A DNA stretch of 63,136 nucleotides, the filler included, from Phoronis australis (Eukaryota; Animalia; Phoronida), in NCBI GenBank assembly GCA_002633005.1. It is 4 parts of 4 records of this genome, joined end to end, with 100 filler letters (N's around TTAATTAATTAA, not from the genome) between each part and the next. Parts side by side here need not be neighbours in the genome. Positions count along the whole stretch, not along the records: positions 1 to 25,104 come from NMRA01000737.1; 3 more parts are not named here. One strand, written 5' to 3'. Below are positions 1-63,136 of the stretch, piece after piece. The notes beneath the pieces were generated by a model. It was not told the origin of the DNA. It was given only the letters and a program-made list of their open reading frames with translations, and did not search any database. Position 1 is the stretch's first letter, and each line of letters begins with the position of its first letter. The position numbers were made by a program, and so were the translations under genes.

Positions 1-394
1 AATTGATTAGGACGGTTTACCATAGGCAAGTGTTCCGCTTGATAGTCTCGGCCACACCTCCTGTCGACCCGCCCCCTTTGGACCAGCATCACGATACCGT
101 TGAGGCTGGTAAAGAAATACGGCGTCAGTGAATCACCATATTTTGTAGCAATTGACGTTTGAGTGAATATGCGACTACAAAAATACTATATAGAATACTG
201 TTTTTCAAGGAGTACGTACTAGAATCTATGGTGTTATTCCCCCTAAGCGTAGTTAGTGGCCAATGCTCGAAGTTTATTATACATGTAACTGGCCATTCAA
301 GTTATTTTGTGGTTTCCGAGATTTCAGAGCTTTTGCAGTTGCGGAATCAAAAATCAGGCATGAGTTATTTGATTTTGCATGAGTTATAATTTTA

Positions 395-2948
395 TAATGA
401 TCAATGAGGTTTTAAAGATTATATTTAGGTGGTTTTCAAAACATGCTTTACATTACAGTATTGTATTATGATCTTACCGATCGATGCTATTATTCTATCA
501 TGGTATTTTCACCTTATTTTGATATTACTCGTCGTGTTTTGTAGATAACTTAACTGCGTTACTCCTCATTTTGATTAAATACCAGCCCAAGTAGAAGTGG
601 TCTAGTCGTGAAATGTAATATTGATACAACTTTGTAGAGAGGTTGATGTTCAACATGCTTGTATCTAGTAAAAATGATCAGACCGTTGTAAGGGGAATTA
701 TTTGTCCACACATTTTTGACATCTCCTCTCTTGAACACTGTCTAAAATAATATGTTCGACAAGGTAAACTATTTTTATTTCACGAGATTAGGTAAATACA
801 TTACATACCCATTTACAGCATACCTGAGCAGCAGGTAAACAGCGAAGAAATGAAATATCATTGAAACAGTGTAAAAAATTGATGATATGTACACATCAGC
901 TACCCTAGTTGTCAATATTGAAGTAGCTTTTGGTAATTTACAATATTAGTAAACAGGGATGTGTTGGTAAGAAAAACATAATCAAGGTATGACAGAGCAG
1001 ATAAATTGTACTTCTGTACAAAGCCATGCACACGTGGAGGACATTGGCAACTTCATTCATTGGCACCATTCAGATAGCTATGAGCAGATCCAATGGTTAG
1101 AAACATATGTTTATCAATCTCCCATAAAATGCTATTATTTTGCCTTTCATATCTTCGACAACGTCTTGCTTTCGGAACAACAGACCATGCAAACAACCAA
1201 TGACAATACAAACAATTATAAACCGGCCGACTTGGGCATATCCACATTGGCGTAAGAGAGACGAATTCTGAAAAACGTGATCTGGACTGTTCGTATTCCA
1301 AGAAAAGAGCAAATAAGCGGTATCTTGTGATTCCTAACTGGTGATTTAATAACATTCTGTTCGTTGGTCGCATTTTGTTTATAAATGACCAATATTCCTT
1401 TGTGTTTTGAAAACGGTATTTATATCTGGACAGTGTTTAATGCTGTTGTCGTGTTTAGCTTGAATTGGTAATTGCTAACTGTACAGCTACATGTACACAC
1501 TGTTTTTATATGGATGAAATATCAGAGGATTGTATGTTTACTGGTGTCTTCTTCGTAATCAAACAGATTTGTTTTGCTTATCTGTCATTTGACGTCGTTG
1601 TTGAACCAAGGTTTGTTTCTAGCTTGATTATTTTAGATGAGCATGGGATAGATACACCTAAATATTCGAAAGGTGTTCTAGCAACAGACAAGACTAATGT
1701 GTTGGTGACGTTGTTGTTAATAATATTTTCCGGGTATACATTAATGTATTCATTCAGCGTGGTAGATAATTGGCGTTTACGTCGTGACATCGGATAAAAG
1801 ACAGGGTCTGGCGATCAAATTGTAGGCCAAAGTGTCCTAGGTGCCAAAAATTGACACACTTTTTTTACGTTTGTGACAGTTACGTAATCCATTGCAGATA
1901 CGTTGAATGTCCGTCGTAAGGAAATGTACTAAAATATTTACACTAATTTTAACCATGCTCTCACTCAGTTTTTAGTACCTACGGAATCTCAATCCATTCC
2001 TCCTTTTACTGACTTGATTTGAAGTAAACGCCTTCAGTACAAATAATATTTTACAGAGAATTTCGGCAGCACAGTTTTCACCCGCCTTCGCAGGTAGGCA
2101 GCGCCATCTATTTTTACTCATGAGAATTAGCGCCAGTTCTGTAGAACTCGGTGCAACATTCTAAAGCGTGCCATAACGGGAACGACGTAACATTGGTCAT
2201 GAAATGGGAAATTTTTATCATGGCCTTGTGACCGGTCTCTTAACTGAAACGTATTTAAGATTTCCAAGGGCACTCAGGTGGTGAAAGTCGAAAGATCACT
2301 TGTATTGTACATCGCACTAGGTCACTAAATAACGGCCATGTTTGTGAATTGATACCAATGACAGTTGAAAAGTAAGCGAGAGTGACGTAAACTTGAAGTT
2401 GTTACATTTTATGCTCTTCTAACCGTCACTGTTATGTTGCCAACTAAATATCCATTTCTCAAAACGAACGCAATGACGTTTGCTTGATCTTCAACAGGCA
2501 AAGTTTTTATTTCAGTGTCAATGCAAAAATGAAAGTCTAATTTTCAGACTTTTTCTATTAGACATACACGCTACTTCTGTACGAGGTTGAATTTTTAATG
2601 ACTAATGAAGTTTCAAGTCAACAATGTTTTGCAGTACAATATGTTATTATTATTTTAAGGAACGATGCTGTTTTTCTATCATGATATTGTTCATTATTTT
2701 AATACTACTCGTCGTATTTTTTCACGTATCAATCAGTCTTCTCTGTTTATGTCCAAGTAACCGTAGTAACCGCTAGTCGCGACGAAAAATCAAATAAAGG
2801 CTAATGCTCAAGATGTTTTATTTTTACTCCTTGGTTTGTTGCCTTAAAAACTGTCGTAATCGTACTGTTACAAATGAAATTCTTAAACACCTCACTGTTT
2901 TGACATCCCTCTTGCCCACCATCTAAACGAAATGTTGGATAAGGTAAA
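395..2948 (+). repeat. Diverged direct duplication (~395-770 vs ~2596-2948)
   Basis: Collinear shared blocks, e.g. cgatgct..ttctatcatg..tactcgtcgt and ttttgacatc..ctcttg..tctaaa..atgtt.ga.aaggtaaa. Confidence 0.6.
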
Positions 2949-4149
2949 TTAGCGGGGCATAATGGAAAAAAGTCTTTGACTTTTTATGTTATCCGTGTAT
3001 TGCACTCGTATTTTTATTTTTTGCCTTGTGTATTTATGTTCGTCTTTTATTCCTCTGTTCTTGTGTGATTCTAGTAAATTTATTATTATAAAAATCGATC
3101 GCCTCAAACTTTCAATAACAAATCTGTATCCATACCGAAACACACCATGCAGAAGATTTTCACGTTAAAAGAGGACACTAGTACTAAAAAACTTAAAATG
3201 CAATCAGTTTTGATGAAAGTGGTCATGATATCTTTAATCAGTTTCTTGCGATTATGATGAAATGCCCCTTTAAATATATGCAAGAACAGGCAAATGTATC
3301 AATTTACCGCGTGTACACGTGAAAACTGGCCGGCAAAGCGCTCTTTTTAAAAGCAACGCTTCGTCTGGCCAGACCACTGCCTCGAGGGTTCAAGACTCAG
3401 AAGGCCTCACCAGTAGAACAACTTTATTGACTTTTTGTATTTTCGTCGAAATGGAATCTACAGGATTGGTTGATTTACTGAACAGAGATCTTGATCAGAA
3501 AAAAGGTTTTGGTGAAATGTGTTTCAAGATATGTTTAACTTGTAGTGTTTATCCCGTGGCTTGGTCCTAATCATTATTGCATCATAAACCAAAGATTGCC
3601 CAACCGATTTTCTCCTGAACTATTTTGATATCCCATTCTGGTATATTAACCCTGTATTGATGTTCTCTCAACTCTCATGTACTAAGCATCTTGCTTCAAC
3701 ATTGTCGCCAAAATGATTTTACGGCAAGCAACATTTCGTCCTGTTTGAATCAAACCTTTTACTCTTTCGAAATTGCCCTCTTTAATTTGATTATTAAGTG
3801 TGAATATCAAGGTCACGTTTTCGTCAATAACAGACCTGACGGCACGTTTTGGCTACAACCAGTCATCCGGACTTTGATAAAAGTGTTCATATTATAAAAG
3901 AACATGCTGTGTCTTCACTCTGAGAATTACTATTGACATTATCAAACGTACTACGAGAGCGACGTAACCTCGTTCTTTAAAAATGATGATCTATTCCAAC
4001 CACGATTGTTACTAGGCCTACCTGGAAAACATAGGGTAGATCCGGTAATTTTACGTGCAAGTTCAACGTTTCGGTGATTTGTAATATTAAAATGCACGGT
4101 GAAGTTAGTGATTGTGAAGCTTGTTATAACTTGCTCATTGCTTTTGCAG

Positions 4150-4248
4150 GGCCGCGAGACAGCACTACGGTGGGCTGCAACAAAGGGCAGCACAGAGGTG
4201 GCGAGGGTATTGCTACAGGGTGGAGCCGATGTAGACATCCAAGACGTG
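4150..4248 (+). CDS. Ankyrin exon 1 (GRETALRWAATKGSTEVARVLLQGGADVDIQDV)
   Basis: ttttgcag acceptor, 99 nt, gtaata donor, phase 0-0, ankyrin consensus. Confidence 0.9.
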
Positions 4249-7200
4249 GTAATAGAAACTACTTCAGACCACTTTACAAATACTGCAGGCTATCTAAAAT
4301 TTAACTAAACATGTTGTGTGTAAATACATATTTTATTTCTCATGATTTCGACATGTATTTTTCAATCTGTACCCGGTACATGCATGTTAAGAAACAGTGA
4401 GGTTTGAATCGTGTCAACAATATATTTATGGAGTTAACGTTAATACTTTATTCTTAATGGCAATCGTCCATTCAATATTTCAACTTTGTATTTAACAGGA
4501 AGCCACTAAACCGGTGCATCAACACCACATGGAGGGGTCACTGTCAAGTTATGGAGGCGCTCAGTAATTTTTGGCAGTCCACGTCTGCACCATGTTATTA
4601 TTGCAACGTTTTAAAATCACCTGTAAAACTTGACTGTTGAAATCGTTACAGGTATTATAGCCTTCTTAGAGGGGTAAGGAATGTTTCATTTATGTCACCT
4701 TACAAGTTCACTTTCCCCCGTGTATGTTAATTAGCTCTAAACGTTGATCGTCCATTCACACATCTCCATTATATATTACATAGGAGGGCTGGACACCGCT
4801 GTACTGTGCAGCACTGCATGGTCATACACAGACAGTGAAGTGTCTAGTTGAACACAGCGCCGCAGTGAATGTCACCGCTAAGGTAATTAATGACACACAG
4901 GTTGTTTGGTTGATCTAGTTGTTTACACAAACGATGCTTAAAACTGAAGAAGAACAAATTTTGTTCATATTTTTACAATTTAATGCCCCTAAACAATGTC
5001 AAATTAAATGTCGTCTGCTTTCCGTTCATGAACCACCAAAACTGCGTAGACTGGTAGAGATAATGCATGACTTACCTGTGTTACCTGTTGTTTTGTTGTA
5101 AAACTTAACATTTCCCTGTTGACATCATTACAAGTATTAGCACCTTAGAGGGATCAGTGATGTTTCATTTATGGCACTTTACAAGTTCACTTTCTCCCGT
5201 GTATGTTAATTAGCTCTAAACGTTGATCGTCCATTCACACATCTCCATTATATATTACATAGGATGGCTGGACACCGCTGCACTGTGCAGCAGGGTGTGG
5301 TCATACACAGATAGTGAAGTGCCTAGTTGAACACAGCGCCGCAGTGAATGTCTATGATAAGGTAATTAATGACACACAGGTTGTTTGGTTGATGTAGTTG
5401 TTTACACAAACGATGTTTAAAACTGATGACGACAAATTTTGTTGATATTTTCACAATTTAATGTCCCTAAACAATGTCAAATTAAATTTCGTCTGCTTTC
5501 CGTTCAAGCTGCGTAGAATGGTAGAGACAATGCAGTGTGACTTACCTGTGTTACCTGTTGTTTGGTTGTAAAACTTAACATATTCCTGTTGATATCATTA
5601 CAAGTATTGCAGCGCCATAGATGGGTCAGTAATGTTTCATTTATGTCACCTTGCAAGTTCACTTTCCCCCCGTGTATGTTAATTAGCTCTAAACGTTGAT
5701 CGTCCATTCACACATCTCCATTATATATTACATAGGAGGGCATGACACCGCTGCACTATGCAGCAGGGTGTGGTCATACACAGACAGTGGAGTGTCTAGT
5801 TGAACACAGCGCCACAGTGAATGTCACTACTAAGGTAATTAATGACACACAGGTTGTTTGGTTGATCTAGTTGATTACACAAACGATGTTTAAAACTGAA
5901 GAAGAACAAATTTTGTTCATATTTTTACAATTTAATGCCCCTAAACAATGTCAAATTAAGTGTCGTCTGCTTTCCGTTTATGAACCACCAAAGCTGAGTA
6001 GACAATGCAGTATGACTTACCTGTGTTACCTGTTGTTTGGTTGTAAAACTTAACATATTCCTGTTGACATCAATACAAGTATTAGCACCTTAGAGGGGTC
6101 AGTGATGTTTCATTTATGTCACCTTTCAAGTTCACTTTCCCCGTGTATGTTAATTAGCTCTAAACGTTGATCGTCTATTCACACATCTCCATTATATATT
6201 ACATAGAGGGGCGAGACACCGCTGCACAGTGCAGCACTGTGTGGTCATACAGCCGTCGTAGAGTGTCTCCTCCAACACGGGGCCAACGTGCATGTCCGCA
6301 ACAAGGTAATTAATAACACACGGGTTTGTTTGAACTAGTTGTTTACACAACGATTATGAAAGTACATTGCACAACACTTTACTAATCTGAATCATTCGGT
6401 GATTTAATAAAAACAATCAGGATTGATGATTTTATTGTAAACTTGACATTTCTCCTTGCACTCCACGTGACGTCCACGTGACGTGACGTGCACGCGATTT
6501 TAACTAATTAGAAACAGTTTTCAGGTCACATGGAGTTGTGCAATGAGTTTGTTATTTACTTGCATTTTCATAGCACTCACTAAATGAATGTCACTCTGTT
6601 GTATATCATCAAGTTGTCATACTTTAAATTATCAGACGAACATTTAAGAAATCTCGCTGAAGTTGTGTGCAGTTAAAATGTCAGGTTGTAGTCACACTCT
6701 GTTGATCCACCCACGTCATGAATATTCAACTGATGGTGAAGTTTTGAACTTGAAAAATATAAAACGTGACGCCTTGTTGAGCCACCCACTTCGCTATATA
6801 TATATATATAATGCTGACCAACAATACCCCATGTTTGCTCACTTGCTGTAGTGGGGTGACACACCGCTACACATGGCGTCAGAGGTAGGGCACGCAGCGG
6901 TGGTGAAGCTTCAAATTATTAAAGGCAGCTGTGACGTGACTGCCGTAGAGAGTGTTGTACTCCGTCTTTAATTCATACTGCAATAAATGTGTTTCATATG
7001 AAAAACGAGTTCGAGGAATTATTCATTTAACATATATATCTCATCAAAAATGATCTACCTCTTACGTGAACCTATACAAGCAGTCATTTCCTTAAAATGT
7101 GTTTACAAGATGATTTGTTTATGATTATTGCGTGAATTTAGTTTGCTTCACTTGGCTCAAAATATCGTGTCGTATTTTCATTTTCGCATATATCATCTTC

Positions 7201-10200
7201 CTGTAATGTGTATCAGTTTTTTCACTTCTTAAGCTAAGTCGGTTTATATGTTTGCAATTTTATTAAAAGGTTATAGTCAGTTTGGAGCGTATCTCAGAAA
7301 ATCACATTTCTCACCAAAAACGGTTCAAATATCACACCACGAATACACGAACAGTAACTTGTGCTAGCTATAGTACAGTGATTGTAAAACAGTGTGGCTT
7401 TTTAAAATTCATTACTGTGATGAATGAATTATCTCTATATAAGATAGATACATATGTTTGAACAGCGTGTGGGTAGGATCATATCCGATGACAAGATTAT
7501 CGTTANTAAGTCTGAGAAAATGAGAGAAAAGTCCATTAAAAAGGCGCAGATGCACAGACCTGAAGGTGGTATCCCGTTTTTTATTCCTCCCGCTCTTTTT
7601 TTAGAAAAAGGTCCACTTAGTCGGAAATTCGAGCACCCCTATGCAAATGTATGACGTAATAGAAGGACAGTGCTTTTGGTATTCAGTCACTTCCTTTGTT
7701 ATTAAAGATATTGGGACCTCTGTATGCAAACAGTGCTGTCAGCTAGGTGAGCAAAGGTAACAATCAACTTGGGTGGTTGAAGTTTTACTTGGCCAGAATA
7801 GCAAGAATTGCCATCTAGCTGTGCTATCATTCTCTATTGCGTTGTTATCGTCAAATGTAATTGACTTCCACTGATTTCGTCACCATATGAACATAATTTA
7901 TTTACAAAAAGAATGAAACCCCTTCGTGAGGTTTAAGAGATGAAGCTGTAAACTGCCTGTAGTCAAGGAATTTAGAATATGCAGTGGTATGTCCTTTTTA
8001 TTTCCTCAGTTGCTTGGAAGCAAGAAGCCTAATTTTCATTTTTATTTTCTTAGTCAGACCGTAAACTGATAGGAAATATTACTTGAAATTACCAGAAACT
8101 TCCAAACTGGTTCCCATAGCACCTCAAAAAATGGCTAAAAATCAAAGACACAAAAACTGGCCAAAAATTTCCGAATTTTTGCATCTTAATGAAGGATAAC
8201 AGAAACCCATTTGAAAATGCAAAGACTGTCTTCTTATAGCGAGGTTCAATAAATTTCAGGTATGCTCACCTGAAAGTACATGGGCCTGTCCAAGAAACTG
8301 ACTCAAGTTCGTTTTAGACTTAAGACTAAGAATTGTCTCAAAGTATTCTCCATTCGACTTCGCGGGCCTGTATATTGCAAAATGGGATGTCCTCAAAGTC
8401 TTTCGAGACCTCTAGGGGTTGTGAGCAAGGAGACCCTGTGTCTCTTTATTTATTTTTACTGTGCGTAGAAATACTGGGTTTGATGACTGGACTTAACAGT
8501 AATGTAAAAGGTATCACATTAAATAACACTCATCAATTTAAAATTCTGTAGTACGCAGGCAACGCTGTCATGGTTCTGTAAGGGTCAGAATACTCACTTA
8601 AATGTACTCTAAACTTACGTGATCAGTATGCCAATTTCTCAGGTCTTCAACCAAATATCGAAAAAGACTCAGTGCGTACTTACTGGTTCCAAAAAACACT
8701 GTGAAACCATCTTATGCTCTCAAAAAAATTAAGATGGACCAGAGAAACTTTTACGGTATTGGGGCTTACATATGCGTCAGTGTAGACTTGGAAAACATTC
8801 CAAATTTATGTTACGAAAAACGGAAGGAAATAAATAAAACATTGTATATCTTTCTGGGTGCGTACGTGTATGTGTTCTTTGTGATTTACAACACTTATTA
8901 AGTAAAAAATTCAGTCAAATTTAAGATCTCTTTCCTGAAATGTACTTGAGAGAGATTTCAGTTCTACCTTAAAATTGGTTGAAGTTTAAGTTTTGTCTTT
9001 GCAAAGCCAATTTTCTTGGTAAAGGCCTGTGGTACCCAGAGTTCTGACCACATGTAAGTAAATATTCAGTAATGCTCTTGTGAAAGCTGCATGGATGTAT
9101 CACTGAAACGATAATGTCCATCTACAATGGCGGGAGCAGCTTTATAGTTTGATTAATTGCAAAGTTGACTACGATTTACATTTTTAACATAAACAATAAA
9201 CGACAACGTAATAAGTCTAAACTAGTTATAAATGTACAATAAATGACACAGTGTAATAAGTCTAAACTAATTATAAAGGTACAATAAATGACACAGCGTA
9301 ATAAGTCTAAACTAGTTATAAGTTTACAATAAATGACAGCGTAATAAGTCTAAACTAGTTATAAAGGTACCAAGCATAATGTGAATCCGTTAGATCATTA
9401 ACCTTGCAGAGAATTCTGTAACTGACGTCAGACGGATTGCTATTTTATTCTACATTTTGTGCACTTGTGTAGTGCAGTTTTGACTTAAAATTGTCACCAT
9501 TTGAATTTGAATATAAATTAAGCTACGTATTTTACAGGATGGAAAAACTGCTTACGATGTCTGTTGGATGGATGCAATAAGAGAGCTCCTTAAGGTAATG
9601 AAACACTTTATTAGTCTCTTGTTATACACAGGCGATGTCACCATTCTTAATAACTGTCGTTTTTATATTGATATCACGACCATGTTGTCAATATTGGCCT
9701 TCATTAATATTGCTGGCATTAAACCGTCAAAAGAGACACATCTCGTGTATAGAGGTAAATATAAGCGTTTAACCAATGACAGTCCTTGTTAAAAACATTC
9801 CACAGTACTACCTTTCATAGCCTTGGGAAAAAGTGAATATCAAATGATACGCGCGGTTCCCTTTCCCCTACGCAGGTAACCAGGCGAGAGCTAATACTGT
9901 GCGTTAACTTTCAAGGTGAGAATTACCCGCGGCCGCTGTTAACGCTATAACCTAGTTGCACGACTGGGCATGCGGCCTTGAAGCTCTTTTTCCTTTTGAT
10001 AATCAAAGTAGGCGAGGTTTCATGTGAAAAACTTGCTTACTGTAGTAATGTTTGGGAATACTTGTTGTTTGAAACTTTTGGTGTGTATTGATTACAACCC
10101 ATGAGAAATATCCAATTATTTACATTTAACAATGTCACCTGCAGCAACACATGGAACAGACTCGACCATCCAAAAAAATGAACCAAAGTGCCGAGTGTGC

Positions 10201-13200
10201 TGGTGAAGTACGACCCCGTGTGTCTGGAGGAGCGACTGTGGGTTCATCCGATCAATGTCCAGAGGGGGCGAGTGCTGCCCCGTCTGACTTGGAGAAGCAG
10301 TTAAGTTCAGTGCTCTCACGTTTTATCTCCTCAAAAGGCAAAACCATCCCCGGCGGTAAGGCAGAGGTCAGCTTTACAGTAAAACAGAAAAACGACAGCG
10401 ACTTGGACATACTGAAGTCTGTTATCAGGCAGTCAGGTAATGGTAAAAGTTCAAGAAGGAGTCAAACTTGATAAACGAATTCCTGTTCCTATTCCAGTTT
10501 CAACGTAAGAGTTCCTATACATGAACTAACTCTTTATTTTCCAGATTACTTCCCACTCATACAGTCTCCTACACAATTAACCGGTTCAACGACACAATTC
10601 CATGCTCCTGGTAAGAACGTGATGTCGGCGGAGTTACACAAGTCTCTTACTGTTGAGCTCCAATCAGTTGTGTTATTGGCAAAAGCAGACGGGACAGGAG
10701 TGGGATCTGGGTTCCGTGTTGGTCCAACTTACGTCATGACAAACTGTCACGTATTAAAAGAACTTAGTCATGAACGTAAGTACGAACTTGCAAGTGTTTG
10801 AACTACGGCATTTTGTTTGTAAACACACAAGTATAGCGATCTGATGGTTTAAAACTATTGGGGTTCAGGCATGAACTACGTTGTTACTTCTCTGACTAGT
10901 GAGAGACCAGTGTAGTTAGCATCAAGACACTCGGTGACGCAAAAGGTACCCGCTCATCCAAAACCTTTACGGCAAACAGATGGCGCTGGATGCAATGATG
11001 CTTTACTAACAACAGGCAGCGCTGCTTACAGTCATGTGACATTCTTGTGTGAACTGAATCTTGACCCAGCACCTTGACCTACATTCTACAGCTGCTGACG
11101 TCACATCGCCGTTGTGCTCAGTGCTTCACTCTTTGTTTATACTGTCAGCTGTTATTAATCATGGCCACCAACATGTTCATATTGCATGGTTCAGTTCGTT
11201 AAATAGATACTATATAAGTTGAAACCACTCTCTTTTGCCTTAGTGTTGATAGAACATAAAATATTACAGACGTTTCTACTTGGTGAACCATCTGCTGCCG
11301 TGCCGTGCCACGGCCAGTCCGGCGGTCTGCTGGGCTCAGTGTTGTTGGCTAACGAGACACTGAACGAAAAAGAAAATATCGCAAGAGAATAAAACCTAAC
11401 ATGTATATCACCATGTATAATTCAAGCATAATTTAAAAAATATAGTGGTTATATTTCAACCTAATTAAAATTATGATTGTTAAGTTGCCAAAATCTCGCC
11501 GGGCGGAAAAGTGGCCGGGCCCGGTTTAGTAGCCTCACCATGGTCACGTTCATTAAATATATATTTTACCCCAGCGTTTAGGCCGAGCAACCACAACAGC
11601 TTAGATTATTAACACTTTCATCTTAATTATATGTTATAAATAGTTATTACAAATGGGGTTTTAAACATGGAATGTCGGACACAAAGAATTCTTTTCCACA
11701 CAAATTCGCCACTCATCAGGACATACACTGTCTGCTTCATGAACTCTCGTGACCTGTGGCTAGTCAGCAGCAGCAGAATGTAGGTCAAGGTGCTTGGTTA
11801 AGATTCTCTGGCAGACAGTCTTATTTGAGCGATAAAATGACACGTGATTGATGAGAAGCGCCATCTGTTTGCCGTAAAGGTTTTGGATGAGCGGGTACCT
11901 TTTGCCTCGGTGACTGTTGCCGTGCATTGAGTTTACATGTGTTGGTAGCGCCATCTGTATAATAGTTCATCTGTTTATCGTACTTTCCCAAAAAATTCTC
12001 AAGCACTTCTTTTCTTTGGATGGCTACTTGCCGATCTACCAAATTTGTTTGCCAAGATACAGATGAATTATTTATGTAGTCAATGTTGAGATACGTTTTT
12101 GATGCGTTTGTCAGCACGCCATCAACTGATATATTTGTCCTGTTCATATCGTCAGTGTATTAGATGTCGCAGGTCGTCCATAGGCATTTGGAAGTCGGAG
12201 GTCTTCCAACTTAACTCAATTAAACACAACCAATATTACTAATAAGACAGCAAAAAACATCAAAATGACTACCATGATAAATAACAAAACTGTGTTGATC
12301 AAAATAACGCCAATGCATTTTAAGGTATAAATTAATATATTTGACCATTTATGGTCAAAGTAGAGTGTGCAATATGATTACAAATCTAACTTAAAAGGTG
12401 CAGACAATTAATTTTCGACACAAAGTTAAGTAATTAATACATTATACAGGGCTAAATTCAACACAAAGTTAACTAATTAATACATTATACAGGTCTAAAT
12501 TCAACACAAAGTTAATTAATTAATACATTATACATGGCTACATTCAAAATGTTGAGGAGCTCCATACAATTCAGTTCTGCCTATAGTTCAGATTGAAAGT
12601 AATTGTTTCGTGCAGACTAAAGCATCCATTGAATTGCGCGTTTTACGGCCTGACCGTGATAGGATTCTGTTTCTGTTACCAAGAAGAACCTCGTAACCCC
12701 AACGACTAGAGTCAAAGTCAGCGCCATTTTCAAATGAGTCAACTCTAATAAACCTTGAAGCGTTTTCTTGTGTCACTTAGGGTTTCCGTGTTTTCCTTTG
12801 CAGTAAAAAGAATTTCATCACTTCAAATAATCTCATGAGACTGACTTCGCGGTAGTACAATGTCTAATTCGATTTTCGTTTTTATCTAACTAAACAGAGG
12901 TGAAATGAAGCTTTAACAGGGAGGATAATCAATAATTGGTTGGACTTCAAAACCACTTGCCCGGACTTCAAAACTACTTGCCCTAACTTCAAAACCACTT
13001 GCCCGGACTTCAAAACCACTTGCTCGGACTTCAAAACCACTTGCCCGGACTTCAAAAGCAGTTGGCTGGAGTGCAAAACTGAATGACTGGTGTTCTAACT
13101 TGGTGGTCGGACCTCAAAACGGATTGGTGGATACCTCAAAACCAGATGGCCGATCCCGAAAAATCGAACTGGTTGGCCGGAACTAAAGCGGTTTTGCCTG

Positions 13201-16109
13201 TGCTCAAACACAATGGCCGAACATATCGCTGATTTTGAGCAAAACAAACAAACGGGTACGACAAATAAACACTAGATGTCACGTGAATCCTCCCAGACAT
13301 TCAAAACCAGTTTCCGAGGAAGTCCAGCCGCCGTGTTTGTCTTCTGGCCAACTGGTTATAGCACTGGTCATCGTGTTTTGGGTCCAGCCAAGTAGTTTTT
13401 GGGCGTGAGGCCATAGCGTTTTGAAGTTCTGACAACACGTTTAATCCCCAGCCGACTGGTTTTGAAGTCTACCAAGTCCAACCAATTGTTTAAGACCAAA
13501 AAGTTTTTACATGTTAAAGTGGAGTCATTTATTGCATTTTATATTCCATGAGTGGGTTGATACACGATATTGCAGCACATTTAAATCAAACAAAAACGTT
13601 TTTATGGATAGACAGAGTGTATTTACACTTAGAACTAAAAAATTTACAGAAAATTGCGGCTTAATATGGAGTATGCGTTTTTTGATTGACACAGGCGTGT
13701 GCTCGCAGCGTTTTTCGACTCTCCTGGTTGCGTAAAATCTGCTATTTGCGACCTCAAACACAGCACAGTTTCCACCGTTATTTTCCCGGGCTGTCAACAG
13801 CAGGAAAACATTTCTATTGCTATTTCCATTCCAAAACCAAAGACAAGAAAATAGACGTAGAAAACTACGGAATTCATCGAAGCTAAAGCGACACACTGTT
13901 GCACGCACGTGCTTTAATTTTTATATTCCTGGATGGATTGTTTTTAAGTTCCGAGGAACTTTAATTATTATTGAATTGTTCATCGTTTTAACTTGAAATC
14001 TCACAAACTGAAAATTCTTATAAATTCAATATGAAATGAAGTTTACTAGTTATTAAACGTCACGGATTATCTCATCCTTTACTGGGGGGGGTAGGCTTGA
14101 TATAGATATGACGTCATATGACAAGCCAAAGTACATCACAATCAGATGTAGTCGCAAAGCAAATGTGTTCATATATATATACATATGTGTGTTGAATAGG
14201 TTATCCTATGTACATAGGAATACTACTACAATACTGTATTTCGAATTCATTTCATCTGGGACATCCCTACATGAAATTGATTCTCGATAGGGTTTGGCAG
14301 TAGTATTCCTATGTATGTGGGATAATTTACATAGCACGTTAAGTAGAGTCATTTAGTGCGTTCCATAATGCATTATGAGCTGATACACCTTATCATTGAG
14401 GCTAAGAGACGAGAAAAACGTGTTTCAATATGTATTTTCAAATTCCATTGTCGGGCATGATAACCCCACCTACAGTATTACAAGTGAAACAGTGTTGCAC
14501 TAACAGCTTCTGTCAAGTATCATCAGGGACTAAACACAATTATTTTGTTGTAGTCTGCTTGTTGGGTAGTGTGTATCAACCTAACAGCTCTGACCAGTTT
14601 GTTGTGCATTTCTAATATGTATTTTACAGCCAAGGATAACGTGGCTGTATTCAATTTTGACAAGCCTCGTCTGTTGGGCACAGATGGTGTCGGAGCAGCG
14701 CCTATCCGCGCCATATTGGCTCATTGCGAGGACCTCGATGTGGCCGTCCTAGACCTTGATTTCAACGCGTCACTCCCAAGAGCCTTCAACCAATGTCAAA
14801 GGATCAATAAGTACTCGCTTCCACCGCCAATTACTGAGTTTGCGACTATCGATGCGCGGGAGTATATTCATTTTGTTGGACATCCAACTGGCGAATGGAA
14901 AGTTTTGGATACTCTGTGCACTATTGACCGTACTTGTACATCGCCACACAATACACAAAAGGTGCGATAAGATTCACAATGTCACTCAAAATGAGTTCGA
15001 TATGACCTATAATGTAGGTCTACTTTTGTTCATTTTTAAATACAACCAATTAAGCTAGTTATACATGTCAATGTAGGATGAAAGATGTTTTACATACCTA
15101 GAAGTTATATCGGAAGGATTACTAGACTTTTTCCAGCTGAGTGTTTGTAAGATAAAACATTTCACTGACGGGAATTTCCATAGATAAGATCATGGGCGTG
15201 TGAAACTAATCAGAAAATGAAAAATTTTAGGCGTTTTAACAACACCAAATAAATGCCCAGCTGTTTATTTGGAAAGGGGGTGTGGTGTAAACGGAAAGTC
15301 ATAGTTATACTGACTTTGACATGTGTTTACTTAAACCACGTTTTTTAAATTTTATGTTATTAAATGCATATTTCATTTCATTAAATTTTATTTTAATAAA
15401 CGCATAGTTTGTTTTTTTTTAAATTTTATGTTAAATGCGTAGTTCGGCAACACCTTATTCGTTTTCACAAATGATAAATGTTCCACGAAATTGAATTTGT
15501 GACAAAAAAGTTGACGCTGAGTGGGCTTTTAAAAGAAAATTTTCCAAATAAACGCCCCACTGTCAGGACACTTGACACCACAAGTTGTAACACCAAATAA
15601 ACGCCCATGGGCGTGTATTCGGCATAGTTTTCCAAATTAACGCGCATGTGCATTTCATCGGATGGGCTGATCTACGGAAATTTCCAGTACGTAGAATATT
15701 GTCATATTTCAATTATCGGAAGGTATAGTTTGCTTGCATCAGTGACCGACATGTTTTAACATATAATTTTGCCATGTTATTCTTGCAGCTCCTTGGGCTA
15801 CACAGGAAATATAAAAACGATATGTTCAAGACTATAACAGACAAACGGCGAGCACTTTACCAATCCAGCTCAAAATTCGGCAGCGGCAGCTCGGGAAGTC
15901 CAGGGTTTGTAGCTAACCATCAAAAACGGGCTTGCGTGGCCGTCATGCACTCGTGCGGACATGTCATAAGGGTGGCGCCTGGGGAATTTCATCTTGATGC
16001 TATTGAGCAGGGAGTGAGGATGGAGTGTGTCTACGAGTTCTTGTTACATAATTATGCTGAGTTGTGTATGGACATTTTCCGTGGAAAAAAGCCAGCTCGT
16101 GTAGTGTGA
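4150..16109 (+). CDS. Spliced gene: ankyrin-repeat + FAM111-like trypsin-like serine protease fusion (11 visible exons, 5' end not identified)
   Basis: Manual splicing gives one open frame with matching phases: join(4150..4248,4784..4882,5263..5361,5736..5834,6207..6305,6852..~6953,9538..9594,10145..10436,10545..10775,14630..14961,15789..16109). All introns are GT-AG. TPLHxAA..GH ankyrin motifs are followed by TNCHV / LDVAVL / GSSGSP protease motifs. Confidence 0.88.
4499..4600 (+). pseudogene. Degenerate (frameshifted) ankyrin exon remnant
   Basis: tttaacag acceptor preceded by atcgtccattca, as upstream of the array exons. Reads EATKPVHQHH, then +1 shift WRGHCQVMEAL; the phase-0 frame hits TAA. 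Confidence 0.4.
4784..4882 (+). CDS. Ankyrin exon 2 (EGWTPLYCAALHGHTQTVKCLVEHSAAVNVTAK)
   Basis: acatag acceptor, 99 nt, gtaatt donor, phase 0-0. Confidence 0.92.
5263..5361 (+). CDS. Ankyrin exon 3 (DGWTPLHCAAGCGHTQIVKCLVEHSAAVNVYDK)
   Basis: acatag acceptor, 99 nt, gtaatt donor, phase 0-0. Confidence 0.92.
5736..5834 (+). CDS. Ankyrin exon 4 (EGMTPLHYAAGCGHTQTVECLVEHSATVNVTTK)
   Basis: acatag acceptor, 99 nt, gtaatt donor, phase 0-0. Confidence 0.92.
6207..6305 (+). CDS. Ankyrin exon 5 (RGETPLHSAALCGHTAVVECLLQHGANVHVRNK)
   Basis: acatag acceptor, 99 nt, gtaatt donor, phase 0-0. Confidence 0.92.
6852..6953 (+). CDS. Ankyrin exon 6 (WGDTPLHMASEVGHAAVVKLQIIKGSCDVTAVES)
   Basis: ctgtag acceptor, TPLH motif; donor ambiguous (GT at 6954 or 6957, both phase 0). 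Confidence 0.85.
8282..9028. mobile_element. Diverged Harbinger-type MITE copy interrupted by a LINE fragment
   Basis: Ends gggcctgtccaagaaactgact ... agccaattttcttggtaaaggcc; both arms align to the MITE at 52443-52685. Confidence 0.6.
8345..8860 (+). mobile_element. L1/Tx1-type reverse transcriptase fragment (degenerate)
   Basis: SRGCEQGDPVSLYLFLLCVEILG..VKGI..KIL*YAGNA..GSEYSL..FSGLQPN; contains stops. Confidence 0.85.
9195..9370. repeat. Minisatellite, ~45-bp unit, ~3.7 copies
   Basis: (gcgtaataagtctaaactagttataaaggtacaataaatgacaca)n. Confidence 0.9.
9538..9594 (+). CDS. Ankyrin C-capping half-repeat exon (DGKTAYDVCWMDAIRELLK)
   Basis: ttttacag acceptor, 57 nt, gtaatg donor; GKTAxD terminal-repeat motif. 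Confidence 0.85.
10145..10436 (+). CDS. Linker exon (Ser/Gly/Ala/Pro-rich, then a probable structured segment)
   Basis: ctgcag acceptor in frame with ORF 10151; 292 nt, CAG|gtaatg donor, phase 0-1 fits both neighbours. Confidence 0.78.
10545..10775 (+). CDS. Protease exon with catalytic His (GSGFRVGPTYVMTNCHV)
   Basis: ttttccag acceptor, phase 1-1, gtaagt donor; His codon 10748-10750. Confidence 0.9.
10939..11905. mobile_element. Non-autonomous Mutator-like (MULE) DNA transposon in a protease intron
   Basis: Perfect 49-bp TIR GCAAAAGGTACCCGCTCATCCAAAACCTTTACGGCAAACAGATGGCGCT, further imperfect subterminal inverted repeat, 9-bp TSD CTCGGTGAC (10930-10938, 11906-11914). Confidence 0.9.
12418..12548. 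repeat. Tandem repeat, 43-bp unit, 3 copies
   Basis: (acacaaagttaa.taattaatacattatacagg.ctaaattca)n. Confidence 0.85.
12515..13196 (+). repeat. Dispersed repeat copy A (probable non-autonomous DNA element)
   Basis: Highly similar to 20268-20880; contains a 21-bp gacttcaaaaccacttgcccg tandem array at ~12943-13060. Confidence 0.85.
14630..14961 (+). CDS. Protease exon with catalytic Asp (EDLDVAVL) and FAM111-type IHFVGHPTGEWKVLDTLC motif
   Basis: ttttacag acceptor, phase 1-0, AAG|gtgcga donor; Asp codon 14737-14739. Confidence 0.9.
15789..16109 (+). CDS. Terminal protease exon with catalytic Ser (FGSGSSGSPGF ... VMHSCG ... IEQGVRMECV)
   Basis: tcttgcag acceptor, phase 0; Ser codon 15891-15893; TGA 16107-16109. 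Confidence 0.9.
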   Translation, partial: LLGLHRKYKNDMFKTITDKRRALYQSSSKFGSGSSGSPGFVANHQKRACVAVMHSCGHVIRVAPGEFHLDAIEQGVRMECVYEFLLHNYAELCMDIFRGKKPARVV

Positions 16110-16285
16110 TCTGTCATGGTCTTGGTCAAGCCAGCTTGTGTAGTGATCTATGATGGTCTTGGTCAAGCCAGCTTCGTGTAGTGATCTGTCATGGTCTTGG
16201 TCAAGCCAGCTCGTGTAGTGATCTATGATGGTCTTGGTCAAGTAAGCTCGTGTAGTGATCTATGATGGTCTTGGTCAAGTGAGCT
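16090..16285. repeat. 37-bp minisatellite, ~5 copies, overlapping the stop codon
   Basis: (agccagctcgtgtagtgatctatgatggtcttggtca)n. Confidence 0.92.
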
Positions 16286-19200
16286 ACTAGATTATCAACT
16301 TACTTCATCTGGGTACACTCGTAGATTTGGTATAAACAGGTTAGATGTATTTGTTATTCTGTGAAATGGTGAACCTAGATTATTGAGAATGACAATCGAT
16401 TTAGTTGTACAAAGTGATAGTGTTCAAAGCAGTCGAAGTGATCAATGTTGGGAGTTTGTGATTAGTGGGTGCAATCTTCCTGTTTCTGCATAGCCTGTTT
16501 TTTAATGTTTATTACGAAATCTTCAGAATACAATGAATATACATAACCCAGAAAGCGCCAAGAGGCATTAGATCTGGGTAAAAAATACAAAGAAGTCTAT
16601 ATACAATTATGTTATACGAATACATAAATAAAAAACAAAAAAACTGATGTTAAGAATACAATGATATATGACAACGAATGAACTTTTCATGTTTCTAGTT
16701 AAATAGCGAACACGAGTTGGTAACTTGCTCCACCAGTCTCTCTTAATGCTACGTCATTAAGATTATCTCAAACCTTATTCAGTGGCTCCCATTATAACTC
16801 GTGTATCAAAAAACCTAAGCTTAGTCAACTGGTAAAAACATATATTTTCTGAAAGAAAAAAGGAAATATAGAAATCCTTTTTGTATTTATATACCATTAT
16901 TATTTGTACGTAAAACCGAAAATTTATTTTTAAGAAAGGTAAATTCATAGCAAAATAACCCCTCTGTCGATTTTAATGAAACCTTTTTTAAATGAAAAAT
17001 TCACGGGTTACCTCAAAAACTCTGTTAGGAAATTTCGATTAGTTTTTTGGTTTGGTTTCTATGACAAATCATATCGCAAAACATAAGGTATTTTTGTAAA
17101 AAAAAATTGAAGTCGTATTCGTCTTTGTTACATTACGCAAAAACTAGGCCTTTATATCAAAAATCCTCTCAGCATTTTTGAAATTTGTGACTAAAAATTA
17201 AGTTTGGAAAGTTTCAGCGATATTCAATAAGCCGTTTTCGAATACTCGCGTTCCTAAGTTCAAATAAAGTCGATTTGCCGAAGTCGAGAAAAAGCCGGTT
17301 AAACTGGGACGAGAGAAAATCTCAGTCTTAGGTTAATTATTCAGTGAAAACTTTTTTTCGGTACACATAACCTATTTCATCATTCACTCCCAATGTCAAC
17401 TGATTTTGCAGTGCGTAATTATCTTAATTACCGTTAAAATGGTCTTTGTTTTCCCCGGCACCATTATGTCATAAACACCTCGTTGTTTCAATGTTATGGC
17501 GACTTTGTAAATGAAAGAACTGACGGTATACGAAGCTATTCTGTACGCTGGAGATTCGATTTGATTGAAAACCTTTAACCTTTGACCTCTGATAAGTAGT
17601 AAACAAATATCTGCGCGGTTGTACAGTACCAAGGTGGTTCTGCTCAATCTTCTTTTCTCGCTACGCGGTATATATTTTGTATTTGAAGTTCTCTGAGAAT
17701 GAAGATAGGGCCAGTTTTGTGAATAAGGTTTGAGATATCTTTTAAGTCGCAACTGTAGTGAAATGGGGTCCATACGCTAATTTGTAAGTCTTAATTGCCT
17801 GTGCATTGCCTCACACCGACTGCAACCGGTGTTGACAACACTCTTGGCACAAGCGTGGTCACACTGTTTTTAATATCGTTTAGTAAACTTTGACATCTTT
17901 CAAGTTGATCATCAAAACACACGGTGGTACTTTCTACAGCAGGGTACCTGTCATTTGGCCATATGTGACGTGGGATATATTGTTTTGAAATTACGCTTCA
18001 GTATCCAATCTCCTAAGGAGTCGGTATATACACTGTGTGATGAATACGTTGCGGTCAGAACGAGCTTCAGTGAATAAGTGCCTCTTTCGCACGACAGATT
18101 CGTTTTACAGGTGTTTTAAATTTACTAAAAGATATCTAATAATTACAAAACCTTTCAGTAGGTATAATTTTAAGACAGCAAAACTCAACAAATTCTAAAA
18201 CCTTCTGTTAGTTCGGTTGCAAAATGGATCCTTTCAATTCGGTTCCTAGGGAGTTAAATCGGCATCACTTCGGAGGGAATCTGTCCTTTACAATGACGCT
18301 CCAATGTCGTGAAGTGGTAGTGTTCCTGTATTGTCGAGACAGCGGCGAAACAACGTTAGTCAATGTAGGTTAATTCACCCACACAAAGTGTCCAAGTGCC
18401 CAGTTTAACATAAACGTAGGCTTACTGTGTACTACTGAACAGGTTTTACTTAAGTGTGATGAGTTGATTTATTATTACAATAGCTATTTGCACATCACGT
18501 GATTATATTGTTACCCTCTTGCCCCACTTCCTTCAATGTTTTAACAATACACGTTTCTTTTATTTCCTTCATTCCACTTTCTTTGCTAATATCGTGTCAT
18601 TATATTTGTTTATATTTATACAACTTGTAATTGTTCCGTTGTGTTCCACCGTCCAACAGTGGACAATCTTCAACTATTTGGACCAAAACCCTCCCGAACA
18701 ATAGTCAGCAATCAAGTGACCAGTAATACTATGGTGTGCGCGCCGTCTAGCGTAACTTGTCACTTCTTGCCGTTCAGGCAGTCTTATGAGAATAGGGTGC
18801 CGCAGAATATTGCAAGTCTCAAGTCGCAATAAGTGGTTATATTATGCTTAATGTGCAAGGTGTAATTATAAACTTTGTTTTATTCTGTTGGTCATCCAAA
18901 TGTCAAGTAAAAAGTCAAAAGTTACTTTCTATTAAGGGACTGTCTACTGAGAGGTCATGTAAACAGTGCGCTCTCAAGCACAGATTTCACCTGTTTATGT
19001 GCATCGTGCTGTCACCATCGTCACATATGTGTTAGCAAGTCTCAAAATGTTTGTAACAATAAAAGCGTTTGATCTATTCTACATATCTCTTGCATTCACT
19101 GTCATAAAAGAACTTCAGTTTGGTGCAAACATGTACCTACGTGTCCAAGTAATGGAGGGGCATGAGCTGTCTTACTACATCTCTTGTGGCGCTTTTTATT

Positions 19201-20267
19201 TGCCCATCTTACCAAAGATTAGTATTTTTTACTTTACTCATGCTTAGTCACTAACTATTACTGGTACTGTATTAGTCATATAACTACCTTACTTATAATT
19301 GTGTGTGTAATATAAATGACCTTACTTATAATTGTATTAGTCATAATAAATGATCTTATATCGCCTACCCAGGTCTTAGTTTCATCTCTGGTAACAAGCT
19401 TGCGACGCACGAACTACTATATATCATTCGGGACATATGTCGATCATAGATGTTATTATTATTTATATTATGACCTCTTATGCACGTATTTAGGCCCATG
19501 CGCCTATATTCAAAGCTCTGCCTATATCGGGAACTCGGCACACGCGAACCATGTGTAGACCGTGCCCAGGCAGGATATGAGCGTACCTTTTCTATTTTCA
19601 AGACTTGCGTTGTGTAAGAAACCAACTTGTGATTTAGGTCAATGACAGTGCCGCAATAAAAACTGATGTCAATTTTTTCCCTGTTAACAGAAAAAATGCC
19701 ATTGGTCTCCCTTGGTCTCTGACTGAAATACGGAATAGTTTAAGGGGTTTGCTAAGAACGTACAGTTCATTATTGTGTGAGACTATTCTCGGACCTTAGC
19801 CTAATAGGCTGTGACAAACAAAGTTGTAAAGTCATGGTCGAATTTCACAGAAGCAAGAATCGGACGAGGGGATTAGCTTCGGTAAGTTCTCGAAAACGGC
19901 TTGGTGGATTTTCATTCCGAAAATTGGTGATCAATTCACTACGTGAATTTTAGAAACTGTTTCAGAGGCATATAAGTAGGAAAAGTACCCATAAGTCCCC
20001 CATTTGGCAAATGGGCAAAAAGTCCTGAGAGAAACCAAAAGTCCGAGAAAACAGACAAAAGTCCACTAGAAAGGTAAAAATTCGGCGAAAGCTCTGAACG
20101 CTGAGCAAACCCATTTCTTAGTTAGTGAAAGGTCCACTGTGAAAAATTCATAACCTCCTAGATTTTAGGGTATATTTGGTCTGTACGTCAAATTCTAAAA
20201 ATTTACTGAAAAATCTGCAAATATGGTGTTCAAAGTACTCCAATGCAGTTTTGGTGGTACACAAGTG

Positions 20268-20880
20268 TTAATTAATACACTATACAGGGCAACATTCAAA
20301 ATGTTGAGGAGCTCCATCCAATTCAGTTCTGCCTATAGTTCAGATTGAAAGTAATTGTTTCGTGCAGACTAAAGCATCCATTGAATTGCGTGTTTTACTA
20401 TGGTTAATCGGCCTGACCCTGATAGGATTCTGTTTCCGTTACCCACAAGAACCTCGTAAGCCCCAACGACTAGAGTCAAAGGCAGCGCCATTTTCAAATG
20501 AGTCAACTCTAATAAATCTTGAAGCGTTTTCTTGTTTCACTGATGGTTTCCGTGTTTTCCTTTGTAGTAAAAAGAATTTCACCACGGCAAATAATCGCAT
20601 GAGACTGACTTCAAGGGAGTACAATGTCTAATTCGATTTTCGTTTTTATCTACATGTAAGTAAAGAGAGGTGAAATGAAGCTTTAACAGGGAGTGGAATC
20701 AACAATTGGTTGGACTTCAAAACCGCTCGCCTAGACTTCAAAACCAGTTGACTGGAGTGCAAAACTGATTGGCCGGTGTTCTAACTTGGTGGTCCGACCT
20801 CAAAACGGGTTGGTTTGTACCTCAAAACCAGATGGCCGAACCCGAAAAATCGAACTGGTTGGCCGGAACTAAGGCGGTTT
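20268..20880 (+). repeat. Dispersed repeat copy B
   Basis: Highly similar to 12515-13196. Confidence 0.85.
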
Positions 20881-21306
20881 TTTCTCTACTATTTTCTCTG
20901 CAGTATTTTTCTGTGGTATGTTCAGGCTTTATTTGCACTGTTGCAAACAGTGAAATTTCATTTGCATGTCTTCGTAACTGCAGGTTTTAAAGATGCAAAG
21001 AGACAACATTCGAGGCAAATGGGTGAAGTTAAGCTGATGATGTGCAGGTTCATCACGCTGGACGAAACTATGTCAAATCTAATATTTATGTTATTAAGAT
21101 TTATTAGATATTTATCAACCACAAGATTTTAGGAAAATGTCGAATCTTGCGCAGCGTCAGGTGGGACCCTACAAAACTGTCCACATTTGGGTAACTTTGG
21201 AACATCATATCTCAGAGCTGGATGGTCGGATTCTTCTGCAGCTTTCAGATACGGTGCTCCATGAAGTGTTCCACAACACCTTGTTAGGAATTGTTTTTAA
21301 AATGTC

Positions 21307-21438
21307 TGTCTTTAGCAAGGGGGCATTAGCTAAGGTGTACTGTCTTTAGCAAGGGGGCATTAGCTAAGGTGTACTGTCTTTAGCAAGGGGGCATTAGCTA
21401 AGGTGTACTGTCTTTATCAAGGGGGTATTAGCTAAGGT
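21307..21438. repeat. 34-bp minisatellite, ~3.9 copies
   Basis: (tgtctttagcaagggggcattagctaaggtgtac)n. Confidence 0.92.
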
Positions 21439-24400
21439 CATCTGTAGTTCTTCATATCACACAATATGGCAGACAAGTGAAATTTCGTTTTGTTTATTTT
21501 TTCCAAGAAAATGAAGATATTTTAGTCAATAACTAGGTGGGTTTGGAAAGTTTTGATGATGTCATTAAATAATATTTGGAAAAATTGCCATTATTGAAGG
21601 AATTTAATCGAACTTAATTTGGTATGCTTTCGTTTTATCATTTGTGCACAAATAGGGAATTGTTTTGTATTCGTGTAATCTCTGAATTATAATAAATTTA
21701 TGCTAAACAAAGCGGTCTTTACGATGTCTTTGGTTATCATAGTGGCTGATCATGACCACAAATGTTCTTGTCAAGCTGTGCAGTATATTATTTGGTATTT
21801 GAATTTAATCATTGAGTTCCTCCTGCAGTGCGATCGTACAAGGATGGACAAGAAGCGTGTTTCCTTGTTCAGAGCTTGTGTCAGGGGAAAAATGAATTGA
21901 TAGCAGAATGTAGGTTAACCTGCCAAAGTTTGAGATCACTATCCATTATAGCATGTACTACAGGTAAAAATAAATAACAATTCTGACTTTCATCATATGA
22001 CACGCTTATATATGTCGCGTCACTTACCTGCAAGTAATGCTGTGTCAGTGGCCAAAGATTGAATTCTTTAGACAACAACATGGTATTGGAGGGCAGAAAT
22101 ATCCACTTTTCCACAACGCCCTCCTTGGCAATCTCATCTTCAGCATCTGTCATGTCCATCTCGTTTACACCATACCATGACGTAGACTCAACTGCTGAAC
22201 AGTGACTTAGAGCCGCAAAAGTCAAACTGTCCGTCTCAGCTGCCAACAGAGCAGTCTTCGTTTTGACTTTAAAGGGACCCAGCCAAAACCTCGGAAAGTC
22301 CACTCCCATTAGCGTTACCCAGGTAGGTTCTTTTTAAGCCATCACAAGAGCAAAATGTCGAGCACTCTTTTGGTTCGCTTTCACACGGTGGATCATTTCC
22401 ACGTCAAGGTCATGATTACAGACGATATGGAGGTTAATTAATACCTCCATGTTGCATCTAAGACTTGCATGACTTCATATGTGGGGAGAAATCCCCTGAC
22501 CTCATGTCCTAAAACTCCGGTCTTTGATTCTGTCTCACCAGAGGCTAGCTTTAGCGTTTCTGCTAGGTTTGCGTAAAGTTGTTGACAACTTCGCAGCTAA
22601 TGCACAACATTCCTTTGCCTAACCGGACTTATTGAAAGGAAGCTAATGTCCTTCTGGGCCACATCGACAAACGAATTAAGTCTCCTCTCTGTCCATCTTA
22701 TGAGGTGTTCCAGAGAGACTTTCATGAGGTGGAGCCACCAGACTCATTAAGACACTTGGTGTTCTTGGAATGCCTGGGCCTTGGAATGCCTGGGCCTTTA
22801 AACCTTCGGTAGTTTCTTTTGCAGACGCTGTCCCTTCCTCTTCCCCCTTAATGCATCATTTTAGGAGAGCACAGGTGTGAAACCGTCAGCAACAGTCAAC
22901 ATAGTCAGACTACAATTCGCTCCCCAGGGAGTATGAGAGAGCTCAGATATGGTATGTCAAACGGTGACCAATGGGGATAGTCGAAAGCAAAGAATAAAAG
23001 TGCGTATAAAGTACTTGAGTCGAGTCTGTCTAGGCATTCAACTTATTCATGGCCCGACCACATTGTCTTCCTGCATCGCGATCGTACATGGTCAAGCATT
23101 AGGTTCAATATCTCTCTCGAAATAAGGTAAAACTCTCAGCGTCAGTGGTCGCCCTTACGCTAGAGTCATCTCCAAATGTGTGTGCATGCATCCATTACCA
23201 GACCCTAAGTACTTCCCATGCCTCACCAGGCACGAGCGTGCCACCTAAGACAGCGGGGCTGCCCTGTCTTCAGCGGCCTAACCAAAAACTCTTATTTCAA
23301 AGCACTGTGTTGTCTCTCACCTTCTGCACCTTAGATACTGCTTTAAAACTCAAGAGGACTGCGTGGCCAGTAGGCCGCAGTTTTCTTGACACTTGGTCAG
23401 AAACATATGATAGACACTTAAGTAATGTGCGGCAGAATCAAATAACGTGCAGTCCCCATCAGTCCATAGCCTCCTCTCAAAGACTGTAGGAATTTTACGA
23501 CTTAAGTCGTCAACTATCGGCCACGACCACAAGAGACAACTAGCCACAGAAAGCAGCACCAAGATGTTGAGGTGTGTTTAGTCTAATCTCTACATTTCGA
23601 CATGACAGGAAAAGGTGAACATGATTTTTAAATCAAATTCTCGCATATAGGCGCATGCGCTTAAGTTCTACAATTAAGCGCAGGCGGTGCTCCGGTTGTA
23701 GGCGCACATTAACTGATTAAAAACTAACTCAATGCATTTTATTTCACGCAGCGTTTGTCGATAGTGACACACTAGGTGAGTCCTGGGACATTTAAATTCT
23801 AATCATACATAGTATTAAAACTCATTACACGCTTTGTTTCCAAAGAACGACTTAGTTTTTTAAAAGTATAAACAACATCTTGTTCATCTCATCTAAAAAT
23901 ATATTTAACTGCAATCGAGGAGTTGTGATTGTTTAGACTAACTGTCTACTACCGTGGAATTGGCTTTCACTTTTAATCCGCAGACTTATTTTCCTGCCAA
24001 GACGACAAGCAGTAAAAGTTCTTCGGCAACATGTCATTAGAAAGAAGTTGTATTATAATTAATCCACGTGTAGAGGTGCTTTTTGAAAAACATTGAAGGC
24101 GCGTTTACACTGTATGTATGGAGTACCATAATCTATCAAATTCTAATCAAGTGTCCTGGATTCAGGCACAAACGCCCAAGTCCCGCGATTAGGAGTAATC
24201 CTGCAATTAGGCACATGTGCCTATTTGAATGGATACAAAGTATACATATTAGTCAACACGACATTCCATTTGCACTTAGCGGCTGTGATTGACAAACTAT
24301 CCAATTGGCGTCAGTCAGATTTAGCTGTAACCAGGTATCAGTTTGTACAACAATTTCCCAAACTTATCCTATCCAGAAGAGTTGAGAACCTTTCCATAAG

Positions 24401-24845
24401 ACTGCCAAGTGCAAAATGGAACGCGTGTTTACAGAATGTTCTTAACGAAAGCGCGATGCCGAAATACTCTAATAAGCATTATAGGGACTAAACAACTCTC
24501 CACTTTCATTTCATTTAACCTTTGTACCAAGATTTAGAATTTACTTGTGCATTTTCTTACGTACTCATTGCGGACGCCACAGCCGCTTTGTCTGCCGCCC
24601 ATGTTTATGGAATATGATTACGTTAGTACAACGAACCGGCAGTTGTTTGTGTTGGACTCATGCAACAAGAGCCTTGTCATTATGAAATGATGAAGCCAAC
24701 AAAAATTCACCAGGGAAATTAAAGTTTTGACTCGTCGGAATTTTGAGCCCTAAAGCCTTAACGCGTACGTACTTTCACCCTCTATGTTACCGCTACTAAC
24801 TCTGAGTAGAAATTAGTGGAGAAATTATACGTGTAGATTATTGAG

Positions 24846-25308
24846 TGTAACAGGAGTGCCCTGGACATGATTATGTAAGTGAGATATATGCGCCCTCTAG
24901 TGGTCAAGCTGTGTATTACGTATGGAATTTTCCTATGATGTTGAGTCCTTTGGACATGGCCAAATATGGTCAGAAGCTAGGAGCTAAGGGCCTTGCCCTT
25001 CAGATCGTGTCTGATTGGTTGAAATTGTGTACTTAAGCTTTGTCTCTGTCAGACACGAGGAGTCCAGTCGCAGAGTTCAAGAAGCAAACATGTACACCTT
25101 CACTNNNNNNNNNNNNNNNNNNNNNNNNNNNNNNNNNNNNNNNNNNNNTTAATTAATTAANNNNNNNNNNNNNNNNNNNNNNNNNNNNNNNNNNNNNNNN
25201 NNNNACCGGCCTTTTTGCACTGACAGTATGCATTCAACGTTATCTCAGTTTGTAAATAAACGCATCATATCCGACTATTCCGTGTGTTCAAAGCCTATGG
25301 CTCCTACA
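24846..25308 (+). mobile_element. Possible LTR spanning an assembly gap
   Basis: Starts TGTAACAGGAG, ends CTCCTACA, AATAAA near the 3' end; no matching TSD. Confidence 0.35.
25105..25204. other. Assembly gap with artificial linker
   Basis: 44 N + TTAATTAATTAA + 44 N. Confidence 0.97.
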
Positions 25309-25536
25309 CCTGTTTTCTTTTAGATAATACTGTATAAAATACAGACAAGAGACATTCCAAATTAATGAATGTCATCACGGTCAACTGACTACAAATTTTT
25401 CTACTTATTTGACCTGTAAACAAACTGTGCAACTCAACACATCTCAATCAATCACAAAACAGATTAGGCTCAAAATGAAGTTATGTATTTTCCAGGGAAT
25501 CACAAGAAAAAACATCTCTTGTGGTCAAGTACCTAC

Positions 25537-25619
25537 TTTTTCTGAAAGTGTCTCCAGAATTACTTGCAGTATGTCCACTCGATCATAACACATTCCCGCA
25601 AATATTCCATTCAAAAAAC
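25537..25619 (-). CDS. URB1: URB1/NPA1 exon ((G)FLNGIFAGMCYDRVDILQVILETLSEK)
   Basis: ttttgcag acceptor, gtaggt donor, phase 1-0; resembles the vertebrate URB1 N-terminal region as recalled. Confidence 0.8.
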
Positions 25620-26070
25620 CTGCAAAAAGCATGATTGTACCAATCACTGCCCTGAAGAAACATTGCTTCCACAATCTAAACATCATAATAATAAAAATAA
25701 CTTGTTCATAACCCATGTTAGTACAGTGTTCACTTAACTGAGTTATGAGAGCAGTAGACTCTCAACCGTTAGATTGTGAGTTCAATCCTTGGCTGCTGCA
25801 AAATATTTCTTACATAAAATTTGTCTTGAGCAATACAATAAAGTGTACCGTTCCACTTAACTAAGCCGTACAAACAAATACATCCAACAATGTCTGAGGA
25901 ATCAAAAGGCTCAACAGGTTGTGTAACAGAAGCCCAGGTTACTTTAGCAACAATCCACAGTGTTTGATGGCTTGTGAAGGGATTTATGTTTAGTTGTACA
26001 AAATATCTAATTGGAAAACATTTTTTTTTCTTGAAAATAGCTACCTGTCACCTTTCAAACAAAAACTGAC

Positions 26071-26167
26071 CTTTTTGTTCCACCAACGTCCGTATGACTA
26101 GATTGTCACCATAGACCAGGAAAGACATAATGAATTGGAGTAGACATGTGCGTACATCCTGTGGATC
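26071..26167 (-). CDS. URB1: URB1/NPA1 exon (DPQDVRTCLLQFIMSFLVYGDNLVIRTLVEQK)
   Basis: ctttcag acceptor, gtcagt donor, phase 0-1; DVR..QF..SFL..GD motif of the Npa1 domain. Confidence 0.85.
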
Positions 26168-27038
26168 CTGAAAGAACACAGCTTGTCTTGAGCAGGATCA
26201 CTAGCGAGAATGAAAGGCGTTTTCAAGTCGCTAAACAATTATCAAGATTTAAGCAAGACTGCGAATGAACAACACAGGATCACAACAAATTAAGGAGAGT
26301 ATTATGGCAAACATGCATGATGCTATAACGAGGTTTTAAACAAATTTTCAAAGTTTCCACTTTTAAAGTTCGTTTATATTGAAGCTCATAGACACTGCTT
26401 TAGACGTGTGAAATCATAACAAACATATTTTATCTTAAAGCAGCGATAAACCTGCCTTCTCTAACAAAAAAACAATATTTTTGTTTCATAGACTTGTAAC
26501 ACAATCTTTAAATAGTTAACTTTCAAACAGTCTGAACTTTTGTGGCCAGACAGAATCTGAATAGAACGGCTTTAAAAACCATTGACAAACTTCCACTTCA
26601 CTTAGGGCTGTTCCAGCAAAATCTGTGTAGGAGGGGGGGAAGGCAACTGAAATAAAAATTTATGGGTGGTTGCGCTTGATTTAAATTCCAAATGGCTGGT
26701 GGTCGTACTTCAAAAAAATAAAAATTTACAGGTCGTTGTTGTTTCATTGGGCCATAAATGTTTGATGGTGGGTAATTTTAGTAAATTTTATAAACAATCC
26801 GCACAGAACCAAAACTGAAACAAAAATGCAACTTGCAAAAAGCTCTGACTTTTTCACGCCCTCCGATCTCCTCATCGGCATGCCCATAACACCATTTAAC
26901 CACAGGTGCTCGAATTTCTCGATGGCTAATAACCATATGTAAGAAACATATGTTTTCTTAGTAATGAATGACGTTAGTGGTGATGGAGGAACAGATAAAC
27001 TCAAGCGCCTGTGCAGTCAACCACAAGAACAAAAAAAA

Positions 27039-27115
27039 NNNNNNNNNNNNNNNNNNNNNNNNNNNNNNNNNNNNNNNNNNNNNNNNNNNNNNNNNNNNNN
27101 NNNNNNNNNNNNNNN
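27039..27115. other. Assembly gap (77 N)
   Basis: N run without linker. Confidence 0.97.
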
Positions 27116-29569
27116 CCGAGCCTGCAACAGCAAATGCCTAAATACCCGAGGGTGGAAACTGATTGGTGGGAACGAACCACCTCCGCACGTGACCTCACAA
27201 GTGCGCCGGGATTGGCTGTAAAAACCCGCGCTGCATAATGTGTGAATGACTAAGATGCGTTCCCAGGGATTAGAGCGGGCAGCGAGTGCAACTCGAAAAA
27301 CCCGGGTGTAACCGGGAAGCGATGGCAACCGACGAACAAAAGAGTGTCAGGATCGCTGGCGTCGACAGTGCCGAGCACAAAGAGGGCACATTCGGTGCAA
27401 AGGTCAAAGGCGTGTACAAAGTGGTAAACAATGTACAGCTGTGCGTGGGTATGACGTAACGTGTCAGTACAGTGAGGCACACAAAGAAATACTTGACTGA
27501 TGAGTCATGCGAGCCTCATGTGCGCTGTGCCAAAAGCCCAAATGTGAGTGTTAAATACGCAAAGAGTTAAGCGTACGAGGATAGAACAACTATCAACCAC
27601 TCCACATGGTCCGTGTCGAGTCACGGAAGCCCCAAAGCAGGTAGGCCTGAAAATACGATAAGGCCAATAGAGAGTCGTAATGCTCAGCGCCGGTAAAACC
27701 GGGCATTGTGTGGCCCGTCGAGTCACACAGAGTCGGTGAGCTCGGTCGGCCAAAACTTCCAAGATGATGATATAGTTGATAAGAAGAAAATGCTCATTAG
27801 CAAAGAGTTATGCAATTGAGCGTGGTCGCGGTGTAACTTGCGCGAAAAAACCTTCCAAAGGAAAAACACGTCTTCCTCTAGAAGATAAGTCCGTGGAATG
27901 GTCCGCTTTGCGCATGTCCGTATCTCATGGTAGTACTCGGGGGAATTCTGGGAGGAATAAAATCAAAAGAACAACAAATTCCTTGATGTATGGATTAGCC
28001 ATAAAATTGAAATAATTAATTGAAGTTGTTTGAAACAACTCGCATATTTGGTGCATGAACAACACAGTTCAAACAGTGATGTTATGGGATAAAAATAAAA
28101 ACATATTAATTTTAAACAATGTGTGAATATCGCATTTTGTAAGATAATCAACAGAGGTTGAAAATGGCTTTACAGCGGAATGTTATCTTAATTATCAAGG
28201 CATATTTTGCTTATTCTTAAGTTGAGTATTAATTTTCGAATCCTTGGAGTCAGTTTTTATGCAAACAATATTAACAATCCTTAGAACTGGAAGTGTGACA
28301 TTGGAAGCAAATCGCCTTATGCAGAAATTGCACCTGATTGGCTGAATGGCCATTACATTAATTTAGTTTTATTCCTTATTTCCGGTATCCTTTCTTGAGT
28401 CAAAGCCAAACTGTTATGTAACTGAGCTGGGATTGACAGGGATATTCCTGACCAGATTAGAACCAGTACCCTTTGAGTGCACCTGATGAAAAAAGTGTTC
28501 CCTTTTTCAAAAAGTTGTGTCCAGCAGATTTAGTGCAATCAAAGCAACAACATATGAAACAGAAACCCCTAGGGCACTTGAAAAAAGATCAGTCGTGTTT
28601 TACCCAAGTTGACTAGAATCTTGCATTTTTGGAAGAGTGTTGCGTTTTAAAAGATGCACCCGGGGGTCACAATGCTGCAACATACTTGAGCCTTTTCATT
28701 TTTTAATGAGCTAATGACAGAAAGGCGCAGTCCAAGAATATCCCTGGATAGAAAATCTGTGAACTTCTCAGACATTGAGCAGTTATCAGAATTGTACTCC
28801 ACATCACAACTTCCTGGTATGGGGAACAGATATTTTTATCAATGTCATACCTTTTACTGCAAAATGAAGCAAAATGTGGCACATTGATCAACAAAGCATT
28901 CAAAAAAGGTAACATTATCAATAAAAGCGTGACAGGACAGGCCATATTTTAGCAACTGATGTGCTTTGTGGCTCTGCAAAGATCTCACATTGTGTTGTGA
29001 AATGTTGCAAAATTCTAACTGAACCTAACAGAGGCTCATCATAAGGGTTTGTGCCAAGTGGATGATTGTCACACATGACATCCAATCTCAGAACATGAAA
29101 ATGATTTGCGATTTACAAGCTTCGCAAATACGTTGCATCATTAATTTAATGGTATAAAATTTCAAGAAGTCCAATACGCTATTCATGCTACACCAATCAT
29201 GTGCTACAAAAATCAAAGGCACACTAGAAGAAATTATGCATGAGCTGGTGAACACCTTAGGAAAGAAAAAAATGAAAATCTGAAGAGAAAATGCAGTAAG
29301 CTTGAGGGACATTTGTGCACTGCAATAGTAGTTGCCGCAGTCATGGTAGTAGCGGCAGTAGTAGCAGTAGTAGTAGTAATACACTTTATTCATGTTAAGA
29401 CAAAAATAAAATTAGTACAAATTAAAGCTTATGGAGACTCCGTGAAGGACCCAAAGGGTGTGCTGACCACGGAGCCACCAGAGAAACCACGGAGCCACCA
29501 AATAGGACACACTGATCGGCAATACTTGTAAAGAGATTTCAGGATGAAGCCCGAACACTAGTTACAAAC

Positions 29570-29735
29570 CTTTGATATGGCTCGACTTATTGCTCTGCCT
29601 CAGACATGTCATCAGCGCCCCCATGTGGTGGGTAAGAACATTGTGTACAATAGACAGGGACACAGAGGAGAACTTCTTCAGGTCATCAGCTGTGCGTATC
29701 AGAATACACTCCAACGCCCCGAATATGAAAGACAG
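29570..29735 (-). CDS. URB1: URB1/NPA1 exon (LSFIFGALECILIRTADDLKKFSSVSLSIVHNVLTHHMGALMTCLRQSNKSSHIK)
   Basis: gttctag acceptor, gtttgt donor, phase 0-1; E.IL.RTA.DL..F motif. Confidence 0.85.
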
Positions 29736-30075
29736 CTAGAACAGCAAACATAGATTAAAATATAAATTACGTCCACAAAAACAAGCCTTAAAACCAATGA
29801 TATATTCAATTTTCAAATTATAACACATTACCCCAAATAACACATCATTGTACAGTATTAAACAATATATTATGAACACTGACCAAACAGCACAATAAGC
29901 ACATGTAAGAAAAGAAAATTAAAACAAATTAGTTGTCACAACAGCCACAAAGGCAGAGCTTCGCCATTTCTCATTATATCATAAACCACGGGAGAGCAAG
30001 CAGCAATATTTGACGATTTTTCACATGAAACACAACAGAGGATAACTAGAGGGCTTGATTGGTGGTATCAATTTT

Positions 30076-30500
30076 ACATGGCATGTATTGACCAATAAAT
30101 ACATGGCATGTATGGACCAATAAATACATGGCATGTATTGACCAATAAATACATGGCATGTATTGACCAATAAATACATGGCATGTATTGACCAATAAAT
30201 ACATGGCATGTATTGACCAATAAATACATGGCATGTATTGACCAATAAATACATGGCATGTATTGACCAACAAATACATGGCATGTATTGACCAATAAAT
30301 ACATGGCATGTATTGACCAACAAATACATGGCATGTATTGACCAACAAATACATGGAATGTATTGACCAATAAATACATGGCATGTATTGACCAATAAAT
30401 ACATGGCATGTATTGACCAATAAATGCATGGCATGTATTGACCAATAAACACATGGCATGTATTGACCAATAAATGCATGGCATGTATTGACCAATAAAT
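30076..30500. repeat. 25-bp minisatellite, 17 copies
   Basis: (acatggcatgtattgaccaataaat)17. Confidence 0.97.
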
Positions 30501-31752
30501 CCTCATAACTTGATATCAACTTATTACCATATTTTGGGATAATGGTTGTAGGTGTTCCAGTTTGACACCTACTCGGTTGGTGGGATGATTTTTTGGTATT
30601 TTTGATGTGAAATTGGTGTTTTTAAACACTGAAAAAGAATTCAAGAATAAAGTCAAATACTACAATGCCACTTCATTTTTGTATGCGCTATGGCATCCTG
30701 TAAGCATACTTCTCAAAACTTGGTAAAAATCCCCTCGGAATATAGGAGTTGGGCACAGACGAGCATTCCCATACTTTCTCCATGGATGGATAAAATTCAT
30801 AAGCTGGCCAAACTTCAGTCAAATTGCACTACGGCACTTTACAGGCATACTATATATAAGTTTAAAGTTCCCTTTGCAATGTAGGAGTTGTGCAATTTCG
30901 TACACGGATGGTGAAAATCAAGAACACGACAAAACTCAAGTGTTAAACTAAATAGAATTAAATTACAAATACCCACAACAGGGACTCATGTAGCAGTGAT
31001 CATAGCCATGATTGGGATGGTCAGTTTAAAAAAAACAAGGCTTGGACAGCATGGCCAAGACAGAAAAAGGGCAGCCTGTTTCAAGATGAGCTAAGAGAAA
31101 ACGACTGCTTAACGAAGAATTTTAACATTAATATCTAACAGATAAATTGCACTGAAACTTAAAATTCATTGTTTTAGTTCAATAAATATTCAGACAAATC
31201 AAAATCACAGACTATTACTATCTATTTTTATCATACATGTCATATAGACCTTTGGCAAATGTTGGTAGATACGTTTTCAGAGGAATACCTCCCTGTCCTA
31301 TGAAGTCAACTAGGTGACCTTGTAAGGAATCCCTGCACATGGTGAGTGTCAATCTAGCAAACTGGGACCCCAGTTTTTCAAATCCTAGACGGGTCCCTGA
31401 CTCACAATATGCTTTAAGATATTTTGTAAGAAAACTTTACCAAACATTGATCAAAATACCATGTAAAATGTAGGAGTTGAACACTTTTCAACATGGGAGA
31501 GTGAAAAAAAGAGCATGCAAAAATTCACAAAAAACACACGTCAGACAAATTGTAAAATGTTGGGAACAAAGTTTACACTGCTGCACTTCATTAGTATACT
31601 TTTGGTTTGATCAAAAACTGTCGAGAAATGAAGGTGAAAACAGATTCTTTGCACGGACAAAGACTAATGCTACCTACCGTGACTATATCTCTTCCCCTTC
31701 AGCATGAGATAGTTAATCAATTGATTCTTTGTCAAACAGTAACCGTAATTAC

Positions 31753-31892
31753 CTCTGATGGCTTTCTTTGTCCTGCCTCCAGAACTAGCAGAATTTCATG
31801 AGCGTCCTTCGTTGACTGGCAAAACGAGGCAACCAAGTCATAGTTTGTATTGTCAGGAAATTGATTAGCAGTCTCTATGAACTTTTCAAAAC
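31753..31892 (-). CDS. URB1: URB1/NPA1 exon ((G)FEKFIETANQFPDNTNYDLVASFCQSTKDAHEILLVLEAGQRKPSE)
   Basis: attacag acceptor, gtaatt donor, phase 1-0; joins in frame to 29570-29735. Confidence 0.82.
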
Positions 31893-32248
31893 CTGTAATG
31901 GGTCAACATGAACGCATCCAAAATGAAATAGATGATCATAGTACTATTTAAAGTTATAATGAAATATCTCTCTAACGTTGTGACTATTTACCATGATTGT
32001 TGAATGCCAGTAAACAGGGTAATTTCACAATATTTTATGTGTAATGCGGGGGACAATTCAATAATTATTTGAAATTTTCAGAATTAACAAACTTAAAAAA
32101 CTTGAAACTACCAGCTAATCTTGCTTAAGTGTCAATACCTGTGATAAGTTTAAAAAATTCAAGACTTGCTCTGTTATGAGTAGTACATAAAGCATGAGAG
32201 GAGACTAAAAAATTGCAAATTTTGAATTATGGAACATAGGTGTGTACC

Positions 32249-34577
32249 CAGGGCTCGACATAATGAGCTGCAGGTCGAGTTTGCGACCTGAAATGTGGAA
32301 ATGCGACCTGAGATTTTTGTCAGCTCGTATCAAGTAGCAAAATGCGACCTGGAATTTCCAAGGTATGCCAGCTGAGTTTTTACACTTCTTGAAAGATACC
32401 TGGTAAATATAAAGCAACTTTTGTTAATACGACCATTATTTGGTTGTTGCCAAATCTTAGTTCAAAAGAACACTAACCGAAAACAGCCCTCTCGATGACT
32501 TGTAAGCAAGTAGCGTGAACATAGGACAATGCAGAATCGATCTTTGATGCGTTTCATTGGCTAACAATTTCGGCCACTTTTGCAAACTTCCGGATTCGCC
32601 GAAGAAAGTTTCGGGCCACTGCATAACACGTGATAAAACGTCAAAAACAGCGGTGTTTCTATTAATTTTTAAGCGATCAACTTACCAAACTTTGTGGTGG
32701 ACAAATATGTTTATTTTTAGCATAAGATGTCCTTATTTCATGTATCAAATATCCACAACAATATCCCTGATATCGCATTGCGGCACTGGTCGGTGCCGTT
32801 GTTAGAGCGCAAGCGGTTCCGGAAGACAATCGTGACTTAGGGATGTGTGTCTCATTTTTTTATCGCATAAGACAGCCAAAGTGAAAATGACAACCCTATT
32901 AATCGCCAAACGACGGCTACATCTTTACTTTCAGTTGCCAAGAAATTCTTAAACCCCTTTACTCGTTTCTAAGGCTACGTGCCCGAAATATGATTTGCCT
33001 TTCACATGTTGCGAACGTAAAGTGTAGGCCTACAACAGCGATTCAAGTGCTTGAACTCACACGTGCGCACCACTTCAAACCTGCACATCAAAAGAGAACA
33101 GTGACAGTCCTAAATGAAACAGTATACCGGCTTGGCTCCACTTAGCACCCAGGTACGTGCCAATGGTTTATTTGAAAATGAAGTCATATATTTCCAGTGG
33201 CTGTAAAAGACCCGATGCTTTACGTCATTCCCCGGGACCAATATATCTGGTAACCCAGAACTGATATTTTCCTGTGACAATGTTTCCCGAAGGTCAAAAT
33301 GGTTAGCGAACTTTTTATTCATCCCCTCTCCCCCCCTCCCCCGGAAACTTTTTGCTCCCCGGACCACAGTCGAAGCGGGCAATTAAAACCAAAATTACTC
33401 TGGGTGGCTAAAAAGGGTACAGTGGAGGTGGAAACGATATCCAGTAAGTTTCCTCTATTAGATGGAGTTTGCCTCGCAAAATCATATTATTTCTTACCAT
33501 TGCAGTATTTTAATATCTTATTACCGCAAACACTCAGGTTAACAACTATGGTCACACACAAGCCTACTTCCTACCTTTCACTGATCTACTAAGCGTTCTC
33601 CTTCAAAATTTGAGAATTTCCAATTAAGCGCACTAGAAACGACCGCGTGTGGTTTAAATTTGTCACGCTGCCTTTTTTAGTGTGTCACACTCATTTTACA
33701 CAAATTCAGTTTTCAAAAAACGTCTTTTCTTAATATGTAAAAATCAAATCCCGGCTTTGTTTCATACCTCCGAAAGCAAGTTAACACAAGTGACAAGCGT
33801 GTCGTTTTGTGACTGACCTATTTTCCCCGTACTTGGAAGGTATTGAGGAGCAAACTCGAATTACCCGATAGAAACTTGCACGGACTCGGGAATTATTTTG
33901 AGGCTATTCATTTCATGGAAAACTAATTGTTGAGTACTTAAACAGCATCAAGACCACATTTTTGTTGTGAAATTTGCACTGAATTGTTTCCGGGCATCCA
34001 AATACGTCATTTGGTTACGGCATAGTTTCACGGATATTTTTCGACAGATGTTTTTCAAACGTCGAGTTAAGTTGCAAAATTTGAGCTGCAAACAGAAAGT
34101 GGAGGGAATTTGCACTCCGAGTTAGTTTGGATCTACTACTTTGATGACAATCAGTAGCAGGTCAGACCTATCTAAATCACGGATACTTTTTCAATGGGTA
34201 TTTTATCCCTTTTCACATCGCAAACTTAGCTACTCGAATGCATGTGTCAGTTAGAAAGCACTGATTCAACTTTCACGTCGGCAACTTGCCTTGCGCTCTA
34301 GAGCCTTTCAATGGAGGTCGTGAAGAACAGTAACACCTTACCTGCACGAAAGAACTCCATTTTGCGATCTGCAATTTGTGTGTATTTAACACTGCAGGTA
34401 AGAGCACAATCTAAACATTTTCTCGATCATCTAAGAAGTCAATTTTGGCACGTAAAAATGGCAGGAAAATTCTGAGACCTGGCATTTGTGAATGCGAGCT
34501 GGATTTTAAAAATGCGACCTAGGATTTTGGCTAGGTTGCAAAGTGCGACTAGGCGATTTTCATAGCATCGAGCCCTG
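32249..34577. mobile_element. Non-autonomous hAT5-like DNA transposon
   Basis: TIR CAGGGCTCGA ... TCGAGCCCTG, subterminal tgcgacct repeats at both ends, 5-bp TSD GTACC. Confidence 0.8.
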
Positions 34578-35905
34578 GTACCCCTTTTCTTGCATTGACT
34601 TGGCCTAAAACCAGAACCATTAACAATAGGCATACCAGTACCACCATCTGAACTATGTCCGCTAAGCTGGCTCAGATGGCGGCCATCCCATAGGTGCACC
34701 ATTAGTCAGAAGCTTTTAAGCAAATTACACCTGACACTGACTAAGACTTAGTAATAGTCTCATTTCCAGCAGCACGGATAACTTTTACTGACCTGAAAGG
34801 CAGGTTCAACCGGCTACTTTGAAATCAGTGAAGATTTAACAATCTAGTGTTTTGATAAATGCTGTTCTAAAAAGCAATGTTGTACAATTTTCAGGTTTTG
34901 TGCCAAAAATAAAAGGAATGTTCCGATTATTTCATTGTAAATTGCCCACTCAGTTGAAAATCCAGATTTCAAAATGGCAAATTTTGTGTAGTTTGCACCC
35001 ACAACTCTTTGGTTTCATTTGCATAACAATTGGTGCATTAGCTTCTTCTTCTTCTTGGTTCAAGTGACCACACTCTCTCCAGAGTATTATGTCACTGCAT
35101 AACCATTAAGATTAACAAGGACGAAAACATAACAAGTTTAACATAAGCAACGCAGAGCATTGAAATGCGTCCACGAATGGACCACAAACAGTGTGCTTCT
35201 AGGGTTGTTTATTTTTATCATAAAAATGGCCACTAGATGGCGCAAAATACATCAAATCCATCTGAAATTGGAAACAACCCATCATAGAAAGCTATTTCAC
35301 AAATTTCATAAAAATCTGTCAGGGAACTTCAGAGAAACAAAGGAAAACAGAAAAATGAAATTGCTATTAGAGGGCACAGCCTTCGTTGGATCTGTCCAAA
35401 AGTCGTTGTCGCCTGTTGAATATAAATACGCATACTAAATCTAATAAAGATTCTGCAGTGGGTTCAGGAGATACAGCTATGGGTGCAAAAACAAAACTAC
35501 CACTAGGAGGCATCACAGTAGTCGAAGTCGTCGTCAACCGTCCTCTTCACACTGAGAACATATACGCCAATTTTCAAAATCGTCCTTGTCGAGTTGGAAG
35601 GAACTAAAGACATCGACGCCGACGGCCTCATAAGTCTAAGATGTCCCTCTAACTCTAAGTCTAATGCGCAAAAGCAAAAGGTACTTATAACATCAACCAA
35701 AAAGTTTCCGATGTATAAAGCTCCTACAGGAGCTACACCGTCTCTACTGAGCCAGCTACAGAGACGGTGATCACTGTCTAGACTACTACAGTACTACTAC
35801 TAGTACTACACAGTACACAGCACTGTCTTTAGGCAATGACCATCGCCTCTGTTGGCCCGAACCAGAGGCGATGTAGAGGCTATAGGCGCTCTGTACGCCG
35901 GAAGC

Positions 35906-36005
35906 NNNNNNNNNNNNNNNNNNNNNNNNNNNNNNNNNNNNNNNNNNNNTTAATTAATTAANNNNNNNNNNNNNNNNNNNNNNNNNNNNNNNNNNNNNNN
36001 NNNNN
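35906..36005. other. Assembly gap with artificial linker
   Basis: 44 N + TTAATTAATTAA + 44 N. Confidence 0.97.
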
Positions 36006-37361
36006 CCCCTAAATCCGCCTATGGAATTGTCTATTTGCACCATTAAGACATTTAAATTAGGACTACCTTCTTATGAACTTGGCATTTTTTGTAGTTTCAT
36101 TCCATAAAGGTAGCTTTCATTTAATTTAAAGGTAGCATGATCACTAAGTCGTGGTTACAAAAGATTACAAGTCTGGTGTGGTAGTTGCAAAGATAGGGTA
36201 TTTACAAAAATAACTTAAGTTCTTTTTTAAAGCTTCATAAATCTAAATATCATGTTTGAGCAAATTCAAAATGAGCTCTCTCTAACTCTACAGACATAGT
36301 GTATACTAGAGGTACACGTCAAAAAGTAATTCAATAGTTTATTTCTAGTGAAAACAGCTCGACCAAGGCTTTGAGTTCTGGCAGTAGTCCAGTGCCCTTC
36401 CCTGTGCCAATTGAATCTCTGAATTTTGACTGGGAGAGAAGTTCAGTTGAACGCCAGCTTACGGTTTATGAATAACAAAAATGTACATCTGATACGAAAC
36501 AAAATAATGTCCATTAGGTTGAAATAAACAAAAAAACAAAAAAATGTCCTTGAAAACAATTTTAGGGGACTACCGCTAGAGTGTTTAGATCCAGCAGGTG
36601 CCGAGACAAAGGCGGCCAGACGTAGTCAACTCGGGAGTCAAAATCTGAGATAGCCCTGCATCATAGCCACCAAGCTGAAAAGTGCGTATCTTGGAACTAA
36701 TATATTAGTGCTTATAACAGAGTTCGAGTTATCAAGCAACATCGCTAAGTTCAGCTGCTCGTGTGACCGTACAGTTTGATCCATAGTTTACGCTTTTCAA
36801 CATCATTTTTCGGCTTAGGACATGCCAAAAAATGACGGGATATTATTCTGGAGCAGGATAACGGCTGTCGGTGCTATCATATCAACACCGTTTCCCCATT
36901 CTTAGCGGACAATTTCTTGAGCTATAGACTAAAGTAAGTTTTACTCGACTGCGTGTGGTTTGTCGGGTAAAATGTCGGCTTGGAAACGCAGACGAAGGTG
37001 TGCCAAGAATACTGCGTTCTGATTGGTCAATTAAGCCGTCCGTCATAATCTTGGCGATAGGTCAAATGGACTGGATGTTGCTTAAAGTCGCCAATGTTTT
37101 GTTTACATCAAAGGTCAAAGGTTACACTTTCCATATAAGGAAAATGTGCAATGCCAATGTCTCGCCATACCAAATACGGAGACGTGCTTCGTCTTGTGGG
37201 AGAAAAATCGACTAAGTCGCGAACAGTTGACTGATCGTTTTTTGTAATTTGAAACTAAAATAAAATTGCTTTGAAGTCAATAGAAATTCAAAATTTTTAC
37301 GAACAAAATGCCTGGTGAACAGGTTGAATTAAGTTTCAGTAGCAGAGACCCTTTTTGAATA

Positions 37362-38220
37362 GGGTTGTTAAAAAACCTCGACCCCCACACCCCACAACCC
37401 TCTCGACCCACGACCCTCTCGACCCACGATCCCCTCGACTCACGACCCCCTCGACCAACGGCCCACAACCCCTCGACCCAGTCTACACAAGCTCGACCGG
37501 ATCTGAACATAGAACAAGCGCTGACTTACAGGACCAATGAGTCGAGACGTGAGCTCATCTGGCTTTTCCTTTTTTGTAATTCAGAGAGTCGATTCGGCAA
37601 GTTAGAAAGCCAAAAACAGAAAAAAAAAACAACGCTATTAAATCAAAGACCTACCAACGTTACAAATGTCGTTTCCGGCAAAGTGTAATCGTCTCGTCTG
37701 CTCTTCAGTGAATGGCAGATTCAAGTTTTTTTGACAGTGTGCGAGGAACCGACGAATATGTAATTTATTCAGTAAATACAGTTTGAAAAAAGCAAACTTT
37801 TAACTAAGAAGTATCTCAACGTTACATAAACAAGTATAGAACAGAAAGTAAATAATAAAAATGCGAATTTATGGCCATTAACGTTAACGTTCTCTCTCCA
37901 TAGGTTTAGTAGAAAGAACGGGGTCATTGGAACTATTTCCGCGACAACAATAGCCCGCTCACAATTAATTCGCTATTTCAGATCATGTTCTTACGCCACT
38001 TTCTGTTTTTAACCGCCGCATTGATTCAGAGCAGATTCGCGTGTGGGTAAGTCTTATGGGAAAGTAATATGATTATGATGCAAAGAAACTTCTATTGCCA
38101 CCGATCGTGAGTCGAGGGGGTTGTGGGTCGTGGGTCGTGAGTCGTGGGGGTTGTGAGATGAGGAGGTCGTGAGTCGAGGGGTCGTGGGGTGTGGAGGTCA
38201 AGGGAGGTTTAGAACAATCC
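37362..38220. mobile_element. Foldback/Mutator-like non-autonomous element
   Basis: Imperfect TIRs with inverted arrays of cctcgacccacga subrepeats; 9-bp TSD TTTTGAATA. Confidence 0.82.
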
Positions 38221-40214
38221 TTTTGAATATTGCAATTTAGTCTTTTTTCGCGTTCCAGGCCTCTTTTAAAACCGGCAACCAAACGTGTTGATTTTGACCA
38301 CTCAAGCTTATAAAATTAGCCTTGTCTTGTTAACTCAGTTTAGAAGTGATCTCTGCTTGGAAAAACCATAGACTTTAGTACATGGACCGCTAACTCCGTA
38401 TACTTTCAATGGAAGAAATCTGTGCTCTTACAGAACTGAGCAATTATTCACTGGCGACACTAAGCCAAATTGGCAAGTTTTATTTCCGGCAAGTACGTCG
38501 TCTGCTATTCATGGTCGGCTGTTGTGTCGTCACAATACACTAACCGGAAACTGAAATAGATACCTCCTCTAGAATAGTACGCAAGAAAATGTCGGAATTA
38601 CGCTTCTGTTGTCAATAATCTATGGAAAAACTTACAATTCGTGATTTCCTGTTCAAACAAAGCTTATAAAGTTTCAGCTAATCTCAGCAACCGTTGACTA
38701 AAGAGCGATTTGAGTCCAGTTTCATGCCGGGGTATTCTGCCTGCTCACATCTGTATAAATACCCCCAAAGATCTAACACCGTACACTATACTAACGTTTA
38801 TTATGCAGGTCTTATCAACGGACGGGCCTTCCTATGGGAAGGACGGACCTTGAGACGGACGAACCTTCAAATAAATGGGAAGGACAACGTAATGAAAGTG
38901 GAGCCGTTGTTTGGTTTATTTGGACGCCATTGTAAATCACAGTGAATTTCAGTTTCTGACGTGGCCATTGTTGGCCAAGAAATTACGATTATTTATTGGA
39001 ATCTATCTCATTCAAGCATGTGAAGTGCAGTGCTTGGGTAAAACTAATTATGGGATTTTGCATTACCATTTCTGCCGTATTTCAACGGCTTTTTCAATAT
39101 TACAGAGTTTGCACATTTCGAACTAAAAGCTAGTTTCCTTGTCCTTAGGCTGATTGGTTAATTTTTATTCCAATTTGCTAGAGCTGAAATAACACTTTTT
39201 CTCAAGATTAAGTATGCGTCACTATGGAAGTTTAGGGTGACACAACCAAGCTTGACATTAAGTAGACTCACGCTTTGCATGCTTTCCAACGTTAACAAGA
39301 TCAGAAAATTTTGTGTTTTTCAACGGATAAAAATTTTGTTTATGATTCCCGTAAATACGACAGCTAGAACGAACTCGATATTCCCCGTTTATCTCAATGC
39401 TCCACATTCGATCTCGCCGCGCAAGGGGGGAATTACATGTAGTTACGTTAGTTTGTTCTGGTATTGGTTCTTGCTATGAAATATTAGTGTTGAAACCAAC
39501 GTTGCATTCAAGTTTGTTTTGAGGTGGCAGTGTTTGTGAAGTTAGCATCATCTGGCGTATGTTTGTGTGTAATAGGGCGTGTCTAACCCCTTTGATAATG
39601 GACTTGCTTGGCTGTATTCTCATTGTCTTACCCACAGTTTAGAAGTCGAGCAATGCTCCTGCAAGGTGTGTCAAGTGTTTCTCTATAGTTTCGTGCATGT
39701 TAGGAAATTCAACTGCAAAGCCCACACAGTTGATGGGTTCAGATTTTATATTTTGTTTATTTTTGTATTTTAGAATTACGTAGAACTGTGTTAGTTATGT
39801 AAATTTATTATACTCAAGTAAATTTCCTCATTGCACATTGTCGTGTTAAGACAAGGCGAACATGTTTGAGTGTCGAGATGTCTGAGGTTTTCAAAATAAG
39901 AGATAAAAGCTCAATGCAAGTCTTAACATTCACGAGCAATAGGTCTCAGAGGTGGATGTTTGTTCAGTACAAACCAAATATTTTTAGAACTGCTATCAAC
40001 CGGAAACTTCTTCCAACGAAATTTCATCTATATTTTGGAACATTTTGCGGTCTATTGGCCCCAAACATTGTCAAACGGAGGATCGCGATTCAGCGATTCG
40101 ACAAACTGGCCATGGGCCCCGCTGCCTAGCTGGTATGCGTATCGTTTAGTCGTCTAGGCGTATATAATACAATAATTTCGTCCTTAAAATATATCCACTC
40201 GGTCAAACACTCAT

Positions 40215-40517
40215 GGGGTCACTCATATTGACAAGGTGCCAGCAGCCGTGAACCAAAAATTGCGGGTAGGTGGTATTTTTCAGCGAGTTTTGCGGGACCC
40301 GCGCGGGATCCAATAGGCCCCTAAATTTCCATTTCGTCTCTGAAAAAGACCCACTGCATTGGCCTCAGCCCCGCAAAAGGCGCACTGGCCGTCTTCCTAC
40401 AGAAAAATCTCCACCGCAAAAGGGGATGGGAATAAGTAGACACTGCACACGCAATAGGGGGTCTCTCAGCAATTTTTGGTACACGCCTGCGGGCACCTTG
40501 TCAATATGAGTGACCCC
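40215..40517. mobile_element. MITE
   Basis: ~35-bp TIR ggggtcactcatattgacaaggtgcc.gcag.cgtg with 2 mismatches. Confidence 0.85.
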
Positions 40518-41511
40518 CCAGGGTCAAGCACCACTTGAGGTGTAATACTATGCCAAAATCGTGTACCTAAGACAAATGGTAACAAAACAAACATTTTAAC
40601 ACCAGGCCATTTGCGAAAATGACACCTTCTTTACTGTCACTAAAACTGTTCGCAGCCAACTTGCAGGAGTAGTGCCATTCGAAAGCTTTTCGTCAGATCT
40701 TGATGGTTTATGACTATACCAGAAACAGCAAATAGATAATTTAATTCATAATTAATTATAATTTCCCATACTTGACAGTTTTAAAAAGATTTTTTACTTC
40801 TAAAATCCTGTAGTGTTACCCAAATGGGAAAATGACTGAGTGTAATAACTAAACCTTTCATGCACTAAATGGCAGCTTAATTGACTAATTAGACAGCTAA
40901 TTATCGCAAACATTTCTAAGTCTGGTCAGCACACCACCTGTGGCAACATCACGTGACCTATTGAATATAAGTCTTAGAAGCTTTCTGCCCCAACCAGGAC
41001 TCGAATCCGGGATTTTCTGCTAACTGACCTATCGCAAGCTCTGACCCTTGCGTAATGTCGACTAACTAACAATAAGTTTTACCCGGCAACGCGTTGTTTG
41101 TCGGGTAAAATGGCGGCTTGGAAACGAAGGTATGTCAATAATGATACGTTCTAAATGGTCAGTTAAGCGGTCACTCAAAATCCTGGCGATGAGTCAGTTG
41201 TGCAGACGCTCTAGTTCAATGAACCATCGGGACCACCGATCGAATACAGAAATCCATTTCCATCCTGGTTTAAGATTTGTACATTTATATAGACAACTAG
41301 TTAAGTTTAATTTCAATTAATTTAGGTTGTAATAGTAAATAAAAAGGAAATGAACTAGAAAGATTACATAAATGACTAATTAAACCAGCAGGGAAATAAT
41401 TTCAATGATTCAAAAGATTGGTTCTCTATAAAAACAAAGATATTAGATTCTAAATCCCTCATTGTTGTTGTTAGAAAAATTTTGTCTTGCATTTATCCAA
41501 AATTACACATT

Positions 41512-41528
41512 TATACATATACATATAC

Positions 41529-41560
<32 letters not shown>

Positions 41561-41579
41561 GCACACACACACACACACA
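41512..41579. repeat. (TA)n/(CA)n microsatellite
   Basis: Direct observation. Confidence 0.95.
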
Positions 41580-43841
41580 TTTATTTGACCTTTGGTGCCG
41601 TTTGATACAATTATATTCTTCATTAAAAATTCATGATGCAGTGACATATACAAATATGTGAAACATACTGTGTAGTAGCTCACTACATTAGTTGCAGTAT
41701 AGGACTTTCCATAGAAGTTTAGAAATTAAATAATTTCTTCAGAAAGAAATCTTTAGTGATCTTAATACATGTTCTGTGTGTTACCCGAACAAGAGCCGTT
41801 GGAGCACACTTTTACGATAGTTATGTTACTTATGACAGTGGACTCTGGAAAATAATAATATTCATAACAAAAAGTCAATGTTATTTTGAACACCTGTTGT
41901 ATACTTGTCACTGTCAAAATTCCAGAATGAAAGAATGGGGTAAATGGATTAAAAAGTGGGACATCTTGGTCTATGGCAAAATTCAAGGGTGAAATGTTCG
42001 CCGCAACACACAAAACGTCCCCACAACGTCCTTTGTCGAACAGCAGACGCAACACCCAAAAGCGACAGACGGCATTTTTTTGTATTTTTAGTCGAATGGG
42101 AAATTATGTGTGCTGCAAAAAATGAAAAGTTCCGTTTTTATTCTTTTTTGTCGAACGGGAAAACAGGGCTATGTCGCGTGGAAATTACAATGGCATGCGA
42201 ATATACGTCACTTTCGCCGTGGATCAAAAAGCGGGACATTGTGATGGTGTGGCGGGATGACGTTAAAAGGTTCAAAAAGTGGGACAGTCCGCTTAGAGCA
42301 ATTGTCACGTACAACGTACGCTGTCAGTAATACTAAGTATTCTATCTTTTACAAGGCAAACTTCATTTCTTAAATTTTATTTAACGGTTATTATTCAGCC
42401 AGCAAAAACTTTTAAATAAAGTTTTGATGCAAAGTCATGGTCAGAAGAAAGGTAACACATGTCACAATCACCCCCCTCCCCCCAACCCCCACCCCGAACT
42501 ATCACTGATCACTGTGTGGGGGTTGCCAAAGTCGAATTTGCTAATTAACAAAGTTATTAACGTTTTAAGTTAGGATTATTCTCTTTAAGTTTGCTTTATG
42601 ATAATGAAACCGAATGCATGCATCATTCAGCGAGTTCACTCTGTTGCAGTAAATCATTACCTCTGCTTGCAAATATAAACTCTCGTCGGATTATGCCATT
42701 GGTTACATTTTTGTATATTTCAGATTCGATTCACAAGAAACGTGAATGAATGTCGATATTTTACAAAAATGGTGGTAACCATAAAACGCTCGGTAGTGGT
42801 CGGCCGATCGCGGAAATTAACGAAAGTGAATTTGGTCATAGGGCACAGGTAAATCATCGACAGAAAAAGAAGAGATGCGACGGAGGAAAATGGTTGGTGA
42901 AAAACCTCTAAAAACCTTGTCTGAATTTATTTCGATTCATATAAAAGGCTAAATCAAAGTTAAGATATTAAAGAAGGCATTTATCAAACAAATGTAAATA
43001 TTTAGTCTTGGGGTCCACAGTTACGTTTAGAGCTCTTCAATTTTAGTGACACTAGTAAATTTCTGTAACGCTGCTTTTGATAGAGTAATTCTATTTTGTC
43101 TCAAAAACTAAAAAAAATCTCAGCAATGAGGCTTTCCTTGCACTGAAATTTGATCCACTTGTCTGTAGTCACTAGTGAGTTGGCAGTGGCTTTGTTAACT
43201 CAGGTAATGTCTGTAAATTCCACCAGCTCAGAATTGTGAGCAGAATCCGTGACGTGAGCAGTCATCTTGACAATCTATTGCTGTGTCACCAATTATACAG
43301 TCACACAATAATTCATCGTTTCAGAAATGTCACAGCTGGCACAAACCTTCTCTTCGGTTTGAGAAACACCAAATTATTCAGGAAGCAGACATCTTGGAAA
43401 TGGGAAAGACTTAATACTTTCATTGTCGCTTCATTGACTTTTCTGATCATACTGCCACCTGGTGGCTAACAAAATATTCAAGGCTTGTATTTTCTAACTT
43501 TTAAGATTCTTTCTAAACGTGTTAGTATTCTTGGGAACTTTGTTGAAATTGACCTTTTGAACGCCTGGAGAAGGATTTAATCCACAGTTCTGAAGTAGCC
43601 ACGAACGTGAAAATACAAGAGCTGAGACTATGGTTTAGAAATCTCGGGGTCGTAAGCTCTAATAATAGAATACATAGGTCATGTGCGAAGGATGGCATTC
43701 CATATCTAGAATTTTATGCACTAACCAAATAAAGCAATCTGAGAAGTCGCCACTACAAGTATCAAAGTCAGAAAATAATTACCCCGAAATTAGTTTCAAA
43801 AGTTTGTGCTGACTTCCAAACTTTAAATTACTTACAGTTTT

Positions 43842-44121
43842 CAATGGCGGATTTAGGGAGGGGGGCATTTGGCAGTTTGGGGTGCGAATTGGTCACTGGC
43901 ATATGCGCGCATTTAAGCGGGCACGGGGGCGAATGCACAATGCATAGCCTTGAAGCCGGAAACCCCGTTTACCCGTTTTTTTAGTCATAAGATTCACAAA
44001 CTCAAAAGTTCAACACCCCTGCATCTCTAGTTTTAGGCTGGGTGCGCATGTCATGTGGCGTAATTCTGGTTATTCCTGTGCCCTGCCCCCCCTCCAACTC
44101 AAAATCCTGGATCAGCCCCTG
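43842..44121. mobile_element. hAT-like MITE
   Basis: caatggcggatttagg ... cctggatcagcccctg; 5-bp TSD GTTTT. Confidence 0.6.
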
Positions 44122-44224
44122 GTTTTCCTAGACTTAGCACCTAATTGGTTCATAATTGTTCCGTTTATTTCGTGAAATTTGTCACCACACCAGTCAGCAC
44201 ACATCAATCGCGCTTAAATTACAA

Positions 44225-44246
44225 CAGGAAGTAAACAGACGGAAGT
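44225..44246 (+). promoter_or_regulatory. Tandem ETS-type GGAAGT motifs, candidate promoter
   Basis: CAGGAAGT and CGGAAGT in a CpG-rich patch, upstream of a candidate first exon (ATG 44362, donor gtatgc 44395). Confidence 0.3.
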
Positions 44247-44831
44247 AAGAATTGTTCGGCAAAAGTCGGTCAAGATAGGCGAAACAAGCGCTACCAGTGT
44301 ATGGGATCGTCTGCGTTTGTTGTTCGTTCGTTGGCGGAAACTTGAGTTAGAGTATCATTCAATGAATGTACATTTACGGGAAGAAATTGACGAGGTATGC
44401 ATAAGATTCTTAGAATGGGGTACACGGTGCGATCTTTTTAGTCGACGATTCCGACGCCGGATTTGGCGACTTGGGATTTCTGTGATTTTCCAATTGTCGG
44501 CGACCTCAGATTTTGCTTGGCAACCTGGCGTTGAGCTAAGCGTCAAGCGCTCTTAAATGTGTTTCCGTCATTTGTAGATACGAATGATGGTCCAAAAATC
44601 AGACAATCAAAAAGTGGACGAGGGTTTCAGTATATTTATGTTTTATGGCATGCAGTGAAGTCAGTGGTAAATGATCACAGTGAAGGTAAGAAATCTGATC
44701 TTAAAGGAGAATGCCACCCGATTTAATTAGTCTTTTTTACCGTCTTAATCGGTCTATATCCAGATCGGTGGACCTCACCTTGCCGGGAGGTGTCGCGACG
44801 CAGCGACGTCAGTGGTTCGTCTGCAGAGTGA

Positions 44832-45030
44832 ATGCCGCTATATTGCGGTGTATCGTTCCAGCTTGTCCGAACTATGAAGCTGCGAAGAAAGCGGGTATAT
44901 CATTTTTTCGACTTCCTCAGAGCCCGAAATGCTTAGGAAGTGGCTCGTGGTAGTGAAGAATGAAAGGTATGCTGTTAATAGCAAGTATGAGGCAGTGAAA
45001 CATCTCCGTGTCTGTGGTCGACAGTGATTT
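44832..45030 (+). pseudogene. Frameshifted THAP zinc-finger remnant, probably from a DNA transposon
   Basis: CIVPACPN..GISFFRLP, then shift to RKWL..R..HLRVC; TTAA-AGG Kolobok-like end at 44701. Confidence 0.7.
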
Positions 45031-47287
45031 CTCTGACGAATTCCGGCTTACCAAAGAACTATCCATACGTTCCGTTGCCTGTGCATGTTCACGGTGCCTC
45101 TCTAGTATTTCTTGATCAGTGTATTCCTGTTCGAACTGATAGCCTGAAACCTAACGATCCGACCCGTGAAGTCTTCGTCGGATGCCAGTGAGCTCTTGAC
45201 TAAGTCGGGATTGGCGCCATGCGTTCTGTTTCAAAATGAATTATTCTCATCCTAAAATGATCCTTAAACCTGATGCTTACATGAAACTGAAACAAAGTCT
45301 GTCTCATTAGATACAATCTGTAATGCCTTGGAGTGCTCGTGAGTGCCAATGTTTTGAGAAGCCAGCAAAGAATAAACCACTGCGTTACCGGCTTTTGATG
45401 CCGGCAATAAAGGTAATTGACCGAGCACCGAAGCCGTGTGAGCGCATGCTAATTCAGTGTTTGCTGACAGAGAGCTGTTGTGAAACAATTACTCGATTTC
45501 AGTGCTATGGTCACATGTTAGGGGAAACTTTATTTAGAAATACAAATACATTATTCAAATCATTGCTACTTAACAACCTTTGCTCTGACGGTCTCAGGAA
45601 GGAGAACCAGACTTTGCGGCCCCCGACAAGTACCTAAGTAGATGTTCAGTTTCGTGGCTAATTCACATAAATAATTACGTGCATATTATTTCTTTTGCTC
45701 ACTATTATAGTCTTTTCGTGACTGGAGGTTTAGTTTCCAACTCAAGCTGGTTTATGTTCGTGCCAGTCCCGGCGGCCGCGACGGGCCTGATCAGCTCCGA
45801 GCCACTGGCCGGGATAACGAGTCAGTCCGGCCGCGACGGGCCTTATTGGGTTCCGAGCCACTGGCCGGGATAACAAGCGTTTTGTGTGTTTAGAACTCAA
45901 AAAAGCCCAAGTATAAAAACACAGATCTAGGTTCTCCTGTCTGTATTTCACGGAAGAATACTTCGAATTTATCTCCGAACAGACCCCCAAACTCCTGCTA
46001 CGGACCTTGGTTAATTGGCCTGACGAACTTCGTAGGCTACGCCTTTTGTGTCCAAATACCAGTAAATCCGTAACAGCGAAATAAAACAACACGTTTTTAT
46101 CAGACCTCGGTGTATTTTTAAAGGTTTTACATCGAAGTTTGATGATTTATTGGTATAAAACGGTGAATTAAAGCTATAAGCTGACACCAACCCGTGTTGG
46201 GAACTGCTGAACAGACTGCATGTGAAACTAATTACGTCAATGGAAAATTTTAACACCTCCGTCTGCCGTGAGGTGTCAGGTAACGCAACCGAACCTGCCG
46301 TTATCGTGTAGAACTACTCGACGTTCTTAACTGATACAAAATAGGTTGTTTTGGTTGTTTAATTTTATTGCAGGTGGACAAACAGGCTAGCTCAGAACAG
46401 GAGTTCACCATTTCACCACCAACTTGTAAAACGATCAAAATAGAATTATTTTATTCTTGGTCTCGCTACAACATCTATATCAGCTGGTACAACACTCTCG
46501 ATTGCGACAGGGTTAGATTATAGTCTCCTACACAGACCCACGAGATTGGTTGGGGTCTGCTACAGGGCACTTTTCCATCCGCATTCTTGGAATATCATTG
46601 GCTGTTCCGATTTCAAGAAACAAGGCATTCTATTGGTCAGTTGTATAATAGGTCAAACTAGTTCACCAACATGGCGACTTCCAGTGAAAGAATGTCGGTG
46701 GATTTACAACTGCTTAAATCTATCTCTGTTTTGATCGAACTCCTGCATTTCAAAGCTAAAGAGTCAAGGAATACATCACCAGTAACGTATACGAAACATT
46801 TTATGATAATTGGTCAGTATACTATGCTGGATTCTGAAGTAATGTGAATCTTTACGAAATAATTTGTGGAAGAAATAGGCATTACCTGCCATTACCATTA
46901 CCCCATTAGGCCACCCACAACAACAGTCGCGTACTATAGCACCGAATAGCGGGAAAGGACTAGCTGAGTGCGTCGCGGCCACGGGAGATTGTCTCGATCT
47001 TTTCAGAGCACACTCTCTCGTATGTTAACATGTTCATGTGCGTTATATAAGTTCCCGTGAATGCCGTGAAGGTTGAACTGGTGGGTCAGATAAGGATATA
47101 ATACACTGTCACTGGCACACTTGTCACTTTTAACAGACGTTAGGAGCTTAAAAATACAGCCAATGGTCCTAAACACGCAAACATTAATCAGTCTAGCAGT
47201 AGTGTTATAATGACTGATTTTATCGCTTTTGGCGGTGCCATTCAGCAGTGCCTTTGACTGTCATCGTACAGTCATACGGAGTTTTCA

Positions 47288-48359
47288 TTTATTTCGGAGG
47301 TTGTTTGTTGCCGTGAAAGTATGATTATACCCACTCTGTAATCAGCAAGATAAAACCTCACCCTTTTGTGAGTTGGCACAGTCATTAAGACTGACCCATT
47401 TTGGTGAGAGCCTCAATGAAAGAGTCGACTTTTCTGATAAAATAATTACGCAAAGTTATTATTTACAGGGAATTGAATTTCAGCAAGAATCTCTCTAGGC
47501 TGTATTCTTTTTAACACAAGAAGCCTCAGTTGTATATGAAACCTTGAGTGGTTTTGGTGGAAAAATGGATCATTTTATACAGTTCCAACCAAAAAGTAAA
47601 TATTTTTGTGTGGAATTTATTTGGAAATTCGCCCTTTCATGCTGACTTTTGTAATGCCTGAGTTACTGGTCAGAGGGGCACATTTGGTCATATGCAATCT
47701 ATGCAAGTGTCCTCTCTCTCCTGGACCCAGACTCGTCGACTGTTTCAATTTTTGCTTTCCACATTCACATGACATCAAGTGTTGCAGTTTGCAACAATCA
47801 TCTATTAATTTCAGTCTAATTGCNATTATTTCGGAGGTTGTTTGTTGCCGTGAAAGTATGATTATACCCACTCTATAATCAGCAAGATAAAACCTCACCC
47901 TTTTGTGAGTTGGCACAGTCATTAAGACTGACCCATTTTGGTGAGAGCCTCAATGAAAGAGTCGACTTTTCTGATAAAATATTACACAAAGTTATTATTT
48001 ACAGAGAATTGAATTTCAGCAAGAATCTCTCTAGGCTGTATTCTTTTTAACACAAGAAGCCTCAGTTGTATATGAAACCTTGAGTGGTTTTGGTGGAAAA
48101 ATGGATCATTTTATACAGTTCCAACCAAAAAGTAAATATTTTTGTGTGGAATTTATTTGGAAATTCGCCCTTTCATGCTGACTTTTGTAATGCCTGAGTC
48201 ACTGGTCAGAGGTGCACATTTGGTCATATGCAATCTATGCAAGTGTCCTCTCTCTCCTGGACCCAGACTCGTCGACTGTTTCAATTTTTGCTTTCCACAT
48301 TCACATGACATCAAGTGTTGCAGTTTGCAACAATCATCTACTAATTTCAGTCTTATTGC
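47288..48359. repeat. ~536-bp near-identical tandem duplication joined by a single N (probable assembly artefact)
   Basis: N at 47824 lies exactly at the junction; only a handful of differences between copies. Confidence 0.85.
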
Positions 48360-49357
48360 AAAACAATGTCTCGGAACCATTCTAAAACATTCCGAAACTA
48401 CTAAGGTTCGCTGTAATCAAAGCATCCTGGAGTTAGACATTGTAAGCAAGTGGATTCAAAAACCTGGTTTGTTGAAATGACTAGTTGCAAAAACATCTCA
48501 CATTTTAAAATTGGGAGCTCAGGGTACTTCAAAGATTTTGAGTTGGGTCACTTAGCGCAAATTGACGGTTTCTTGCGCGTTGGATTGTTATCCAGGCAAT
48601 AGTCACTCACTGGCAATCCGCATTTTGAGAACAAGTTTTAATGTCTGCTATTCAGTGAAAAACAAGTTCCTGTTAAGCAGTTGAAAACACTGCATGGTTC
48701 TCAAAGTAGGGGTCCCCTGTATGTAACTATTACCATTGTGTTTGCTCAGTGTTTTGAACAACATGCTAGTGTGTCATTCTTGTGGTTAGGATCTACATAA
48801 TACAGAAGTGATTTTAGTCAACAATTCGGTCTTTTCGAACAGTTTTTCAAAATTACAAATTTGACTCTTATTGAGGGGGACTCCTCGTGGCAAGAGTTGG
48901 GCAGTGTGAATTGCTTCAGAACATTTGCACTGGCAGACACCCTCACGTTGACTCAAAATTAAAAACCGTGATGTCATTAATGTGTCCTAGAAACATTACA
49001 CTCCATGGCATAGGCTTCAAATCACACAACATGCCATGAAATTTGTCTAATCATTGGGAACTTTGTTTTGCTGATGTATTGATCAGAAATATGGTTTAGG
49101 TTAGGGATAGACTGAAGTACTAAGTCTGGGCACTATAGTGGTGGGGCGCACAACAGGGCCACCCCATTTTCATTGCAGACCCTTCCCTGATAGAAACTCA
49201 TTCCGGTTTTGTGCTTGCCTAGCTCCCCTGTCCCTGTCCCCTGTTCATGCAGTGCCTCCAGGTTGCCTCTCATCACAATCACAACAATTTCTGTTGAATA
49301 ATTCTGACTACACCAATGGTGCTGGGGAAATAGGTTATTAAAGACCCGACTACCATT

Positions 49358-49457
49358 NNNNNNNNNNNNNNNNNNNNNNNNNNNNNNNNNNNNNNNNNNN
49401 NTTAATTAATTAANNNNNNNNNNNNNNNNNNNNNNNNNNNNNNNNNNNNNNNNNNNN
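49358..49457. other. Assembly gap with artificial linker
   Basis: 44 N + TTAATTAATTAA + 44 N. Confidence 0.97.
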
Positions 49458-51531
49458 GTTTTCATTCTTAGTAACCAACCGATTGAATTTTTCGCCGAGT
49501 CTCAAAAAAGTCGAATGATCTCGATTAGTCGAAATAATTATGCAAAACTCATTTTCCTAACTGAATCGTCAAATTTGTTTTGACAACCCGATTACCTGTG
49601 ATATCAAATCTATTAGTCTATGCACTTATTTTGGGGGTGAGGGGTAACTATTACCAGAATAATTTGCTGTAGAAATGTTGGACATCGTTCCTGAACCCTA
49701 GCGTGAAGTGAATACAGTAGTATTGAAGGCCACGTGGTTCAACAGCCTGTAATGTCGAAGGTCACTGGCCTCGCAGGTTTTTGCGAAAAAAGCATAACAA
49801 CAACACACTCCGTAAAGTATTTTGATGAAAAAGATCCGAACAACTGCTGAAGTGCTGTCTGAGATAAATTCATGTAATTTTGTTCAAACGCATTTAATTC
49901 GTGCTTCATTGTCGCCGTTACATCCTTTAAACTATCCAACGCAAAAAAATCTCACCAATATGAAGGTTTGAATAAATTAAAAATAACTTCATTAGCTGTG
50001 CAATTCAAATAATTATATTCATTTGCATCCCGCACGGCAACAGATACAACGCAATGAACATATGCAATTTACACTACATGATGGCCACATATTTCTGCTT
50101 TTTGTAGTTTCCAGCATTTCCTAACACAAACATCACGACATTTATCAAGATATGCATTAGAGAAATATATTGAAAAAAATCCGTAGGATAATTGTAGGCA
50201 TGTCATAAAGCGATGGAATTGCACAAAATAACAATAAGGCTCAAAAACGTCATTGCATCACCTTTCAACCAAAAAATATCACGTCACATCGTTTTGTATA
50301 TTTGTTAATTCTTATCTTATGTTTTCGGCGTACATAAAACTGTCAGTACTCACCAACGTTCCAGTGCACGTTATCGGACACGCTGTAGAAATGTCACCTC
50401 TGCATGTACTACCTGTGGCCATCCATATCAAAATCCATAAACAAATGTTCATCTTGAACCATCGTAAGATGACTTTCTGCTAGAATTCTACTAGAACAAT
50501 CAATTCTAGAAATGAGTCCGTTATGCTTAGGCATCAAGTAGATCGACTATTGTCTTGTTTCCTTTCTCTAAACTATACATGCTTGTATGCTCAAAAGATA
50601 GTGTTCGTCCAAGCCAACTTCGCAGTACTATGGGCTTAACTTACAGGTTGGACCAAAAACTACGGGGCAAGCAAAATACATTTAACGTGACAAAATTTTG
50701 AAGTTGGAAGTTTCTATCATTATTTGACGCAAGGATGCTGGTGCAATGAATAGTTTGATTTGTATTTTGTGTTTTTGTAAGAAACATTTTTTGTATTATC
50801 TTAACATAAAAGCGAATCTATTACAAGCAGATATTAACAATAGAACAAGCTTATTCTGAAAACATGCTTATTTCACAGAATCGCGGGACACTTTTGGAGT
50901 GTAAAAATATCAAGAGGACATAAAACGCGATGAAGTACGTTGCAAAAATCGTTAAAAGTGATTTTCTTAACCGAAATTGTAAGAAATTATTTTCGTTCCG
51001 CACTATGGACTTAACCACAAACAAAGAGGGGGAAAGTTCGCATCTGCGTGTCTTACTGCGTAACCAGACTATTTATGGAAGTGGTGAGAAAATTTAGTTG
51101 TGACCTAGAGTCATGGTGAACTTCAACAGCAAAACTTCTGCCGATGTTTTGAAACTATGTTTCTACTTTGCAGTTCACATGGGCGGATCCACGAGGGGTC
51201 CATGATCACTTCCTCTGAGGCAAAGTATAGTTCGCTCACGTCGGAGAACCTGGATCAGCCCAAGGTTCAGCGTCTCATCAATCGATCTAATTTAGCATTG
51301 AAATATCAATCCATGCAATCATCTCGGCTCATTCCTGCTGCTTGCATAATGAACACCGAGTTTTTTCTTGAAGACAACCTTCACTTGGTTAAAAACTTCA
51401 TGAAAAGAACTTCAAGGCAAACTAATTTAGTTTATTCCTAAATTAGGCTATTTCATACTTCAGCATGATGTCAATTTCTTTTAATGTAAACAAACTTTGG
51501 AATACAACTTTAGAGATTATTTTTTTAATTA

Positions 51532-51588
51532 TGGTGCTACACCAAGAGGTGGTGCTACACCAACAGGTGGTGCTACACCAACAGGTGC
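51532..51588. repeat. 18-bp tandem repeat, 3 copies
   Basis: (ggtgctacaccaacaggt)n. Confidence 0.85.
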
Positions 51589-52109
51589 AATGTTCGCCGA
51601 AGTGAATGACACCAAACTTGACTATTTTATGAACGTTGAACTCGTAGTAGTGAAAGCGCAAATATGTAGGCCTGAAATTCCCGAAATTTGGCAGTAACAT
51701 CTGCCAATTGGTGAAACTTATCGTGCAGTTTACTCAGGAAAAAACAATGGAAGGTTTTATGCACCAGAATTTGGCGAAATATGACGGCTAGAATTCAAAT
51801 TAAAACGTGTTTATACGTTAAAAATCGAAACTAGTCATAAGTTTTTTATTTACGCCAATCTCATTTTCTGTAAAAAGAATATCTTTGATAAGAGTTGCCG
51901 AAAGATAATCCAAGAATAATTGATTTTCATGCAGATTTTTTTATCGAGAATGCGTCAACTGCTTAAACCCTTAAACTACATGGGTTTCTCATTTACACTG
52001 ACTTCAACATCAAACAATGTACAAGCGAAGTGCAGATACTCTGGCCATTATTATACGCAACGCTAAGCCGGTGGCGCCTGCACTCAAGTTAATCGAGCAT
52101 GACTATAAA

Positions 52110-53960
52110 ACGTAATAAACAACTGCGCCTATCAAAATTTTACCATATTATGCAGACAACACAATGCTCTGTCTAGACGGCTCAAATGAGTCGATAAAAA
52201 GGTCAATCACTTGATCTTCTGGTCCAATTTCAGAAATTCCCAGGACTTAAACGAACCAAATATGGCAATTACACATTTTGTGTGGATTGGCGTTAAGCAA
52301 TTATCATCTCTGTTCAAATATTAATCCTTTTTTTGCCCAGCGTCACACGTTTAGGATTACCTTTAGCGCTGATTTGTTAGAATTTTCAAATTGAACTTTA
52401 ATGAAAAAATTAAGGAAATCGAAAAAGAGAAATATTGGCCTGGGGCCTGTTCCAAGAAACTGACTTCATTTTTGACTTAAGTCTAAGATTTGTCTTAACT
52501 TCCGAACTTTGAAACTTCCACATTTGAAACGTTAGTCAAAATTAAGACAAAACTTAGGTCATACACATAAGTCAAACTTAAGATCTTTTTCTTGATTTGG
52601 TTTTGAGACAAATTCAACTTTTATTTTAAAATTTACTAAAATTTAAGGTTTGTCTTAGCTAAGTCAGTTTTGTTGGAACGGGCCCCTGGACTAGAAGATC
52701 ATTAACTCCCCTTGGCAGAAATAAGGTAATTACATTTCTCTTGTTGCCAAAACTGGTTCATTCTTTTCTTGGTTCCCTATCGTCTCCCAGACAAATAATT
52801 TAAAGGAGTTAAAAAGTTTTCTTTGTTTGGAGTGGTAAAACGATGAAATAAAAAGAGCTGAGATGATCCAAAAGTTGAAACTGGGTTGCTATAAAATGAT
52901 GCTCATTGAATCCTTCATCAAATCTCTCAAGCTGCCCTGGTTCAATAGACTAATTTCGACCACAAATGTTGTTTGAAAAGAGTTATTGTTAAAACACTAA
53001 TTATTGAGTGGACACAACTTTTTACAGTTTGGAGGTGCGTTTTACGATCAGTGTCCAAAGAAAAGAGCTGATTTATTTTGGTCTGAAGTGTTCGGTTATT
53101 TTATTTTGTTTAATTTTGGGACACGTTTGTGATGATGACCGAGGATTTTCAATATCAGTCAATTTATTATTATACCAATACAACTATTAGCAAAACTACT
53201 CTTTTTTACAAGGTGGTATGAAAAAGTATTACTTATATTCACGATTTTTTGTCTCATTTTATGTCTTGGGAATCATTTTGTAAAAGGTATGATTTCTCTC
53301 CACCCTTTACTAATTTCCGTGGAATTATGTGCGTAATTTTTCAATTTAACAAAAACTGCAAAAATGCAAAATTTACGAAAATGCTTCCAAACTCACCCAA
53401 AGTATTAAAATGCTTTGCGAACAAAAGTGTAAAGTCCCACTTAATTGAATACCTTTCCAAAAAAGAAAAAACCGTGAGCTGAAGTTGAAATCGCAGGTCA
53501 GTGTTACTGATTCACCCACATGGTGGTGAGAGGCGTGTACATGTTCCCTTTCTTTTTCTTGTGATACGAGGTTAATGTGGTTCGAGATAATGTTCTTTCA
53601 TAGAATTGCGGCCACAAATGTATTTCTTGTAAAAATTAGTGTCAAACAATCACATCTCTTCACATTTTTAACAAAGAGCCATGAAATATGAACCATCTTT
53701 TCCGGGAATGTATTGCGACCAATAATTTCTGGTCTGCAATCATTTGCTAAAACACAATCTTTATTTAATCCTTCGTCTTCAGACGTTGTCTTTAGCAAAT
53801 TACACAGTTCTGAGGCAATTAATCTACTCATTTTGTCTGGGTTAATATTACATCTACAGCCAGAGACTCAGAAATACTTCCTCCCGAAATTTTCAAGCAG
53901 GTGGTTTGCGAATGCTCAAATGGAGAAATATCTTTGTTTCAAAAATTGTGTAGCTGGTCC
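52110..53960 (+). mobile_element. Degenerate L1/Tx1 LINE, 3' part of ORF2
   Basis: YADNTMLCLDGSNES, WTRRSLTPLGR..LLPKLVH, FMSWESFCKRY..F.NFRGI, FHRIAATN; many frameshifts. Confidence 0.8.
52443..52685. mobile_element. PIF/Harbinger-type MITE inserted in the LINE
   Basis: TIR GGGCCTGTTCCAAGAAACTGACTT / GGGCCCGTTCCAACAAAACTGACTT; CTG TSD within a CCTGG target. Confidence 0.85.
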
Positions 53961-54922
53961 TCTGTCGCTCTTTTGTTTACCTGGGTGCACGAAGGTTCTG
54001 ATTTTATTGTCAGGCCTCGAAATGCCTGCGCATGGGTGGTGTGTGTGCGCGTTCGGGTGCGCGCGCACGTGTGTCCCTTGTCTATTGTACATTGCTTTTG
54101 GGTTTTTAACAAATATATTAAAATAATAAAACTGGAGATCAAAGCAGAAAATTGGTCATTTTCAAGAATTAATGATTCCGCAAATATGTAGAACATAAAG
54201 AGTAACGGAAATTGATGTTCGAATCATAAAAGTCTGTTCAAAATAACTCAGGGCTTACGCACGTCAAAATTAAATTAACCTCAACTTCTTGACTGATAAG
54301 GAAATCTGTGGGCGCTCAGTTATCTTCACTTGAATAGACTTGTGCTAAAAGCAGTGCAAAAGATATGGAAATGAGCTATCTTGACTCGCTGGATAACGAG
54401 TTCATCCAAGTAGAATTCATTAATTGTTGAGTGACAAGACTCCAAAACCTTCTCTTCATGGAAGAAAACCTTAGAAATACATCCCTGTACTGAAATTTTG
54501 CGAATAATTATGGATAGTTTTATCATTAGGTGAAACGAAATTTCTCCAAGTGTGTTACTTTGTCATAAAATTTGTTTGTTTTTTTTTTGTTCGCACGCTA
54601 CATGTCGCATTTTGCATCCGACCAACGTCGACTTTACTCACTACATTTCTCTTGTGAATGGCAAGCAAGAGGGCGCTGTGGACGCCATTTTCATTATTTT
54701 GGTTTGGCGGAGGATTTTTTATGATTACTTTCTGTGGATAGATTATTTCACAAGCTTTCTCTACGACATAAACTTCTCGTGCTATCCAAAATTTTCCGAT
54801 GACGGGTCTCCGGTTGAGTTTTTGGGCCGTATCCTCGGTGTCCTTCAACGGAGCTGCCTGAAATTCAGTATGTAGATAGATAGTTTCAAGGGGTATGAAT
54901 ACTGTGAAATCCGTTTACGACT

Positions 54923-57647
54923 CATAGTCGGTGGCCAGATCTCATAGCGTTCATCCTTGTGAATACTTTGGGGGGGGGGGGCAACCTAATTTTTTCTATG
55001 TGGCCAGATAATCTACCTATAAATCAAATTCCACAAAGTTACCACGTTTACACACGCACATTTTTTTAAAAAGGTATTTTTGTTGCACGAAATGTTATGC
55101 ATATTCCTGCCACTTGGCGCTTTTCTGTTCGTAGTTACTTCAATATGGCAGCTCCCATGCAGTGTGATGTCTGTATAATACAAGGTTTATCAAACAGCAC
55201 AAACTTGTGATGCTAGAACCCGAAGAAGCTTAGAGAAGCATCCTGACTAAAGCTGATGGACTGTGTAACTCTTTAGATCAGTAGATCGAAAAGAAGAGGT
55301 GTCACAAGCGTTTGTGCAGAACACAGCTGCATGTCCTGCTATCAGTGCTATAGCCTATACAGTATACTGCTGTAGCAGACCAAATGTCAGACCAAAAATT
55401 GAAAGGACATAGAAAGGCATAGCAACGTTTCAAGACACCAGCAGTAGTACTAAAGCCGAAGCTGTTGAAAGTGATACAGATGTTACCCAAAACTTCCCAA
55501 CAAAATCAATTAGACTTCCGAACTATGAAACACCCAATTAACCCGAACAAAATAGGAACATTCTGAAACAAGAGTGCATCATTGGTTACAAGGAAAAGTA
55601 TATTATGGACCATATTTCAAGAAAGAGAAAGAAGTAACAACTTTATAGCTTTGAAAAACGGGTACGTGTTTTTGAAAGGCACATCTTGGTGTTTTCCAAG
55701 TGTGTTTCAGTATTATCACCAGTTGTTTTTTCCACAGTTTTCAGAGATGTTTTTCTACAGTTTTGTTTGGAGTTCAATGAATCAAAGCTTCTAACACATG
55801 GAGTTGTCAATATGCCTTTCAAAACTAAAGCAAGACTTTGAAGCTGTTCTTCATTCGAAAGCTGGTGTGCATGAAGTTATTTGGACAGGCAATCTTAAGA
55901 AACGACTATTGAAGCTACTCACTGTTGTAGTTTGTACCCGACTAAGAGGTAGGAAAGTGAATTGAGGCTAGTGTTCAATAATTCACTTGCTGACTCTAAT
56001 TAACAAACCATTAAACATATTTTGAATCAAACGTTTGCCCAAATCCTGCCCGCCTCAAAACAAGGACTTAGTGTGTGACCCTTCATTGCATACGGGCCAT
56101 CCTCAGGGCGCAGTGCTGTACCCTCTCTAATCGAACATAGTTGGCTACTTGGAGGTGGAGCTTTCCAGTTAAAATGTGTGCAATGCCCGCAGCTCCATTG
56201 AAAGTACTAAACGATGAACGCTGCAAGTGCAAAAAGAACATTTATGCTGGGAAACTGAGTTTTTGCTGCAATTCTGGGTCAGGTAGTACAGAAATGTGCA
56301 GCTGTGACCAACTGAAGTAACATCAGCAACACTGACTACATAACATTGGATAGTTCTTTGACAAATCAACCCTAAACAGACCTTCAACCCCGTTATTTTG
56401 TTTTTTTTTTTGTTAAAAAGTGAGTTTTATTTGTTGATTAAGTAATAGAAAGTACATACTTTGATCATTGTCATGTATTTGTCTCATACTGCTGGATAAA
56501 CGATGTCAGAATAATCGCTTCGCAGTTAGCGCATATAAAAATTATTTAAGTATTAAATTATTTTATTTAAACTATACTACTTCTTCCTCATTATCATATT
56601 GTTTGGATTCTCAGGTCAGTGACCCTCTTTGTTCTACAATTATTAGTTCAATTGTACCACGTGATCTCTTTGCCTTATCGCAACACTGGGCCATCGTCCA
56701 CAATTCGCTTCAACTTTCATTTTTCTTTCAATTTCTCTTTCCCTCCCTCCCTCAAACCAATTTTCTTTCTTTCCCTGTTATGCTCCAATTTCACATGTCG
56801 CTGTCCCGGTGTTGCTGTTATGCTTTCGCATATTGTTTCTTAACTTACTATTCACCGCTTGTGTATACCTTCATTGGTGCTTGGCAGATTGTCACCCACC
56901 TTTACAGTTCAACATGTTATATAACTTTTGTAATTACTGATATCTGTAGTAGTTTAGTTTGTCATAATATATATGACCTTTTATCTCAACTACACGTGTT
57001 GTGTCACTGTAAACTAGCTTCGGTATTGCTTCGCAGTTAGCGCATATAAAATCTATCATTTTCATACAGTCTTTGTTTACATTCACAGAGATCATTCAAA
57101 TATATTGTTTTTGTACTATAACGTATTTCTGGTATATTATGCAAACAAGCTATATTTTACACCATTAGTCAATGGCCATCAGTCACTGAGGCACAAATTT
57201 TGCCCAGTTTCAGGTGTTTTGTGTTAGTTTTGTTACCAGACAATGCCAGAATAACCTCCTAGTAACATTCAAACGTAGTTTGCATCTCTGCCACTACGTG
57301 TCACTTTACATTTTTTAAATTTTTTATTTAGTCTACAATAGTAAAGCATGTAATGTGAGAGTATTATTGTTCAATACAATGACATCGATGGGATCATATT
57401 ACTTGTTTTACAAAAAAGATAGTAAAAACTTGTTTTTACAAATATAAGTTCTCTAAGCTCTATGGTGGTTATTATGCAACTTCAAACTCAAATTTCTCAG
57501 AAATGTGCAAATTTATATGTGGAAACTTTTTAGATTTTTCAAACACTCTAGTAAGTGAATTAAAAACACCAAAATAAAATTGCCCCCCTAAAGTACTCAC
57601 AAAAACCATTTTCTAGAAGCCCTACAAATTCTGGCCCACCGCCTATC
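54923..57647. mobile_element. Old DNA transposon remnant with diverged TIRs
   Basis: catagtcggtggccaga..tgtgaatactttgggg vs inverted ataggcggtgggccaga..tgtgagtactttagggg; decayed coding-like interior. Confidence 0.45.
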
Positions 57648-58121
57648 ACCTTCTTGAGACATTCGAAATTTACAGATAACATGACTGTTGTTTCATTAAC
57701 TTCGTTTTAGGTACAGTTTGTTGGCCTATCATAGTCGTCTAAGAGATCGTATTTTTGGTGTGATCGACATTAAATGTACGTGTTTATATACATAATAGCT
57801 CAAGGACTTGGTTTTTGGGTGAAATCGAATGCAAAATGGCGCTGTGACGGCCATTTTTATTTATGTTTGCAGAGTTATAACTCCGCGATCATTTGACCGA
57901 ACCAATTCAAATTTGGTATGTAAACTAATCTTCTCACGGCTATCTGCAATGCCTGACTGGTTTCTCGCTACGACTTATCGTTCTCGACTTCTTCGACCTG
58001 TTCTGGTTTGATGATTGTCTTTTATTGACTGATTCCTCAATGCACATTTAATGGTTATTGTACACTTGTGTAAAAGACGTTGAGGCAGCGGTTGTTGATG
58101 TTCTTGGTTTCGTGGTGGACC

Positions 58122-59490
58122 TTATTTATTTATAGGATTTATTGAGACATATACACATGGCCATAGGCCCCAAGTATATCATGTACAAGACAGAACATTG
58201 TTAGGTGCCACGTTTCAAACTGGATAATACATTATGACGCTTGAGAGCGTGATGGACGAATTTAATAAGTAGGCTATCTGGAGTTCTCATGAGAGAATCA
58301 AATTTAGATGTCGTTGGAGAATGACAAAAACGATCACTTAAGTACTTAACCCGAAGGTCTTGGTAGGCACTACAAACTAACACAAAGTGGTATTCGTCCT
58401 CTACACACCCAGAATTACACATAATTCACACAACCTGTTTTCATAGGGAATATTTGTGTGGCGACCTCTTTCCACTAGTAACGAATGATTTGAACATCGC
58501 AATCGAGTCAGAGACTGGATAAAAACACGTGGGATACCAACCATTTCTAGATAATTCTCAAGATGATACTTTGTTTTGCACCCACATAGTAAGGCAGTTT
58601 TGCGTTACATTCGATATCAGATTGCACGCCTTGCAAATAACAGTCGTTGACACTTTGAGAAAAAACAGTCAAGAAATACGCTTGACTTACTACACCCTGA
58701 TTAATCCATACATCTGAAAAACCATACACAGACAGAAGTTTCCTTAAAAAACTAGCCCAATTATAGGAAGATCCTCCGATCAGGTCTGACTGAAAAAGCA
58801 TATCATACGCAGCTTTTACCCCACAATTACTAGGCATCTCCAGTATTTTGAACCAGTATTTTAAACAAGAAACAAAATATTTTGTAGACCATGGGAATCG
58901 ACCACATTCTCCCATAATTGCCAAGTTTGGACAACAATTGCCTACTCCTAAAATGCGTTTACAAAACTTGATATGTACATTTTCCAATTGTTCATATTCC
59001 TTAAAGCCCCATATCTCAGCGCCGTAACACAGAGAGGGGTAAACTATTTTATCGAACAAGTGAAAGGCTATTGACGGGGGCAGATCACGACATCTTCGCT
59101 TTAATTTACAAATTGCAGAGGCAGCTTTATTTGCTTGACTAGATAAGGCTTTAATGGCTTTGGTCCACGAAACTTTTGGAGTTATAAGTAGTCCAAGGTA
59201 TTTGTAATGAGGCACCACATCAACCAATGTTCCATTGTAAAACCATTTCTCATATCGTCTTAGGGGACCGCCATTCTGAAAACGACCACTTTAGTTCTTT
59301 TCAAGTTTACTTGCATGCCCCATGATTTGCAAAATTCTGCCAAACAATTAAGCATACGTTGTAAGTTGATGGCGGTAGAGAAACATAACACCATATCGTC
59401 TGCGTACAGTAGGGAGTTAACTCTTGGCACTTGTTCGCTGAGATATGTGCTATTTATATTACTTTTCACACTCATTTGATTCAGAAATTC
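58122..59490 (-). mobile_element. 5'-truncated non-LTR retrotransposon (RTE-X-like), RT and C-terminal Cys/His motif
   Basis: LLYADDMVL, VNLKRTKVVVF, YKYLG, CYGAEIWG, CNSGCVEDEYHFVLVC; frameshifted; AATAAA at the 3' end. Confidence 0.9.
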
Positions 59491-60999
59491 ATTTAGATAC
59501 AACACAAATAATAATGGGCGCTTTATTCAAGTGTCACACCTCAGAGCGCTTTCATTTGGTTTTCGATTTTTCTTCCCAACTATATTTTTCAGCAAAAGTC
59601 ATTGAACTAATTAAAGTCGCTGTATTTAACCATGATCTGGTGTTTGAATGGCTAAGCTTTTTTCACAGGCGTATTTGCTTTTCTAAAGCAATATCATTAC
59701 TTGAATATCTAAGCATTGAAATTGGTTTCAATAAATTGCTATTGACGGTCACTCAACCGTCGCCACTAAATCTAACCGGTAATGAGCCTGGGCTAAAGCA
59801 ATAACACAATGTCACTTTTTCTCAAGCGCGGAAATCATTTCAAATCAGTGTGAGGAATGGTGAATGTGCTAAATGTAAATATGTTTTTGTCAGAAGGCGT
59901 GGGTTTGATGTTTATCTAATAAAATGTCGACCTGAAAGATGCCTCCTGGTTTTAAAATGTGCTAAAATTGGTTCTTGTCGACAACCCAAGACAGACAGTA
60001 GAACAACACGTACAATGGAAGAGATTGACATAGTTCCTATTTTTGGATTGATATTTTTGTCATGTTTCCAATATTTACGATAACAAGTAAAAACTGTTTT
60101 GCAAGACCCTTGTAAAATTTGGAAATATGAGCTTTGGATAACAAACGTCTCTTGTTTTTAATGACCAAGGAAGTGTTTATTAGACAGCTTTGTATCAACA
60201 AACGCAAGTGTAGTTTCTGCAGTAGTTTCTCGTAAGGGATCTTTGTGAGGAAGTAGTATTCACATGGTCTTTGGATGAAATATGATTGGTAATCGCTCTC
60301 AAAAAATAGTCACGCAGTGCACCACTTATTAATTTTGTTGCCCAACTGGGTCCTTGAAGTATGAAAAACCGGAATATACTGGTGTTGTTCAGGGTGTCAT
60401 CTCCGAACTCAGGCTGACAGGCTCGAAACTTTATTGTGCGGTATGACTAAGTTGTAAATTTGACAGTTTACTAGAATGGTGTCATGAAATTGTTCAAACG
60501 TCTTGCCGATTTTTCAGTACAGAGTTAGATCCCGGGAACTAAAAGTGTATTTCTACTACTGACAACATCCTTGTTTCGAGTATTTTTGATTCCACTCAAC
60601 ATTTAGAGCGCGTTAGACATAAATCCAGGGGCAATGGCAAATTCGCATAATGGTCATAGGCAGGTCAGCAATATCGAGGAAAGCCTCCAGTTTTTTCGAC
60701 TAAAATAACCGAAAAAGATTCAGGGTGTTGACATGCGCATCGCATACAGTGCTATTACAATTGGTGTTATTTAATGTATATTACGAAAAATACAATCCAC
60801 AATAATAAGAGTTAAGCCCAGAACGCGCATTATATATTGCATATGTATCAGTCAATACACATGATTGTACATTTAAATATGTAATATACAAATGCAACAA
60901 GAAATTCAGTGATATATGCAAGATTACCATTGCAATGGAATAGGTTTTTCATTGCTTTTCGATATGATTGTTCAAAGGTAAAATCATTTACTAAAAAGC

Positions 61000-61560
61000 A
61001 ATGTGATGAGTCTGGTCAGTCGGACGTTTCCGCGCTCTCTCTAAGGGCCATGTTCACTGACTTGATTTCCCGGGTCAGGTTGACCTAGTCTTAGAATTAG
61101 ATCGTTCACTGCCGGGAGCTGTAAACCTTGATCTTTGTTCCAATTGGGGCGTCTGGTTTTAATGTAAACGGCCTCCTTAACTTTTTGAGTACCAGTGTTC
61201 CTCTCTGGCAACGATTCTAGCGTTGCACTTGTCAAGTTTGCACTGTTCCTTAATCCCTGAGCACAGAGTGCGTTTATTTTCCCCTACTTATGGGTGGGGT
61301 CCTCCTTGCATGACAATTGGTACACAACGCAAAACTTGTCAGTAGGGGTAGGGACCTTTGGATGAACCAACTTTTCCCGAATGGTGTTGATCTGTTTGAA
61401 GAATGTTTTAACCCCATGTGATCTGAAAGTGCGTGGCAGAAAAGTTCTTGATGTAGGGAATGGATACGGATGATTGCCTGAGCTCATCCCTGTCTGTGTC
61501 CTGGTCGGGATTACGTCGATGTTGTGGAGGGGTAAGTGCCCAGCTTTCATAATCATTGAC
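61000..61560 (-). mobile_element. Penelope-like element, GIY-YIG endonuclease region remnant
   Basis: VSIPYIK, IREKLVHPK, VVYQLSC, VKEAVYIK..P.WNKDQGLQLP; frameshifted. Confidence 0.85.
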
Positions 61561-63136
61561 AGTCAGAGAGATACAGATGTGAGAAATCTCACCCCTGTGG
61601 TTTTGGTCAAATATAAAATAGTTCTCTGCTTTGTACGGTAAAGTCGCGTGGTTTTCGGACACTGAAAATTAATTCCAATAGAAAAAATTCATTCCTGGGC
61701 GAATCTCGCGAAACATCATTTCTGTGGTGTCCGAATTTGGCGGACCTCCAAATTTGGGTTTCGGCTAGTGTCCCAATTTCGTGGGTTTACATTACTTCGA
61801 TGAGCGGTCGTAGTATCAAACATTGCTGGCTCGGTCATTTGATAGCAGCATAATTGCAGGTCAATAAGACTCGAACGGTCTGCGCAATTAATTTTTGAAA
61901 ATCTGGCTTTCCCAATAAGAAATGTGCGTTGTCAACACATAAAGACCTTTCCCGACAAGTGTTGGTTCTTCTTTTCAAAGATGCCCTTTCTCAATATGAA
62001 ATGTTCGGCTTGCTTCGCCGATGCTCAAAAACCGTTCTCGGCAAGTGACGGAATCTTATCAAAAATGCGCTATCTCACTTGAAATAGCGGGCTGCGTTGT
62101 GAAAAAGGAGTCTTCCTGGTGACAAATATGGGCTTTCCAATGAGTGGGTCTGGTTTGCGTTGTTGACGCACATGAAACGTTCCAGACAACTGATTCTCTT
62201 TTGTAAAAATACGTTTTCTCAATAAAAAAATGTCGAGTTTGCGCTGTCAACACACAAAGAGCGCCTCGATAGGCGCTTATTTAATATGGTTTCCCAATAA
62301 AAAGCTGGACTTGCGTATTCGACGCACAAAGAGGGTTTCCGACCATCAAAACATGCGCTTTCTCAATTTTAATGAATTTTGCATTAAACGCAAACAGTAA
62401 TGGATGTGGAAACGATTTCAATGAAGAAAATGATGAACAATGACCAGAGCACAGTACATATTTATGTTTGTTCAACGTATCCATGCATTGCCTGCTGGTT
62501 ACAAACCGTAACGCAAGTTAACTCTGACACGTTTATTTGCATATTACCTGAAAGCTCAGTTTCAACATGAAAACTTCGAATGAACAATTATCTAAAATAG
62601 ATTACAAAGACAATCATGATAGTAAAATGAGTAGTTTCTCATCGACTCGTGATCCCCATTCGTCGTTCTGGTAGTCATTGAATTGTTGAAGAAGCGCTGT
62701 CGTTCTACATGTATGTTTAGGCCTACTGCAAACTATGGGAATGCGTCTACTAGTACAGTGCTGCGCGGCTGAAGACACGATTAACTAACATATTGTATGT
62801 ATAAGGGCATTGTCTAGAAAGCGAATGCAATTTCAAATGCTACCAACATCAAATTCACCCAACAGTTTTTTACAATTAAAACCTTTCTCATCCACAGCCT
62901 TTGAAACGCCCGATGTTACTCAGTGATACACAGGCGCGTCTTCATGCAACTGAGGTGACCTAACACATCTGGGTTCACTTACGTTTTTAACCACAGTGAA
63001 ATCTCTGACTTGTGAAATCGGTTTGTGGATGAAATGAAACTGATAATCGTTAACATTTTTTGATAATCTGCGTGGAAGACAACAGGGCCGTTTCTTCTGG
63101 TCGTCACCAGTTTAACGCCGTCCACGGTCGTCACCA

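Follow-up and report, generated by a model that had tools for sequence, protein, structure and literature searches.

Do the ankyrin exons and trypsin-fold protease exons at a locus of Phoronis australis form a single gene, and what might its product do? The locus lies in a stretch of DNA of 63,136 nucleotides, filler included (the window). It had been interpreted in a sequence-only reading as 11 GT-AG exons in one frame of about 610 amino acids, encoding six ankyrin repeats with a cap and a protease with a His/Asp/Ser triad. The features of the locus, all on the plus strand, are as follows.

752..763, +, another copy of the candidate at 2932..2943, from the duplicate comparison
2932..2943, +, candidate for the end of the first coding exon, with an ATG, 4 codons and a phase-0 donor; one of nine upstream ATG-to-donor candidates
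4150..4248, +, ankyrin exon 1: 33 codons, phase 0 (Pfam Ank E-value: 1.7e-7)
4634..6354, +, tandem exon-plus-intron array: period 473, 3.6 copies, 87% matches
4784..4882, +, ankyrin exon 2 (Pfam Ank E-value: 1.3e-8)
5263..5361, +, ankyrin exon 3: 88% identity to exons 2 and 4
5736..5834, +, ankyrin exon 4: 88% identity to exon 2; RNA joint to exon 5
6207..6305, +, ankyrin exon 5 (Pfam Ank E-value: 1.8e-11): older in its 3' half, homogenised with the array in its 5' half
6852..6953, +, ankyrin exon 6 (Pfam Ank E-value: 3.8e-6): open frame with a weak donor; the RNA runs skip it
9538..9594, +, ankyrin C-cap exon: 19 codons; RNA joints on both sides
10145..10436, +, linker exon: RNA puts its donor at 10437; no Pfam family
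10545..10775, +, protease exon A: carries the catalytic His (10748-10750), a predicted dimer helix and, at 10598, a Phe in the FAM111A autocleavage register
14630..14961, +, protease exon B: carries the catalytic Asp at 14737-14739 and, at 14875-14910, the GHP motif
15789..16109, +, protease exon C: catalytic Ser 15891-15893; equivalents of the S1-pocket His and Glu; stop

Gene structure and transcription

The 11-exon model consists of the exons listed above, from 4150-4248 to 15789-16109, with exon 8 (the linker) taken as 10145-10442. Spliced from the window sequence, it bears out the single frame: 611 codons plus a stop, open throughout, with GT..AG at all 10 introns and the triad codons at 10748, 14737 and 15891. 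Nine of the 10 donors are strong; the weak one (GTTGTA) belongs to exon 6.

Three stranded RNA runs were used, chosen by species label and derived from animals other than the DNA sample. Sense-strand joints were found at 5834/6207 (exon 4 to 5; 7 reads in RNA run X8), 6305/9538, 9594/10145 (9 reads, two of three runs), 10436/10545 (13, 15 and 17 reads in the three runs), 10775/14630 (36 reads, all three runs) and 14961/15789 (17, 23 and 35 reads in the three runs). In stranded reads ankyrin exon 5 is joined to the cap exon, and the chain continues through every protease exon. The ankyrin and protease parts are encoded on one transcript, as had been proposed, and the junction reads include those at 9594/10145 and 10775/14630, the two joints singled out in that proposal. 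The joint 6305/9538 bypasses exon 6, on which read depth is low, and the RNA places the end of exon 8 at 10436 instead of 10442. The RNA-corrected model, with exon 6 left out and the earlier exon 8 donor, has five repeats and 575 amino acids. The earlier description of six repeats plus a cap holds for the cap exon, which is used in the RNA, but the repeat number in the main transcript is likely five.

All four ankyrin exons scanned (1, 2, 5 and 6) pass the Pfam Ank cut-off. The linker exon matched no Pfam family; its single-sequence fold gave two helices in a low-confidence model (pLDDT 52), and that of protease exon C (pLDDT 42) was unusable. The spliced frame contains no ATG, and the 5' end is missing in both the 611- and the 575-residue models. 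A diverged copy of 340-770 has the candidate first exon at 2932..2943 at its end; the likeness stops at the donor, and no RNA support was seen for the exon.

Most RNA reads are only 90-95% alike to the window (1443/1877, 1198/1658 and 1978/2400 in the three runs), and at 10210, 10227, 10420 and 15932 non-window letters stand in all or nearly all reads. At the first three of these positions the RNA letter differs in every read, and both forms are present in DNA run X2 (about three contigs). The expressed copy may be an allele or a paralog of the window copy, with the RNA coming from close copies. Such reads, together with the unused exon 6 and the start codon that was not found, could also mean that the window holds a paralog that is silent or in decay, a sister locus being the source of the RNA. 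This is quite unlikely, as every exon is open, the triad is intact and all donors but one are strong. High polymorphism alone could account for the mismatch, the RNA and DNA animals being different, and the ankyrin-protease architecture holds in either case.

Variation in the ankyrin exon array

In the 473-bp array, introns and framework codons are near-identical and the amino acid changes are clustered at predicted binding-face codons. This array and its variation are new relative to the sequence-only reading, which had overlooked them, and they strengthen the sensor logic that it suggested. The introns of the array are 92-95% alike and exons 2-4 are 88% alike. In the first 15 codons of four units, a segment picked after the alignment was seen, 12 of 45 columns are variable, none with a silent change; the intron next to it has 1 variable column in 65 (p = 7e-5). 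Across units 2-4, variable columns number 18/99 in the exon and 34/360 in the intron (p = 0.015). Variation affects five of the six positions that are randomised in a designed ankyrin library (PMC4308713) and 7 of the 27 other positions (p = 0.016, same counts). The units entering these tests are few and mutually non-independent, and pairwise pN and pS do not differ significantly in any of the six exon pairs (p = 0.16-0.84).

Several variant codons are common to different units and to the older exon 5. Since the tested ankyrin positions are the naturally variable ones, an appearance of selection could also arise through relaxed constraint or through conversion in which older repeats are the donors. 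The summed depth of DNA run X2 on ankyrin exon 5 is 1289, against about 20 for a single contig, and many look-alike ankyrin exons are present in this run. The look-alike exons, the shared codons (as conversion would give) and the non-significant pN/pS would all suit a housekeeping or stress protease, for example one that clears chromatin protein obstacles as FAM111A does at forks. The ankyrins would then be an ordinary adaptor, and their variation would simply follow from unequal crossover and from conversion with older ankyrin exons as donors. Such a role is unlikely. The homogenised segment has 12 variable columns without any silent change, and conversion tracts from diverged donors should carry silent changes. 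Invertebrate FAM111 proteins, moreover, have neither UBL nor PIP (PMC9798293).

Protease domain

The protease is likely of the FAM111 type, judged from motif order and spacing. The triad residues are spaced by 45 and 109 residues (54 and 102 in FAM111A), and Atlas gave 0.94 to a Trypsin_2-type cluster. Four vertebrate FAM111A sequences have 49 invariant columns, and 31 of these are kept here (by eye from Supp. Fig. 3a of PMC10920703, with no shifting for gaps inside motifs, and scored against FAM111A alone). A Phe, a Lys, a Leu and a Ser-Val pair stand at the exact spacing of FAM111A F334, K348, L350 and S356-V357; the equivalent of V347, at the FAM111A dimer interface, is His, and that of V351 is Thr, as in zebrafish. 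The motifs GHP-G-K-D, G-S-SGSP-F, MH-G and IE-G-M and the helix spacing also follow FAM111A. In a shuffle test 8/8 motifs occurred in order, against at most 3 in 20000 shuffles, with patterns that were fitted after both sequences had been seen and are not counted as independent support.

Profile and PDB searches bear out the earlier assignment only in part. The expected Ank matches pass, but Trypsin_2 on protease exon A (E-value: 0.0023) is below the cut-off and no FAM111-like match is significant. With exons searched singly against PDB, the best match of protease exon B to FAM111A has an E-value of 1.4 and ranks under two chance matches, and exons A and C gave no FAM111A match. Motif order and spacing agree with the published alignment, whereas no score is significant.

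An origin in another intracellular trypsin-fold lineage (bacterial Trypsin_2 type, HtrA-like or NAL1-like) is improbable, although some matches point that way. The Atlas neighbours are bacterial and viral trypsin-fold clusters, and MarP and HtrA models match weakly, at the His motif only (E-values: 0.0015-0.11). Against these stand the motifs and helix spacing shared with FAM111A, and neither a PDZ nor a Nal1 family was matched (Nal1_C and NAL1_N in Pfam, with exons scanned singly, an insensitive search). The serine motif of HtrA/DegP (S1C) proteases is GNSGG; here it is GSSGSP, and the stop follows the protease domain with no PDZ match. Secreted S1A trypsins have GDSGGP (chymotrypsin in the published alignment), and PF00089 was not matched by exons scanned singly.

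Searches for homologues and partner genes

Word-index searches with single exons returned no homologue (exon C, 0/80; exon A, 0/71; exon C residues 33-98, 0/34). A HMMER search of exon B against 1.84 billion representatives gave two matches, both to BspA-type LRR proteins, which were rejected as chance. None of the related-locus pattern matches was confirmed (metagenome, 0/75; viral, 0/14), and PADLOC matched 0/4 exons. Pfam scans of 137 of the 153 other open frames, and of 12 in a separate scan, yielded a reverse-transcriptase remnant and nothing else; there is no partner gene among the scanned open frames of the window. Within the window, no NACHT or NB-ARC was found in the exons or the scanned upstream open frames.

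Proposed model

We give about an even chance to the following reading: one spliced gene encoding an ankyrin array and a C-terminal protease, which is likely FAM111-type, likely intracellular and likely a target-recognising defence protease. The protein, of which the first exon is only a candidate, is likely intracellular; no transmembrane stretch occurs in the 575 amino acids (19-residue hydropathy maximum: 1.08). Its putative immune role as a sensor-protease would work as follows. The ligand of the ankyrin array would be a fast-changing protein, probably of foreign origin. On binding or clustering, two protease domains would pair through the helix by which FAM111A dimerises, and this would put the active site in order. 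Cleavage would then fall on the bound target or, within the enzyme itself, on the Phe that precedes the helix; prolonged activity could be lethal to the cell, as is seen when FAM111A is overexpressed. New specificities would come from duplication and conversion of exon-plus-intron units, with the frame kept. In FAM111A, activation depends on the dimer and autocleavage occurs at F334 (PMC10920703).

The sequence signature is silent on the selective agent, and the array might instead be diversifying for self/non-self, gamete or symbiont recognition. This is very unlikely, since known FAM111A biology is antiviral and cytotoxic (antiviral and apoptotic activity: PMC9798293, PMC7534640, PMC13245274) and the predicted cytosolic location fits intracellular parasites better.

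Comparison with known systems

The combination of a variable repeat module and an effector also occurs in bacterial repeat-fused proteases of gasdermin and Avs systems, from which the Phoronis locus differs in having no PADLOC match and no partner gene found in the window. The exon-shuffled repeat receptors of brown algae (Ectocarpus type; candidate immune receptors) share with it one in-phase exon per repeat, the omission of a repeat exon from transcripts and variation concentrated in the repeat domain. Those receptors have LRR or TPR repeats, whereas this is an ankyrin gene of animal type whose effector is a protease without a GTPase or NB-ARC switch, and no inverted repeat exons were found at the locus. 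Fungal NLRs with ANK, TPR or WD40 repeats (PMC12258605) likewise couple a variable repeat module to an effector, but here no NACHT/NB-ARC occurs in the exons found and the repeats are N-terminal.

With FAM111A and FAM111B (PDB 8S9K, 8S9L; PMC9798293, PMC10920703) the protein shares the C-terminal trypsin fold, the order of the triad, the GHP and SGSP motifs and the His and Glu of the S1 pocket; a predicted helix before strand 1, with the K348/L350/S356/V357 spacing, and a Phe in the autocleavage register also correspond. Unlike in these proteins, the protease is split across three exons, and an ankyrin array takes the place of the PIP box and two UBL domains. Vertebrate FAM111A orthologues have two UBLs (and a PIP box in placental mammals), where ankyrin exons fill the N-terminal part here. 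Coral and lancelet FAM111 members without UBLs have been described (PMC9798293); ankyrins have no occurrence in that review.

The same review proposes antiviral defence as the first role of the family and replication-fork duty as a later one. An invertebrate FAM111 member with a fast-changing binding array would make this proposal testable. It would also be an animal case of repeat shuffling at the exon level in which the effector is a protease, and could serve as a natural model for intracellular proteases that can be retargeted. In its broadest form the idea is tentative and rather doubtful: invertebrates would have single-chain immune receptors as a class, each with a DARPin-like ankyrin array, exon-shuffled and directly coupled to a FAM111 protease that dimerisation activates, without an NLR switch. 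Such a protease would be reprogrammable by nature, its specificity changing as exons are duplicated, converted or skipped, and defence would be the ancestral job of FAM111, with UBL and PIP added later.

Gene structure and transcription

The ankyrin-protease locus is a real, spliced gene, composed as follows.

4150-4248, 4784-4882, 5263-5361, 5736-5834, 6207-6305 and 6852-6953, plus strand: exons 1-6, ankyrin repeats
9538-9594, plus strand: exon 7, cap
10145-10436, plus strand: exon 8, linker (end by RNA; 10442 in the 611-codon frame)
10545-10775, 14630-14961 and 15789-16109, plus strand: protease exons A, B and C

All 11 exons proposed by the sequence-only reading are present. Splicing by coordinates gives 611 codons and a stop codon at 16107-16109, with GT..AG at 10/10 introns. 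Exons 1-7 are all in phase 0, and the Pfam Ank cut-off was passed by 4/4 ankyrin exons scanned. Comparison within the window found no second copy of the protease. Intron layout and base composition are consistent with an invertebrate animal. A 37-base tandem repeat (16089-16279) encloses the stop codon, and in RNA reads the untranslated part occurs in a form shorter by 129 bases.

Stranded RNA from three runs labelled as the same species (X6, X7 and X8) was compared with the window, using approximately 18-19% of each run. Sense-strand reads cross the joints 6305 to 9538 (3, 3 and 17 reads in X6, X7 and X8, with 8, 2 and 3 more in a form with three letters replaced), 10436 to 10545 (13, 15 and 17), 10775 to 14630 (8, 9 and 19) and 14961 to 15789 (17, 23 and 35). 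Joint 5834 to 6207 has 7 reads in X8. Joint 9594 to 10145, at which the first exon base differs, has 5 reads in X6, 4 in X8 and none among the matches listed for X7. These joints run from the ankyrin exons through all protease exons, and the two modules therefore form a single chain, as had been proposed; the junctions 9594/10145 and 10775/14630 of that proposal are both borne out.

Six repeats had been counted, and the 11-exon frame is open with exon 6 included, but among the joints listed for X6, X7 and X8 none enters or leaves this exon. X8 covers exon 6 to a depth of approximately 1, versus 12 in the bin that holds the cap exon (57 bases), and exon 6 has the one weak donor of the gene. The RNA-supported model has five repeats and the cap (575 aa). 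Exons 1-4 were seen joined to one another solely in contigs, with letters replaced at the joints. A jump backwards from exon 4 to exon 3, present in one X5 contig, 1 X7 read and 3 X8 reads, points to copies with a different repeat number or order.

In intron 1 (4250-4680), sense-strand RNA depth is high (137 X8 reads at 4386), with other letters in nearly all reads; a possible source is related ankyrin loci in which this intron is transcribed as an untranslated end. The long protease intron contains an inverted repeat pair (10927-11917) with RNA reads from both strands, probably a small transposon.

Most RNA reads share 90-95% of their letters with the window, and four sites (10210, 10227, 10420 and 15932) have a non-window letter in every read or almost every one. 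These mismatches suggest strong polymorphism or a close paralog; in the latter case the window copy could be silent. Exon 8 is found in about three contigs of DNA run X2, some with the RNA letter; summed contig depth does not equal copy number. Because the RNA letters differ at fixed sites, expression is established for the architecture, the window haplotype excepted.

The spliced 611-codon frame contains no ATG. Nine upstream ATG-to-donor candidates exist. Two of them close the copies of a duplicated and since diverged block, at 340-770 and 2510-2950, whose likeness ceases at the donor. Each copy of the block ends with an ATG and a phase-0 donor, possibly a duplicated promoter and first exon. 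Either start would lengthen the protein by four residues without supplying a signal peptide, and the protein is likely intracellular, its start exon being a candidate for which no RNA support was seen in X6, X7 or X8.

Variation in the ankyrin array

Exons 2-5 lie within a 473-base exon-plus-intron repeat. Among units 2-4, introns diverge at 5-8% of sites versus 12% for exons, and variable columns number 18/99 in exons versus 34/360 in introns (p 0.015). In a homogenised segment of four units, picked after viewing the alignment, 12/45 exon columns vary versus 1/65 intron columns. The exon variants there are confined to codons 1, 3, 7, 8, 11 and 12, and every one alters the residue. A designed ankyrin library (PMC4308713) randomises binding-surface positions 2, 3, 5, 10, 13 and 33, which correspond to exon codons 33, 1, 3, 8, 11 and 31. 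In units 2-4, 5/6 of these codons vary versus 7/27 elsewhere (p 0.016, computed for a DARPin position set having identical counts). Pairwise pN versus pS is significant in 0/6 exon pairs, which counts towards a less likely rival of the proposed defence role, a housekeeping adaptor. Taken together, these differences suggest repeats that evolve in concert under diversifying selection at the predicted binding face, in a small and non-independent sample.

Protease domain

The His, Asp and Ser of the triad noted earlier are all kept (10748, 14737 and 15891). By eye, 31/49 invariant FAM111A columns are kept relative to the four-species alignment in the supplement of PMC10920703. In FAM111A, F334 is the autocleavage residue; the window protease has a Phe, a Lys, a Leu and a Ser-Val pair spaced like F334, K348, L350 and S356-V357, and counterparts of the S1-pocket residues H556 and E573, whereas V347 is replaced by His. 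The His at V347 counts against a FAM111 assignment, and so do the homology searches, whose reach was limited by the use of single exons: in PDB, FAM111A was matched by exon B only (E-value: 1.4, below two chance matches) and not by exons A or C, and the Atlas search gave bacterial and viral trypsin-fold clusters, one scoring 0.94 and one, a lead only, 0.86. The less likely rival is a protease from a different lineage. The FAM111-type assignment of the sequence-only reading has support from motif order and spacing but from no significant search score; it is quite probable, at a level below proof of membership. The motifs of HtrA and of secreted trypsins are absent from the window protease.

Proposed mechanism

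FAM111A activation depends on dimerisation, and the enzyme cleaves itself (PMC10920703); PMC9798293, PMC7534640 and PMC13245274 describe antiviral action and apoptosis upon overexpression. The proposed model is as follows. The ankyrin array would bind a changing foreign target, clustering would dimerise the protease, and the dimer would cut the target or set off cell death. Its observed base is the fusion, the triad and the binding-face variation, the last of which might, less probably, reflect recognition of something other than a pathogen; as a whole, this defence mechanism is given an even chance.

No paper on an ankyrin-FAM111 fusion was among the literature matches listed, subscription papers and preprint supplements being outside the scope, and the architecture may be in UniProt/InterPro as automatic annotation. 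What appears new is a receptor-like variable array on a protease of known kind, with putative family breadth and function.

Other elements in the window

58550-59526, minus strand: broken LINE-type retrotransposon remnant (RVT_1, E-value: 1.6e-10)
12516-13204 and 20268-20890: dispersed repeat of approximately 600 bases, two copies 85-96% alike
21884-22333, minus strand: open frame of 150 codons, in DNA richer in G+C, that matches no Pfam family and may be a decayed mobile element
47289-48275: near-identical (98-99%) tandem duplicate of 537 bases, possibly an assembly artefact
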